A DNA stretch of 60,500 bases. Source: Chthoniobacteraceae bacterium (GTDB lineage: Bacteria; Verrucomicrobiota; Verrucomicrobiia; Chthoniobacterales; Chthoniobacteraceae). The notes under the pieces were generated by a model. That model saw only the letters and a list, made by a program, of their open reading frames with translations. It searched no databases and was not told the DNA's origin. A program made the translations under genes and the position numbers. Location: contig JANNXQ010000103.1 in NCBI GenBank assembly GCA_031409655.1, forward strand, positions 1-60,500. The letters run 5' to 3'. Below, piece by piece: positions 1 through 60,500 of the stretch. Every line of letters begins with the position of its first letter. Position 1 is the first letter of the stretch.

Positions 1-2879
1 TCGAGCACGGTGTCGTCGTAGCCTTCCCAGCCGATGCCGAAGCAATCGAGCGCGACGCCCTGCTTGCGATGCGCCTCGACCTTTTGCTTGAGCGCGTCCG
101 GGTTCACATCGCCGAGATTCGCCGCGCCGTCGGTGAGCAGCACGACGCGATTGATGCTGCCGGGCTGGTAATGCCGGAGCGCGGTCGCGTAGCCGAGGTC
201 GAGCGCGGCGCCGAGGTTCGTGCCGCCCTGCGGCGTGATCTCGCCGACGCGCGCACACGTTTCGCCGGCCTTGTCGCCCGCCACGCCATCGGCCCAGAGC
301 CGCGGAGTGCGGGCGAAAGTGACGACGCTCAGCTTGTCCTGTGGCTGCAATTGTGTGGCGAGCACGCGCAGCGATTCGTGCAGGATGCGCACGCGATCCG
401 CGCGTTCCATCGAGCCGGAATTGTCGAGCAGCAGCACGAGATTCAGCGCGCGCCCCGGCTGCCGGCCCGCCGCCGCCGTCTTCACTGAGAGGCGCACGAG
501 ATCGCGGTTTTGCGCGAAGGGATAACGCGCCCGTTCCGTGGTGCAGGCCAGCGCCGCACCCGCAGCGGGTTCCGGATCGCGGTAGTCGAAGGCATTGATG
601 AACTCCTCGCTGCGCACCGTCGCCAGCTCCGGCATCTGCCCCTTTTCCAGACTCGCCCCGGCGAGCTTGAAGGCGACGTCGCTGACATTGAGCGAGAACG
701 TGGAGAACGCATTCGCACTCGTTGCGATCTCCGGCTGCGGCACGGGCGTGGGCTCGGCGGGTTTCGGTGCAGTGGGTTTGTCGTCGGATTCCTTGAGCGC
801 AACCTGCTCTCTCACCTGCTCCAGCTTGGCCAGTTCTTTCACTTCGCTGACGGGCGCCCGGGTCGCCTCTGCCAGGCGATTCTGCGGTTGCGGCGTTGCC
901 TTCCCGCCACTCGAACGGAACAGACGCCCGGCAAGCGGGATGTCGCCCAACGCGTCATCCTTCGCCGTCTTTTCTGCGTCGGAGGGGCTCACGTCCGTCT
1001 TCGCCGTGGGTGTCCTCACGATCGGCTGGTTGATGAAGCCTTCGAACTCGGCGACCTCCGGCACGAGTCCCATATCAATGTTCGCTGGAAGATTGACCTT
1101 TCCGGCGGTCGTGAGCGGTTCGCTGGTCGCGTATGGATCCGCCACCGGTGTGTCGGAACGGCGGAACGAACTTACTCCCGAGACGTCCAATGTCTCACTT
1201 CCCCGGAAACGCGTTGCGACGGATGCGGTCCCCCGAGACTGATCGAGCGAATCATCGAGTTTCCCCTGAATCTGGAGTCCCACGACATCCTCCGGTTCGC
1301 GAGCGAGGCCTTGCGCCCGAGATTTCGACGCAAAGTCATCGCGGCCCGATCGTTTGAGGCCGTCCGCATCTGCGAGAGGCTCATTCGATCCCGCGAAGCC
1401 AAGGAGGTTCCGTTTGCTGGGGTCGGTCGGACTCTCTGCCATCTCCTTCTTCGCCACAGCGCCGGTGCTCCCCACAATGCCGTCGCTCAATTGGCCGACG
1501 TTGGATTCAAACCACAAGCCCGCTGCGTTTTTCTGATCTATGGCCGCGGCGAGCGCCTTCTGTTTGTCGACCGGTTGTTCCGTGGAGACGGTGCCGAAGC
1601 CCACGCTGTCGGTGAACTTCAGGGACGGTTTCTCCTCCTCAACGCCTCTGACGGTTCCGCCGCTAATCGTCGTCGCGCCCGTGTAGGTGTTCGGTGAGTT
1701 CAGCATCCAGGAGCGGTTGTTTTCCTGGTTTGCCGCTTTTTCGCGATCCTCTCCCAACGTGGCGAGCCCCAGCGCCGGTCTCGGCTCGACCTCCTCACCG
1801 CGGTTTTCTAAGCGATAAGCCGCGATGGGTTTCGGCGCGGGAGCAGACCCGAGGACGGTGGTCCCTTTTGCGAAAAAATTCTGGCTCGTCTCCGGTGCGC
1901 TGGGCGGGGTAGGAGTGGTGGAAGTGATGAAGACACCGCCCAGCGTGAGCGGAGCGTCCGAGGGCATCAGGGAGGGCAGGGGCGGCGTTTCTCCTGCGGA
2001 TTTGAATCCGCTGACCCGCTCGGTATCGGCGAGTTCCTTGCCACTGGCAGGGCCGGAAGTGGCCGCCCCGGAAGTTGTCACGCTCAAATCACCGGTCGCG
2101 AATCGGCGAAAGCTATGAGCAGGTGCTCCTAGTGCGAGAGGAGTCGGTGCCGGCGCGCTGGCGGGCGGAGATACGCTGCCGGTGGGAGACGTGAGGACCA
2201 AGGTCCCCGCGCCAGACTTCGTCAGGGTGGAAGTCCCGGCATTCGGCTGCGCGTAGAGGTCGTAGTTTTCGGCCTTCTCGGACGGGACGATAAATCTGGA
2301 TTCGCTCGTGATTTCCGATGAAGGGGCGATTCCTTCGGTGAAAGCCTTGTCGAGTTTCATCCCCTCCATTTCACGCCCATCGCGACTACCTCCCCCCCAG
2401 ACGCGGACCATTCCCGGTTGCGATCCCCACGCGGCGCCGGTGCTGTCCACTGCGGCGACCATTGACCGCACACTCGCATTCCGCGGCGAGAAACCGCTCA
2501 TCAACAAGGTCCCTCCGAGCAGCGCGATCAAGGACGCGGCGAGTCCGAGGGGCACGACCCATTTCCAATCGCGCCGCGGGATGACCACGACAGGCGCGGG
2601 TGCCGGTGCGGGTGCGCGGAAATGGGCGAGCAGGCGTTCGCGGCGTTCGGCGGAAAGTCGCGCGGGCAGGGGCGCGGCCGGAGGTTCGGGGATGGCGCTC
2701 GCTTCGCGGAGCAACTCGATCGCCTGCTGGAGGCGTGCGTGCAGCTTCGCGAGCCCGGGATCGGTGGCCATCTGCGCCCGCAGCGCGGCGGCTTCGGCGG
2801 GCGGCAGTTCGCCCATGAGCAGGGCGGTCAGGCGGATCTCGGTTTCCTCGCGCGGGGTGCGTGGCGTTTCGGGATTCAT
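1..2879 (-). CDS. Anti-sigma-like membrane protein with long linker and C-terminal vWA domain (YfbK-like); 3' end lies outside the window
   Basis: Manual translation of an open frame from ATG 2879, which overlaps the ECF stop as ATGA. N-terminal anti-sigma-like helix LTALLMGELPPAEAAALRAQM; one TM WVVPLGLAASLIALLGGTLLM; linker of about 580 aa; STFSLNVSDVAF..VRSEEFINAFDY; MIDAS motif LLLDNSGSM; GGTNL; VVLLTDG. Missing from the ORF track because there is no stop in the window. Confidence 0.9.
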   Translation of the reverse strand, partial: MNPETPRTPREETEIRLTALLMGELPPAEAAALRAQMATDPGLAKLHARLQQAIELLREASAIPEPPAAPLPARLSAERRERLLAHFRAPAPAPAPVVVIPRRDWKWVVPLGLAASLIALLGGTLLMSGFSPRNASVRSMVAAVDSTGAAWGSQPGMVRVWGGGSRDGREMEGMKLDKAFTEGIAPSSEITSESRFIVPSEKAENYDLYAQPNAGTSTLTKSGAGTLVLTSPTGSVSPPASAPAPTPLALGAPAHSFRRFATGDLSVTTSGAATSGPASGKELADTERVSGFKSAGETPPLPSLMPSDAPLTLGGVFITSTTPTPPSAPETSQNFFAKGTTVLGSAPAPKPIAAYRLENRGEEVEPRPALGLATLGEDREKAANQENNRSWMLNSPNTYTGATTISGGTVRGVEEEKPSLKFTDSVGFGTVSTEQPVDKQKALAAAIDQKNAAGLWFESNVGQLSDGIVGSTGAVAKKEMAESPTDPSKRNLLGFAGSNEPLADADGLKRSGRDDFASKSRAQGLAREPEDVVGLQIQGKLDDSLDQSRGTASVATRFRGSETLDVSGVSSFRRSDTPVADPYATSEPLTTAGKVNLPANIDMGLVPEVAEFEGFINQPIVRTPTAKTDVSPSDAEKTAKDDALGDIPLAGRLFRSSGGKATPQPQNRLAEATRAPVSEVKELAKLEQVREQVALKESDDKPTAPKPAEPTPVPQPEIATSANAFSTFSLNVSDVAFKLAGASLEKGQMPELATVRSEEFINAFDYRDPEPAAGAALACTTERARYPFAQNRDLVRLSVKTAAAGRQPGRALNLVLLLDNSGSMERADRVRILHESLRVLATQLQPQDKLSVVTFARTPRLWADGVAGDKAGETCARVGEITPQGGTNLGAALDLGYATALRHYQPGSINRVVLLTDGAANLGDVNPDALKQKVEAHRKQGVALDCFGIGWEGYDDTVL

Positions 2880-3493
2880 GGTGCGACGTCGGTTTTGACC
2901 AGTTCCAGGGCCATGGCTTTCAGCGCGTGATGCAGGAGATAGCCGACGTGCCCGACGGTGAGGCCGGTGCGGTCGCTGATCTCCTTGTATGAAAGGTCTT
3001 CGTTGAAGCGCAGACGGATCAGCTCGCGGCTGCGCGGGTCGAGGGTTTCGAGGACGAGGCGGACCAGCCCGATGCCTTCCCAGCGGGCGATCTGTTCGTC
3101 CGGCATCGGCTGCGAGTCGATGGCCTCGTTGGCCGGCGTTTCGCCGTCGGGCCCGGAGTCGCCGACGAGGACGATGCGTTTGGTGCGACGCTGATGATCG
3201 ACGGCGAGATTGTGGACCGTGCGATAGAGCCACGGCTGCGGAGTGCGGACCTGCTGGAATTGGGAGTGAAGTTTCATAAAGGCGTCCTGGACGATGTCCT
3301 CGGCGACCTGGAAATCGCCGAGCAACCGCCGGGCATACGCGAGCAGCGGCGACTCGAGGGCGGCAAAGACTTGTTCGATCGTCTGCCACGGCGGGGAAGG
3401 TGCGGCGCTTTCGTCCGGGCGGGTTACGGCCATCGTGAGCAGGTCGGTGGGGGCATCGCGGAGAGCTGTTTGGTGGCGAGTCGGGGACGACAT
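2876..3493 (-). CDS. ECF-family RNA polymerase sigma factor
   Basis: Region 2 AEDIVQDAFMKL/WLYRTVHNLAVDHQRR and region 4 LDPRSRELIRLRFNEDLSYKEIS. Start at ATG 3493 (alternative 3433). Confidence 0.92.
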   Translation of the reverse strand: MSSPTRHQTALRDAPTDLLTMAVTRPDESAAPSPPWQTIEQVFAALESPLLAYARRLLGDFQVAEDIVQDAFMKLHSQFQQVRTPQPWLYRTVHNLAVDHQRRTKRIVLVGDSGPDGETPANEAIDSQPMPDEQIARWEGIGLVRLVLETLDPRSRELIRLRFNEDLSYKEISDRTGLTVGHVGYLLHHALKAMALELVKTDVAP

Positions 3494-3503
3494 CGTTGGT
3501 GGG

Positions 3504-3530
3504 TAAGACGGACGATGCAGGGGTTTGTTA
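3504..3530 (-). promoter_or_regulatory. Putative autoregulatory ECF promoter
   Basis: Minus strand reads TAAC-N16-CGTCTTA just upstream of the sigma ATG, matching the typical AAC/CGTC ECF promoter layout. Confidence 0.5.
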
Positions 3531-3963
3531 GAAGAGGGCGCCAATCTCCTGCTCTTCAGTCCTCTTCTGTCGCGCTGCGTCTGCGCCTCGGGGTGGCCCA
3601 TCTTGTGCGGATGAAAACGACCAGCAACTCCACGGGCGGCACGCCGCCCCGTTTGTGCGCGATGTCCTGCAGCGCTTTCGGTCCGGGCAGCTCTGCGTCG
3701 CCGAGCACATCGCCACGCTCCCCGAGGCCAACGCGCTGCCCGAAAACCTCCGCCTCCACAACCACTCCCGCGAACGCCACCGCGAACTGCGCTCCACCCC
3801 GAAAGCCGCCTGGGATCTAGCGCTCCGTCCTCCTCTGATCGCACACCAATCGTCCGCCTTTGTTTGCACCACCACACGCCTCAGACACATTCTTGACTCC
3901 CCTCAGCCCGCCGGGCCAAATGCGCGCCGACTTTTAACCCCACCACTCCACCACCCCACGACC

Positions 3964-4815
3964 ATGCGATTCGGCCTCAATACCTTCCTCTACGCCAGCC
4001 CCTTCACCAACGAGAGCGTGAAGCTCTTCCCCAAGCTCAAGAAGTGGGGCTTTGAAACTGTCGAGATCCCCGTCGAAGCCCTCGAGCACATCGACCCTGC
4101 TGTCGTCAAAGCCGCCGCCGCCAAAGCCGGGATCAAGATCGGCACCCTCTGCGCCTGCATGGGCCCGGGTCGCGATTTCCGCGGCAGCGCCGCCGATCAG
4201 AAGACCGCGACCGACTACGTGCGCGGCCTCATCGACCAAGCCGCCGCGATGGGTTGCCCTTCGGTCATCGGGCCGATCTATTCCGTCGTCGGCATGGCCG
4301 ACGCGCACGATGACGCGGAGAAGAAGGCGCAGTTCAATCTCGTGGTGAAGAACCTCAAACCACTCGCCGCATACGCGGAGAAAAAAGGCGTGACCCTGTG
4401 CATCGAACCGCTGAACCGCTTCGAGACCGACTTCCTCAACACCTGCGACCAGGGCCTCAAGCTCGTCAAAGCCGTCGGCAGCAAAGCGGTGAAGCTGCAC
4501 CTCGATACCTTCCACATGAACATCGAGGAAAAGAACCAGGCCGCCGCGATCGTGAAGGCCGGCAAGTACCTCGCGCACTTCCACGCCTGCGGCAGCGACC
4601 GCGGCACGCCCGGTGGCGATCACATCGACTGGGTGCCGATCGTCAAAGCGCTCAAGAAGATCAAATACAAAGGCGACGTCGTCATCGAGAGCTTCACCAC
4701 CGACGTGAAAGTGATCGCCCGCGCCGCGGCCATCTGGCGCAAGATGGAACCCAAGCGCGACGACATCGCCGTGAAGGGTCTGGCGAACATGAAGCGGCTC
4801 TTCGGTCGGAAGTAA
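3964..4815 (+). CDS. Sugar phosphate isomerase/epimerase (D-tagatose/psicose 3-epimerase family)
   Basis: Motifs IEPLNRFET, LHLDTFHMNIEE, HFHAC.SDRG.PG, VIESF. Confidence 0.9.
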   Translation: MRFGLNTFLYASPFTNESVKLFPKLKKWGFETVEIPVEALEHIDPAVVKAAAAKAGIKIGTLCACMGPGRDFRGSAADQKTATDYVRGLIDQAAAMGCPSVIGPIYSVVGMADAHDDAEKKAQFNLVVKNLKPLAAYAEKKGVTLCIEPLNRFETDFLNTCDQGLKLVKAVGSKAVKLHLDTFHMNIEEKNQAAAIVKAGKYLAHFHACGSDRGTPGGDHIDWVPIVKALKKIKYKGDVVIESFTTDVKVIARAAAIWRKMEPKRDDIAVKGLANMKRLFGRK

Positions 4816-4825
4816 GCGCGCCGAA

Positions 4826-5521
4826 TCAGTTGAGGTCGAAAAGGAGGATCTGCGACGGCTTGCTGCCGCGGATCTCGAGCGCGCTTTCGCCGCTCACCGC
4901 GACGGCGTCGCCGCCGACGAGCGTCTGCCCATGGAGCGTCACTTCTCCCTCGGCCACGTGCAGCCAGGCGTGGCGATCCGCCCCGAGGGCGTGGGTCACG
5001 GTTTGCTCAGCTTCGAGCTTGGCGAGGTAGAGGTCGGCGTCCTGATGGATCGCCATCGAGCCATCGCGCCCGCTCTTGCTGGTGATGAGGTGGAGCCTGC
5101 CGGACGCGGCGTCCTTCATGGATGTTTCCGCGTAGCTCGGCGCCACGCCTTTTTCGTCCGGTTGAATCCAGATCTGGAGCAGGCGCACCGGTTCGGTGCC
5201 GCTGGGATTCTGTTCGCTGTGCTGCACGCCAGTGCCGGCGCTCATGTATTGGAATTCGCCGGGCGTGATGGTGCGCCCATTGCCCATGGAATCCTGGTGC
5301 GTGAGCTGGCCGCTGAGGATGTAGGTGATGATCTCCATGTCGCGGTGCGGGTGCATGCCGAAGCCCATGCGCGGCATCACGAGGTCGTCATTGATGACGC
5401 GCAGGCTGCGGAAGCCCATCCATTCCGGATCGTAGTATTCGGCGAAGCTGAAGGTGTGATACGAGTCGAGCCATCCATGTTCAGCGTGGCCTCGGTCATT
5501 GGATTTTCGGATAGTAATCAT
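4826..5521 (-). CDS. Pirin family protein (YhhW-like)
   Basis: GWLDSYHTFSF, GFGMHPHRDMEIITY, QYMSAGTGVQHSE. Confidence 0.93.
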   Translation of the reverse strand: MITIRKSNDRGHAEHGWLDSYHTFSFAEYYDPEWMGFRSLRVINDDLVMPRMGFGMHPHRDMEIITYILSGQLTHQDSMGNGRTITPGEFQYMSAGTGVQHSEQNPSGTEPVRLLQIWIQPDEKGVAPSYAETSMKDAASGRLHLITSKSGRDGSMAIHQDADLYLAKLEAEQTVTHALGADRHAWLHVAEGEVTLHGQTLVGGDAVAVSGESALEIRGSKPSQILLFDLN

Positions 5522-5737
5522 GGGCGCAGCTTACGCCGAAAGACGGCGGCGGGAAAAACACCTTGTTCCTCGCCTTCCGAATCCCAGAGAGGCGCGATTG
5601 AAAGTCCTCCCGTTCACGCCTGCTCCTTCGCCGATCCAGGCCGGCTCCGTTTGCTTGAAGTCCGGCGGTTCCGCAAATGCCCAGTGCTTCGTCGCCGCCG
5701 CGGATCACGACCCTTGAAAACTGGGGGAAGATCCCGG

Positions 5738-6376
5738 CTACTTCGCTTCCGCGACGTCGGTGACGTTGAACTGGATGAATTGACCGTTGAACGGTAGCGG
5801 GGCCGGAGGCACTTCGGGGACGACGAGTTTGCTGAAGTTGGTGATCATCCGGCCGTTTTGGCCGTTGCCGTGGAACGTCAGCGTAGCGCCGCCTTCGATC
5901 TCGATGGTCTGGGTGTAGTCGATAGTGAAGATGTGGTGGGCGACTTTGTCCTGGCGGTTGAAGAAAAAGTGCGACGCCGGCGCGGAGACGGTGAGCTGGT
6001 AGATGTTGTAGGTCGCGTTGTTCGGGGCACCGCCGATGTAGAAGTATTCGCCGACTTGCTGGCCGTCCTTGTACATCATCGGCTCGGCCAAGCCGCGCAC
6101 GCGGAGCGTGACTTTGTAACGCTTGCCAGGTTCGCCGCCGAATTTCTTCACGTCGGTGAAGCGATCATTGGTCGCTGGGTCGTCGGTCGCCCGGGCGGAG
6201 ATGCCATCCGCACCCGGCTTGGGGTTTTCCGGCATCGGATCCTTGCAGGGAAACTCGTAGCGATAGCCATCGATGGCGGCGGCGATCTTCTTCAAATCTT
6301 CGGCCTGCGAAGAATGGGTGGCGAGCCAGGCGACGATGATCGTCAGACACGTGATGCGGAGAGGGATTCGAGTCAT
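5738..6376 (-). CDS. Secreted hypothetical protein
   Basis: Signal-peptide-like N-terminus MTRIPLRITCLTIIVAWLATHSSQA; globular composition. Confidence 0.75.
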   Translation of the reverse strand: MTRIPLRITCLTIIVAWLATHSSQAEDLKKIAAAIDGYRYEFPCKDPMPENPKPGADGISARATDDPATNDRFTDVKKFGGEPGKRYKVTLRVRGLAEPMMYKDGQQVGEYFYIGGAPNNATYNIYQLTVSAPASHFFFNRQDKVAHHIFTIDYTQTIEIEGGATLTFHGNGQNGRMITNFSKLVVPEVPPAPLPFNGQFIQFNVTDVAEAK

Positions 6377-6420
6377 AGGCAGTGAGTAATGTGGAGGCGA
6401 CGGGAAGGTCGAGACGGCGC

Positions 6421-7092
6421 TCAGTCGAGCGTCTTGATCTTCACGTTCCGATACCACACGGGAGCCTGGGCCTTGCCGTGCAAGCCCTGAAATCCGATCG
6501 GGCCGGAGCGGGCAAAGTCTTTCAAGGCGACCTTGAACTTATTCGGCGTGCCGTCGGGATTTTTGCCGACTTCGGGCCAGTTATTCAGGTCGGCGTGGAT
6601 GACTTCCTCGCCATTGAAGATCACCGAGACGAGACTGTCGCGGCAGGTAATGGTGAAGTGGTTCCATTCGCCCACGGGCTTCGCCATTTCCTTGCTCGGA
6701 GGCATGGCATCATAAATTGCCGCGACCATCCCATACTTACTGCCGTCCGCGGATTCATGCACCTGGATCTCCAGCGCCGAGAGCACATCCTTCATGTTTC
6801 CGCACCGCAGGAAGACGCCGCTGTTGGACTCCTTGGCCACCTTAAATTCGAGATCGAGGATGAAGTTGCTGTAGGAATCTTTCGTCCAGAGCGTGTCGTG
6901 ATCTTTCGCGACCATCGCGCCGTCTTCGATCACCCACTTCCCTTGCGCGACGACGTTGGCAAAGTCGGGCGCGATGAGTGGCTTCCGGTCCGTGGTATTC
7001 GAGTGTTCAGCGGCGATGCTGTCCGAGGAAGCTGCGCAAAAGGCAAGCAGTGCGGCAGCAAGGAGGGATTTGGGGATGGAGTAGTAGTGCAT
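6421..7092 (-). CDS. DUF1080 (3-keto-disaccharide hydrolase-like) protein
   Basis: YSNFILDLEFK, NSGVFLR, EIQV, GEWNHFTI, GPIGFQGLHG, VWYRNVKI; signal peptide. Confidence 0.9.
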   Translation of the reverse strand: MHYYSIPKSLLAAALLAFCAASSDSIAAEHSNTTDRKPLIAPDFANVVAQGKWVIEDGAMVAKDHDTLWTKDSYSNFILDLEFKVAKESNSGVFLRCGNMKDVLSALEIQVHESADGSKYGMVAAIYDAMPPSKEMAKPVGEWNHFTITCRDSLVSVIFNGEEVIHADLNNWPEVGKNPDGTPNKFKVALKDFARSGPIGFQGLHGKAQAPVWYRNVKIKTLD

Positions 7093-7169
7093 GATTTCGT
7101 GGTAGGAGTTAATGGGGTAGTCGGATCTTAGTCTTGAAGTTGCGTGATCCATCGTTCCGGCGATGCAGG

Positions 7170-8642
7170 TCACACAGCGCGCTCGCCGCGCCATTCATGC
7201 TGCACGGCGCCGTTCACGTCGCGATGTTCGCACACGATCACGCTTTTACCCGCCTCGAGCTTCAGGGTGACCGCCACGAAGCCGCCTTTCACCCGATGGT
7301 AACGGTGATAGGTGGGATCCTCGCCCGGTGAACCGCTGGCGTGGCTGTCGCTGGCCGGGCCGCAGGAAAATTCGCGCACGCCGGTTTGCGGATGCACGGA
7401 GTGATATTGCCAGTGACGATCCCCGCAGATGACGAAGAAATTCTCCGGCACGTGCGCTTGCAGCCAGGCGCGGAGTTCGTCGCCTTCGGTTTGGAAACCG
7501 ACGTTTGCGTGGTTGTCGTTTTTGTTTCCGCGGTCGGGACCGACGAGTGGTGTCGGGCTGATCAGGACCTTCCAAGTCGCGTTGCTCTCGGCCACCGTCC
7601 GCTTGAACCACGCCTTCTGTTCCGCGCCCCAGATCGTCTTTTGCGGCCCATCGGTCATCGTATTTGGCGAGCGGAAGTCGCCGCCGTCAGTCAGCCAGAT
7701 CTGCAAATCGCGTCCCCAGCGAAAGGTCCGGTAAATTGAATCCCCGAGCGGGACTTGCTGGCGGTAGATGTCCTGGCCTTCGGCAAAAGTGAGCGCGCCC
7801 ATCTTTGTCTCCGGCCACGAGTCATTGCGCTGGGTGTCGTGATCGTCCTTTTCGAAGGAACTCGAGACATTGCGCAGCAACTCCACCTGCCGCGGGAGAC
7901 TGAACATGCGCTGCCAGTGGTAACGCGCGAGTTCGATGCTATCCGCGCGCGGGGCGTCATTGTCGTAATAGACATTGTCCCCCGTGAAGGCGACGAAATG
8001 CGGCGCGGTGAGGAGCATCGCGGGGTAGATCGGATGGCCATCCGGGTGATCGCGATCCGGGTAGCCCTGGCACGTCATCACGCAGAAGCGCACGTCACTT
8101 GGCGCGCTCGGCGCTGGTGCGGTGCTGAAGCGGCCGTGAAAGGCGCCATGCACCGGAGTGCCGCCGGGACCGCTCGTCTCCGTGGCGTAATGATAGACGG
8201 TGGCAGGCTTCAGTCCCGCGAGCGCAAACTGGTGCGAAAAATCCGTCTCCGCCGAGACATCCACCCACGCGGTAGTCTGGGCGTCGCGCATATCGTGCGC
8301 TGTGCTGTAATGCACTCGGATCCGACCCGGCGCGCCGGGACACGCACCTTCGAGATCCGCGACCGGTACGGTCACCGCCGGCTGTTCGCCCTTTTTGACC
8401 TTGCCGCTGAGCACGATGCCGGAGTGATTCCGCTGGTCCTTTGCCGTGAGCCGCGTCCACACCCGCGCCGTCGTATCCGTCACTTCGCCCACTTTCGTGC
8501 CCATCGCCTGCGGCACGTTCAGATCTACCTCGGCGTGTGCGAGGAGGGAAGTGACATGGCCCGCGACGATCGAAGCCGCAGCGGTGGCGGCAGAATCTGC
8601 GAGGAAGATGCGACGGGTGACTTTGCGAGGAGTGCGTTTCAT
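7170..8642 (-). CDS. phoD: Alkaline phosphatase D family protein, Tat-exported
   Basis: Twin-arginine signal TRRIFL; FTGDNVYYD, KDDHD, ICGDRHW. Confidence 0.85.
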   Translation of the reverse strand: MKRTPRKVTRRIFLADSAATAAASIVAGHVTSLLAHAEVDLNVPQAMGTKVGEVTDTTARVWTRLTAKDQRNHSGIVLSGKVKKGEQPAVTVPVADLEGACPGAPGRIRVHYSTAHDMRDAQTTAWVDVSAETDFSHQFALAGLKPATVYHYATETSGPGGTPVHGAFHGRFSTAPAPSAPSDVRFCVMTCQGYPDRDHPDGHPIYPAMLLTAPHFVAFTGDNVYYDNDAPRADSIELARYHWQRMFSLPRQVELLRNVSSSFEKDDHDTQRNDSWPETKMGALTFAEGQDIYRQQVPLGDSIYRTFRWGRDLQIWLTDGGDFRSPNTMTDGPQKTIWGAEQKAWFKRTVAESNATWKVLISPTPLVGPDRGNKNDNHANVGFQTEGDELRAWLQAHVPENFFVICGDRHWQYHSVHPQTGVREFSCGPASDSHASGSPGEDPTYHRYHRVKGGFVAVTLKLEAGKSVIVCEHRDVNGAVQHEWRGERAV

Positions 8643-8913
8643 GGGAGGCCGTTGTGCGGAGAGTGGGGGGAAATTGGGGCTTTCCCACTCATATCCTTCG
8701 ACGCGCGAGAACTTGAAGCGGAGGTTGGAGGGAGTTTTTGCCAGCGTCAGCGAGGGTCGGGAAAGCGCTTACGGAGCTTGTTCTGGTAGCTTGTCCGACG
8801 GAAGGAAGTACAAGGCCGAGTGGCACTTGAAGTGTCGAAAATGAAGCGGATTGCGGGACTATACTGCTGTTCGTTTCGCACGGCAATAAGCGCTAGTTCT
8901 TACCGCGACCATT

Positions 8914-9507
8914 CTATCGCCGCCGTGCCGCCCACGACATGGCTCCAAGTCCCAAGAGTAGCGCGGTGCCTGGTTCGGGCACGGCTCCGACGGGCATTGC
9001 TTTACCCGCCGCGTCTTCATATGCCCAGCCGTGGAGGGTTCCCTCGCCGGTGTTGCTTATCGTGATCTGCGCCCAGCCGTAGTACGTCGCGCCGGCGAGG
9101 GCGGGCTCAAAGGCGAAACCGAAGTAGCCCGGCGTGCCGATTTGAAACTGATTCGACGCCGGCCCGACATGCGTGATGCTCCCGCTTTCGCCTGCGGCGA
9201 ATATGCTCGCCGCGCTGATCGTTACGCCCGCGCCCAGGTTCATCACCTGATCCGCGCCGGTGATGACCGGGCGCAGCAGCGTATCGCTCCCGATATTCAC
9301 GCCGCCGAAGAACGGATTCAGCCACGGCGCGGCGTTCCAGTCCGCCGGCTGCGTGGCGGCGGTCGCGCCGGTGAAAGGGTTGAAGTAGACGCCGTCGAAG
9401 GTGGACGGCACAGGCACATTCATCGGGCCGGACCAGATGATGCTCGCGTGGCTGGCGCAGTCCATCGCGAGAGCGAACAGAGTGGAATGGAGGAGTCGGG
9501 TCGTCAT
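8914..9507 (-). CDS. PEP-CTERM sorting-domain protein
   Basis: C-terminus AVPEPGTALLLGLGAMSWAARRR; N-terminal signal; TYYGWAQI..GWAYE. Confidence 0.9.
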   Translation of the reverse strand: MTTRLLHSTLFALAMDCASHASIIWSGPMNVPVPSTFDGVYFNPFTGATAATQPADWNAAPWLNPFFGGVNIGSDTLLRPVITGADQVMNLGAGVTISAASIFAAGESGSITHVGPASNQFQIGTPGYFGFAFEPALAGATYYGWAQITISNTGEGTLHGWAYEDAAGKAMPVGAVPEPGTALLLGLGAMSWAARRR

Positions 9508-9539
9508 GTGTGGTGATTGGTGAAATGGAGGTTGGTTCC

Positions 9540-12500
9540 TCATGGCGCGAGCGTCGCACTGATGCGGAAAAAGCGCGCCTTTTTGCCAGCGAGGAATGCG
9601 GGATACGGCACGCTCACGATCTGGTTCACGCCGTCGTCGGCGAGCACCGCGGGCATCACTGTGCTGTTCACCCACGTTATCAGGTCGGCGCTGAACTGCG
9701 GCGTGTAGGTCAGTCCTGCCGCGACGTAATTTTTGCGCCGCACAAACAGCGCGCGGAAATCCACGCCGATCCCACTCGGCTCCATCCACCTTCGCGGCAG
9801 GCCCGTGGCCGCGATCGTCCCCCCGCCGGCCAGCGTTCCCGCGTATTGCAGCTCGCCGCTTCCGCCGGTCACGGGGTGGATGCCGAAGGCGAAATTGAGC
9901 AGGTTCGCGAGGCCGTTCGCCCCGGTCGCGTTCGGATCACTCGCCACGCCATTCGCCCCGGCCCAATCCTGAAACGCCGTCTGCCGCGTGATGACCACCG
10001 TGTAGGGCTTAGTCGTGGTGCCGTCCTGGGCGGTCACGAGAATGGGGATCGGATTCGCGGCGACGTTCAGTGCGACGGGTGTGGCGGGGCTGGTGCTGTG
10101 GACGGTGACGGTAGCATCGGGGTCGGCCACGGTGGGCATCACGATCAGCGTGGTGGTCGCGTTGGAAACCACAGCCGTATAGTTCACCGTCCCCGGGTTG
10201 AAAGCTGGCGACAGCGTGCCACTGCTCAGCGCCAACCCGCTCAGGTTGGCGTTGGTGATCAACTCGTCTGCGCCAATGTCAGGAGTGGTGCCGCTTCTCG
10301 TCTGGCCGTCGTAATCCGTCGTCACTCCGGGCACCGGCGTGCCGGTGTTGTTGACCAAGACGTTGCCGCCGGGGACGAGGCGCAGATCGCCGGTGGCGGC
10401 GTTCACGAACATGGCGCTGGTGAAGTTGCCGCCGGGCGGGCCCGCGCTGGAGTGCCGATCGCTGGGGACGTTGATCTGCCATTGCGCATAGGTTATGGGA
10501 TGGGTGAGGTTATCAGTGCCGTCCCCGCCGTCGAAGAAGTCCAGGGTCTCATTCAGACCGGTGCCGGTATAGATATTGTAGTCCATGTCCAGCGTGCCGG
10601 TGCTCAAAGTGTAGTGGTTTGCAGGAAAATTATCGCCGCTGCCGGCACCGGTCCTGGTGCGCAGGTTGAGAAAGATATTGTTCTTCACCGTGGCGGTGGA
10701 GGTGCCGACGCGGCTGAAGGCCCGGGTGCTCTGGATGGGATCGGTGTTGGCGCCGGTGATGAGCACGGTGTTGTGGACGATCAGAATCGTGCTGCCACTG
10801 GCCCCCGAATCCTGGATGCCCCAGAGACGATACGGCGTGTCGCCCGCAGGACTGAGCGTGACCATGTTGTTCAGCACGGTGACGCTCTGGCCCACACCCG
10901 GGCTGAAGACGATGCCACCGGCGCCACCCGGATTGCCTAGGTAGATGCGGTTGCCTGCCACCGTCATTGCGCCGGTCTGGGCGGACAGATCGATGCCGAA
11001 GGCAGTGCCGCTCGTCGGCAAGTCGTGGACGAAGTTACCGCGAATCGTGTTCGTCCCGACAGCGTTGAAAGCGATGCCGTGGAGATTGGTCGTGCGCGAG
11101 GCGGTCTGGAAAATCGTGTTGCCGGCGATGGTCCATGAATCGCTGGCAGACGCCACGTTCACGCCATTCGCCGTGAAGTTGAACAGCTCGTTGTTGGAAA
11201 TCGTGTTGTTGCTGTTCGACAAGGTGTCCCAACTGCCAAATGAAACCACCAGAGAAGCAGGCACGCCTGTGGCATCGCTGCGGTTGCGGATCTGGCAGCC
11301 TGTTACCGTGTTGTTGTCATTACCGGTGATCGCGCCCGTGCTGAACAGCACTGCGCCCACGTTCGCGTCGGTTGCCGCACCTTCGATTACGCAGTTTCGC
11401 ACGGTGTTGTTCGAGGCGTCGTTGATGAACACGACGGTCGCGCCGCCGGTGTTCGTATTGCGAAAGGTCAAATAGCGCCCGGCGCCGCCGAAGCTGCCGT
11501 CGAATGTTACGCGCTGCACTCCGTTCAGCCGGATGAGTCCGCTCGCGGCCGCGCCGGAGATCGTCCGCATCGTCGCGCTGTCCGGCTGAATGGTCACAGC
11601 GAAGGCATTGGCGAGTGGGTAGCCGTTGTTAGAGGTCAGCGCATTCAGCACCGTGCTGCCGTTCTCGGCGGGGTTGCCCGTGAGGTTCACGGTGAGGTTG
11701 CCGGTGAGCATGCGCGAATTGAGCGCGGCAAAAAGTCCGCCTGCGCCGCTGAGGCTCGTGAAGGTGCCACCCGGGCCGACTGTCACCGTGCCGCCGATCG
11801 TGTTCACGATGGTATAACTGTTCACGCCGGTGGTGGGCTTCGCGCTCAGGTTTTGCACCGAGTTGCCTGTCGTCACCGCGCCAATCGGATTCGATTTGAA
11901 ATTGCCGGCCGTATCCTGCGCGACCACAAAGTATTGGATCGTATCACCCACGCTCACGCCGCCGCCGGTGAGCAAAGAGTGATCGACCGTAAAGCTATAA
12001 GGGCTGCTTCCATTGTTGGCGGCCACGTACTTCCAACCATTGCCGGTCGAGTCATTGGCCGCCCCAAAGACATCGGCATCCGTGCTCTTCTTAAAGTAGA
12101 AACGCGGCGCATTCGCACCGCCGGAGATGCCGGAGGCGCTGATGATGCCTGCCCAGCCGCTCAGCATGCGGTTCGCGGTGGTACCGATGCCGAGCAGCGG
12201 GTAGCTGATGCCAAACCCGAAGTCGCCCGCATCCGCCCCGATGTCCACGGGCGAGAGGGCGCTGCGGGCCTGTCCGTCGAAATCATCCATGGCGCTGGCG
12301 ACAGGCGTGCCCGCGCTCTCGACGAGGCTGCCAGCCTGCACGTGCAAGTCCACCGTGGCGAAGGTGCCGGAGGAATTCAGGTAGAGCGGGTTGCCGTTGA
12401 GGCTCGCGGTGTCCACCCCTGTCGCGGTCTGCCAAGCGGCCAGGGTGGTGCGGTCCGCGCCGTTGTAGCTGCCAAGCACGCCACCAGTGCCACTGACAAA

Positions 12501-15500
12501 GAAGATGTCGTTATTGGCGGTCAGCCCGGCGGGGTTTCCCGTCGTGCCGCCATAGGCCACGGCATAGTGCTTGCCGGTGCCGCCGCTGTTGCTGCGGGCA
12601 TTGACGAAGATGTTATTGCGGAAGTCGCGCAAATTAGTCGTGCCAATGCTGAGGAAGGCCTGCGTGTTGTTCCCGCCGGAAGTCTGCGTGCCGCCGACGA
12701 TGATGGAATTGTGGTAGAAGTTGCGGCCCGCCGTCCCGCCGTTGTCGTAGATGCCGCGCACGGTGCCCGCGTTCGCCGTGCTGGCAGCGTCCGCCTTCAA
12801 CCCCACCCGCACCATATTGTTCTGCGCCGTGAAGGTTCCGGCGGCGAACTGCATTCCATTCACCTGCGAGCCTGTGCCGGTGGAGGAAACCGCGAGGCTA
12901 TGCACCAGATTGCGCTCAATGAGATTCGGGCGCGTCGTGGCGCCACCCGCGTAGGAAATCCCCGTGACCGTCACATTCGCCGAGGCGGCGGTGTTAGCGA
13001 GCGAATGCACGATATTTTGGGAAATGGTCTGGCCCGCCTCGCTCGAGGACAGACTGATGCCCAGCGCCGACGCCGAAAACGAGTTCTGGCTCGTCGTGGA
13101 CAGGTTGCGGACGATGTTGCCACTAATCGTGTTCACGCCATCGGCAGTCGCGATCCCGGAAATCTGTGCGCCGGTGACGGTGCCGGTCACATTGTTATTG
13201 AGATTGGCCACCGTATTCCCCGTGATGTTCGCGCTGCCGCTGCCGCTTAAGACCTCGACGACGTTGATGCCGATGACTTGCTGCGCGGCGTTGACCGAGG
13301 AGGCGGCGTTGAGGCTGTTGGCCGTGGTGTTGCTGCCGACTGTGTTGTTGGCAATCGTGTAGGTTCCGAGGCCAACTTGAATACCAATGAGCGAGGAGTC
13401 GCTGAAGCCGCTCGCGGTAAGGGAACCGATGGTATTGTTGGCGATGGCCACCGTGCCGGTGGTTTCTGCGGCAATGCCAATGGTCGTGTGCGGCGTGAGC
13501 GCGGCCGTCACGGCAATGGAACCCGTGCCGGTCGCGCTGCCGATGGTGTTTCCAGTGACAGTGCCCACATTCACCGAACCATCCCCCACACCAATCCCCG
13601 TCCATGCCGAACTGCGGAGCCAATTGATATTCCGAATGACATTGCCCTGAATGTTGCTCGGCGTGATGGTGCCGACGCGGAGATAGATGCCCGTGAACTC
13701 ATACGAGTTCGTCGTGCCGAGCGTCCAAGGCGTGCCACCCGCGTTTGGCGCGCTGCCACCGATGAAGTTGCCGCTGACGGTGAAGTTATTGCCCGCGGTG
13801 TTCACGATGGAGATGGGGAAGGCCCCTTCAAATTGCACGGGTGCGCGGCTGGCCGTCTGGTAAAAGCTATTGCCGCTGATCGTCCATTCGGTGTTTCCGG
13901 AACCAAGCCACACGCCCGCGGATTCCGAGGAGGTGGAATAGAAGTTGAGGATGTTACAGTTCGAAACGGAGTTGCCGCTGTTCTGCATTGCGGGGGTGTC
14001 GATCGAGCCGAGTGAATAGATCGCTTTGGCAGGCGTAGTCGAACCGGCGCGGATATCGCAGTGGTCGATCGTATTGTTGTCGTTGCCGTTCGCGCCGGTG
14101 GTGGTATGGAAGACGACAGTGCCGCTGGTGGCGCTGGTGTTCACGCTTTGCAGCGTAAGATAGCTCAGGGTGTTGTTGCTGGCCTCATTGATGAAGCGCA
14201 CCGCCACACCGCCCGTGGCGGTGTTGGCGATGGTCAGTTGCTTCGCCGTCCCCGTGCCTCCAGGCCGGCCATCAATGATGACAAACTTCGCTCCATTCAA
14301 ATCTACCGTGGCTGCCGTGGTGTTCGCGCTGGTGATGGCGAGCCCCGTGGCCCCGGTCTGCGGGCGCAGCGTGAGCGTGTTCACGGTGGTGCCGGTGAGG
14401 TCCGTGAACGTGAGCGGGAAATTTTCGACGGTGCTGGAATAGCCGGGCTGGAGTTCCAGCACCAGCGGCCCGCCGAATCCCGATCCTTGGACATCCAGGA
14501 TGGCATTGCCGATGTTCGAATAGTAGCCCGTGGGGCCGATGGTCTTTGTCCCCGAAAGCGGCAACCCGGTGAAGCCGATGCCCGCGAGCGCGATGTCAAA
14601 CGGGTTTCGATTTGGGTCGCTACTGGCGATGTGCAAGGCCGCAGTCTTATTGCCCGTGACGTTGGGTGTGAAGGTCACGGTGAAGGTGAAGGTGCCGCCT
14701 GGAGCCAGAGTGCTGCCGACGCCTGTGGCATCCATCGTGAAGAGGCCCGCATCCGTGCCGTCCTTATTTATTGCCCCGACCGTGAGGCTGGCTTCGCCAG
14801 TATTTCGGATGATGAATGTCTTTGCCAGTGGCGTGCCGTTTGGCACCCAGCCAAATGAAACAGTCGAATTTCCGTCCAGCAGGCTGGTTCCCGCGGGCTG
14901 TTCCACCCCGATGGCGGCGGCGGCGAATTCATCGCTTCCGATGTCCGGGGACACGGGGCTCCTCGGCTGGCCGTCGAAATCATCAGTGACCGCAGCGAGG
15001 GGGGCTCCCAGGCCGCTGGTGGGGCTCGAGGACTGGACGTGCAGATTCCCAGTCGCTGCGTTGCCGGTCGGATTTATAAAAAGCGGATCGGCGACGATAC
15101 TGGCGGCGTCCAAGCCGGTCGCAGTCTGCCATGCGGCGAGCGTGGTGCGATCAGCAAAGTTGTAATTGCCGAGCACGGCGCCGGTGCCGGCAGCGAAGAA
15201 GAGGTTGTTGTCCGCGCGCAGTCCGGTGAGTGAGTTGCTGACGCTGAAGTACACGGCGAAGTGAGTGCCACCGGTGCGAGTGTTCACGAAGATGTTATTG
15301 CGGAAGTCGCGGGTGTTGGCTGAGCCGGCGCTGCTGAAGGCATGGGTGAAGTTGGAGACAATAGTTTGCGTGCCGCCGACAAAAACGGAGTTGTGGTAGA
15401 AATTCCGGCCCGCACTGGTGCCGTTGTCGAGGATGCCGGATAACGCCGAACCGCCAGCCGTGTTCGCTCCACTCGCGGCGAGGCCCACGCGCACCATGTT

Positions 15501-17357
15501 ATTCTGCGCGGTGAAAGAACCTGCATCGAAGTGCATCCCGCGCAGCGATGAAATCGTGCTGGTGGAGGCGATGGAAAGGCTGTGGACAAAATTACGCGCG
15601 ACGACATTTCCGGCGGTGGCACTCGCCGAATAGTAGATCCCATAGACATGCACGCCTGCCGAGGCCGCAGTGTTCGACAGCGAATGCACCACGTTTTGGG
15701 AAACGGTCTGCCCCGCCGCAAACGCGGACTGGCTGATGCCCACCACCGACGCCGAGGTGTCCGCGCTGGAGTTTGGGCTCGTCGTGGACAGGTTGCGGAC
15801 GGTATTGCCGGTGACGGTGTTCACGCCGGCGGAAGTCGCGATGCCGCGAATCTGTTGACTGGGGTAAGTGCCGGCATAGTTGTTGTTGAGATTGGCCACG
15901 GTGTTGCTTGTGATGCTCGCACCGCTGCTGCTGGCGCTTTCGATGCCGACGACTCGCGGCCCGCTGTTGCCGGCGGTGGACGCAGCGGCGGCGTTGAGGC
16001 TGTTGGGCGTGATGAGACTGCCGACAAGATTGTTGGAAATGGTATTCGCGCCGCCAGTCACCTGCACCCCGATGAGCGATGGTTCGCCCAAACCATTCGT
16101 GGTCATCGAGCCGATGGTGTTGTTGGCGATGGCCACCGCCCCGCTGCTCGTCGAGCCGATGCCAAAGGTCATCCCTTCGGGGCCCCCCGATGTGACAGAA
16201 ATGGAACCCGTGCCGGAGCCGCTGCCGATGGTATTGCCGGTGGTTGTGCCGATGTTCGCCGCACCCGCCGTAACATAAATTCCGCTCCAGATGCCGGGCG
16301 ATGTGTTGAAGACGCTGGAACCCGTCCAGACGATGTTCGCGATGGTATTGCCATTCACGCTGCTCGGCGTGGTGGTCCCGACATTGAGCCGGATACCTTG
16401 GAACCAATATGCCACCGTGGTGCCGGTCGTGGTCCACGCCGTGCCGATCGCATTCGGCGCGCTGCCGCCGATGGAGTTGCCAGTTACCGTAAAGTTGTTG
16501 CCGGAAGTGTTGTTGACGAAGATGGGTCGAATGTTCGCAGCCACCGCCGCACGGCTAGCCGTTTGGTAAAAGCTGTTGCCGGTGATGGTCCAATCGGTGT
16601 TGCCGCCATCGAGTCGCGCGCCTGCCGCATCGACCGCTGTGGCGGCGTAGAAATTGAAGATGTTGCAGTTGGAAATGGTGTTGCCGCTGTTGTTCTGCGC
16701 TGGGGTGCCAGTAGAGCCGACCGAGTAGAGGCTGTTGGCCGGTGTGCTCGCGCCGTCCCGGACATCGCAGTGCTCCAGGGTGTTGTTGTCGTTACCATTC
16801 GCGCCGGTGGTCGTGCTGAAAAGGACCGTGCCGCTGGTCGCGCTAGTGTTCACACCCCGGAATGTGGTGTAGCGAAGGGTGTTGCTGCTCGCCTCATTGA
16901 TGAAGCGCACCGCCACTCCGCTGGTGCTGGTATTTGCGATCGTAAGTTGCGAGGCCGCGCCGCCGCCGCTCCCGGCATTGCTGCCCACGCCGCCGGGCCG
17001 CCCGTCAATGGTTACAAACTTCGCGCCATTCAGATCTATCGTCGCCGCGGTGGTGTTCGCACTGGAGATGGCGAGTGCCGTCGCGCCGCTGGCCGGGCGG
17101 ATGGTGAGGGTGTTCACCGCGCTCGCGCCATTCAGCGCCGGGATGGTGAGCGGGAAGGTTTCGACGGTGCCAATGTAGGTAGCCTGCAACTCCAGCACGA
17201 GCGCCCCTCCCAGCGACTGCGCCTGCACCTCCGCGATGGCCCCGGTGAGGGAAGGGTAGTCGCCGCTTGGGCCGACGGTGCGGGTGCCGAAGAGCGCCGC
17301 ATTTGCGGAATAACGAATGGCGAATGAAAAAAAAATCAGGGCGAGGACATGTTTCAT
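9540..17357 (-). CDS. Giant (about 2605 aa) secreted surface protein: three beta-helix modules, an Ig-like domain, a cadherin-like beta-sandwich and a C-terminal putative sorting domain
   Basis: Signal peptide from ATG 17357. Three homologous modules start T(V/I)GPxGxY/FxS/N and end DIG(S/A)D. N/T/G/S-rich repeats. LSGLALSSGTLSPAFNP..VTAQDGTT..YTV. C-terminus NGLANLLNFAFG..YTPQFSADL..RFFRI. Confidence 0.88.
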   Translation of the reverse strand: MKHVLALIFFSFAIRYSANAALFGTRTVGPSGDYPSLTGAIAEVQAQSLGGALVLELQATYIGTVETFPLTIPALNGASAVNTLTIRPASGATALAISSANTTAATIDLNGAKFVTIDGRPGGVGSNAGSGGGAASQLTIANTSTSGVAVRFINEASSNTLRYTTFRGVNTSATSGTVLFSTTTGANGNDNNTLEHCDVRDGASTPANSLYSVGSTGTPAQNNSGNTISNCNIFNFYAATAVDAAGARLDGGNTDWTITGNSFYQTASRAAVAANIRPIFVNNTSGNNFTVTGNSIGGSAPNAIGTAWTTTGTTVAYWFQGIRLNVGTTTPSSVNGNTIANIVWTGSSVFNTSPGIWSGIYVTAGAANIGTTTGNTIGSGSGTGSISVTSGGPEGMTFGIGSTSSGAVAIANNTIGSMTTNGLGEPSLIGVQVTGGANTISNNLVGSLITPNSLNAAAASTAGNSGPRVVGIESASSSGASITSNTVANLNNNYAGTYPSQQIRGIATSAGVNTVTGNTVRNLSTTSPNSSADTSASVVGISQSAFAAGQTVSQNVVHSLSNTAASAGVHVYGIYYSASATAGNVVARNFVHSLSIASTSTISSLRGMHFDAGSFTAQNNMVRVGLAASGANTAGGSALSGILDNGTSAGRNFYHNSVFVGGTQTIVSNFTHAFSSAGSANTRDFRNNIFVNTRTGGTHFAVYFSVSNSLTGLRADNNLFFAAGTGAVLGNYNFADRTTLAAWQTATGLDAASIVADPLFINPTGNAATGNLHVQSSSPTSGLGAPLAAVTDDFDGQPRSPVSPDIGSDEFAAAAIGVEQPAGTSLLDGNSTVSFGWVPNGTPLAKTFIIRNTGEASLTVGAINKDGTDAGLFTMDATGVGSTLAPGGTFTFTVTFTPNVTGNKTAALHIASSDPNRNPFDIALAGIGFTGLPLSGTKTIGPTGYYSNIGNAILDVQGSGFGGPLVLELQPGYSSTVENFPLTFTDLTGTTVNTLTLRPQTGATGLAITSANTTAATVDLNGAKFVIIDGRPGGTGTAKQLTIANTATGGVAVRFINEASNNTLSYLTLQSVNTSATSGTVVFHTTTGANGNDNNTIDHCDIRAGSTTPAKAIYSLGSIDTPAMQNSGNSVSNCNILNFYSTSSESAGVWLGSGNTEWTISGNSFYQTASRAPVQFEGAFPISIVNTAGNNFTVSGNFIGGSAPNAGGTPWTLGTTNSYEFTGIYLRVGTITPSNIQGNVIRNINWLRSSAWTGIGVGDGSVNVGTVTGNTIGSATGTGSIAVTAALTPHTTIGIAAETTGTVAIANNTIGSLTASGFSDSSLIGIQVGLGTYTIANNTVGSNTTANSLNAASSVNAAQQVIGINVVEVLSGSGSANITGNTVANLNNNVTGTVTGAQISGIATADGVNTISGNIVRNLSTTSQNSFSASALGISLSSSEAGQTISQNIVHSLANTAASANVTVTGISYAGGATTRPNLIERNLVHSLAVSSTGTGSQVNGMQFAAGTFTAQNNMVRVGLKADAASTANAGTVRGIYDNGGTAGRNFYHNSIIVGGTQTSGGNNTQAFLSIGTTNLRDFRNNIFVNARSNSGGTGKHYAVAYGGTTGNPAGLTANNDIFFVSGTGGVLGSYNGADRTTLAAWQTATGVDTASLNGNPLYLNSSGTFATVDLHVQAGSLVESAGTPVASAMDDFDGQARSALSPVDIGADAGDFGFGISYPLLGIGTTANRMLSGWAGIISASGISGGANAPRFYFKKSTDADVFGAANDSTGNGWKYVAANNGSSPYSFTVDHSLLTGGGVSVGDTIQYFVVAQDTAGNFKSNPIGAVTTGNSVQNLSAKPTTGVNSYTIVNTIGGTVTVGPGGTFTSLSGAGGLFAALNSRMLTGNLTVNLTGNPAENGSTVLNALTSNNGYPLANAFAVTIQPDSATMRTISGAAASGLIRLNGVQRVTFDGSFGGAGRYLTFRNTNTGGATVVFINDASNNTVRNCVIEGAATDANVGAVLFSTGAITGNDNNTVTGCQIRNRSDATGVPASLVVSFGSWDTLSNSNNTISNNELFNFTANGVNVASASDSWTIAGNTIFQTASRTTNLHGIAFNAVGTNTIRGNFVHDLPTSGTAFGIDLSAQTGAMTVAGNRIYLGNPGGAGGIVFSPGVGQSVTVLNNMVTLSPAGDTPYRLWGIQDSGASGSTILIVHNTVLITGANTDPIQSTRAFSRVGTSTATVKNNIFLNLRTRTGAGSGDNFPANHYTLSTGTLDMDYNIYTGTGLNETLDFFDGGDGTDNLTHPITYAQWQINVPSDRHSSAGPPGGNFTSAMFVNAATGDLRLVPGGNVLVNNTGTPVPGVTTDYDGQTRSGTTPDIGADELITNANLSGLALSSGTLSPAFNPGTVNYTAVVSNATTTLIVMPTVADPDATVTVHSTSPATPVALNVAANPIPILVTAQDGTTTKPYTVVITRQTAFQDWAGANGVASDPNATGANGLANLLNFAFGIHPVTGGSGELQYAGTLAGGGTIAATGLPRRWMEPSGIGVDFRALFVRRKNYVAAGLTYTPQFSADLITWVNSTVMPAVLADDGVNQIVSVPYPAFLAGKKARFFRISATLAP

Positions 17358-17633
17358 TGGGGAGAGCGTGGTGCCCTGGGCAAGGTAATCAGATTCACCC
17401 CGGCGGGCCAACGAGATTTCCCGACTCGCCGAGCGGCGAGGTGGAAAAATTCCGCGACGATCGCACCGCCAACGCCCCCTGCTTCCCCTGTGACCAAAAG
17501 AAAATCGGCTGTTCGCTTTTCGGCTCGGCGCGTGACTGAAGACAGCAGAACTCATGAACTCACCGTCACCACAGAAATCGATTTTCGTCGCGGGCTGGAC
17601 ACTCGCGTTGGCAGGGAATCACAAGAGCAGAAT

Positions 17634-17981
17634 ATGCTGAACGCACGGCACCAGTGCGGCGTCCAGGAGGCCGTGGCGCTGCTCAATTGCCGCAGGCTGC
17701 CCGGCAGGCTCAAACCCGCGGAGACGGCGTTGCTGCTCGGGTTTCAGGAGCACGATGTTGCGACGCTGGTGGCGGCGCGACTCTTGGCCCCGCTGGGAAA
17801 ACCCGCTCCCAACGCCCCAAAGTATTTTGCGGCGGTGGAATTGGAAGAGCTGGCGCGGAGTCGTGATTGGCTGGCTCAAGCGACGAAGGCGCTCGCAAAA
17901 TTTTGGTTGGGAAAAAATCACCGAAAGAAGACCGGCATCCACGGAATTGCCGTGGATGCCGAGGCGCTGCAGGCCGCCTGA
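17634..17981 (+). CDS. Small DNA-binding/excisionase-like protein
   Basis: LPGRLKPAETALLLGFQEHDVATLVAARLLAPLG HTH-like segment; convergent with the integrase. Confidence 0.6.
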   Translation: MLNARHQCGVQEAVALLNCRRLPGRLKPAETALLLGFQEHDVATLVAARLLAPLGKPAPNAPKYFAAVELEELARSRDWLAQATKALAKFWLGKNHRKKTGIHGIAVDAEALQAA

Positions 17982-18063
17982 CCTAGCCGGCGGCCTGGCG
18001 GAGATGTTCGGCTAGCGCGGACGTCATCGGGATGGCGACGAGGTTTTTCGGCTCACGGTTCTC

Positions 18064-19075
18064 TTAGGCTTCAAGCGGAGGGCAGACGACAATCGAGTCC
18101 CTCGCGTAGGCTTCATGAACCGCCCGGCTGGAGGGCCCGAGCGCGGCCTGGGCGAAGCGCTGGGGATACCCAGCGGATTTGGCGCGCTGCGCCCACGCGC
18201 GGCGGTAACAGTGGAGGCTGATTCCCGAAATGCCGGCCACCTTGCAGCGACGCCGAAACTCGGCGGCACGCATTTTTGCGGAGGTGTTAGAGATGGTGAC
18301 GAACAGTTTCCCCGACACCGGCAGGTGCGAGAGGAGTTCCCACAGGCGGTGGCCGATGGACAATTGCGCCAGCTGGCTGTCCTCGCCGAGTTTCATGCGG
18401 TGATAGATCAGCACGCGTTGATTGCGGTCGATGTCCTCGCCGCGCAGTTTTGCGCCGTCGCTCTGTGAGCAGCCGGTTTCCCACAGCAATTCGCAGTAGG
18501 CGCGGCGCTCGATGTTTTTTTCCGAGGCGATGATGCGCGCATGTTCGTCGGCGGTCACGGCGCGGCGGCGTGCCGTGACGAGCCTGGGCCATGCTTTGTT
18601 GGCGAGGATCGGCCACGCGAGCCAGCCGAGATTGACTGCCAGATTGTGGAGCCGTCGCAGATAGTGGTGGGTGGCATTGCCGCCGGCCCGCGGCACGCCA
18701 AGCAGGTCGTCGCTGGTCGTCGCTGGTCGTCGCGAGCAACGTCTTGTCGCGGATTGGATCAAGCGACTTGCTGTTCACGGCTCGGGTGCAGCGCTCCTGT
18801 GTGGAGGCTTTGCCGTGGCTCGCCATTTCCGCAATGACCTCGCGCCAGGTGCGGCTGGGCATTTTTGGATCATGCGGCGAGGCATAGGTCCGCGCGAGGG
18901 CGAGGTTGAGGATTGGCTGCTCGTGGGCTTCGTTCTTCGCGTGGTGCAGCTTTCCCGCGGCGTGTTCGTCCTTGGTGCCGAGGCTGCCCTGCTGCCCGGT
19001 CTGATTATCCTGCCAGTAAAAAACGCCGTTGCGGCGTTGGAAGATTTGGAATTTGGCTCTCACTTCGTTTTGCAT
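18064..19075 (-). pseudogene. Tyrosine recombinase/integrase, frameshifted
   Basis: Two overlapping ORFs (18287-19075 and 18064-18762) joined at a 10-bp tandem duplication. C-terminal LHCYRR..ALGPSS..VHEAY. Lies next to the tRNA 3' end. Confidence 0.85.
18705..18733. repeat. 10-bp tandem repeat GGTCGTCGCT x2.9 causing the integrase frameshift
   Basis: ggtcgtcgct ggtcgtcgct ggtcgtcgc read directly. Confidence 0.9.
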
Positions 19076-19156
19076 GTTGTGAGGCTAAGCCCGCCCAAGT
19101 TTTTCCGTTACCGGGTAGCCAGCGAGCAGTGGCGGAGTGGTGAGGGAGTTTTGCGC

Positions 19157-19217
19157 TCCCTGAAACTCTGCTGACAGTTTTGCTGACAATTCCCTGAAAA
19201 ACGGCTTCGCTGTCAGA
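19157..19217. promoter_or_regulatory. Putative integrase arm-type binding sites
   Basis: Direct repeats TGCTGACA (19169, 19181) and TCCCTGAAA (19157, 19191), plus inverted TGTCAG (19211), between integrase and tRNA. Confidence 0.45.
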
Positions 19218-19248
19218 ATAAGTCACTAACGATGAGGGACTTTGGGAA

Positions 19249-19324
19249 TGGCTCCTGAGGTAGGACTTGAACCTACGACCACCTGATTAACAGTCAAGCG
19301 CTCTACCAACTGAGCTACTCAGGA
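19249..19324 (-). tRNA. tRNA-Asn (GTT)
   Basis: 76 nt: TCCTGAGTAGCTCAGTTGGTAGAGCG CTTGA CTGTTAA TCAGG ..GGTTCAAGTCC..CTCAGGAGCCA, with encoded CCA. Confidence 0.97.
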
Positions 19325-19410
19325 ATTCCCGAAAAGAGGGTGCGCATTTATGCAGCACTCGGACCATGCGGGCAACAGTTTTTTTGCGGATGATTGCCGC
19401 GCGGCCGGGC

Positions 19411-20292
19411 CTACTTTGCCCAGACACTCTGCTGGAGCCAGAAGAGCAGGTCTTTGGCCCACGGGTGGACATCGTCGGCGGGGACGCCATTTTTCCCGCT
19501 GCTCAGGCCGATGCCGTGCGGGCCGCGCTCGTAGATGTGAAAGTCAAAAGAGACGCCGGCTTTGCGCAGGGCAGCGACGAAAAGCAGGGAGTTTTCCACG
19601 GGCACGGCTTTGTCCTCCAGGGTACTCCAGACGAAGCATGGTGGGGTGTCTTTGGTGACCTGTCTTTCGTTGGAGAGGAGTTCGACGAGCGCGGGGTCGG
19701 GGTTTTCGCCGAGGAGGTTTTTCTTCGAGCCGGCGTGGGTGAATTCTCCGAGCGTGACGACGGGGTAGCAGAGAATGCCGAGGTCGGGACGGGAGCTCTG
19801 GCGGTCGGTCGGATCAGGGGCGTCGGCCTGGCCAGCGTCGAAGTGCGTGACGAGCGTGGAGGCGAGGTGGCCGCCCGCGCTGGAGCCCATGATGCCGACG
19901 CGCTTGGGGTCGATCTTCCACTCGGCCGCTTTGGCGCGCGTGAGGCGGACGGCGCGGGCGGCGTCGCCGAGCATGATCGGATGGCGATAGCCCCCGGAGG
20001 CCAGGCGATACTTTAGGACGAAAGCGGCAACGCCTTGATCAGCGAGCCACTTGGCGTAGCCGGCGCCTTCGTGCGGGGCGAGTCCGCCGTAGCCGCCGCC
20101 AGGACAGATGACGATGGCAGCACCGGTGGCTTTGCCGGGATCGGGGAGAAAAGGGGTGAGAGTGGGGACGTCCTTGTCCGCAGTGCCGAGGGCGCCGGGA
20201 GCCGCGTCGGGCCAAAGTTTCACCGGATCGGCCGGTGCGGCCTGGAGCGTGAGGACGGGGAGCATCGTGAGGAAAAGGAGGGAACGGAGCAT
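19411..20292 (-). CDS. Secreted alpha/beta hydrolase (acetylxylan/feruloyl esterase-like)
   Basis: ICPGGGY, nucleophile GSSAGG, TPPCF, HGIGL. Confidence 0.9.
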   Translation of the reverse strand: MLRSLLFLTMLPVLTLQAAPADPVKLWPDAAPGALGTADKDVPTLTPFLPDPGKATGAAIVICPGGGYGGLAPHEGAGYAKWLADQGVAAFVLKYRLASGGYRHPIMLGDAARAVRLTRAKAAEWKIDPKRVGIMGSSAGGHLASTLVTHFDAGQADAPDPTDRQSSRPDLGILCYPVVTLGEFTHAGSKKNLLGENPDPALVELLSNERQVTKDTPPCFVWSTLEDKAVPVENSLLFVAALRKAGVSFDFHIYERGPHGIGLSSGKNGVPADDVHPWAKDLLFWLQQSVWAK

Positions 20293-20377
20293 GGTGGGAG
20301 GATGATCGCGCGGGCGGCGGGATGACAAGATCGGCGTCGGGATTCCAAGCGTGGGGAAAGCGTTTAGCTTCCCGCCG

Positions 20378-21971
20378 ATGCTGACCAACGTGCAACTACC
20401 GCTGCTCGGGATGCACTGTGCGAGCTGCGCGGGGCGGATCGAGCGCGCGCTGCAGGCGACGCCCGGAGGCGCGGAGGCGCGGGTAAATTTTGCGACGACG
20501 CGGGCGGCGGTGCGGTTCGATGCCGGGCTGGTGAATGTGGAGGCCTTGCGCGAGTCGGGGAGAAAGGAGGGCTTCGATGCGCTCCTGCCAGTGGTGGAAG
20601 GTGCCACGCGGGACGCGGAGGCAGAGGCGCGGGCGTCCGAGAACGCGGCGCTACGGCAGCGTTTCGTGATCGCGGCGGTGCTCACTTTGCCGGTGGTGCT
20701 GGTGGCGATGGGGGTGCTTCTTTGGGCGGGGTGGGAGTTTTTCACCGGCGCGTGGTCCGCGACGTGGCGGCGGACGGCGGATATGAATACGCTGGTCGCC
20801 GTGGGGACGCTCGCGGCCTACAGCTACAGCGTCGCGGTGATCGTGGCACCGGGGGCGCTCGGCGGCGGACACGCGGGGCACGCGGTGTACTTCGAGGTAG
20901 CGGCAAGCATCGTCACTTTAATCCTCATGGGCCGTGTGCTCGAAGCTCGCGCCCGGGCTCGCGCAGGGGGTGCCATTCGCGCGCTCATCGGTCTGCAACT
21001 GAAGATGGCGCGCGTGGAGCGAGCGAGTGGCCAGGTGGAGGACGGCGCGTCGAGCGTGGATGAATCGATGCTCACCGGTGAGCCGATGCCGGTGGCGAAA
21101 AAGGCGGGTGACGCGGTCATCGGCGGGACGATGAACGGGACCGGTGCGTTTCGTTTCCGCGCGACGAAAGTGGGCGCGGATACGGTGCTGCAGCGGATCG
21201 TGCGGCTGGTCCGGGAGGCGCAGGGCAGCAAGGCGCCGATCCAGCAGCTCGCGGATAAAATCGCGGCGTGGTGAGCGATTCCTCAAGGCGCATGGTGTGG
21301 CGCTGGACGCAGCTCCGGAGACGGCAGCGGGAGCGACGCTGGTTTTCGTGGCGATCGACGGCCAGAGCGCGGGCTGTGTGGAGATCGCTGATCCGGTGAA
21401 AGGCTCGGCGCGCGCGGCGATCGGGACGTTGCGCGCAGCCAGAGTGGAGGTCGCGATGCTCACGGGAGATCGGCGTGCCGCGGCGGAGGCGATCGCGAAG
21501 TCCGTGGGGATTGAGAAAGTGTTCGCGGAGTTGCTGCCGGAAGCAAAGAGCGCGGCAATCCAGGAATTGCAGAAGACTGGCGCGATCGTGGCCATGGTCG
21601 GCGACGGCATCAATGACGCCCCGGCGCTGGCGCGCGCGGACGTGGGCATCGCGATGGGGCGGGGCACGGACGTGGCGCTCGAAGCCGCTGCGATCACGCT
21701 CGTCCGGGGGGATCTCGCGAGCGTCGCCGAGGCCATCGCGCTCTCCCGCGCGACCGTGCGCACGATTCGGCAAAATCTCTTCTTCGCCTTCCTCTACAAA
21801 GTCCTCGGCATCCCGCTCGCCGCCGGCGTTTTCTATCCGCTCACTGGTTGGCAGCTCAGCCCGATCGTCGCCTCCGCGGCCATGGCGCTTTCTTCCGTGA
21901 GCGTCGTGCTGAATGCCCTGCGGCTGCGCACTTTCAAACCTCAGAACCAGGAGGACTGGGGGAAAAAGTAG
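20378..21971 (+). pseudogene. copA: Cu(I) P1B-type ATPase remnant with internal deletions and a frame break
   Basis: Has [40 protein letters not shown] and [16 protein letters not shown] and most of the N domain are missing. Stop at 21274; the remainder is in another frame. Confidence 0.88.
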
Positions 21972-22041
21972 AGGAGGGCGGGGCTTCCGCCGGGCGGCGA
22001 ATCACTGTTCGCCTCGTCCCGGCTAAAGCCCCGCCCCCCTC
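21971..22041. repeat. REP-like palindrome between convergent genes
   Basis: GAGGAGGGCGGGGCTT...AAGCCCCGCCCCCCTC inverted arms. Confidence 0.7.
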
Positions 22042-22067
22042 GTATACCACCCCACGAAAAGTGTAGG

Positions 22068-22727
22068 CTAGCGGATGCTGGGCGAGGTGCGCTCGCCGTA
22101 GCCAAAGGCATCCGGCGAAAGTGCGACCAGCACGCGCTCGGCGGCATTTTTGAAATCGAAGGGCACCGAGTAGCCGAGGCCTGGCGCGTGGAGCGAGCCG
22201 GCGCCACCGCTCATGCGGCTGCCGCCATTGAGATCGAATTCGTAAAGAGTATTGCCGCGGCGTCCGCCTTTGCTGCCGTCTTTGTCGTCGCGATCGACGT
22301 GCTTGCCATTCACATCGCTCACCCGGACGTGGATCATGACCTGCGAACGACCCAGGCTGGCTGGCTTGATGAGTTCGCCAAAGTGGCGCTTGAGCGGCTG
22401 GCCAGCATCGATGACATCGAGCGTGCCATCGACGACCCAGCCAGTGGGCGGCGCTTCGTCTTCCTGCAGGATGTGCGTCGGGGCGATTTTCTCGAGCTCA
22501 TGCTTGAGCGCCAGCGACCACTCGGCGGGCGCGAGCGAGCGGCGGATCGGCTCCTCGCCGGGGCCGCGATGATCCCCCTTGAAGATGGTGTCACTGACGT
22601 CGAAGGCCCGGATGTAGATCGCCTCGGGATTCGTCGCCCCGCTGGCGATCTGAGTTTCTTGAATGCGCACGCCGGCGCAGGAGGTGAAAATGAGCGAAGC
22701 GCCAAGGGCAAGAGCAGAGTATTTCAT
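22068..22727 (-). CDS. Lipoprotein, DUF4410-like
   Basis: Lipobox FTSC after a hydrophobic signal; IYIRAF. Confidence 0.7.
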   Translation of the reverse strand: MKYSALALGASLIFTSCAGVRIQETQIASGATNPEAIYIRAFDVSDTIFKGDHRGPGEEPIRRSLAPAEWSLALKHELEKIAPTHILQEDEAPPTGWVVDGTLDVIDAGQPLKRHFGELIKPASLGRSQVMIHVRVSDVNGKHVDRDDKDGSKGGRRGNTLYEFDLNGGSRMSGGAGSLHAPGLGYSVPFDFKNAAERVLVALSPDAFGYGERTSPSIR

Positions 22728-22865
22728 AAGGGAAGCGGTGTGTTCCCTTGCTGAGAGTTGCAGCTTCCGTGCCCATCCGAGCAGTGAACTCGGCGGATAT
22801 TTTCCGGCGCAGCCTGGCGTCTTGCCGCGACCTCGGTGGAGCGAGAAAGGCGGGTGCGCTGGCCG

Positions 22866-23975
22866 CTACACGAGCCGCTCGGGATTCAGTGCCTGGAGCG
22901 CCTTCGGCACAAAGACGCCGTCTTCGCGGATCACGCGGCCATCGAAGAGCATCCGCCCGCCGCCGTAGTCCGTCCGCTGGATATTCACGAGATCCCAGTG
23001 GACCTGCGAGCGGTTGCCATTCTCCGTCTCCTCGTAGCACTGGCCAGGCGTGAAGTGGAAGGAGCCGTTGATCTTCTCGTCGAAGAGAATATCGCGCATC
23101 GGGTGGAGGATGTGCGGATTAAAGGCGATCGCAAATTCACCGATGTAGCGCGCCCCGGCGTCGCTATCGAGGATGGCATTGAGCTTCTCGGGATGGTTCG
23201 CGGTGGCGTCGATGATCTTCCCGTCATTGAACTCAAGCCGCACATTATCGAACGCCGTCCCCTGATAGATCGTCGGGGCATTGAAGGTGATGTGGCCGCG
23301 CACGGAGTGCTTCACCGGCGCGGTGAAGACCTCGCCATCCGGGATATTGTGGGTGCCCCCGCAGGCCACTGCCGGGATGCCCTTGATGGAAAACAGCAGA
23401 TGGGTGCCGGGACCGACGATCTCCACTTTATCTGTCTTCATCATCAGCTCGCTGAGCGCCTTCATGCCGGTGGCCATCTTCCGATAGTCCAGCGTGCAGA
23501 CGCGGAAGTAGAAATCCTCAAAGGCCTCCGTGCTCATGCCCGCGGACTGCGCCATCGACGGAGTCGGCCAGCGCAGCACACACCACCGCGTCCTTTTCAC
23601 CCGCCAATCCAGCACCGCCTTCATCTTGCGCGAGACCAGCTTCATCTTCTCGGCCGGCACATCGCTCATCTCGGTGATGTTGTGCCCGCCGCGGAGCGCG
23701 ATGTAGGCGTCCATCTTCTTCATCTGCGAGAGCGAGTGCGCGGCAGCGATCTCGAGTTGGGCTTCACTGGCTTCGAGCGCCATCTCGCGGCTCACCCGGG
23801 CGTGATGGATCTGGACAAAAGGCACCGCCCCGATCTTCCGCACCGCGCGGATCAGGGCCACGGTCATCGGCTCCGGGATGTCAAAGCTGTCGATGAGCAC
23901 CTTGTCGCCTCGGACAAGCTGCGTGGAGTGGGTGACGAGCAGGTGGGCGAGCTTATCGCAACGGGGATCGTGCAT
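22866..23975 (-). CDS. M29 (AmpS/PepS-type) aminopeptidase
   Basis: [40 protein letters not shown]. Confidence 0.93.
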
Positions 23976-24129
23976 GGTCTGGGCAGACTGCGGAGACGCG
24001 GTGCAAAGGGGAAGTGGAAAGATGCCGGGATTCGCTGGTGGTTTCCCGGCGACCTTGTTTACGAGAAAATCCTTTTTTTGCTTGGCTGCCCGCGACTGCA
24101 TTGTATTTACATTGGCAATCATTCCCCCA

Positions 24130-24819
24130 GTGAAATTCCCCACCTCACCGCTCCGCTTTCGCCGTTCCCCCGTTGCCCGCCAATCTGGCTTCAGCTTGGT
24201 CGAAGTCGCCCTCGCCATCGCGGTGATCGCCTTTGCTTTCGTCGCCCTCCTCGCCCTCCTCCCCGCCGGTCTCACCACCTTCCGCCGCGCGCTGGACATC
24301 TCCATCTGCACCCAGATCGCCCAGCGGATCGTCTCGGATGCGCAAGGCGCGGACTACGATGTGGTCATGGATCGCGACAATCTTCCTGCTTATTCCAAAG
24401 GAAATGACTTCTCCTTCCGCGCGCCGAAAGTCCTCGAACCCGGCGTGCGCTTCTTCGACGAGCAGGGGAATGAGGTGGTGGGGGTGCCTAAAGACGGAAA
24501 GGCGGCGACGAAGTGGGCGGACTTGTCCGCCGACGAGCAGTTGCGGGTGGTGTACAACGTCAATGTCCGGATCGTCCCCCGGGTCACCGTCCCGACGGGT
24601 GGTTCGTCTGGGGCCGATGGGTACCCATTGCCTCGGGCGGCCAGGGAACTCGGTAATCTGGCCCTGATGACCGTGCAAATCGCGCATAACCCGAGCGGCG
24701 TATCGCTCAAACTGAGCGAGGCCGATGCCGACGACTCCAAAGCACCCACTCGCAATCTGTGGCTGCCCCGGGACGGGGTCGATGTCTTTACCTATTCGGC
24801 TTACATCGCCAGAAACTAA
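24130..24819 (+). CDS. Verru_Chthon cassette protein B (prepilin-type)
   Basis: Prepilin cleavage site [22 protein letters not shown] start. Confidence 0.85.
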
Positions 24820-26063
24820 TGAACCTCCGCTCCCATCGCGCCGGAACTGCCCCGGCAGCCTTCACCATCATTGAACTTCTCGTCGCCACGGTGGTTTTCT
24901 CCGGCCTTCTCTTGATCCTCGCTGTCACGACGAATCAAACCGCCGAGGTCTGGCGTCGCGGGGCCGCGAAGGTCGAGCAATTCCAAGGTGCGCGCCGCGG
25001 CTTCGAATCCATGACGCGCCGGATGAGTCAGGCGACGCTCAATACCTATTTCGACTACGACTACGAGATTTCTGGCAGCGGCAAAACCAGAAAACTGGAT
25101 GTGTCCAAGCCGCCGCTTAGTTACTCCCGGCAGTCCGAGTTGCGCTTTCGCAGTGGTCCCATGGAAAAGCTCGCGCCCGAGGAAGGCGTTTTTCGCCCAA
25201 CGCACGGGGTCTTCTTTCAGGCTCCCCTCGGTTTGGTGGACGACGACGATGTGCTGGAGTTTGAGCGGCGCCGCCTGAAGCCGCTGGGCGATTTGCTCAA
25301 TTCCTGGGGTTACTTCATCGAAGTTGGCACGGATGAGAAGATCATCCCTCGTTTCTTAAAAGACGTCGTTCCGCCCCGCATCCGCTCCCGACTGATGCAG
25401 TTCATGGAGCCGACCGAACGTGTGCAAATCGACGACCCGAGCGCGACGCCGGATGACAGCGGTAAGTTTTTGTTGGTGAAGAACGAAAATTGGGACCTCC
25501 CGTGGAATGGCTGGTTCACTGCGCCGCTCAAGCGCAAGGATGATATACCAGTCCGGGTGCTCTCGGAAAACATCATCGCCCTCGTCATTCTCCCGCGACT
25601 GTCCCAGCAGGATGAAGCTGCCCGGCTCAAGAAGAATCTCTCGGTCCTGACTCCCTTTTACGACTACGATTCCAAGCGCAATAGCAACCGCGCCACGGCC
25701 ATCGCCGACCCGCTCAACCCAAAGATCAAGGGCGATGCCAAAGACGGGCCGGAAGCCGTCAATCCCAAGAATCAACTGCCGCCTGTCGTCACCATCGCCA
25801 TGGTGGCCATCGATGAAATGGCCGCCGAACGGCTCAAGGACAAGGCCACCAAGGACGACCTAACGCTGGGCCTGAAGTGGGAGGGCCTTTTTGAAGACGC
25901 AAAGAAGCTCGAAGATGACCCGACCACCAAAGGGGACGATCAGTCCGGCGACGGCGACATCTACAAACTTGAGCAGCAGTTACTCGCGAAAAAGATCAAT
26001 TATCGAGTCTATACCTCCAATGTCACCATTCGCGGCGCCAAATGGAGCCGCGCGCAGAAGTAG
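24819..26063 (+). CDS. Verru_Chthon cassette protein C (prepilin-type)
   Basis: AFTIIELLVA, SQATLNTY, YSRQSELRF, HGVFFQAPLG, NQLPPVV..MVAIDE, AKWS. Confidence 0.88.
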   Translation: MNLRSHRAGTAPAAFTIIELLVATVVFSGLLLILAVTTNQTAEVWRRGAAKVEQFQGARRGFESMTRRMSQATLNTYFDYDYEISGSGKTRKLDVSKPPLSYSRQSELRFRSGPMEKLAPEEGVFRPTHGVFFQAPLGLVDDDDVLEFERRRLKPLGDLLNSWGYFIEVGTDEKIIPRFLKDVVPPRIRSRLMQFMEPTERVQIDDPSATPDDSGKFLLVKNENWDLPWNGWFTAPLKRKDDIPVRVLSENIIALVILPRLSQQDEAARLKKNLSVLTPFYDYDSKRNSNRATAIADPLNPKIKGDAKDGPEAVNPKNQLPPVVTIAMVAIDEMAAERLKDKATKDDLTLGLKWEGLFEDAKKLEDDPTTKGDDQSGDGDIYKLEQQLLAKKINYRVYTSNVTIRGAKWSRAQK

Positions 26064-26092
26064 CCTGAACCCCCCAAAAAACCTACTCCACC

Positions 26093-29000
26093 ATGAAAGC
26101 AAACCCCTCCCTCCAGAAGCGTGGCGTCGCCCTCGTCATCGTCCTCGTCTTCGTCGTCCTGCTCTCCGTGTTCATCCTGAGTTTCTTCACCAACTCCCAG
26201 AATGAACTCACGGCCGCCCAGAGTTTCTCCGGTGAAATCAGCGCGCAGCAACTTGCCGAAACTGCGACCTCCGTCGTCATGGGCCAGATCCGCGAAGCCA
26301 CCACCCGCGAGTACGTGGCGTGGGCTTCCCAACCCGGGATGCTTCGCACCTATGGCGACACCACCAAGACCGGTAAGGAAGTCATCTCGGACAAGGCGGA
26401 CGCCTTCTTCAAACTCTACTCCTCCGACGATATGATCATCGGTCGCAGTGAGATGAGCGCTTTTCAGAAGATTTATAGCACGACGGGTGAGATTCCCTTT
26501 GAGGGCGTCGGTGGCACCAAGCCAAACGAAGGTTGGGATAGCTTGCCTGCGCTCTACACCGATCTGAACAGCCCGATCATTGTCGCTGAACCTCCGGCGA
26601 AAGGCGCTACGGAAGACGACAAGTACCGGGTCAAGTTTCCGATCATTGACGGCCACGACCTGCAGACGATCACCCTTCCAGATATCCCCGCCGTGCCGCG
26701 GACGGAAAAGGGGAAGACCGTGCTCACCTACGATGCGACCTCGGAGAGAGGCGCTTCGGTGCCGGACAAAAAGCCCGACATCGAGGGCTTCGGCGTCGAT
26801 CCCGCCTATGTTCCGAAATACAAGGGTGGCCGGCTCAGTTCCGACAACAACCCCGTGCCGATGCCGGTCAAGTGGCTCTACGTGCTCCGTGATGGGAGCA
26901 TGACGGCCCCGACAGGATCGGAGCCCGACCCAGCCACGAAACTCGGCACGCGGGCCAAGTGGGACGAGTCGGCAATCGTCCGGCCCACCAAGGAAAATCC
27001 CATCGTCGGACGGATGGCCTTCTGGACGGATGACGACACCTGCAAGGTGAACATCAACACTGCCGGCGGCTTTAATACCAAAGACATGGATGCCGGCCAA
27101 TACTCGGAATCAACTTACGCTGGCTCCTATTGGGACCAGCCGCGCACCTACACGAGATTTGATTTCGGCGAAGGAAACGATGATGGAAAAAACGGAGAGG
27201 ATGGATCAATCGTCATGGGCGGTTTGTCGATTACCCAGCCCGTGGCCAAGGAGTATCAGCGTTATCCCGGGCATCCAGCGACGACTTCGCTGAACCTTGT
27301 CTTTAAGAACCTGCTCAACTCCGAGCAAATGTACTCGCTCCTGCCGCGCCTCACGAAGGGTGGATCGAAAAATGGCACGACTCGATTCTATAGCGACAAG
27401 TCGCAAATCGAATTGGCGGAAGGAGAAGATGAAGACGAGGTGACGACGCCGCTGTCCCCGAAGCGCGAACGCCTCTTCGCCTCAGTGGACGAATTCCTTT
27501 TCAAGCGCCGGGAGACTGAGCAATCAGAATATCGGGAAACGAATGACGGCTATCTCAAGCGCAAGGAAAAATTCACCATGAGCGAAGGGATCACGCCGGA
27601 ACTGATTGAGCGGCTGCGCTTCTTCCTCACCGCCCATAGCCGCGCTCCTGAACTCAATCTTTTCGGACGCCCCCGGGTAACGATCTGGCCCTCCTACCCC
27701 GATGCCGCCCGGTTAAACGCCTCGGATCGACTGCTCAATTTCTGCTCCATCATTGGCCCCAAAACTCAGGCCGATGGAACGGCTGTCGCCCCGGCGGATA
27801 TCAAGCTCTTTGAATTTCAACGAAGCGACCCCTATAGCGCGACGTTTGATTTCGATGGGACCAACAAGAGCAATCCCAAATACGGCGACTATCCGAAGAA
27901 GAACGGCAAGACCAGGAATCAGGTGATGTATGAGTATCTTCAGGAAATGACGAAGGAATCCGTGCCCGGTTTCGGTGGCGGCAGCTTTTTGGCCAAGTAC
28001 AAAAGTGTCGATCGAGACCAGATCCTCACAAGTATCTTTGATTACATGCGGTGTGTGAACATGCGGGACTCGACGCGGGACAAGCAAATTGCCGACGAGA
28101 GGGGTTTTGGCACGACGCCGAAGGCACCCAAGAAGGCGGTGGACTACCAGGAAATCGAAAAGTACAAATTCGCGCCACTGGGTATCGTTGTGCCCATCAA
28201 AATCAATAGTCCATCGGACACCAAGGGATTCGGGCGGTTCCCCATTTTTTCAGAAGCTGCCTTGGTTCTCTATCACACCGGGTACCGCAATAAGAATTTA
28301 TCTGCGAACACGCCGTTCCTGTCTTTGAGCGCGCTTAACAACCGCCTAAATAGCGACTCCCGGTTCAAAGGGAAGGCACCACCAAATCCCAACGATCCAA
28401 ATGATAAGGATTGGGATGGTAAAGAAGGGGTGACGCATAATTTCATCAGTGCATTCCTCATTTTTGAGTCCTTCAACCCGATGATGGGATATGCCCCGAC
28501 TCGGACGCCGAGTAATTTCTCTGCCGATCGGGTACGGACGATCGTCGAGGTGACCGGCCTCGATAAATTCGCAATAACGGGTATCGCGAGTCCGGCGAGT
28601 GGGCTGAGCACGGTTCTCGACCCTGGGGTTGGCCGTGGCTTTGGCGGTTTGAGGTTCCCAAAGACGGCGACGAACATTTTTGCCCATTCCTCCGGGGGGT
28701 CTTATCACGGTCGGAATCTTGGAGGCTCCGAAGGTTGGCTCAGTATGTTGAGAGGATCGTGGTTTTGGCAGGCCACCCCTGTTGCGGGCACACCGCCGGC
28801 CAAGCTTGCTCCGAACAAATGGGGCACGACGCCCCCTGACCAAACTGGAAAGACTTTTCCCCATTGGTATGAATTCCAAGCGCAGCCTCATGGGATCTGC
28901 GTCGAAGCACCGCCGACTCCGGAGCTCGCGCCTTCCGTGAATGCGGGGAAGCAACAGGAGTACTACGATTACCTCAAGGAGCCTGCTTCCTGGCAGAAAC

Positions 29001-30946
29001 TTCAGCTCACCGGGGCAGATCTCGATGTTGTGGTAAAATTTGGATTCGAAGGGAAGGAGATCGACGTTCGTAAGCTGCGGATCAGTTTTCCGTCAGCCGA
29101 GGTGCCGGTTCCTACGGATCACACTTGGGACGATCCAGGTGGGTTTGCGCTGGACCGAACGCCGGATGGCAAGAATCCCAATGAAGTTCCCACAGCCCTA
29201 TTGGCATCTGATCGAAAGGATGGTAACGGCGCATTGCTCGTGAACGAGGAAGGGGTGAAGACTTTTGGGGGGCGTTTGCTTTCCCCACCAAGGGAGCAAA
29301 GTACTAACACGAATGCCGTCCTTGATAACTCAAACATCCAGGGCCGGACCTCTGGCGGTGTGTTCAGCGCGACTTCGGATAACCAGGCCGATAACAAGCC
29401 ACCGGGGTTCAACCATACGAACCGCTGGCGTCAGCTTTTCCAACCTGGGGATGTGATTAAGAGCATTGTTTTCGGTGCCAATGGCGACGACCCGCGGATT
29501 GCGGCGATCAACGATGATGCGAGCAAGGATAATTACGCACCGCACCCTGACTACGATAAGTCGGATAAACGGCATGCTCAGATCTTGAGGACGGCCGCGG
29601 GGCCACCGGCGATCGCCACGAATACCACGAAGTATTTCACGAACACGACGTTTGGGAAAATTGGCTCAAACCTGGCCGGAAATTATGCGGCCAATAATGG
29701 AGCGGACCTTCCGAGCACTATCAATGGCGTCAAAATTGGGTTTGGCGCACCTGTCAAGGGCAGCACCGGCAAGCCGGGCGACTTTGACACCGGTCTGGGA
29801 AACCTTCCTGACGGGGCTTATACAGGTAAGTCGGATGAAGGAAACCCGGTGTTTCGGATCAGGGTGAACTACAGAGATGCTAACGATAAGCCGCAGTGGT
29901 ATTGGCGGTACCCACACCCCTATTTCGATTGGGCCTATGAGGAGACGTTCGATACGTTCTTCACGCCAAATCGGCAGACTCCTTCCGCGGTGGTCTTCGG
30001 TTCACTCCCGATTGGCAGGAACGGGCACTGGACGACGTTGTGTTTCTCTCCGGTATCGGCGGCCGAGACGTCCGATCCGAGTGGCCGGTATCTGCACCCA
30101 GGCCGGGAGAAAGGTTTTGCCCGTGATCATTTGCTGCTCGACCTGTTTAATATGCCGATCGTCGAACCTTACGCGATCAGTGAGCCATTCTCGACCGCCG
30201 GGAAGGTGAACCTTAACTTTGCGATGATGCCTTTCGGTCATATCGAGCGGAGCACCGCCTTGCGGGCTGCCTTCCACTCGGTCCGGGTGTCCGCTTTCCC
30301 GAAAGAAGATGTCGGCATTTACAAGAGTGCGAATCCTGCGGCCCAAGGCGGTGGAGGTCGAGATACGAATTATCGGTCGCCGGTGGACCGCGACATGACG
30401 ATCCGCGCTTTCAAGGACATCTTCGACCTGTTTAAGACCGATCAGAATTTGGGGATTTTCAAATCGGCATCCGAGATTTGTGATCGCGCGCTCTATCCGA
30501 AACAAGTGCAAGGAAACGTCATTCGTGGCGCGGCTGGCATCAAGTACACGGCTCCGTCCTTCAATAAAGATCCAGACTTCTACCTCAAGACCACCTTCTG
30601 GGGGAGTAACTCTCTGACCGGTGATAACATGCGGGAGAAGCCGTACAGTGATCTTTATCCCCGGGTCACCACGAAATCGAACACCTACACGGTGCATGTC
30701 CGCGCCCAGGCCCTCCGGCAGACTGTGCAGTCCGCCGCAGCGGGAGTGTGGGACGAAAAGAAGGATCGTTTGATTGGCGAATACCGGGGTTCGTCCACCG
30801 TGGAGCGTTATATCGATCCTGAAGATGCACGGTTTGATCCTCGGAGCACGGGGATCGCGGACGTCGATCGAATCGATGTCGATAGTGAACCTGTGGAGAA
30901 GGCGTATCGGTTCCGGGTGATTAATACGAAACGGTTTGTGCCGTAA
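26093..30946 (+). CDS. Verru_Chthon cassette protein A
   Basis: RG/VALVIVL, AWASQPGM, MPVKWLYVLRDG, GRMAFWTDDDTCKVNINTA, EYQRYPGHPA, RAPELNLFGRPR, EPFSTAGKVN, TTKSNTYTVH. Confidence 0.9.
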   Translation: MKANPSLQKRGVALVIVLVFVVLLSVFILSFFTNSQNELTAAQSFSGEISAQQLAETATSVVMGQIREATTREYVAWASQPGMLRTYGDTTKTGKEVISDKADAFFKLYSSDDMIIGRSEMSAFQKIYSTTGEIPFEGVGGTKPNEGWDSLPALYTDLNSPIIVAEPPAKGATEDDKYRVKFPIIDGHDLQTITLPDIPAVPRTEKGKTVLTYDATSERGASVPDKKPDIEGFGVDPAYVPKYKGGRLSSDNNPVPMPVKWLYVLRDGSMTAPTGSEPDPATKLGTRAKWDESAIVRPTKENPIVGRMAFWTDDDTCKVNINTAGGFNTKDMDAGQYSESTYAGSYWDQPRTYTRFDFGEGNDDGKNGEDGSIVMGGLSITQPVAKEYQRYPGHPATTSLNLVFKNLLNSEQMYSLLPRLTKGGSKNGTTRFYSDKSQIELAEGEDEDEVTTPLSPKRERLFASVDEFLFKRRETEQSEYRETNDGYLKRKEKFTMSEGITPELIERLRFFLTAHSRAPELNLFGRPRVTIWPSYPDAARLNASDRLLNFCSIIGPKTQADGTAVAPADIKLFEFQRSDPYSATFDFDGTNKSNPKYGDYPKKNGKTRNQVMYEYLQEMTKESVPGFGGGSFLAKYKSVDRDQILTSIFDYMRCVNMRDSTRDKQIADERGFGTTPKAPKKAVDYQEIEKYKFAPLGIVVPIKINSPSDTKGFGRFPIFSEAALVLYHTGYRNKNLSANTPFLSLSALNNRLNSDSRFKGKAPPNPNDPNDKDWDGKEGVTHNFISAFLIFESFNPMMGYAPTRTPSNFSADRVRTIVEVTGLDKFAITGIASPASGLSTVLDPGVGRGFGGLRFPKTATNIFAHSSGGSYHGRNLGGSEGWLSMLRGSWFWQATPVAGTPPAKLAPNKWGTTPPDQTGKTFPHWYEFQAQPHGICVEAPPTPELAPSVNAGKQQEYYDYLKEPASWQKLQLTGADLDVVVKFGFEGKEIDVRKLRISFPSAEVPVPTDHTWDDPGGFALDRTPDGKNPNEVPTALLASDRKDGNGALLVNEEGVKTFGGRLLSPPREQSTNTNAVLDNSNIQGRTSGGVFSATSDNQADNKPPGFNHTNRWRQLFQPGDVIKSIVFGANGDDPRIAAINDDASKDNYAPHPDYDKSDKRHAQILRTAAGPPAIATNTTKYFTNTTFGKIGSNLAGNYAANNGADLPSTINGVKIGFGAPVKGSTGKPGDFDTGLGNLPDGAYTGKSDEGNPVFRIRVNYRDANDKPQWYWRYPHPYFDWAYEETFDTFFTPNRQTPSAVVFGSLPIGRNGHWTTLCFSPVSAAETSDPSGRYLHPGREKGFARDHLLLDLFNMPIVEPYAISEPFSTAGKVNLNFAMMPFGHIERSTALRAAFHSVRVSAFPKEDVGIYKSANPAAQGGGGRDTNYRSPVDRDMTIRAFKDIFDLFKTDQNLGIFKSASEICDRALYPKQVQGNVIRGAAGIKYTAPSFNKDPDFYLKTTFWGSNSLTGDNMREKPYSDLYPRVTTKSNTYTVHVRAQALRQTVQSAAAGVWDEKKDRLIGEYRGSSTVERYIDPEDARFDPRSTGIADVDRIDVDSEPVEKAYRFRVINTKRFVP

Positions 30947-31059
30947 GTTGGAGGCTCAACCGGAACATCCGACGGCCGCTCGATGGCCGACGGATCCTGC
31001 CGTGCTGCAGCCTCGCGATGGTTCACCCTTCGTCCGGAGCGACGGCGCCTGCGGCGGGC

Positions 31060-31091
31060 CAAACTCCAAACTCCAAACGCTAAACGCCAAA
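31060..31091. repeat. Heptamer tandem repeat (CAAACTC/TAAACGC family)
   Basis: caaactccaaactccaaacgctaaacgccaaa. Confidence 0.7.
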
Positions 31092-31309
31092 GGAGGCGGC
31101 CTCACTTCCCAAGACTCGATGCGGGGCTGTGGAACCAGTCGCTTTCCTTGGAGATTCTTCTGCTGCCAGCACTCAAATTCCTTCGTCAGAATCAAGGAAC
31201 CTTTGACCGAACGTCGAGCGGGCCTCGGGTCGGGTGGGTATGCGGCCCGCGGGTTTGGGCATCTTGCCTGAATCCTCCGGCGCGCCCCCAGTGAACAACG
31301 CTTTCAGGC

Positions 31310-31810
31310 TTACGGCTTGTGGCCGTTGTCGCCGTCGGGTTTGGCTTCTTCCTTGGCGGGAAGGGCGTGGGTGGCAGTGGTCGTGCCGCCGCCGAAGAGG
31401 CGGGCGAAGATTCGCTTGGGCTGGGCCTTGCCGCTTTCCTCTTCGCTGAGTTCGTGGTGGGCGTCGGACTTGGCGGTTTCCCAGGCCGGGGCAAAGCCAG
31501 GGGCGGCGATGAGCATGCGCTTTTCGGCGCGGGCGAAAATCTCGAGGTCGCGCTGGAGTTTGCGGTCGGAGGTGTCGTTCAGGGAGTTCACTTTCACGCG
31601 GAGGTTTTCGTTCTCTTTCCGCAGGGTTTCTTGTTCGCCTTTGATCCGCTGCATGGTCTCGGCCTCGATTTGCAGTTTGTCGCTGAGGTAGTTTTTGTAG
31701 CGGCGGAATTCGCCCTTGAGCCGCACGTATTGATAGAGCGCGAGGATGAGAAAGATGCAGCCGAAGTAGAATCCAAGGGCAAAGGGCTGGAGCAGGAGAT
31801 CGGTTTTCAC
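31310..31810 (-). CDS. Hypothetical membrane-anchored coiled-coil protein
   Basis: N-terminal TM; EQETLRKENENLRVKVNSL; APGFAPAWE. Confidence 0.8.
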   Translation of the reverse strand: MKTDLLLQPFALGFYFGCIFLILALYQYVRLKGEFRRYKNYLSDKLQIEAETMQRIKGEQETLRKENENLRVKVNSLNDTSDRKLQRDLEIFARAEKRMLIAAPGFAPAWETAKSDAHHELSEEESGKAQPKRIFARLFGGGTTTATHALPAKEEAKPDGDNGHKP

Positions 31811-31939
31811 GTGAGGAGATGCTTAAAAGTGCGGACGATCCGGCGAAGGCGAGCCGATTTCATACCGGATGAGGTCTTTCTTCATGAGCCACAGACACTG
31901 CGGAACTTTGGAGGAAAAGCAAGGCCGCGCGGGCGATCG

Positions 31940-33109
31940 TCAGCCGGGCTGGTAGGTGCGCCCTTTCCAGCGGACGCCGCCCCCGGCACTGCGTCGCCAG
32001 CTATTGAGCCCGATGGCCAGCGCGAGGGCGTGGCCGATGGGGTGCAGCAGGCTGCCAAGCCAGGAGGTCTGGAAGCGCACGGTGAGGACGATGCGGATGG
32101 TGTAAATGAGCGCGATCTCGGTAAGCACGAGTGGTCGGACGGCAGGCGGGCCAAGGAAGATCGCGGCGAAGGGCCAGAGGAAACACGCGAACTGCACGGC
32201 GCCGAGGACGAGGAAGGCCGGGAGATTGCGCTCGAAAGCGGGGCGCATGTTTTTGGTAAATCCCTCCCACACTTCTCCGAGGGAGCGATACATCCGGCAG
32301 GTCGTGAAGCGCAGGGATTCGCAATTGAAGAGGCGCAGGCCTTCGCCCATCCGCGCGGCGATGGCGCGACCGAGGGCGACATCTTCCACGAGATGACCGC
32401 GCAGGGCCTCGTGCCCGCCAATGCGGTCGTAGGCGTTGCGGGTGAAGAAGAGGAACTGGCCATTGGCCGCGCCGAGGGAGCGGCGGAGTCGGGCGGGCAG
32501 CCGTGCGGCGAGCCGGGGGTGCTCCTGCAGCCAGAGGACGAGCCAGTGCGGATAGCAGACCATGCCGAGGAGGAGGATCATCGGGATGATGAGTTGCTCG
32601 CCGAGGGTGACGGTGAGGAGGCGCGGCCAGGCGGAGACGAGATCCGCGCGCTTTTCCCGCGCATAAGCGACGGCCGCGCTGACCGTGCCGGGGGCGTGAA
32701 TGGTATCCGCATCGGTAAAGAAAAGGAACTCGCCGCGGGCCTGCCGGGCGAGCTGATGGCACGCCCAATTCTTCCCACCCCAACCGGTCGGCAGCGCTTC
32801 GCCGGACAGCAGGGTGCGATCGCTGCTCGCGGGGCTCAGCCCGAGGGCGCGGACGATCTCGCCGGTGCCGTCGTCGCTGTGATCGTCGAGGACGATGAGC
32901 TGGTATCGCGGATAATCCTGAGCGAGGAGCGAGCGGACGCAGGCGTCGATATTCAGCGCCTCATTGCGGGCCGGAACGAGGATGGAGACGAGCGGCGCGT
33001 CCGCCGGCGGCGGAGCGGGCCGGAGCCCATCGAAGCAGGCAAGATTAGCGAGCACCCCGAGGAGGGAGAGGACGAGGAGCGCGAGGATGACAAAGTGGAG
33101 GACGAGCAC
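31940..33109 (-). CDS. GT2 glycosyltransferase (carotenoid/hopanoid-type, CrtQ/HpnB-like)
   Basis: LVPARNE, LDDHSDDGT, GWGGKNWAC, FTDAD, ANGQF, VEDVAL. Confidence 0.88.
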   Translation of the reverse strand: MLVLHFVILALLVLSLLGVLANLACFDGLRPAPPPADAPLVSILVPARNEALNIDACVRSLLAQDYPRYQLIVLDDHSDDGTGEIVRALGLSPASSDRTLLSGEALPTGWGGKNWACHQLARQARGEFLFFTDADTIHAPGTVSAAVAYAREKRADLVSAWPRLLTVTLGEQLIIPMILLLGMVCYPHWLVLWLQEHPRLAARLPARLRRSLGAANGQFLFFTRNAYDRIGGHEALRGHLVEDVALGRAIAARMGEGLRLFNCESLRFTTCRMYRSLGEVWEGFTKNMRPAFERNLPAFLVLGAVQFACFLWPFAAIFLGPPAVRPLVLTEIALIYTIRIVLTVRFQTSWLGSLLHPIGHALALAIGLNSWRRSAGGGVRWKGRTYQPG

Positions 33110-33126
33110 GGCAGGAGCACCCTGCC

Positions 33127-33165
33127 GTTCGATGTTCGATGTTCAAAGTTCGATGTTCGACGTTC
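33127..33165. repeat. Heptamer tandem repeat (GATGTTC family)
   Basis: gttcgatgttcgatgttcaaagttcgatgttcgacgttc. Confidence 0.85.
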
Positions 33166-33245
33166 TCTCCGCACCGTGGCTGCGCTGGCACCCCGCGTTG
33201 CCAAGCCGCCGCACCACTCTTATAAGTCGCCCTCTCCGTATCTCC

Positions 33246-34361
33246 ATGTCTCTCACCGACCTCATCGCTTCGCCCACTCGCTCCCCGCTCATCCGGCGGC
33301 TCGCGGCGCTCCTGGAGCCGATCTCCGATGCCCGGCTCGGGGTGCTCGCGAGCGATTCGGCCGCCATCACCCGGCGCCATTTTGGCAAAGCGATCCGCCT
33401 CTTCGCCCCGCTCTATCTTTCCAATGAGTGCATCAACAACTGCGCCTACTGCGGCTTCTCGCGCGACAACGCCATCCTGCGCGTGACTCTGGACGTGGCC
33501 TCCGTGGTGAAAGAGGCGCGGCATCTCGCGAAGGAAGGCTTTCGCAATATCCTGCTCGTCGCGGGCGAACATCCGAAATTTGTCTCGAACGGTTACCTCG
33601 ATGCCTGTGTGCGCGCGCTCGCGGCGGAGGTGCCGAGTGTCGCGCTCGAGGTCGCGCCGATGGAGGCTCCGGAGTATGCGCGGCTCGTCGCGGCGGGAGC
33701 GGAGGGGCTCGTGGTCTATCAGGAAACGTATGATCGCGCGGCTTACGCGGAGCTGCACACCGCTGGGCCGAAAAAGGATTTCGACTGGCGGCTGGCTTGT
33801 CCTGAGCGCGCCTATGCGGGCGGCTTCCGGCGGATCGGCGTCGGCGCGCTCTTCGGCCTCACGGATTGGCGCACCGAGGCGCTCGCGCTCGCGGCCCATC
33901 TGGAATACCTGCTGCGCCACTGCTGGCGGGCGCAATTCACCGTGAGCCTGCCGCGACTGCGTCCGTGCGCCGGGGAATTCGAGCCGCAGCACTCGCTGCC
34001 CGATCGCGAATTCATCCAGCTCCTCTGCGCGCTGCGCATCTGCTTCCCGCAAGTGGGGCTCGTGCTCAGCACCCGGGAGCCGGCGGCGTTGCGCGATGCC
34101 ATCCTGCCGCTCGGCATCACCATGATGAGCGCCGGCAGCCACACCGAGCCCGGCGGTTACACGGGGCAGGGGAGGGAGCAATTGCACCACACCGTGCGCG
34201 GCCGCGAAGTCGCGCTCGATCCGCACACCGCGGCGGATGGCGCTACCGGCCAGTTCCAGATCGCCGACGAACGCTCTGCCGGCGAGATCGCCACCCTCCT
34301 CCGCACCCAGGGCTTCGAAGCCGTGTGGAAAGACTGGGACGCCGCCATCCTGGCCTCGTGA
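33246..34361 (+). CDS. thiH: 2-iminoacetate synthase (radical SAM)
   Basis: FAPLYLSNECINNCAYCGFS, VYQETY, LSTRE, MSAGS.TEPGGY, QFQIADER, WKDWD. Confidence 0.93.
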   Translation: MSLTDLIASPTRSPLIRRLAALLEPISDARLGVLASDSAAITRRHFGKAIRLFAPLYLSNECINNCAYCGFSRDNAILRVTLDVASVVKEARHLAKEGFRNILLVAGEHPKFVSNGYLDACVRALAAEVPSVALEVAPMEAPEYARLVAAGAEGLVVYQETYDRAAYAELHTAGPKKDFDWRLACPERAYAGGFRRIGVGALFGLTDWRTEALALAAHLEYLLRHCWRAQFTVSLPRLRPCAGEFEPQHSLPDREFIQLLCALRICFPQVGLVLSTREPAALRDAILPLGITMMSAGSHTEPGGYTGQGREQLHHTVRGREVALDPHTAADGATGQFQIADERSAGEIATLLRTQGFEAVWKDWDAAILAS

Positions 34362-34558
34362 AGCTTTTCCTCAATGGCGACGTGCGGGAGATCGCCGACG
34401 CCGCGGATGTGGCCACCTTGATCACTGTGCTCGGCCTGCCTGCTCCCGCGATGCTCGTCGAACACAATGGCGAAGCCCTGCGTCGCGAGGAATGGCCCAC
34501 GCGCCAGATCGCCGAGGGCGACAGGATCGAGATCGTCCGCATCGTCGCCGGCGGGTAG
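34358..34558 (+). CDS. thiS: Sulfur carrier protein
   Basis: 66 aa; LNG..VEHNG..GDRIEIVRIVAGG with C-terminal GG. Confidence 0.93.
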   Translation: MKLFLNGDVREIADAADVATLITVLGLPAPAMLVEHNGEALRREEWPTRQIAEGDRIEIVRIVAGG

Positions 34559-34721
34559 GGAACATCCGTTCGCTTTCCGTTTCAGCGTCGGCTTGTGTTG
34601 TCCGGCCTCGTGGCGAAGATGCCAGCCGCTTGGGCAAAACGTGCTCTCCGTGCTGTTCCTCGCGACACGTGACTTTCCCGGCCTTGCGGGTGGTCGCTCC
34701 TCCCTCACTTTTTCCACCACT

Positions 34722-37700
34722 TTGAACCTCGTCTCCTCGTCCCTCCGCCGACCGCTCACCGTGCTGGTGCTCGTGCTCGCCGTGTGCCTCGCGGGGTGGC
34801 TGGGCGTGCAGCGGATGGCGCGCGATATTTTTCCGCCGCTCGGCATCCCGACGATCTATGTGGCGCAGCCCTTTGGCGGCATGGACCCGGCGCAGGTCGA
34901 GGGCTACCTCACGTACTACTACGAGTATCACTTCCTCTACATCGCCGGCATCGAGCATGTGGAGTCGAAGAACATCCAGGGCGCTTCGATCATGAAGCTG
35001 CAATTCCATCCGGGCACGGACATGTCGGCGGCGATGTCGGAGACGGTGGCCTATGTGAATCGCTCGCGCGCCTTCATGCCGCCGGGCACGCCGGGGCCGT
35101 TCATCACGCGCTTCGATGCGGGCAGTGTGGCCGTGGGCTATCTCGTCTTCTCGACGGAGAATCCGGCGCGCACCGTGGGGCAGATGCAGGACGCGGCGCT
35201 GAATTCGGTGCGCCCGCTTTTCGCCACGCTGCCGGGGGTGTCGGCGCCGCCGCCCTTTGGTGGCAGCGCGCGTACTGTCGTCGTGAATGTGAAGCCGGAT
35301 CGGATGCGCGCGCTCAATTTGTCGCCGGACGAAATCGTCAAGGCTATCGCACAGTCGAATGTGATTAGCCCGAGCGGGAACATGCAGCTCGGCGATCAGT
35401 ATCCGATCGTGCCGGTGAATGCGGTGGTGAAGAACGTGAAGGAACTCGAGGGCGTCGCCCTGCGGCGCACGAAAGACGGCGCGGTCTTTGTGCGCGACGT
35501 GGCCACGGTCGATGACCAGAGCGACCTCGTGACGAGCTACGCTTTCGTGAATGGACGCCGCACCGTGTACATGCCGGTCACGAAACGCAGCGACGCCTCG
35601 ACGCTCGCGGTGGTCGATCTGGTGAAGGCGAACATCGCGAAATTTCAGGGCGCGGTGCCGGAGGATGTGAAGGTGACCTTTGAGTTCGACCAGACGCCGG
35701 TGGTGCAGCGCGCGATCGGCAATCTCGTCAAGGAAGGCGCGCTCGGTGCCGTCCTCACGGGCCTGATGGTGCTGCTCTTCCTGCGCGATTGGCGGAGCGC
35801 CTTCATTGTCGTGCTGAATATCCCGATCGCGCTGCTCGCCGCGGCCTTTGCCCTGTGGGTGAGTGGGCAGAGCATTCACCTGATGACGCTCGGCGGACTC
35901 GCGCTGGCCGTCGGCATCCTCGTGGATGAAGCCACCGTCGCGATCGAAAACATCCACGCGCATCTCGCCCGTGGCGTGCCCATCGCCCGCGCCGCGCTCG
36001 ACGCCACGGTCGAGACCGCCGGGCCGCGCTTGCTCGCAATGCTCTGCGTGCTCGCCGTCTTCACGCCCGCGCTCTTCATGACCGGCGCGGCCAAGGCGCT
36101 CTTCACTCCGCTCGCGCTGGCCGTCGGCTTTGCGATGGTGGCGTCGTATTTCCTCTCCAGCACGCTCGTGCCGATCCTCTGCGTGTGGCTGCTGCGCCAA
36201 GGAGTAGGGGCGCCCTCGCCCCCTGTCACAAACTCGGGGCGAGGGCGCCCCTTCTCCTTGTTTGTCGCCACCCGCTGGATTCTCGTCCCCGCGTATCTCG
36301 CGGCTGCGGTCTTCGTCCTGTTCGTCTTTGGCCGCCTGCTCGGCATCGAGATCTTCCCGCGCGCCGATGCGGGGCAGATGGCCTTCCGCGTAAAAGGTCC
36401 GACGGGCACGCGCGTCGAACTCACCGAACAACTCGCCTATCGCGCCCTCGACCTCGTGAAGCGCGAAGCCGGTGCGGACAAAATCGCGCTGACCATGGGC
36501 CTCGCCGGAGTCCATGCCGCGAATTATCCGGTGAACCTCATCCATCTCTGGAACGGCGGTCCCGAGGAAGCGTGGCTCGCGGTGCAATTCAAAAAAGGCG
36601 CGGGGGTGAAGATCGAAGCGCTCCAGGAAAAGCTGCGCGGTGTCTTCGCCAGGGAACTGACGGGAGCGACTGTCGCCTTCGAGCCGAGCGACATCGTCAG
36701 CCGCGTGATGAGCTTCGGTTCGCCCACGCCCATCGAAGTCGCGGTGAACGGTGCGGACCTCGCCGCGAGTCGCGCTTTCGCCGAGAAGATCTCCGCGAAG
36801 ATGAAAGAGCTGCCCGGCCTGCGCGACGTGCAGTTTGCCCAGACGCTCGACTACCCTGCGGTCAATGTGGACGTGAACCGCGAGCGCGCCGGCCTGCTCG
36901 GCGTGAATGTCACCGACGTCACGCGCGCCCTGGTCGCCGCGACGACCTCGAGCCGCTTCACCACGCCGCTCTACTGGAATGATCCGAAGACCGGCGTGAG
37001 CCTCAGCGTGCAGGTGCAAATCCCGCAGACCCTCACCAAGTCGCTCGAGGACTTGCGCAACGTGCCCGTCGAGGCCGGCGAAAAACCGGTGCTCCTACGC
37101 AACGTAGCGACCATCACGCAAGGCACCGCCGTCGGCCAATACGAGCGCTACAACATGGCGCGCGTGGTCAGCATCACCGCCAATTTGTATCGCGCCGACC
37201 TCGGCTCCATGGCGCAGAAGATCGAGAAGATCATCGCTGAAGTCGGCGCCCCACCGGCCAAGACCAGCGTCGCCATCCGCGGCCAGATCCTTCCACTCAC
37301 GGAGTTGCTGGACGGCTTTCGCAGCGGCCTCGTCATCGCCATCATCGTCGTCTTCCTTTTGCTCGCCGCGAATTTCCAATCCTTCCGCCTCGCGCTCGCC
37401 GTCATCTCCACGGTTCCCGCCGTGCTCGCCGGCGTCGTCCTCACGCTCTGGCTCACGCGCACGACATTGAATATCCAATCCGCCATCGGCGCGATCATGG
37501 CCGTGGGCGTTGCCGTCGCGAACGCCATCCTGCTCGTGACCTTCGCCGAGCGCGCCCGCCGCGGTGGGATGAGCCCGCGCGACGCCGCCATCGAAGGCGC
37601 CGCGAGCCGCCTGCGGCCGATCCTGATGACGAGCTGCGCGATGATCGCCGGGATGATCCCGATGGCCCTCGGTCTCGGTGAAGGCGGCCAGCAGATAGCG

Positions 37701-37865
37701 CCGCTCGGGCGCGCCGTGATCGGCGGCCTGGCCTTTGCCACGCTGGCGACGCTCTTCATCCTGCCGAGCGTCTTTGCTCTGCTCACCACGAAGAACGTGC
37801 AGTCTCCCTCGCTCGACCCCGATGACGCAGCGAGCACCCACTTTCAATCGGCAATGCTGGGAAGA

Positions 37866-37895
<30 letters not shown>
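34722..37895 (+). CDS. RND efflux transporter permease
   Basis: TLGGLALAVGILVDEATV, SRLRPILMTS, APLGRAVIGGL; probable TTG start at 34722. Confidence 0.92.
36198..36260. repeat. REP-like palindrome in frame inside the RND gene
   Basis: CAAGGAGTAGGGGCGCCCTCGCCCC..GGGGCGAGGGCGCCCCTTCTCCTTG. Confidence 0.8.
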
Positions 37896-38985
<1,090 letters not shown>

Positions 38986-38990
38986 GCAGG

Positions 38991-40419
<1,429 letters not shown>

Positions 40420-40493
40420 ATGGTGATCGGTGAATGGTGAAGGGTCAGGCAGCCGCGCTGTTCGCCCTCGATCCACTCATCACCCGTCACGAT

Positions 40494-41462
40494 TCACTTT
40501 TCCCCAACCTGCAGCGCTTTGAGCTGCATCTTCGCCATCTCGATCATGAAGCGCATCTGCACGGGATTGATCCCCCCTTTGGCCGGGTCGGCGGTGAAGG
40601 CGGTCAGCCACACTTGTTTCGCGGGGATGTAGTGGAGCTCATCACGGAGGCGGGTGGCGATCTCGTCCATGTGCGCGGCGCCGTAGAAGATGGCGATCGT
40701 CTCGCCGGGTTGGCGTTGTGCGAGTTGGGTGCGGAGGTCGGTGATGACGATGGCGTTTCGCTCGGTGAGCAGGACATCGAAGAGATCCTTCATGGCAGGC
40801 GATGCGGTGCGCGCGAGGCCGATGAGTTCGTCCGCACGGCCGAGCGCTTCAACGAGCACGGCTTTCGTCATTTCCTGCATCGCCGGGGTCTGGCCGAGCA
40901 CGGAGATGAGGTTTTTCATCATCGCGCCGAGGGCACCGGTGCCGTGCAGGGCATCCATCAAGGGGCCGAGCAGATCCTCGCTCTTCTCCTTGGCATCGTT
41001 CGGAGTCCGTCCCTTGACCTCGCTGGCGAGTTGCTCCGGTTGCACGTCGCTATTGAGAAAGTGCGGGCGGCGGTAATCAATCGCGTCGAGCTGGAAGGCG
41101 AGGCCAAGCGCCTTGGCCAATCCCGCCTGAACCCCAGCGTCACGCGTCGCTGCGCCCGGACCCTTCTTCAAGGCTTCGCCGAGTCCGACCCCTTCAAAGA
41201 GCACGACGCTGTGCCGATCGAGCTGCTGCTGGATCGCAGCGAAATATTCCGGCGTGCCGATGTGGGCGACACCGACCAGCCAGACCGCCGGACCCTCGCC
41301 TTTTGCGGGAAGATACTCCCCGCTCAGCGTCTCGCAGGCCGTCGTCTTATCCGCCCGCTCGGCGCTGCGGACGAAGCCGGTCTTTGCGGCCGGCACTGAC
41401 TCGGCGTGGAGTGTCTGGAAGGAAAGGACCGAGAGGGCGAACAGCGTGCGGAGCGTAATCAT
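40494..41462 (-). CDS. Secreted TraB/GumN-like protein
   Basis: LVGVAHIG, VLFEGV, LLTERN, IFYGAAHM. Confidence 0.7.
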   Translation of the reverse strand: MITLRTLFALSVLSFQTLHAESVPAAKTGFVRSAERADKTTACETLSGEYLPAKGEGPAVWLVGVAHIGTPEYFAAIQQQLDRHSVVLFEGVGLGEALKKGPGAATRDAGVQAGLAKALGLAFQLDAIDYRRPHFLNSDVQPEQLASEVKGRTPNDAKEKSEDLLGPLMDALHGTGALGAMMKNLISVLGQTPAMQEMTKAVLVEALGRADELIGLARTASPAMKDLFDVLLTERNAIVITDLRTQLAQRQPGETIAIFYGAAHMDEIATRLRDELHYIPAKQVWLTAFTADPAKGGINPVQMRFMIEMAKMQLKALQVGEK

Positions 41463-41530
41463 AGGCACCGCGTCTCTCGGCGGAAATGGCCCGGAGCGCA
41501 ACTCCGGGGACCAGGCGGGTCAACGGGGCG

Positions 41531-43270
41531 TCACGCCTTCCCCGCTTCTTTCGCCCACGCGTCCTTGAGCGTGATGGTGCGATTGAAGACGAGCGCTCCG
41601 GGGCGCGAGTCCGGATCGAGACAGAAGTAGGCGAGCCGCTCAAATTGGAAGCGCTCCTCCGGCTTCGCTTCGGCGAGGGAGGGCTCGAGCTTGGCGGTCA
41701 CGACTTCGAGGGATCGATGGTTGAGATGCTTCCGGAAATCGCCGTCGGCTTCCGGCTCGGCGACGGTGAAGAGCCGATCGTAAAGCCGCACCTCGGCCTC
41801 GACCGCGTGCGCGGCGCTCACCCAGTGGATCGTGCCTTTCACTTTCCGGGCGGAGTTTGCGCCGCCAGACTTGGACTCGAAATCCGCGGTGCAGCGCAGT
41901 TCGATCACGTGACCGGCGGCATCTTTGACGATCTCGTCGCACTTGATGATGAAGGCGTATTTGAGCCGCACTTCGCCGCCGGGCTTGAGCCGGAAATATT
42001 TCGGCGGCGGCACTTCCGCAAAGTCTTCCTGCTCGATCCAGACTTCGCGGCTGAAGGGCACTGGGCGGGTGCCGGAGTTTTCGTCGGCAGGATTGTTCGT
42101 CGCCGTGAGTTGTTCGGTCTGTCCTTCGGGGTAGTTGGTGATCGTGACTTTGATCGGTCGCAGCACCGCGAGCCGGCGCTGCGCGGAGGTATTCAGTTCA
42201 TCGCGGACCACATGCTCGAAGACCGCAGCATCCGTGAGGCTGATGAACTTGGTGACGCCGACGCCGATGGCGAAGCGCCGCAACGCGGCCGCAGTGATGC
42301 CGCGCCGGCGCATGCCGCTGATCGTGGGCAGGCGCGGATCGTCCCACCCGGAGACGATCTTCTCGGTCACGAAGGTGAGGAGCTTGCGCTTTGAGACCAC
42401 GACGTGACTCGGGATGAGCTTCGCAAATTCATACTGACGCGGGCGCGGCTGCGGCACCGGAAGATTGTCGAGGATCCAATCGTAAAGTGGGCGATGCACC
42501 TCAAACTCCAGCGTGCAGACGGAGTGGGTGATGCCTTCGATGGCATCGCTCAGGCAGTGCGCGTAGTCGTAGAGCGGATAAATGCACCACGCGTCGCCGG
42601 TGTGATGATGCGCGACGTGCCGGATGCGATAGAGCAGCGGATCGCGCAGCCACACGTTCGGCGCATCCGCTTCGATCTTTGCGCGCAGCGTGCGGGCGCC
42701 ATCGGGAAACTCGCCCGACTTCATCCGCGCAAAGAGGTCGCGATTTTCCGCCACGCTGCGCTCGCGAAAGGGCGATGGCTTGCCCTCGATCCGCAGGGCA
42801 TCGGTCTCCTCCGGCGTGAGGTCGCAAACGAAGGCCTTGCCGGCATCGATGAGCATCACCGCGTAATCATGGAGCTGCTGAAAGTAGTCGCTGGCGTAGA
42901 AAGGCTCGATGCCTTCGCCGAGCGCGACGCGCTGTGCGGTCGTATCTCCGATGCGTTTTACGCGCAGCACCTGATCTGCCCAGCCAGCGATCAGCCAGCG
43001 CACATCGGCGATGATGGCGTCCACGTATTCCACCTCCTCCTTGGCCGGATTCGTGTCGTCCATGCGCAGATGGCAGACGCCGCCAAACTCCCGCGCGATG
43101 CCGAAGTTCAGGCAGATGGATTTCGCGTGGCCGATGTGCAGGTAGCCATTCGGCTCGGGCGGAAAGCGGGTGACGATCTGCGGATACTTCCCCTCCGCGA
43201 CATGCGCCGCGACGATGTCGCGGATGAAATCGGAAGGCGCAGGTGCGGCGGTGGGATCAGGGGTGCTCAT
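41531..43270 (-). CDS. glnS: Glutamine--tRNA ligase
   Basis: TRFPPEPNGYLHIGHAKS, CTLEFE, GWDDPRLPT, KGTIHWVS, FQFER. Confidence 0.97.
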   Translation of the reverse strand: MSTPDPTAAPAPSDFIRDIVAAHVAEGKYPQIVTRFPPEPNGYLHIGHAKSICLNFGIAREFGGVCHLRMDDTNPAKEEVEYVDAIIADVRWLIAGWADQVLRVKRIGDTTAQRVALGEGIEPFYASDYFQQLHDYAVMLIDAGKAFVCDLTPEETDALRIEGKPSPFRERSVAENRDLFARMKSGEFPDGARTLRAKIEADAPNVWLRDPLLYRIRHVAHHHTGDAWCIYPLYDYAHCLSDAIEGITHSVCTLEFEVHRPLYDWILDNLPVPQPRPRQYEFAKLIPSHVVVSKRKLLTFVTEKIVSGWDDPRLPTISGMRRRGITAAALRRFAIGVGVTKFISLTDAAVFEHVVRDELNTSAQRRLAVLRPIKVTITNYPEGQTEQLTATNNPADENSGTRPVPFSREVWIEQEDFAEVPPPKYFRLKPGGEVRLKYAFIIKCDEIVKDAAGHVIELRCTADFESKSGGANSARKVKGTIHWVSAAHAVEAEVRLYDRLFTVAEPEADGDFRKHLNHRSLEVVTAKLEPSLAEAKPEERFQFERLAYFCLDPDSRPGALVFNRTITLKDAWAKEAGKA

Positions 43271-43351
43271 GGTTTGGCAGGGGGCGAAGTTGATAGGAAT
43301 GAACGCGGGGGAAGTCGAGCGGCGTTCCGGTGGAGGGGTGGGCGGTGCTTC

Positions 43352-43466
43352 GTTTGGTGTTTGAAGTCTAGCGTTTGAAGTTTGGTGTTCTGGCTGCAGC
43401 GTCCATCGGCGCGGTCCGGAGCGTTTTCGTGACGCTGGGTTAAACGCCAAACACTAAACGCCAAAC
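43352..43466. repeat. Inverted pair of heptamer arrays (GTTTGAA/GTTTGGC ... AAACGCC)
   Basis: gtttggtgtttgaagtctagcgtttgaagtttggtgtt ... taaacgccaaacactaaacgccaaac. Confidence 0.8.
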
Positions 43467-43480
43467 GTGGTTGCTTGCCG

Positions 43481-44671
43481 TCACAACGCCGTGAGTGCGG
43501 TGGCCAGATGCTCGTAGTCTTCGAGGGAGTTGTAGGCTTGCGTGGAGATGCGGAACCAGCGGCGCGGCGGGGTGCCCCAGCGGATGAAAGGGACCTCGAC
43601 GTGATGTTCGCGGAAGAGGCGCGTTTGGTCTGGGTCGAAGCGTTCGATGACGGCGCTCGAAGTCCCGCCGCCCGTCTGGAAGCGCGCGGGCAAGGGGAGG
43701 GTGACCATGGATCCGAGCATGGTCTCGGGACACGGCGCTTCGAGGGCGAGCTGTTCGCAAAGCATGCGGCGCGCAGTTACGGCGAGGTCGTGGTTGTGCT
43801 GCATGAGTTCGTCGAGGCCACCGGGGAAAAGCGATGCGCACCAGCGGATGGCGTCGCCCGCGCAGAGCCATGCCGTGACGTCGCCAGTGCCTTGCCAATC
43901 GAAGCGGTCGTGAAAGGCGCTGCGTCCAATGCGGCGCGTATTGTAGCCGTGACTGATGACCGCGGGCTGAATGGCTTCCTGTCTATTTGCGCGCACGTAG
44001 AGGAAGCCCGTGCCGCGTGGGGCGCAGATCCATTTGTGCAGATTGCCCGTGTAGTAGGCGGCGCCGAGTGCGGGCACATCGAGCGGCAACATGCCGGGCG
44101 CGTGTGCGCCATCGACGAGGGACTCGACGCCGCGCACGGTGAGTTCGCGGACGATTTCCGCGATCGGCAGGATGAGCGCCGTGGGGCTGGTGACGTGATC
44201 GAGCAGGGCAAGACGGGTGCGTGGCGTCACGCAGGCGAGTATTGCGGCGACGGCTTCTTCCGGGCTGGCGATGGGGAAGGGGATCGGTGCCACGACGGCA
44301 CGCGCTCCGCTGCGGCGCGCGACTTCGACGAGGACGTTGCGGCACGCATTGTAAGCGTGATCGGTCGTGAGCAACTCATCGCCCGGCGCGAAGTCGAGCG
44401 AGCGGAGCACGGCGTTCACCGCGCTGGTCGCGTTGGGCACGAAGGCGATCGTTTCCTCCGGAGCCTGCACGAGCCGTGCGACCTCGGCGCGTGCGGCATC
44501 AAGCGGGCCTTCGAGATCGCGCCAGAGGAAGGCGACGGGTTCGCGTTCCATCTGTGCGCGCAGTTCGCTCTGCCGCTCGACGATGGCGTGCGGACAGGCT
44601 CCGAAGGAACCGTGATTCAGGAAGGTGACTTCGGGATCGAGCGGCCAAAGTTGGAAGAGCGCGCTGGGCAT
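43481..44671 (-). CDS. Class V PLP-dependent enzyme (isopenicillin N epimerase/EgtE-like)
   Basis: FLNHGSFGACP, VDGAHAPG, GNLHKW.CAP, WQGTGD. Confidence 0.9.
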   Translation of the reverse strand: MPSALFQLWPLDPEVTFLNHGSFGACPHAIVERQSELRAQMEREPVAFLWRDLEGPLDAARAEVARLVQAPEETIAFVPNATSAVNAVLRSLDFAPGDELLTTDHAYNACRNVLVEVARRSGARAVVAPIPFPIASPEEAVAAILACVTPRTRLALLDHVTSPTALILPIAEIVRELTVRGVESLVDGAHAPGMLPLDVPALGAAYYTGNLHKWICAPRGTGFLYVRANRQEAIQPAVISHGYNTRRIGRSAFHDRFDWQGTGDVTAWLCAGDAIRWCASLFPGGLDELMQHNHDLAVTARRMLCEQLALEAPCPETMLGSMVTLPLPARFQTGGGTSSAVIERFDPDQTRLFREHHVEVPFIRWGTPPRRWFRISTQAYNSLEDYEHLATALTAL

Positions 44672-44768
44672 CGACTATGTAGGAGTGGCGTCTCGGCGCA
44701 GGGCAAGCCGCGTGTCGCGCGTTTTGTCGCAGACCTAAGTGACCGCCGTGGCCTAGGATCTCCGCTTC

Positions 44769-45908
44769 ATGCATCCATCGCTCCGCATCCTCCTGGCTTT
44801 CCTCGCCGTCTCGGTCTCCGCCTCTGCTCGCGAATGGCGGGTCGCCTCCGCCGCGGAATTTGCGGCGGTCGCGGCTCAGCCGGGCGACTCAATCGTGTGG
44901 GCGACGGGCCGCTACACGAATGTGACGATGCGGATGAAAATGCAGGGCACCGAGGCGGCGCCGATCACCGTGCGCGCGGAGAAGACAGGCACCGTGATCT
45001 TCACCGGCGCCAGCCAGCTCGAAGCGCGCGGCGCGTGGCTCGTGATCGAAGGGCTGACCTTTGAGGCCACGACCATCGACCCGATCATGCTCAAGGACGC
45101 GGAGCATTGCCGCGTCACGGCCTGCACCGTGCGTGCCTGCAATCCGCCAGGCGTGCGCCTTCACTATCTCCGACTCGGAGGCAGCCGCAGCGCGGACAAT
45201 CGTGTGGACCACTGCACCTTTGAGGACAAGCGCACCGATGGCGTGATGCTGGTGGTCGATGGCGATGAAGGGAAACTCACGCTCCGCACGCGGATCGATC
45301 ACAACAGCTTCCGCGGCGTCGTTAAAGCGGTGCGCAATGGGATGGAAGCGATCCGGGTGGGCGACTCCAGCTTTCAGCACATCGACGCGCACACCATCGT
45401 GGAGGAGAACCGCTTTGAAGACTGTCGTGGCGATGCCGAGGTGGTCTCGGTGAAATCCAGCGCGAACACGATTCGGGGCAACGTCTTTGCCGGATGCGAC
45501 GGCGCGGCGATCGTCCTGCGGCACGGCGATCGCAATGTCGTCGAAGGTAATCGCATCGACGGGCAGGGGCGTGAAAGGTCAGGCGGGATCCGGATCCACG
45601 GCGCGGGCCACGTCGTGCGCGGAAATGTGATCGAGCGCACCGGCGCTTTCGCCATCGCGCTGCCGGCGGGTAACTCGAAAATCAAAGAGACCGGCCACGC
45701 GCCCGTCCGGGATGCGCTCATCGAAGGGAACATGATCACGAATCCCAAGGGCGCGGTCTTCGTCCTCGGTGAAATGCATGACGACAAGAAGAAGCAGGAT
45801 ACCGCACCGACGGGCGTCGTCTTTCAAAGGAATACCGTGGAAGGCGCGGGTGCGCAGACGGTCGTGAGGGAATTCCTGAAGATGGAAGGCGGCGTGAAGT
45901 GGGAGTAG
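44769..45908 (+). CDS. Polysaccharide lyase family 6 (chondroitinase B/alginate lyase-like)
   Basis: AQPGDSIV..GRY, NRVDHC, NGMEAIRVG, EVVSVKSSAN, LRHG. Confidence 0.85.
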   Translation: MHPSLRILLAFLAVSVSASAREWRVASAAEFAAVAAQPGDSIVWATGRYTNVTMRMKMQGTEAAPITVRAEKTGTVIFTGASQLEARGAWLVIEGLTFEATTIDPIMLKDAEHCRVTACTVRACNPPGVRLHYLRLGGSRSADNRVDHCTFEDKRTDGVMLVVDGDEGKLTLRTRIDHNSFRGVVKAVRNGMEAIRVGDSSFQHIDAHTIVEENRFEDCRGDAEVVSVKSSANTIRGNVFAGCDGAAIVLRHGDRNVVEGNRIDGQGRERSGGIRIHGAGHVVRGNVIERTGAFAIALPAGNSKIKETGHAPVRDALIEGNMITNPKGAVFVLGEMHDDKKKQDTAPTGVVFQRNTVEGAGAQTVVREFLKMEGGVKWE

Positions 45909-45930
45909 CAGCGGTGGTTGGTGAGCCGTC

Positions 45931-46053
45931 GTTTGGCGTTTGAAGTTTAGCGTTTGAAGTTTGGCGTTTTCCCCATCGCGAAAATCTCTCGTCGTGCTCG
46001 AAGTGGTGGTGCCTCCGCTGGGCTGGGATCAACGCCAAATTTCAAACGCTAAC
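45931..46053. repeat. Inverted pair of heptamer arrays (GTTTGGC/GTTTGAA ... AACGCCA)
   Basis: gtttggcgtttgaagtttagcgtttgaagtttggcgttt ... aacgccaaatttcaaacgctaac. Confidence 0.8.
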
Positions 46054-46080
46054 CGAGGACACCCCCCTGCTGCTGCTCCG

Positions 46081-46746
46081 CTACCGCGCCATCGTCGAGA
46101 CTGCCGCCATCGCTGCGGACCGCCCGCGCAAGTCCGCGACTTTCTCCGCTGGCAGGGTCGCGACGGCTTGCACATAGAAGATCTCGCACGCGCCCTTCCC
46201 GGTGTCGCCGCGCTGCCGCGAAGTATTCCACGCGTAGCCATCGGGTCCGGCGACATCCACGAGCATCCCGCGCAGCAGCACCACTTCGCCCTTGCGCAGG
46301 TTCTTGATCGCCTTCTTTACCGAGGCGCTGGCGGAGATGACGTGATTGTTCGCGGCGCTCCGCATGATCTGGTCTGGAGGGATCGGCGGTACGTTTTCCC
46401 AGCGGTAGAAAAAGAAGCGATTGCCCAAGGAGAAACCGAGTTGATCGAGCACTGCCTGGTCCGACATGGGCCCCCAGCCGAGCGCGACATCCACCGGCGC
46501 GAGATGGCTCGGCGGCCCGTCCCAGTAGCGTTTCGTGCCAAGCACGCGGGCGCAAACCGTGTAGCTCGCGACGCCCGTGAGCCGGAATCCCTCGATCTCC
46601 GGAAGCGGAGTCGGGGTGCTCTCCTGCTGCATGGGCTCCATCGGAATGAGCACGCCGGGTTCGTGGCGGAGTGGGCGCGAATTCCAAAAGGAAGTGCCCA
46701 TCCAGGCGACTGCGGCGAGGAGAACGAGGCGGAAGAGATGGCGCAC
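46081..46746 (-). CDS. Conserved hypothetical membrane-anchored protein
   Basis: N-terminal TM; APVDVALGWGPMSD, ANNH, TS..RGDTG.GACEI. Confidence 0.75.
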   Translation of the reverse strand: MRHLFRLVLLAAVAWMGTSFWNSRPLRHEPGVLIPMEPMQQESTPTPLPEIEGFRLTGVASYTVCARVLGTKRYWDGPPSHLAPVDVALGWGPMSDQAVLDQLGFSLGNRFFFYRWENVPPIPPDQIMRSAANNHVISASASVKKAIKNLRKGEVVLLRGMLVDVAGPDGYAWNTSRQRGDTGKGACEIFYVQAVATLPAEKVADLRGRSAAMAAVSTMAR

Positions 46747-46775
46747 CCGTGGCTCTGGAGCACCGGCGGTGCCAC

Positions 46776-46904
46776 CCGGGAGCGCCGCCGTCCCGTGCGG
46801 CCATCCAAAGCAAAGTGCGCAGCGCCTGAATCTTCGGCGGGTGGGAGAGCAGTGGCGCTGCGCGCGAACCGTGGGACTGCCGCACGGGACGGCGGCGCTC
46901 CCGG
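46776..46904. repeat. REP-like inverted repeat
   Basis: Perfect 26-bp arms CCGGGAGCGCCGCCGTCCCGTGCGGC / GCCGCACGGGACGGCGGCGCTCCCGG. Confidence 0.85.
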
Positions 46905-46906
46905 CG

Positions 46907-49423
46907 TCACTCCGCGCGTGGATGGAGGGCGAAGGCGCTGGCGTTGACTTCGAGTTTCAGGCCCGAGAGTTCCGCGACGTAGTTGAGGACATCCACGACT
47001 GAGACGTTCGTCAGATTCAGGGTGATCTTCACGTCCCCACTCGTCTTCGATGGCATCACGAGGATGTTCACGGACTTCTTTTGCGGATCGAGATCGCGAC
47101 TCTTGGCCCGGAGAAAATCCACGCACTCCGTGACCGTCGCGTCTTTGAACTCCACGCTGGGCAGGACGATGCTGCGGGCCCGCTTGAGCAGCGCGGCCTC
47201 GGGCGTTCCGGCGGCTGGTTCCGCAAGGGCTGCCTGTCCTTCTACTGGTTGGAGCAGGATCGCGTCAGGCGTGGTGCCGATCTTGAGATTGGCGAGCCCG
47301 GTGAGGTACTTCAGCGCTTCGGAAAGCGGGATATCCTCCAGGCTCAGCGACAGCTTGGTGGTGTCGCCCTCGGGCAGCTTCAGCACGATGTTCACGCCGG
47401 TCTTTTCCGGATCGAGGGCGCGGCTTTTCGCCGTGAGGAAGGTGACGGCCTCCGTCACGGTGGCGTCCACGAATTCGATCTTCGGGAGGATGATCTTCTC
47501 CGCTTTCTCCATTGCCGAGAGCTTTGCTGGCGCGGGCGTCGCTTTCTTCGGCTGCACTTCGGCGTTCTGCGCGAGGATGGTCGCGTTCGCAGTTTCCACC
47601 TTTACGTCGTCGCTCGCGGTGACGGCGCCGGTGGCCTTGCCCACGGTGATGGTGTCTGCGGTGATCGTGACCGCGCTCGCCTCGACCTGCGGCTTCAGGA
47701 CTTCCGCGCTCGCGAGCACGAAGAGCCGGCGCTTCGGAGCCGCAGCCCCTTCTGCCGCTCCGAGTTCGAGGAGCACGGATTGGCCGGGCCACACGGTGAC
47801 TTCGGTGTTCATCTTGTGCGTGGAGAAGACTGCCTCTCCGCGATGACCTGCGGGCAGCGATTTCCCGGAGCCTGCCGTGATGGTGGGATCCGCGAGCGGC
47901 TTGGCAGGGTCGGGCACGGATGTCATCGGCTTTCCTGGCGCATCGAGATCGCGAAAGCCCATGAACTCGACGACCTTGGGCTCGAGCATCAGGGCTAGGG
48001 AGCCTTCTTTCTTCACGTCGGCCAGAATTCCGAAGGTGACGCCAACGTATTTCGTCTCGTAGGCCTTCGGCTCCAATCCACCGGTCTTTGGGTCCTTCTT
48101 CCAATCCGTCGGGTAGCGGAACTCGCGCTCGATCTCGATGGTGGCGTGCTGCCCCGACCTCGTGGTCACGCTCGGCGCTGAGAGAAGATCGACGCCTTTG
48201 GTGGGACGCAAAGCTTTCAGAAGGGTGGCTTCCTGCTCTTTCGTGAAGACTCTCACTACCGTTGGGATTCCAGCCTTGTTGCTGGCGAAATCTTTCATCC
48301 CCGGCAGCGCTGAAAACGCATCTGAAGCATCCGATGCGATCTGGAAAAACTTGGTCTCCACCTTGATCTGCAGAACGTCCGCGTCGGCGCCCTCACTTTT
48401 CGGCTGCGCCTTTTTCTCCGCACCCTGAAGTTGCGCGATGCTGCAAAGAGTGAGCGTGAGCGCTGCGCCGAGGACACCGCACGTCATCGTCGTGCCGCTC
48501 AGCGTCCGCCGGTCGCGGTCCGCGTCCACGATGGCCCGCACTCGAGTCTCCAGCGTGGAAGGCTGTGCCATCGCGAGGGCATGGCGCGCGGTGAATCGCT
48601 CCGTGCCCAGCGCGCGCACCACGTCCACGAGTTGCGTGGCGTAATCTGCGGCACTCGCTCCGCTGCGCAGCACGAGATCGTCGCAGGACTGCTCCTGGGC
48701 CACGCGCATCGACCGCGCCGCCGCCCAGATCAGCGGATTCATCCAGTAAATGGCGCAGGCCAGATCGAGCAGCAGCCGGCTCAGACAATCGCGCCGGCAA
48801 ATGTGGCCGAACTCATGCCTCAGCGCCGCGGTCAACCGCGCCTCGCTCCAGTCCAGCGCCGCCGTAGGCAGCAGTACGATGGGCCGCCACACGCCCGCCG
48901 CCAGCGGCACGCGGCACTCCGTGGATTCGCGGATCTCCACACCCGCCGGCCAGTCCTCCACGAGCCCGAGCCAGCGCTCCGCCGCTATCGGATGGCTCCG
49001 TGCCGCCAGCCGCGCGAGCCGCCAGCGCACCCCGGCGCGATGCAGCAGCACGACGCCCATTCCCGCCAGCCAGGTGAGCATGCCCACCGCGGCCCAATTC
49101 ACCGTCACGGAAGTGCGCGCGCTCGGCGGCGCCACGTCAGTCGCTGCCGTGCTGATCGAGATCGGCGACGCGACGCGCGTCACGACCGCAGGTGCCGCAG
49201 ACACGCGCTGCGCATTCGGCGCCCAGACGTAGATCCATTGCGGATCGGCGAGCTTCGTGAGTGGCAGCAGCAGGAGGACGAGGAGCGCCGCGAGCCAGAT
49301 CATGTGGCGATTCGCCGCCGAAGCGCGCCGCCACACGGAGGCCGCGACACCGGCGAGCAACAGGATGGCCGCGCTCTTGAGAAAAAGATCGAGCAGCAGA
49401 GGAAAGGAGGATGCGAGAGTCAT
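46907..49423 (-). CDS. BlaR1/MecR1-type M56 peptidase with secretin-like, OstA-like and two secretin N-domain-like extracytoplasmic modules
   Basis: LRHEFGHICRRD, YWMNPLIW, QEQSCDD. Then DLLSAPSVTTRSGQHATIEIEREFRYP, ETKYVGVT, EPKVVEFMGF, VFSTHKMNTEV; two copies of ILP.IEF.DATVTE.V.FL..KSR.LDP. Confidence 0.9.
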   Translation of the reverse strand: MTLASSFPLLLDLFLKSAAILLLAGVAASVWRRASAANRHMIWLAALLVLLLLPLTKLADPQWIYVWAPNAQRVSAAPAVVTRVASPISISTAATDVAPPSARTSVTVNWAAVGMLTWLAGMGVVLLHRAGVRWRLARLAARSHPIAAERWLGLVEDWPAGVEIRESTECRVPLAAGVWRPIVLLPTAALDWSEARLTAALRHEFGHICRRDCLSRLLLDLACAIYWMNPLIWAAARSMRVAQEQSCDDLVLRSGASAADYATQLVDVVRALGTERFTARHALAMAQPSTLETRVRAIVDADRDRRTLSGTTMTCGVLGAALTLTLCSIAQLQGAEKKAQPKSEGADADVLQIKVETKFFQIASDASDAFSALPGMKDFASNKAGIPTVVRVFTKEQEATLLKALRPTKGVDLLSAPSVTTRSGQHATIEIEREFRYPTDWKKDPKTGGLEPKAYETKYVGVTFGILADVKKEGSLALMLEPKVVEFMGFRDLDAPGKPMTSVPDPAKPLADPTITAGSGKSLPAGHRGEAVFSTHKMNTEVTVWPGQSVLLELGAAEGAAAPKRRLFVLASAEVLKPQVEASAVTITADTITVGKATGAVTASDDVKVETANATILAQNAEVQPKKATPAPAKLSAMEKAEKIILPKIEFVDATVTEAVTFLTAKSRALDPEKTGVNIVLKLPEGDTTKLSLSLEDIPLSEALKYLTGLANLKIGTTPDAILLQPVEGQAALAEPAAGTPEAALLKRARSIVLPSVEFKDATVTECVDFLRAKSRDLDPQKKSVNILVMPSKTSGDVKITLNLTNVSVVDVLNYVAELSGLKLEVNASAFALHPRAE

Positions 49424-49438
49424 GGGGGTGCTTGAGGG

Positions 49439-49819
49439 TTACTTGGCTTTGGCTTTCTTGATGATGGCTTCGAGACGGATGAGTTCCTCGGGTGGCAGCG
49501 CGCCGTCCTTCGCATCCACGAGCGCGGCCACAGCACTCGCGAGTGAACCGTCGAAGAAAGTCTGCACCACGCGCTGGAGCGCCGAGCGGCTCGCCTTGTC
49601 GCGCGATTCGGTGGGGAGATACATGTAGCGCGGCCCATCTTCGCGGTGCCGCAGCACGCCCTTTTCCTCCAGGATGCGGAGCATCGCGCGCACCGCGGAA
49701 TAACTCGGCGGCTCCGGCAGCGCGGCGGTGACATCGGCGGCGGTGGCTTCGCCGCGGGCGAAGATCACATCCATGATCTGGCGTTCGCGGCGGCTGAGTT
49801 GGTGATGCTTCACGGGCAT
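49439..49819 (-). CDS. BlaI/MecI/CopY family repressor
   Basis: LSRRERQIMDV, SYSAVRAMLRILEEKG, FFDGS. Confidence 0.95.
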   Translation of the reverse strand: MPVKHHQLSRRERQIMDVIFARGEATAADVTAALPEPPSYSAVRAMLRILEEKGVLRHREDGPRYMYLPTESRDKASRSALQRVVQTFFDGSLASAVAALVDAKDGALPPEELIRLEAIIKKAKAK

Positions 49820-49820
49820 G

Positions 49821-49879
49821 TGCTAAGGAATTAGCATCCCCGGCGGAGGAGGCAAGAACTTTCTGCTAAAATATTAGCA
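49821..49879. promoter_or_regulatory. Two palindromic operators TGCTAA-N4-TTAGCA upstream of blaI
   Basis: tgctaaggaattagca (49821-49836) and tgctaaaatattagca (49864-49879). Confidence 0.8.
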
Positions 49880-49890
49880 TACGGGGTAAA

Positions 49891-50097
49891 TCCGGGGAGC
49901 ATACGCGTCTCGCGTGTTGGTTTCGGCGTCCCGCCGAAACGGACTTCCTGAGTCGCCCACTCCCGACAAAAGCTCCGCGCCCACCGGCCATGCTGGCTGG
50001 TCTTCATGGCGCGGAACTCTTGCCTAGTAGATCGCCAGACGAAGTTCGTCGCGGCGGGACGCCGCGACCCACACGCGGGACGCGTATGCTCCCCGGA
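49891..50097. repeat. REP/MITE-like element with long terminal inverted repeats
   Basis: TCCGGGGAGCATACGCGTCTCGCGTGT ... ACACGCGGGACGCGTATGCTCCCCGGA; a second copy of the arm is at 60386. Confidence 0.85.
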
Positions 50098-50155
50098 TCT
50101 CTGACCCGCGCGCGCTGCTTGTATCGCAGAGCGCCACCGCTACACATCTCGCCGC

Positions 50156-51103
50156 ATGAAACTCCTCCTCCCTGCCCTACTCTTTCTCCTCGTCACGCTG
50201 CCCGCCAGCGTCCGCGCCGCCGCCGAGCCCATCGCCCTCTGGCCCGGCACCGCGCCTGGAGAGAAAGGCGACATCGGCCCGGAGACTGATCAACCGCAGA
50301 AGCCCGACGGCGTGACGCGCCTCACCAATGTGACCAAGCCAACGATCACCCTTTTCCCCGCGCCTGCCAACAAAGCCACCGGCACCGCGGTGATCGTCTG
50401 CCCTGGCGGCGGTTACAACATTCTCGCCTGGAATAAAGAAGGCACCGAAATCTGCGAGTGGCTGAACTCCATCGGCGTCACCGGCGTGCTCTTGAAGTAT
50501 CGCGTGCCGAAACGCGCCGGCCTCGAAAAACACGCGCCGATGCTCCAGGACGCGCAGCGCGCCCTCGGCCTCGTGCGGCATCGGGCGAAGGAATTCGGCA
50601 TCAATCCAGAGCGCGTCGGCATCATGGGCTTCTCCGCCGGCGGCCATCTCTCCGCCGCCGCGAGTAACAACTTCACCGAGCGCACCTACCCGCCAGTGGA
50701 CGACGCGGACAAAGTGAGCTGTCGCCCGGACTTCGCGCTGCTCATTTACCCCGCGTATCTCACGGTCAAGAACGAGTCTGGCAAGGTCGCTCTCCAGGAC
50801 GACGCTCCGATTCGACTCACCTATCCCGCGGTCAAAAACGAGGGCGAAAAACTCGCGCCCGAGTTACCCGTCACCAAGGACACGCCACCGACCTTCCTCG
50901 TGATGACGCAAGACGACGGCGTGCGCGTCGAGTGCGCGCTCTTCTATTACCTCTCGCTAAAGAACGCGAAGGTGCCCGCCGAGATGCACCTCTACCCTAC
51001 CGGCGGTCACGGCTACGGCCTGCGACCCAGTGAACACGCCGTCTCCACCTGGCCCGCACGCGCCGCAGAGTGGATGAAAGTGCGCGGTCTGCTCGTGCGG
51101 TAA
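50156..51103 (+). CDS. Secreted alpha/beta hydrolase (esterase), paralog of 19411-20292
   Basis: VCPGGGY, GFSAGGH, RPDFALLIYP, TPPTFL, GHGYGL. Confidence 0.9.
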   Translation: MKLLLPALLFLLVTLPASVRAAAEPIALWPGTAPGEKGDIGPETDQPQKPDGVTRLTNVTKPTITLFPAPANKATGTAVIVCPGGGYNILAWNKEGTEICEWLNSIGVTGVLLKYRVPKRAGLEKHAPMLQDAQRALGLVRHRAKEFGINPERVGIMGFSAGGHLSAAASNNFTERTYPPVDDADKVSCRPDFALLIYPAYLTVKNESGKVALQDDAPIRLTYPAVKNEGEKLAPELPVTKDTPPTFLVMTQDDGVRVECALFYYLSLKNAKVPAEMHLYPTGGHGYGLRPSEHAVSTWPARAAEWMKVRGLLVR

Positions 51104-51167
51104 GCTCCGCTGCCCGCAGGCTTGGTGAACGGATGCGCGGTCGCGCTGTCTCATTGCGCACTTCACC

Positions 51168-51872
51168 ATGCCTATTCGTCATCGCATCCTGCCTGCACTG
51201 CACAAATTCTGGCGCGATTGGATCAAGCCGATCGCCGTGGCCGCCGCCATCGTCGTCCCTTTCAAATCCGCCATCGCCGAATGGAACTGGGTGCCCACCG
51301 GCTCGATGAAACCGACGATCCTCGAAGGCGATCTCGTCTTCGTGAACAAGCTCGCCTACGACCTGAAAATCCCGCTCACCCTCACGCGTCTCGCCGCGTG
51401 GGATGATCCGAAAATGGGCGATGTGGTCGTCTTCTTTTCGCCGGCGGATGGCATGCGCCTCGTGAAGCGCGTGGTCGCGGGTCCGGGCGATTCCGTCGAG
51501 TTGCGCGGCAATGTGCTTTTCATCAACGACCGGCCGATGGACTACGAGATTGCGGAGAATCATCCGTTTTCCCCGGAAGTGTACGAGGACGCGAAACCCG
51601 TGCTGGCACACGAAACCGGCGCGACGGGACAGCACTGGGTGATGGCGCTGCCCTCGCGTTCGGCGCTGCGGAGTTTTCCGCGCCTCGTGGTGCCAGAGGG
51701 GAAATATTTCATGATGGGCGACTCTCGCGACAACAGTATGGACTCTCGCTTCTTCGGCGCCGTGGACCGCAAGCAGATCGTCGGTCGCGCGGAAGGCGTG
51801 CTGGCGTCCTTCGACAAAAACCACGCCTACGTTCCGCGGGTCCGGCGGACGTTCTCTGCGTTCGAAAAGTAG
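51168..51872 (+). CDS. lepB: Signal peptidase I
   Basis: VPTGSMKPT, LVKRVV, MMGDSRDNSMDSRFFG. Confidence 0.93.
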   Translation: MPIRHRILPALHKFWRDWIKPIAVAAAIVVPFKSAIAEWNWVPTGSMKPTILEGDLVFVNKLAYDLKIPLTLTRLAAWDDPKMGDVVVFFSPADGMRLVKRVVAGPGDSVELRGNVLFINDRPMDYEIAENHPFSPEVYEDAKPVLAHETGATGQHWVMALPSRSALRSFPRLVVPEGKYFMMGDSRDNSMDSRFFGAVDRKQIVGRAEGVLASFDKNHAYVPRVRRTFSAFEK

Positions 51873-52003
51873 CGGCCTCGCCGGCATCGCCGGGCCAGCA
51901 CAGACGGTTGAGCATTTCTTCCCACGGCAAGTAGCTGGCCCCCGGCGATCTGCGGACGTCGCTGAGTTTCGAAGCCAGTCCACGCTTGCGGTCCGCTCAT
52001 TCA

Positions 52004-52019
52004 TCGTGAAATATCACGA
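52004..52019. promoter_or_regulatory. Palindrome TCGTGA-N4-TCACGA, candidate operator for the cassette LexA
   Basis: Perfect 6-4-6 palindrome 3 nt before the lexA ATG. Confidence 0.6.
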
Positions 52020-52022
52020 CGT

Positions 52023-52664
52023 ATGAGCCGTTCACCTCTCACCGGACTTTCCGCCACCCACCAGCGCATCGCGCGGGCGGTGGCGCGCTTTGAAAAGAAA
52101 CACGAGCCGGCCTTCGTGCCCGATCTCGTGAAGGCGCTCGGGCTCGCCGCGGAGAGCAGCCTCGCGCCCACGCTGCGCATCATGGTCCGCAATGGTTTTC
52201 TCTTGCTCCAGGGCGGCGGGGCGCAGGGGCGCTCGCGCCTGGTGCGGCTCACGCCGAAGGGTCGGCTGGCGCTCGCGCTTGGTGGCATTCCGCTGCTCGG
52301 CTCCATCCCAGCCGGTCCGCTCAGCGAGGCGCTCGCGGACCCGGAGACGATCCTCGATGAACGTGAGCTGCTCCCTTACCGCGAGGGCGACTTTTTACTC
52401 CGCGTGAAGGGCGATTCGATGATCGGCGACGGCATCCTCGATGGCGACAAAGTGCTGCTGCGTCCGCAAGTCGATGCGCACGATGGCGAGATCGCCGCGG
52501 TGCTCGTGGGCGACCTGCACGAGGCCACGCTCAAGCGGCTCTTTCGCAAAGGCGACAAAGTCATCCTGCGCGCCAGTAATCCCAAGTATCCCGACCTCAC
52601 CGTGCCCGGCGCCACGGTGAAAGTGGCGGGCGTCTTCCGGGGGCTCATCCGCGATGGCCGCTAG
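52023..52664 (+). CDS. lexA: LexA-family repressor (S24) heading a mutagenesis cassette
   Basis: Winged-HTH N-terminus; cleavage site LGSIPA-GP; catalytic Ser in VKGDSM and Lys in ATLKR. Confidence 0.85.
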   Translation: MSRSPLTGLSATHQRIARAVARFEKKHEPAFVPDLVKALGLAAESSLAPTLRIMVRNGFLLLQGGGAQGRSRLVRLTPKGRLALALGGIPLLGSIPAGPLSEALADPETILDERELLPYREGDFLLRVKGDSMIGDGILDGDKVLLRPQVDAHDGEIAAVLVGDLHEATLKRLFRKGDKVILRASNPKYPDLTVPGATVKVAGVFRGLIRDGR

Positions 52665-53361
52665 CGAAGCTTTGGACTGCGCGGACTTGTCCGCGGTGGA
52701 GGGGAGCGTCCCCCTCGACCACGATGGACCGGTCCACCCCGCCACAAAGCGCGCACAAATTCGCGCACTCCAAAGTCTCCTCGCAGAAAAATTTCCCGCC
52801 GTGGCGCCGAAGCCTGGCGGCATCTTCCCATTGAAACCCGGCTGCGAGTTGCGCCGCGGTGTCGTCACGGAATTCTCCAGTTCCACCGGCAATGGCGCGC
52901 TCTTCCTCCACGCCCTGCTCGCCGCTGCGCGCGAATCGCACACCTTCGCCGCGCTCATCGATGCCGGGCGCACTTTCGATCCCACTTCCTACGCCGCCGC
53001 CGCCCTGGCGCGCCTGCTGTGGGTGCAATGCGAGAGCGCGGAGCAAGCCGTGAAAGCCGCGGACCTCCTCCTGCGCGACGGCAATCTCCCGCTCCTTGCG
53101 CTCGACTTTCAGGCCCTGCCGCCGCGTGCGCTCCAGCGCATCCCCGCGAGCACCTGGCACCGCTTTCATCGCCTCGCCGAGCAAAGCACCGCCGCCTTCG
53201 TCATCCTCACCACGCAGCCGATGATCGAAGGTGCGAAGGCGCGCCTCGCGGTGCGCAATCGCTGGAGCCTGCGCGACTTGCGGCAGCGTCGGCGGGAACT
53301 GCTGGCGCGACTCGACATGCAGACCTTCGCGCGGGATCGCGCACAGCTCCATGTCGCATGA
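52654..53361 (+). CDS. imuA: ImuA/RecA-like protein
   Basis: RRGVVTEF, ALIDAGRTFDP, RLLWV, ADLLLRDGNLPLLALD; lies between lexA and imuB. Confidence 0.8.
   Translation: MAASEALDCADLSAVEGSVPLDHDGPVHPATKRAQIRALQSLLAEKFPAVAPKPGGIFPLKPGCELRRGVVTEFSSSTGNGALFLHALLAAARESHTFAALIDAGRTFDPTSYAAAALARLLWVQCESAEQAVKAADLLLRDGNLPLLALDFQALPPRALQRIPASTWHRFHRLAEQSTAAFVILTTQPMIEGAKARLAVRNRWSLRDLRQRRRELLARLDMQTFARDRAQLHVA
52670..52775. repeat. REP-like palindrome in frame in the imuA 5' end
   Basis: CTTTGGACTGCGCG...CGCGCACTCCAAAG; same family as 53379-53517. Confidence 0.75.
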
Positions 53362-53378
53362 AATCTCTCGGCGCATTT

Positions 53379-53517
53379 CGCACGCAGCGCTTTGGAGTGC
53401 GGCGCGTCCCCGCGCCGCTTTTCTCACGCGATCCGATTCAACTCCACCGCTTGTTGTGCTTCGGGCGCGGCAAAAAACGGCGCGGGGACGCGCACGCACT
53501 CCAAAGCGCTGCGTGCG
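53379..53517. repeat. Intergenic REP-like long inverted repeat
   Basis: CGCACGCAGCGCTTTGGAGTGCGGCGCGTCCCCGCGCCG ... CGGCGCGGGGACGCGCACGCACTCCAAAGCGCTGCGTGCG. Confidence 0.88.
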
Positions 53518-53543
53518 CAATTTTCCGATGACTTCGCTGAGCC

Positions 53544-55077
53544 ATGTTCGCCGCGCTCTTCCTGCCCCACTTCCGTCTCCAGGCGGCGCTGCGTTTCCGC
53601 GAGGAACTGTGGGCGCAGCCGATCGCGCTCGTCGATGAACAGTCCGGCAAAGGGCTCATCCTCGACGCCACGCCGCCGGCTGTTGCGGCCGGAGTGAGCG
53701 CCGGCCTCACTTCGCCGCAGGCCATGGCCCGCTGTCCGGAGCTGCGCCTGCTGCCCCAGGCGGTGGCGCAGGAGAAAAATGCCGCCGCCGTGCTGCTCGA
53801 GGTGGCGGGCTCGCTCTCGCCGGATTTCGAAGCCACCGCGGCTGGCATCGTGACCGTCGATGTCAGCCGCGCGAAGATTTCCGATTGGCCGCGCTGGGCG
53901 GCGGCGGTCGTCGAGCGTCTCGCGGCGCTGCAACTCCGCGCGCAGCTCGGCCTCGCGGTGAATCCCGATCTCGCCCTGCTCGCCGCGCGCCGCGCCGGGC
54001 CGGTGCTCATCGTGCAAAATGCCGCCACCTTTCTCGCCGATATCGCCATCGCGGAAGTCGATCCCTCGCCCGAGCTCGTCTCCATCCTGCGCGACTGGGG
54101 CATCGGCCATCTCGGCCAGCTCGCGCAAGTGCCGAAGGATGCGCTCATCGATCGTCTCGGCCCTGCCGCGGGTGAGCTTTGGCAGCGCGCCATGGGCGGC
54201 AAATCAAGGCTGCTACGGCTCGTGCGGCCGGTGGAGGAATTCGTCGAGGCCTTCGACTTCGAGCACGAGATCGAGACCGTGGAGCCGCTGCTTTTCGTCC
54301 TGCGCCGCTTCCTCGAGCAACTCGTGCTGCGGCTCGCCGGAGCGTATCGCGTGGCCGCGCGGATGACGCTGGTAGTAGCGCAGGCTTCCAGCCTGTGGCA
54401 GTCGGACAGGCATTCCTGCCTGTCCACCCGGCAGGCTGGAAGCCCGTCGGACTCCGACAGGCAAGGATGCCTGCCCTACTACACGCGCACCTTCACTATC
54501 CCGGCGCCGACGCTCGATGTGGAGGTGCTCTTCCGCATCCTGCACACGCATCTCGATGGACTCACGCTGGACCAATGTCCGACCGGGGTGCAGCTCGCGA
54601 TCGAGCCAGTGTGTGCGGACCACCGGCAGCTCCGGCTCTTCGAAAGTCCGTTGCGCGATCCGAATCGTTTCGGCGAAACGCTCGCGCGGCTGAGTGCGCT
54701 CGTCGGTGCGGAGCGCGTGGGGGTGCCGGAGCCGGAGGATACGCATCGGCCGGATCGCTGCCGCATCGTCGAGCCGCGCTTCCACACGGCGGGCGAGGAG
54801 AAAGGTGGCGCGCTCGATCTGGCCGTGGGCCTGCCGCTGCGGCGCTACCGCCCGGCCTTTCCTGCCCAGGTGCAGCTCGTGCGACACACGCCGGCTTTCG
54901 TTTTCTCGGAGAAAATTCACGGGGAGATTGTCGAAGTCGCGGGGCCGTATCGGCTCTCGGGAGATTGGTGGGAAAGCGAACGCTGGAGTGCGGAGGAGTG
55001 GGACGTCGAGATGGCGGATGGCGCGCTCATCCGCCTCGCGAAACGCGGCGACAGTTGGTTTGTGGAAGGGAGCTACG

Positions 55078-55094
<17 letters not shown>
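53544..55094 (+). CDS. imuB: ImuB, inactive Y-family polymerase homolog
   Basis: AGVSAGLT..QAMARCP, WGIGHLGQL, QLRLF clamp-binding motif, GPYRLSGDWW. Confidence 0.88.
54372..54482. repeat. GTAG-type REP doublet in frame inside imuB
   Basis: GTAGTAGCGCAGGCTTCCAGCCTGT...ACAGGCAAGGATGCCTGCCCTACTAC, 111 nt. Confidence 0.88.
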
Positions 55095-58449
<3,355 letters not shown>

Positions 58450-58515
58450 ACTCCCGGGCCGCTGAAGTTCTGAAACCGTTGCGTGGCACTTATCCCGCTG
58501 TTACATACGCCGCCC

Positions 58516-59496
58516 ATGCGACTCCTAGTTACCGGCGGCTGCGGCTTTATCGGCAGCAATTTCATCCGACACGTCCTCGCTCACTACAGTCAGGCGATGA
58601 TCACCAACGTGGACGCCCTGACCTACGCCGGGAATCTGGCGAATCTCGAAGGCATCGCGGAAAAGTACGGTGATCAGTACGAGTTTTACCACGCGGACAT
58701 CGCCGACGCGGCGAAGATGAACGCACTCATGGAGAAGCATCAGTTCTTCGCGGTTGTGAATTTTGCCGCCGAATCGCATGTCGATCGCAGCATCAGCGGC
58801 CCGCAGGCTTTCATTCACGCGAATGTGCTCGGCACTGCCGTGATGCTCGACTGCGCCCGCCGCCACGGAGTGCGCCGTTTTCTCCAAGTCTCCACGGATG
58901 AAGTGTACGGCTCGCTCGGACCCGAGGGTCGCTTCACGGAGATGTCACCGATCGTCCCGAGTTCCCCGTATTCCGCGAGCAAGGCTTCCGCCGATCTGCT
59001 CGCGCTCGCGCATCATCACACCTATGGCCAGGAGGTCGTGATCACGCGCTGCTCGAATAACTACGGCCCCTACCAATATCCCGAGAAACTGATCCCGCTA
59101 ATGATCCTGAATGCGCTCAGCGACAAGCCGCTGCCGGTCTATGGCGACGGTCTGAATGTGCGTGATTGGATCCACGTGGAGGATCACTGTGCGGCCGTCT
59201 TCGCCGCGATGCTCCATGGCAAGCCGGGCGAGGTGTACAATGTGGGCAGCGACGGCGAGATGCGGAACATCGACGTGGTGAAGATGATCCTCGAGCACCT
59301 CGGCAAGCCCGAGAGCCTCATCAAATATGTGCCCGACCGGCTCGGCCATGATCGGCGCTATGCCATCGATTCGTCGAAGGCGCATACCGCGCTGAAGTGG
59401 AAGCCGCTGCATCAGCACAAGGAAGGCATCCGCGCGACGATCGACTGGTACGTGAAGAACCGCGCCTGGTGGGAGCCCCTGCTGAAGAAGGCGTGA
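58516..59496 (+). CDS. rfbB: dTDP-glucose 4,6-dehydratase
   Basis: LVTGGCGFIGSNF, AAESHVDRSI, STDEVYG, PYSASKA, CSNNYGPYQ. Confidence 0.96.
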   Translation: MRLLVTGGCGFIGSNFIRHVLAHYSQAMITNVDALTYAGNLANLEGIAEKYGDQYEFYHADIADAAKMNALMEKHQFFAVVNFAAESHVDRSISGPQAFIHANVLGTAVMLDCARRHGVRRFLQVSTDEVYGSLGPEGRFTEMSPIVPSSPYSASKASADLLALAHHHTYGQEVVITRCSNNYGPYQYPEKLIPLMILNALSDKPLPVYGDGLNVRDWIHVEDHCAAVFAAMLHGKPGEVYNVGSDGEMRNIDVVKMILEHLGKPESLIKYVPDRLGHDRRYAIDSSKAHTALKWKPLHQHKEGIRATIDWYVKNRAWWEPLLKKA

Positions 59497-60383
59497 GCGA
59501 TCAACCGCGGGTCCTGATCGTGGGAAGTGGTGGTCGTCTCGGGACGGCGCTGCTCCGTGAATGGCGGGCGGCTTCCGTCGAGGTGAGCGGCTTTGAGCGC
59601 CGCGACATGGATATCGCGAATGAAGCGCTGGTCCACGCCCGGCTCGATCCCGTTGGCTTTGACGTGCTCGTGAACTGCGCCGCGCAGACCAATGTCGATC
59701 GCTGTGAGACGCACCCCGACGAAGCCTTTCAAGCCAATGCCTGCGCCGTGCAAGTGCTCGGCGAGATCGCCGCAAAGAAAGGCGCACGCGTCATTCACAT
59801 CAGCACGGACTATGTCTTCGATGGCGCAAAGACGACGCCTTACACCGAAGAAGATCCCGCGGAGCCGATCAGCGTCTATGGTCACTCGAAACGGGAAGGC
59901 GAGAAGCGGCTGCTCGCCATCTCGGAGAAGAATCTGGTGGTGCGCGTCTCGTGGGTTTTCGGTCCGGACCGCCCGAGCTTCATCGACGGCATCCTCAAGC
60001 GCGCGCTGACTGAGGAGCACGTGGATGCCATCGGCGACAAGATCGCCGTCCCGACCTACACCCTCGACGCCGCGAACCTGCTGCGACCATTCCTCACGAA
60101 CGAGGTCGGCGGTCTCTTGCACCTCTGCAACGACGGCCAATGCACTTGGCAGGAATACGGCCAGCACGCCATCGACTGCGCCGTCGCCGCTGGGGTGCCG
60201 CTGAAAGGACGCAAAGTTGCGCCGCTGAAGATGGCCGATCTCACGGCCTTCATTGCCAAGCGCCCGATCTACACCGCGATGGGGGCCGATAAGCTCGCGC
60301 AGATCACCGGGGCAAAGCCAAGGTCATGGCAGGACGCGGTGGAGGAGTACGTCCGGACCCACTGGGCGCCCTCGGTGCAGTAG
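59493..60383 (+). CDS. rfbD: dTDP-4-dehydrorhamnose reductase
   Basis: GSGGRLG, NCAAQTNVDRCE, HISTDYVFDG, YGHSKREGE. Confidence 0.94.
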   Translation: MSDQPRVLIVGSGGRLGTALLREWRAASVEVSGFERRDMDIANEALVHARLDPVGFDVLVNCAAQTNVDRCETHPDEAFQANACAVQVLGEIAAKKGARVIHISTDYVFDGAKTTPYTEEDPAEPISVYGHSKREGEKRLLAISEKNLVVRVSWVFGPDRPSFIDGILKRALTEEHVDAIGDKIAVPTYTLDAANLLRPFLTNEVGGLLHLCNDGQCTWQEYGQHAIDCAVAAGVPLKGRKVAPLKMADLTAFIAKRPIYTAMGADKLAQITGAKPRSWQDAVEEYVRTHWAPSVQ

Positions 60384-60385
60384 TT

Positions 60386-60425
60386 TCCGGGGAGCATACG
60401 CGTCTCGCGGGTGGGTCGCGGCGGC
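60386..60425. repeat. Second copy of the REP/MITE arm seen at 49891
   Basis: TCCGGGGAGCATACGCGTCTCGCG identical to 49891-49914. Confidence 0.8.
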
Positions 60426-60500
60426 CCCCCCCCGCCACCATTACCGGGCCCCGGGGTGGCCCACGCACAAACAACGTCGCGTTCCGAAAAAAAATATTTT

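Follow-up and report, generated by a model that had tools for sequence, protein, structure and literature searches.

Copies of envelope proteins in the periplasmic linker of a transmembrane anti-sigma factor from Chthoniobacteraceae: a putative self-mimic sensor array

What might a transmembrane anti-sigma factor respond to when the tether between its membrane helix and its periplasmic head resembles fragments of other proteins from the same cell? This question is raised by a locus at the beginning of the window, by which we mean the whole 60,500-nucleotide stretch of Chthoniobacteraceae DNA that was analysed. An ECF sigma factor gene (2876..3493, minus strand; Sigma70_r2, r4_2 and TIGR02937 above cut-off) is followed at +1 by an anti-sigma gene (3..2879, minus strand), of which 959 codons lie inside the window before truncation by the contig end. 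Two other contigs, C34 and C173, carry the missing 3' end and the next gene. The sigma gene overlaps the gene directly after it by 4 nt at 42 of 97 loci, and a sigma homolog is present at 119 of the 155 loci of anti-sigma homologs. The conserved neighbours of the anti-sigma gene are the sigma gene and a gene for a giant membrane protein; no recombinase or reverse transcriptase was found among the 25 largest neighbour clusters.

The anti-sigma protein consists of four parts, all encoded on the minus strand. The cytoplasmic anti-sigma domain (2595..2879) matches NF052375 below cut-off and has no zinc motif; the HxxxCxxC (ZAS) motif is likewise found in none of 171 homologs, a set obtained from 271 proteins with the head motif by removing 75 without a detectable N-terminus or transmembrane helix and 25 duplicates. 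A model of the sigma/anti-sigma complex scored 0.71 (best control 0.01), with 86% run agreement and partner pLDDT of at least 80; the mark used for such models is reached by 116 of 157 solved pairs and by 2 of 215 mismatched ones. The model thus favours binding of the cognate sigma factor, although similar complexes have already been solved. A single transmembrane helix (2499..2561), assigned by hydropathy, leads into a hypervariable periplasmic linker of ~586 residues (741..2498), which ranges from 320 to 1298 residues among homologs and has a borderline FoldIndex of 0.07. The linker ends in a YfbK-type head (3..740; vWF_A and vWA, MIDAS intact), after which DUF3520 follows off-contig; PF12034 is listed in 119 of 120 homologs, as expected for a vWA fused to DUF3520. 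The head was modelled with a pLDDT of 85.5, and its nearest folds are ArnAB, ITIH1 and Sec23/24. A single-sequence AlphaFold model of the whole protein reached a pLDDT of 37.6, with the vWA low as well.

A sigma/anti-sigma pair of this type is already catalogued, as groups ECF226 and ECF289, whose entries describe no member as studied (Casas-Pastor et al. 2021, PMC7826278). The features in common are an anti-sigma gene at +1 of the sigma gene, one transmembrane helix and a vWA domain fused to DUF3520. The catalogue gives the taxonomy of ECF226 as Verrucomicrobia and that of ECF289 as 100% Proteobacteria, so that the taxonomy of our locus fits the former and not the latter. In the group descriptions neither a linker mosaic nor a conserved third gene is mentioned, while both are present here (PMC7826278).

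The linker was compared with 31,108 six-frame ORFs of its own genome using ungapped scores, with its own ORF excluded and with 80 shuffled linkers and the reversed linker as controls. The best shuffled linker reached 38.9 bits and the reversed linker 34.4 bits. Four motifs outscore all 80 shuffles: a half of the autotransporter-associated (PATR) repeat (residues 393-411, 55.2 bits), a VccA motif (578-597, 50.7 bits), a secretin motif (601-617, 50.2 bits) and LGDIP (644-656, 42.3 bits). A fifth, AWGSQPG, within a copy of the VccA WASQPG motif (2397..2432, minus strand), scores 32.4 alone and 40.2 on the VccA family profile, where the maximum over 171 shuffled linkers is 22.1; WASQPG cores are present in the linkers of 30 of the 171 homologs. 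The first-pass annotation, which had described the linker as a mosaic of peptides matching other envelope proteins, is thus confirmed, and all of its quoted peptides lie where it had placed them.

The donor VccA (Verru_Chthon cassette protein A; TIGR02600, 808 bits) is encoded in the window itself, at 26093..30946 on the plus strand, with the donor motifs at 26318-26353 and 30155-30214. The copy of the VccA EPYAISEPFSTAGKVNL motif (1089..1148, minus strand; TIGR02600 positions 1052-1073) is identical to it at 14 of 20 residues and 45 of 60 nucleotides, and the WASQPG copy at 8 of 12 residues, both as first counted. A further proposed VccA copy, GFKSAGE, has to be dropped, with no match in its own genome and its pattern in 1 of 232 linkers. 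A decayed remnant of the VccA FKLYSS motif may lie at 1800..1826 (minus strand), as weakly indicated by an alignment with AFKLYS of the ortholog P0004 (E 0.044). The two PATR halves named at first reading also stand: the second (1647..1709, minus strand) matches an autotransporter of the same genome, C272, with an E-value of 1e-7. The first (2190..2225, minus strand; LTKSGAGTL) is borderline, its 38.4 bits being slightly below the shuffle maximum, and the two stretches jointly clear the Pfam and NCBIfam cut-offs (PF12951/TIGR02601).

Both secretin motifs belong, as separate islands, to one eroded C-terminal segment (912..1079, minus strand) of the genome's own secretin C274 (E 4e-8), in which EFEGFIN, QPI and LGDIP follow the donor order. 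Here a donor segment of 98 residues has shrunk to 56; 28 of the lost codons lay between two ATCAAY hexamers in the donor and went in one deletion. These are true secretin pieces; EFEGFIN, however, is specific to the Amuc_1098 secretin family and is not the general GspD/PilQ signature for which it had been taken. The linker is therefore a real mosaic, in which pieces of the VccA pilin, the Amuc_1098-type secretin and the autotransporter repeats of the same genome are copied in frame.

The bin from which the window derives comprises 306 contigs with 5% contamination, and the anti-sigma gene lies at a contig end, as an assembly chimera, or low-complexity sequence similar by chance, might have it. 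However, a single contig of run X1 covers 676-3218 with zero differences, and pieces from X3 and X4 are concordant; the three belong to the same study, and X1 may be the source sample. Matches to this genome's proteins were also found in 94 of 232 homologous linkers compared with 0 of 232 shuffled ones, so that orthologs do carry such motifs, as had been predicted, and the more than 90 homologs that repeat the pattern include one from a cultured species. The own-genome and homolog-wide shuffle tests and the X1, X3 and X4 contigs refute artefact or chance as an explanation, and we give it next to no weight.

The matched ORFs encode envelope proteins in 33 of 33 cases, all exported or membrane-anchored, among them secretin, VccA, the periplasmic part of Wzc, pilin and BamA. 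The Wzc matches are confined to residues 61-393, and the cytoplasmic kinase is never matched. Motif sets were expected to follow each lineage's own envelope genes, and they do: of two clades counted on the tree, one has VccA motifs in 60 of its 88 rows and the other in 1 of 83, and none of the five second-clade genomes examined has VccA above cut-off. Motifs are distributed patchily over the tree (10-29 changes), and 63 of 171 linkers have no VccA, secretin or PATR motif at the thresholds used. Motif order is mostly fixed among homologs (e.g. 9/9, 11/11) and not donor-collinear, and a freely shuffled order was rejected. P0001 and P0004 have heads with 93% DNA identity, while their linkers align in short patches only, mainly at donor motifs. 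The pieces were at first considered too short to fold; this is valid for the present protein but not for relatives, which hold copies of 170-450 residues of secretin N-domains or of the Wzc periplasmic region, so that the array forms a continuum from domains to peptides. A second subfamily, with a head 32% identical, shows the same feature (18 of 50 linkers matched, 1 of 50 shuffled). In the genome of the window, among 20 similar low-complexity segments following a transmembrane helix, only that of the paralog C112 matched the six donors tested.

One account of such captures would be a tolerant spacer. Any long, soluble sequence compatible with export would then serve as a linker, insertions would survive when they come from other exported proteins, and detection bias together with occasional gene conversion would account for the lasting conserved cores. 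The four-fold variation in length and the many members with no detectable motif agree with this. So do unrelated membrane proteins with the same kind of capture, such as L265 and L294, which have no sigma link and also carry pieces of their own secretin; capture alone thus does not imply signalling. However, every DNA match of the linker within its own genome with E <0.02 is in frame with the donor gene. The motif DNA is 67-78% identical to that of the donors with many synonymous differences, and about half of the codons for identical residues are unlike the donor's (7/14, 6/13, 7/12), which speaks against any recent conversion; for this gene, the present donors were rejected as its source.

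The copies can be traced to their own lineages when they are long. For 7 of 11 anti-sigma linkers, the secretin of the same genome ranks first or second among 38; for short motifs it ranks poorly (9 for P0001, 18 for L180, 10 for L192). In a tree of 21 of the 38 secretins (the anchor motif excluded the remainder, among them the L201 and L210 secretins), long copies cluster with the secretin of their own lineage, and the P0075 copy is the sister of its own secretin (SH-aLRT 100). Between copy and own secretin, dN/dS is 0.09-0.18 at dS of 0.9-2.9, and the copies have taken on 1.6 to 15 times as many amino-acid changes as the donors. Judged from these substitution patterns, the long copies are under purifying selection. 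Copies of Wzc likewise hold their protein identity (pN 0.23-0.34) while synonymous sites are saturated (pS 0.75-0.80), which counts against the spacer account. They are about as similar to each other as to their own Wzc, which ranks first among Wzc proteins in two of three cases and is tied in the third. Repeated refreshing from each genome's Wzc was considered, and a 33-row tree left the branching unsettled; given this and their mutual likeness, the Wzc copies are read as an old inherited capture.

Short cores are retained selectively. The LGDIP core is found in 39 of 171 linkers, whereas three secretin motifs of equal conservation are found in 1, 0 and 2, the first of these being adjacent to it. 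The kept VccA motifs occur in 19-34 linkers and four control motifs in 0, 0, 0 and 2. Loss of neighbouring donor motifs that would be equally detectable (39 versus 1) is difficult to explain by tolerance. Identities of cores relative to flanks are inflated because the donor profile was used to find the cores. In close orthologs, dN/dS of motif columns and of other linker was 0.44/0.76, 0.17/0.37, 0.47/0.58, 0.51/0.42 and 0.85/0.49, lower for the motif in three and higher in two, and a stronger constraint on motifs is not clear among these five listed pairs. This result, with a linker dN/dS of 0.4-0.8, favours a spacer. Overall we regard the spacer account, already weakened, as rather unlikely.

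Alternatively, the copies could be a docking tether. They would anchor or position the protein at one of the envelope machines (pilus, secretin, capsule or BAM), or amphipathic cores would attach it to membranes, and the MIDAS vWA head alone would read the signal. The head is far better conserved than the linker (dN/dS 0.02-0.16 in the closest pairs), its MIDAS is intact, its nearest folds bind peptides or proteins, and the long copies are entire interaction domains (STN/N-domains, the Wzc periplasmic region). A pilin-like helix also directly follows the transmembrane helix in 44 of 171 homologs, two of which have an FTLxE pilin start with the preceding Gly absent. Release of sigma by prepilin peptidase was rejected, the pilin-like E5 pattern, as scored here, being present in 0 of these 44. 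Against docking, unrelated machines serve as donors within one linker (at least two donor types in 49 of 171), and split PATR halves and 13-residue cores would make poor anchors. This explanation seems improbable to us.

The output of the pair appears to be narrow. A predicted promoter of the sigma factor's own operon (CTAAxAA, 15 nt, GTC) lies at 3503..3535 on the minus strand; the pattern precedes 89 of 97 distinct genes for sigma homologs, and in the genome of the window it is the sole site (29.6) above the best shuffled-genome score (21.4). The donors are not part of this regulon, since 17 donor and paralog loci have no site above 14. The operon includes the giant inner-membrane protein (>2100 residues), for which no whole-protein Pfam family was found in eight examples (one has a LamG insert), no sequence match in the PDB, and only unnamed Atlas clusters. 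The conserved promoter motif here, TCTAAGAAA / GTGTCA, does not match that catalogued for ECF289, CCCAAGGA (-35) and CGTCTxA (-10), and the ECF226 entry describes no conserved promoter (PMC7826278).

We lean, slightly beyond even, towards a self-mimic sensor array, whose ligand and signalling role are putative. The tether between membrane and vWA head repeatedly gains in-frame periplasmic or surface pieces of the cell's own envelope proteins, which arrive long, shrink by deletion, often to one conserved core, and persist as protein under selection. The cores would most likely substitute for the real proteins, such that whatever recognises those sites also binds or cuts the anti-sigma factor. 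This could alter its stability, and regulated intramembrane proteolysis, by analogy with other transmembrane anti-sigma factors, would release the sigma factor. From promoter and synteny, the freed sigma would switch on its own operon, producing more sensor and the giant inner-membrane protein, the presumed effector. The recognisers are possibly, if doubtfully, host partners (assembly partners, chaperones, periplasmic proteases); foreign attackers (phage, predator or bacteriocin proteins) receive somewhat less weight and are unlikely.

Several known systems resemble parts of this scheme. The bait region of alpha-2-macroglobulin is variable, of low complexity and offers cleavage sites, as this linker could; to our knowledge, such baits are not copies of the cell's own proteins. 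Here no thioester trap exists (Pfam and NCBIfam scans of the anti-sigma protein found neither this nor macroglobulin domains) and the output is transcription, and the bait mechanism originally suggested may be one among several compatible with the data. RseA/DegS monitors unassembled outer-membrane proteins and induces a protective response. Psp does so for mislocalised secretins (PMC3467454). As these systems are described, the receptor detects the real substrate, whereas here the regulator itself bears substrate copies. The genome of the window also encodes a PspA homolog. DdvA/DdvS of Myxococcus xanthus is described as a transmembrane anti-sigma factor with a large periplasmic part and a small dedicated regulon; it has a folded TPR-CHAT sensor, a zinc-bound anti-sigma domain and CBASS and CRISPR genes in place of the giant membrane protein (PMC11506125). 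Membrane-tethered vWA force transducers, reported in Verrucomicrobia, combine a transmembrane helix, a disordered Pro-rich linker and a YfbK-like vWA head, but their description gives a ~100-residue linker, SHLS/TPH motifs, tolQR-like neighbours and no anti-sigma domain (PMC12204202). Such tolQ/tolR-like neighbours are not conserved here, where the sigma gene and the giant membrane protein take their place.

Plant NLR receptors with integrated decoys have acquired host-protein copies separately in different lineages, and these outpace the originals in divergence. The pieces described here are similarly homologous to, and derived from, the host lineage's own proteins; they differ in being bacterial and periplasmic, with many donors per chain, and in being mostly trimmed to short cores. 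It is plausible, though short of an even chance, that these proteins are a bacterial counterpart, in which several unrelated receptors of the PVC group (two vWA anti-sigma subfamilies and perhaps also M56 sensors and giant membrane proteins) capture gene fragments and so sample the envelope proteome of their own cell, with conserved sites that cannot mutate retained as lures. If so, one protein would report when pili, secretins, BAM, capsule exporters or autotransporters are attacked or fail to assemble, and the kept cores would show where each envelope machine is vulnerable or recognised.

No linker mosaic of this kind was found in the literature searched. Even as a mere tether, it provides a clear natural series from domain capture to trimming to motifs. 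Should the copies serve as lures or proxies, the anti-sigma factor would be a receptor whose input region is rebuilt from proteins of its own cell, a sensing principle undescribed for bacteria in the same literature. It would also open a first functional route into ECF226/289-type regulators and YfbK heads, and would yield a list of short secretin, pilin, BamA and Wzc sites recognised strongly enough for their copies to be selected.

The anti-sigma gene (window 3–2879, minus strand; 959 residues) runs off the contig end, and its start is overlapped by the ECF sigma gene (window 2876–3493). Its product begins with a helical N-terminal domain, followed by a single transmembrane (TM) helix; a linker of ~586 residues then leads to the vWF_A/vWA head, in which the MIDAS is intact. 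The DUF3520 end of the gene, together with the start of the next gene, is found in two versions, on contigs C34 and C173. Among relatives bearing a name, those from Chthoniobacteraceae are nearest. In the accessible parts of two descriptions of ECF groups, ECF226 and ECF289 have the same architecture (bioRxiv 10.1101/2019.12.11.873521; PMC7826278 supplement), and the taxonomy of this sigma factor fits ECF226, making it a candidate member of that group (PMC7826278, in part). A model of the sigma factor in complex with the N-terminal 95 residues of the anti-sigma factor scored 0.71, compared to 0.01 for the best control, with 86% of contacts agreeing between runs and a partner pLDDT of at least 80; of 157 solved pairs, 116 reach the mark for such models, as do 2 of 215 mismatched pairs. 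Since solved structures of similar complexes exist, the model is read as a likeness to them and not as binding.

The linker was searched ungapped against six-frame ORFs of its own genome, with 80 shuffles as the null. The top matches were autotransporter repeats (55.2 bits), VccA (50.7) and an Amuc_1098-type secretin on contig C274 (50.2 and 42.3), all above the shuffled maximum of 38.9, which bears out the proposal of the first-pass annotation that the linker resembles envelope proteins of the same organism. NCBIfam and Pfam returned the same three donor families, with two stretches each. The motif WASQPG, proposed as a piece of VccA, is weak by itself, but clear against the VccA family profile (40.2; null maximum 22.1). 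The 55.2-bit match is to the second half of an autotransporter (PATR) repeat; the first half is borderline alone. The suggested VccA match of GFKSAGE gained no support from either the own-genome ORF search or the pattern search. Each of four cores, searched as an exact pattern, occurs in just two ORFs of the genome, the donor and the anti-sigma gene. Both secretin motifs are remnants of a single segment, donor residues 771–868, now shortened to 56 residues in unchanged order; the FIN-QPI junction fits the loss of 28 codons between two ATCAAY hexamers of the donor secretin. A single contig from sequencing run X1, possibly the source sample itself, covers window 676–3218 with zero differences, so that an assembly chimera is ruled out. 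In the same run, a relative's contig links positions 836 and 2789 with unlike sequence between them. The VccA gene belongs to consecutive Verru_Chthon cassette B, C and A genes (window 23878–30946).

Orthologs have heads that are 60–97% identical (63–100% for the best 150 matches among 50%-identity cluster representatives) and unalignable linkers of 320–1298 residues. As predicted, these linkers also carry envelope-protein motifs: 94 of 171 distinct linkers match an ORF of the source genome at E<1e-3, compared to 3 of 171 locally shuffled ones, and 94 of 232 in a larger set at E<1e-4, compared to 0 of 232. By Pfam and inspection of N-termini, all 33 matched ORFs are exported or membrane-anchored; by a crude count, the exported class comprises ~1/3 of the genes of the source genome. 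The 33 include two partial frames that were matched via PATR, and two ORFs that have a domain in common with the secretin and do not count as donors in their own right. By number of linkers, the donors are the secretin (41), VccA (27), Wzc (26), autotransporters (up to 11 each), the major pilin (9), GspD N-domains (5) and BamA (4, including one copy of its C-terminal strand), besides an outer-membrane barrel, TPR proteins and prenyltransferase-fold proteins. Wzc matches are limited to residues 61–393; the cytoplasmic kinase is never matched. Sixty homologs scanned against the libraries without recourse to the source genome gave the same donor families, plus SMC matches in one protein that we read as coiled-coil noise. 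A motif, PPDFxAE, lies right behind the TM helix in 12/232 linkers (e.g. P0006, P0010, L180; 0 in shuffles) and occupies the same position in three TM-anchored proteins of the source genome (C194, C195, C273), a further donor family.

A second vWA anti-sigma subfamily (head ~32% identical), which includes two paralogs in the source genome, gave matches in 18/50 linkers compared to 1/50 shuffled ones, with secretin, VccA, BamA, Skp and TPR proteins as donors. The two paralogous genes (L299, C112:171–2816; L300, C113:6321–8792) have heads 97% identical, nearly identical N-termini and unlike linkers; the C112 linker contains a copy of a different part of VccA (12/14), and that of C113 a PATR-like stretch.

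For long secretin copies, the secretin of the same genome ranks first or second among 38 in 7/11 anti-sigma linkers; in three short-motif linkers it ranks 9th, 10th and 18th, and one linker has no match. In genome G022, the copy shares 74% identity with its own secretin, compared to 55% with the next one, and groups as sister to its own secretin in the tree (SH-aLRT 100). Six copies from Chthoniobacter make up a clade of their own, adjoining the secretins of L260/L264, which implies at least two captures. The motif sets are lineage-specific, as had been anticipated: within the head tree, VccA motifs are restricted to a single clade, and in the other clade none of the five genomes tested has a VccA above the cut-off. 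Linkers of this second clade contain instead pilin helices, a circularly permuted Wzc piece and the LGDIP core. Fragments range from 17 to 452 residues. Motif order is mostly constant among homologs and not collinear with the donors, and motif presence is patchy. This distribution indicates a mosaic passed down by inheritance, with some pieces lost and others newly captured. In L243, L249, L119, L250 and L251, the anti-sigma TM helix has apparently given way to the N-terminal helix of a pilin, traces of which (FTLxE or LIE) remain. The head (window 3–740) is 93% identical in DNA to homologous locus L179, the N-terminal domain (window 2545–2879) just 72%, hinting at recombination that exchanges linker modules between relatives.

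Compared with the secretin of the same genome, the copies gave dN/dS of 0.09–0.18 at dS 0.9–2.9 in eight of nine comparisons (one was saturated), with 1.6 to 15 times as many amino-acid changes on the copy as on the donor. These values argue that the secretin copies are under relaxed but real purifying selection. In Wzc copies, synonymous sites are saturated and about half of the residues are kept. LGDIP is found in 39/171 linkers, compared to 1 for an equally conserved motif just upstream and 0 and 2 for two others, and the kept VccA motifs in 19–34 linkers, compared to 0–2 for four control motifs, although the linkers counted are not phylogenetically independent; the counts indicate that short cores are retained selectively. 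The LGDIP core is presumably the amphipathic helical loop of the secretin. This loop, according to the accessible part of one study, is the most conserved secretin region and is tied to first membrane contact (PMC6532946).

In five close pairs, constraint on motif columns did not clearly exceed that on the remaining linker columns. Whole linkers had dN/dS of 0.4–0.8, heads 0.02–0.16, and 63/171 linkers showed none of the VccA, secretin and PATR motifs. A tolerant spacer that merely accumulates insertions would fit the own-secretin inserts held by unrelated membrane proteins, but it leaves the 39-to-1 LGDIP contrast unexplained, and we consider it unlikely. The comparisons as a whole argue that the self-copy mosaic is real, family-wide and selected.

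Inserts of the secretin N-region also occur outside the anti-sigma family, in unrelated large inner-membrane proteins (L265, G043:C470; L294:4724–9598; L295–L298). The L265 insert is nearest to its own secretin (64%), and the L294 homolog in the source genome (C90) has no insert. A BlaR1-type M56 peptidase sensor (window 46907–49423, minus strand) matches its own secretin in several periplasmic stretches, a barrel segment and two STN-like domains (26–50% identity); such capture may have occurred in this sensor family as well. A dispersed palindromic repeat (EHRTSNIEHRT...MFDVRCSMF) is present in dozens of frames, e.g. window 37720–39111 and 54694–55630, and sometimes at the starts of real genes.

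A promoter motif was found upstream of 89/97 sigma genes. The predicted site at window 3503–3535 is the only one in the source genome exceeding the shuffled background, and donor genes have none; thus, the regulon appears to consist of the operon alone. At window 3493–3500, the sigma gene has its first ATG ~14 nt past the predicted −10 element, ACGATG is conserved in 54/98 upstream regions, and the transcript is possibly leaderless. Of 130 loci with a long ORF downstream, 115 have a third gene there, which encodes a membrane protein of >2100 residues; our searches found no known family or solved relative for this protein. In the giant protein of L204's genome (L292:7073–15052, minus strand), 58 inserted residues are 69% identical to a small ORF of the source genome (C193:7412–7834); linker P0157 contains the same piece. 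Another giant protein has a LamG insert.

The data document in-frame capture from the organism's own envelope genes, trimming and selective retention, in an anti-sigma architecture with a self-contained regulon. We consider it moderately probable that the copies would be recognized by whatever recognizes the original proteins, and that their binding or cutting would trigger anti-sigma proteolysis and induce the giant protein. The same cores have been retained for long, which would be compatible with host assembly or quality-control factors as recognizers; the fast turnover would suit foreign attackers. That the linker is instead a docking tether, with sensing done by the vWA head, seems improbable. 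Integrated decoys, macroglobulin baits and DegS offer analogies. Full-text literature searches, which left out most subscription papers, found no description of such a linker mosaic. The regulator type itself is already catalogued; the proposed mechanism would be novel among bacteria, should it be confirmed.
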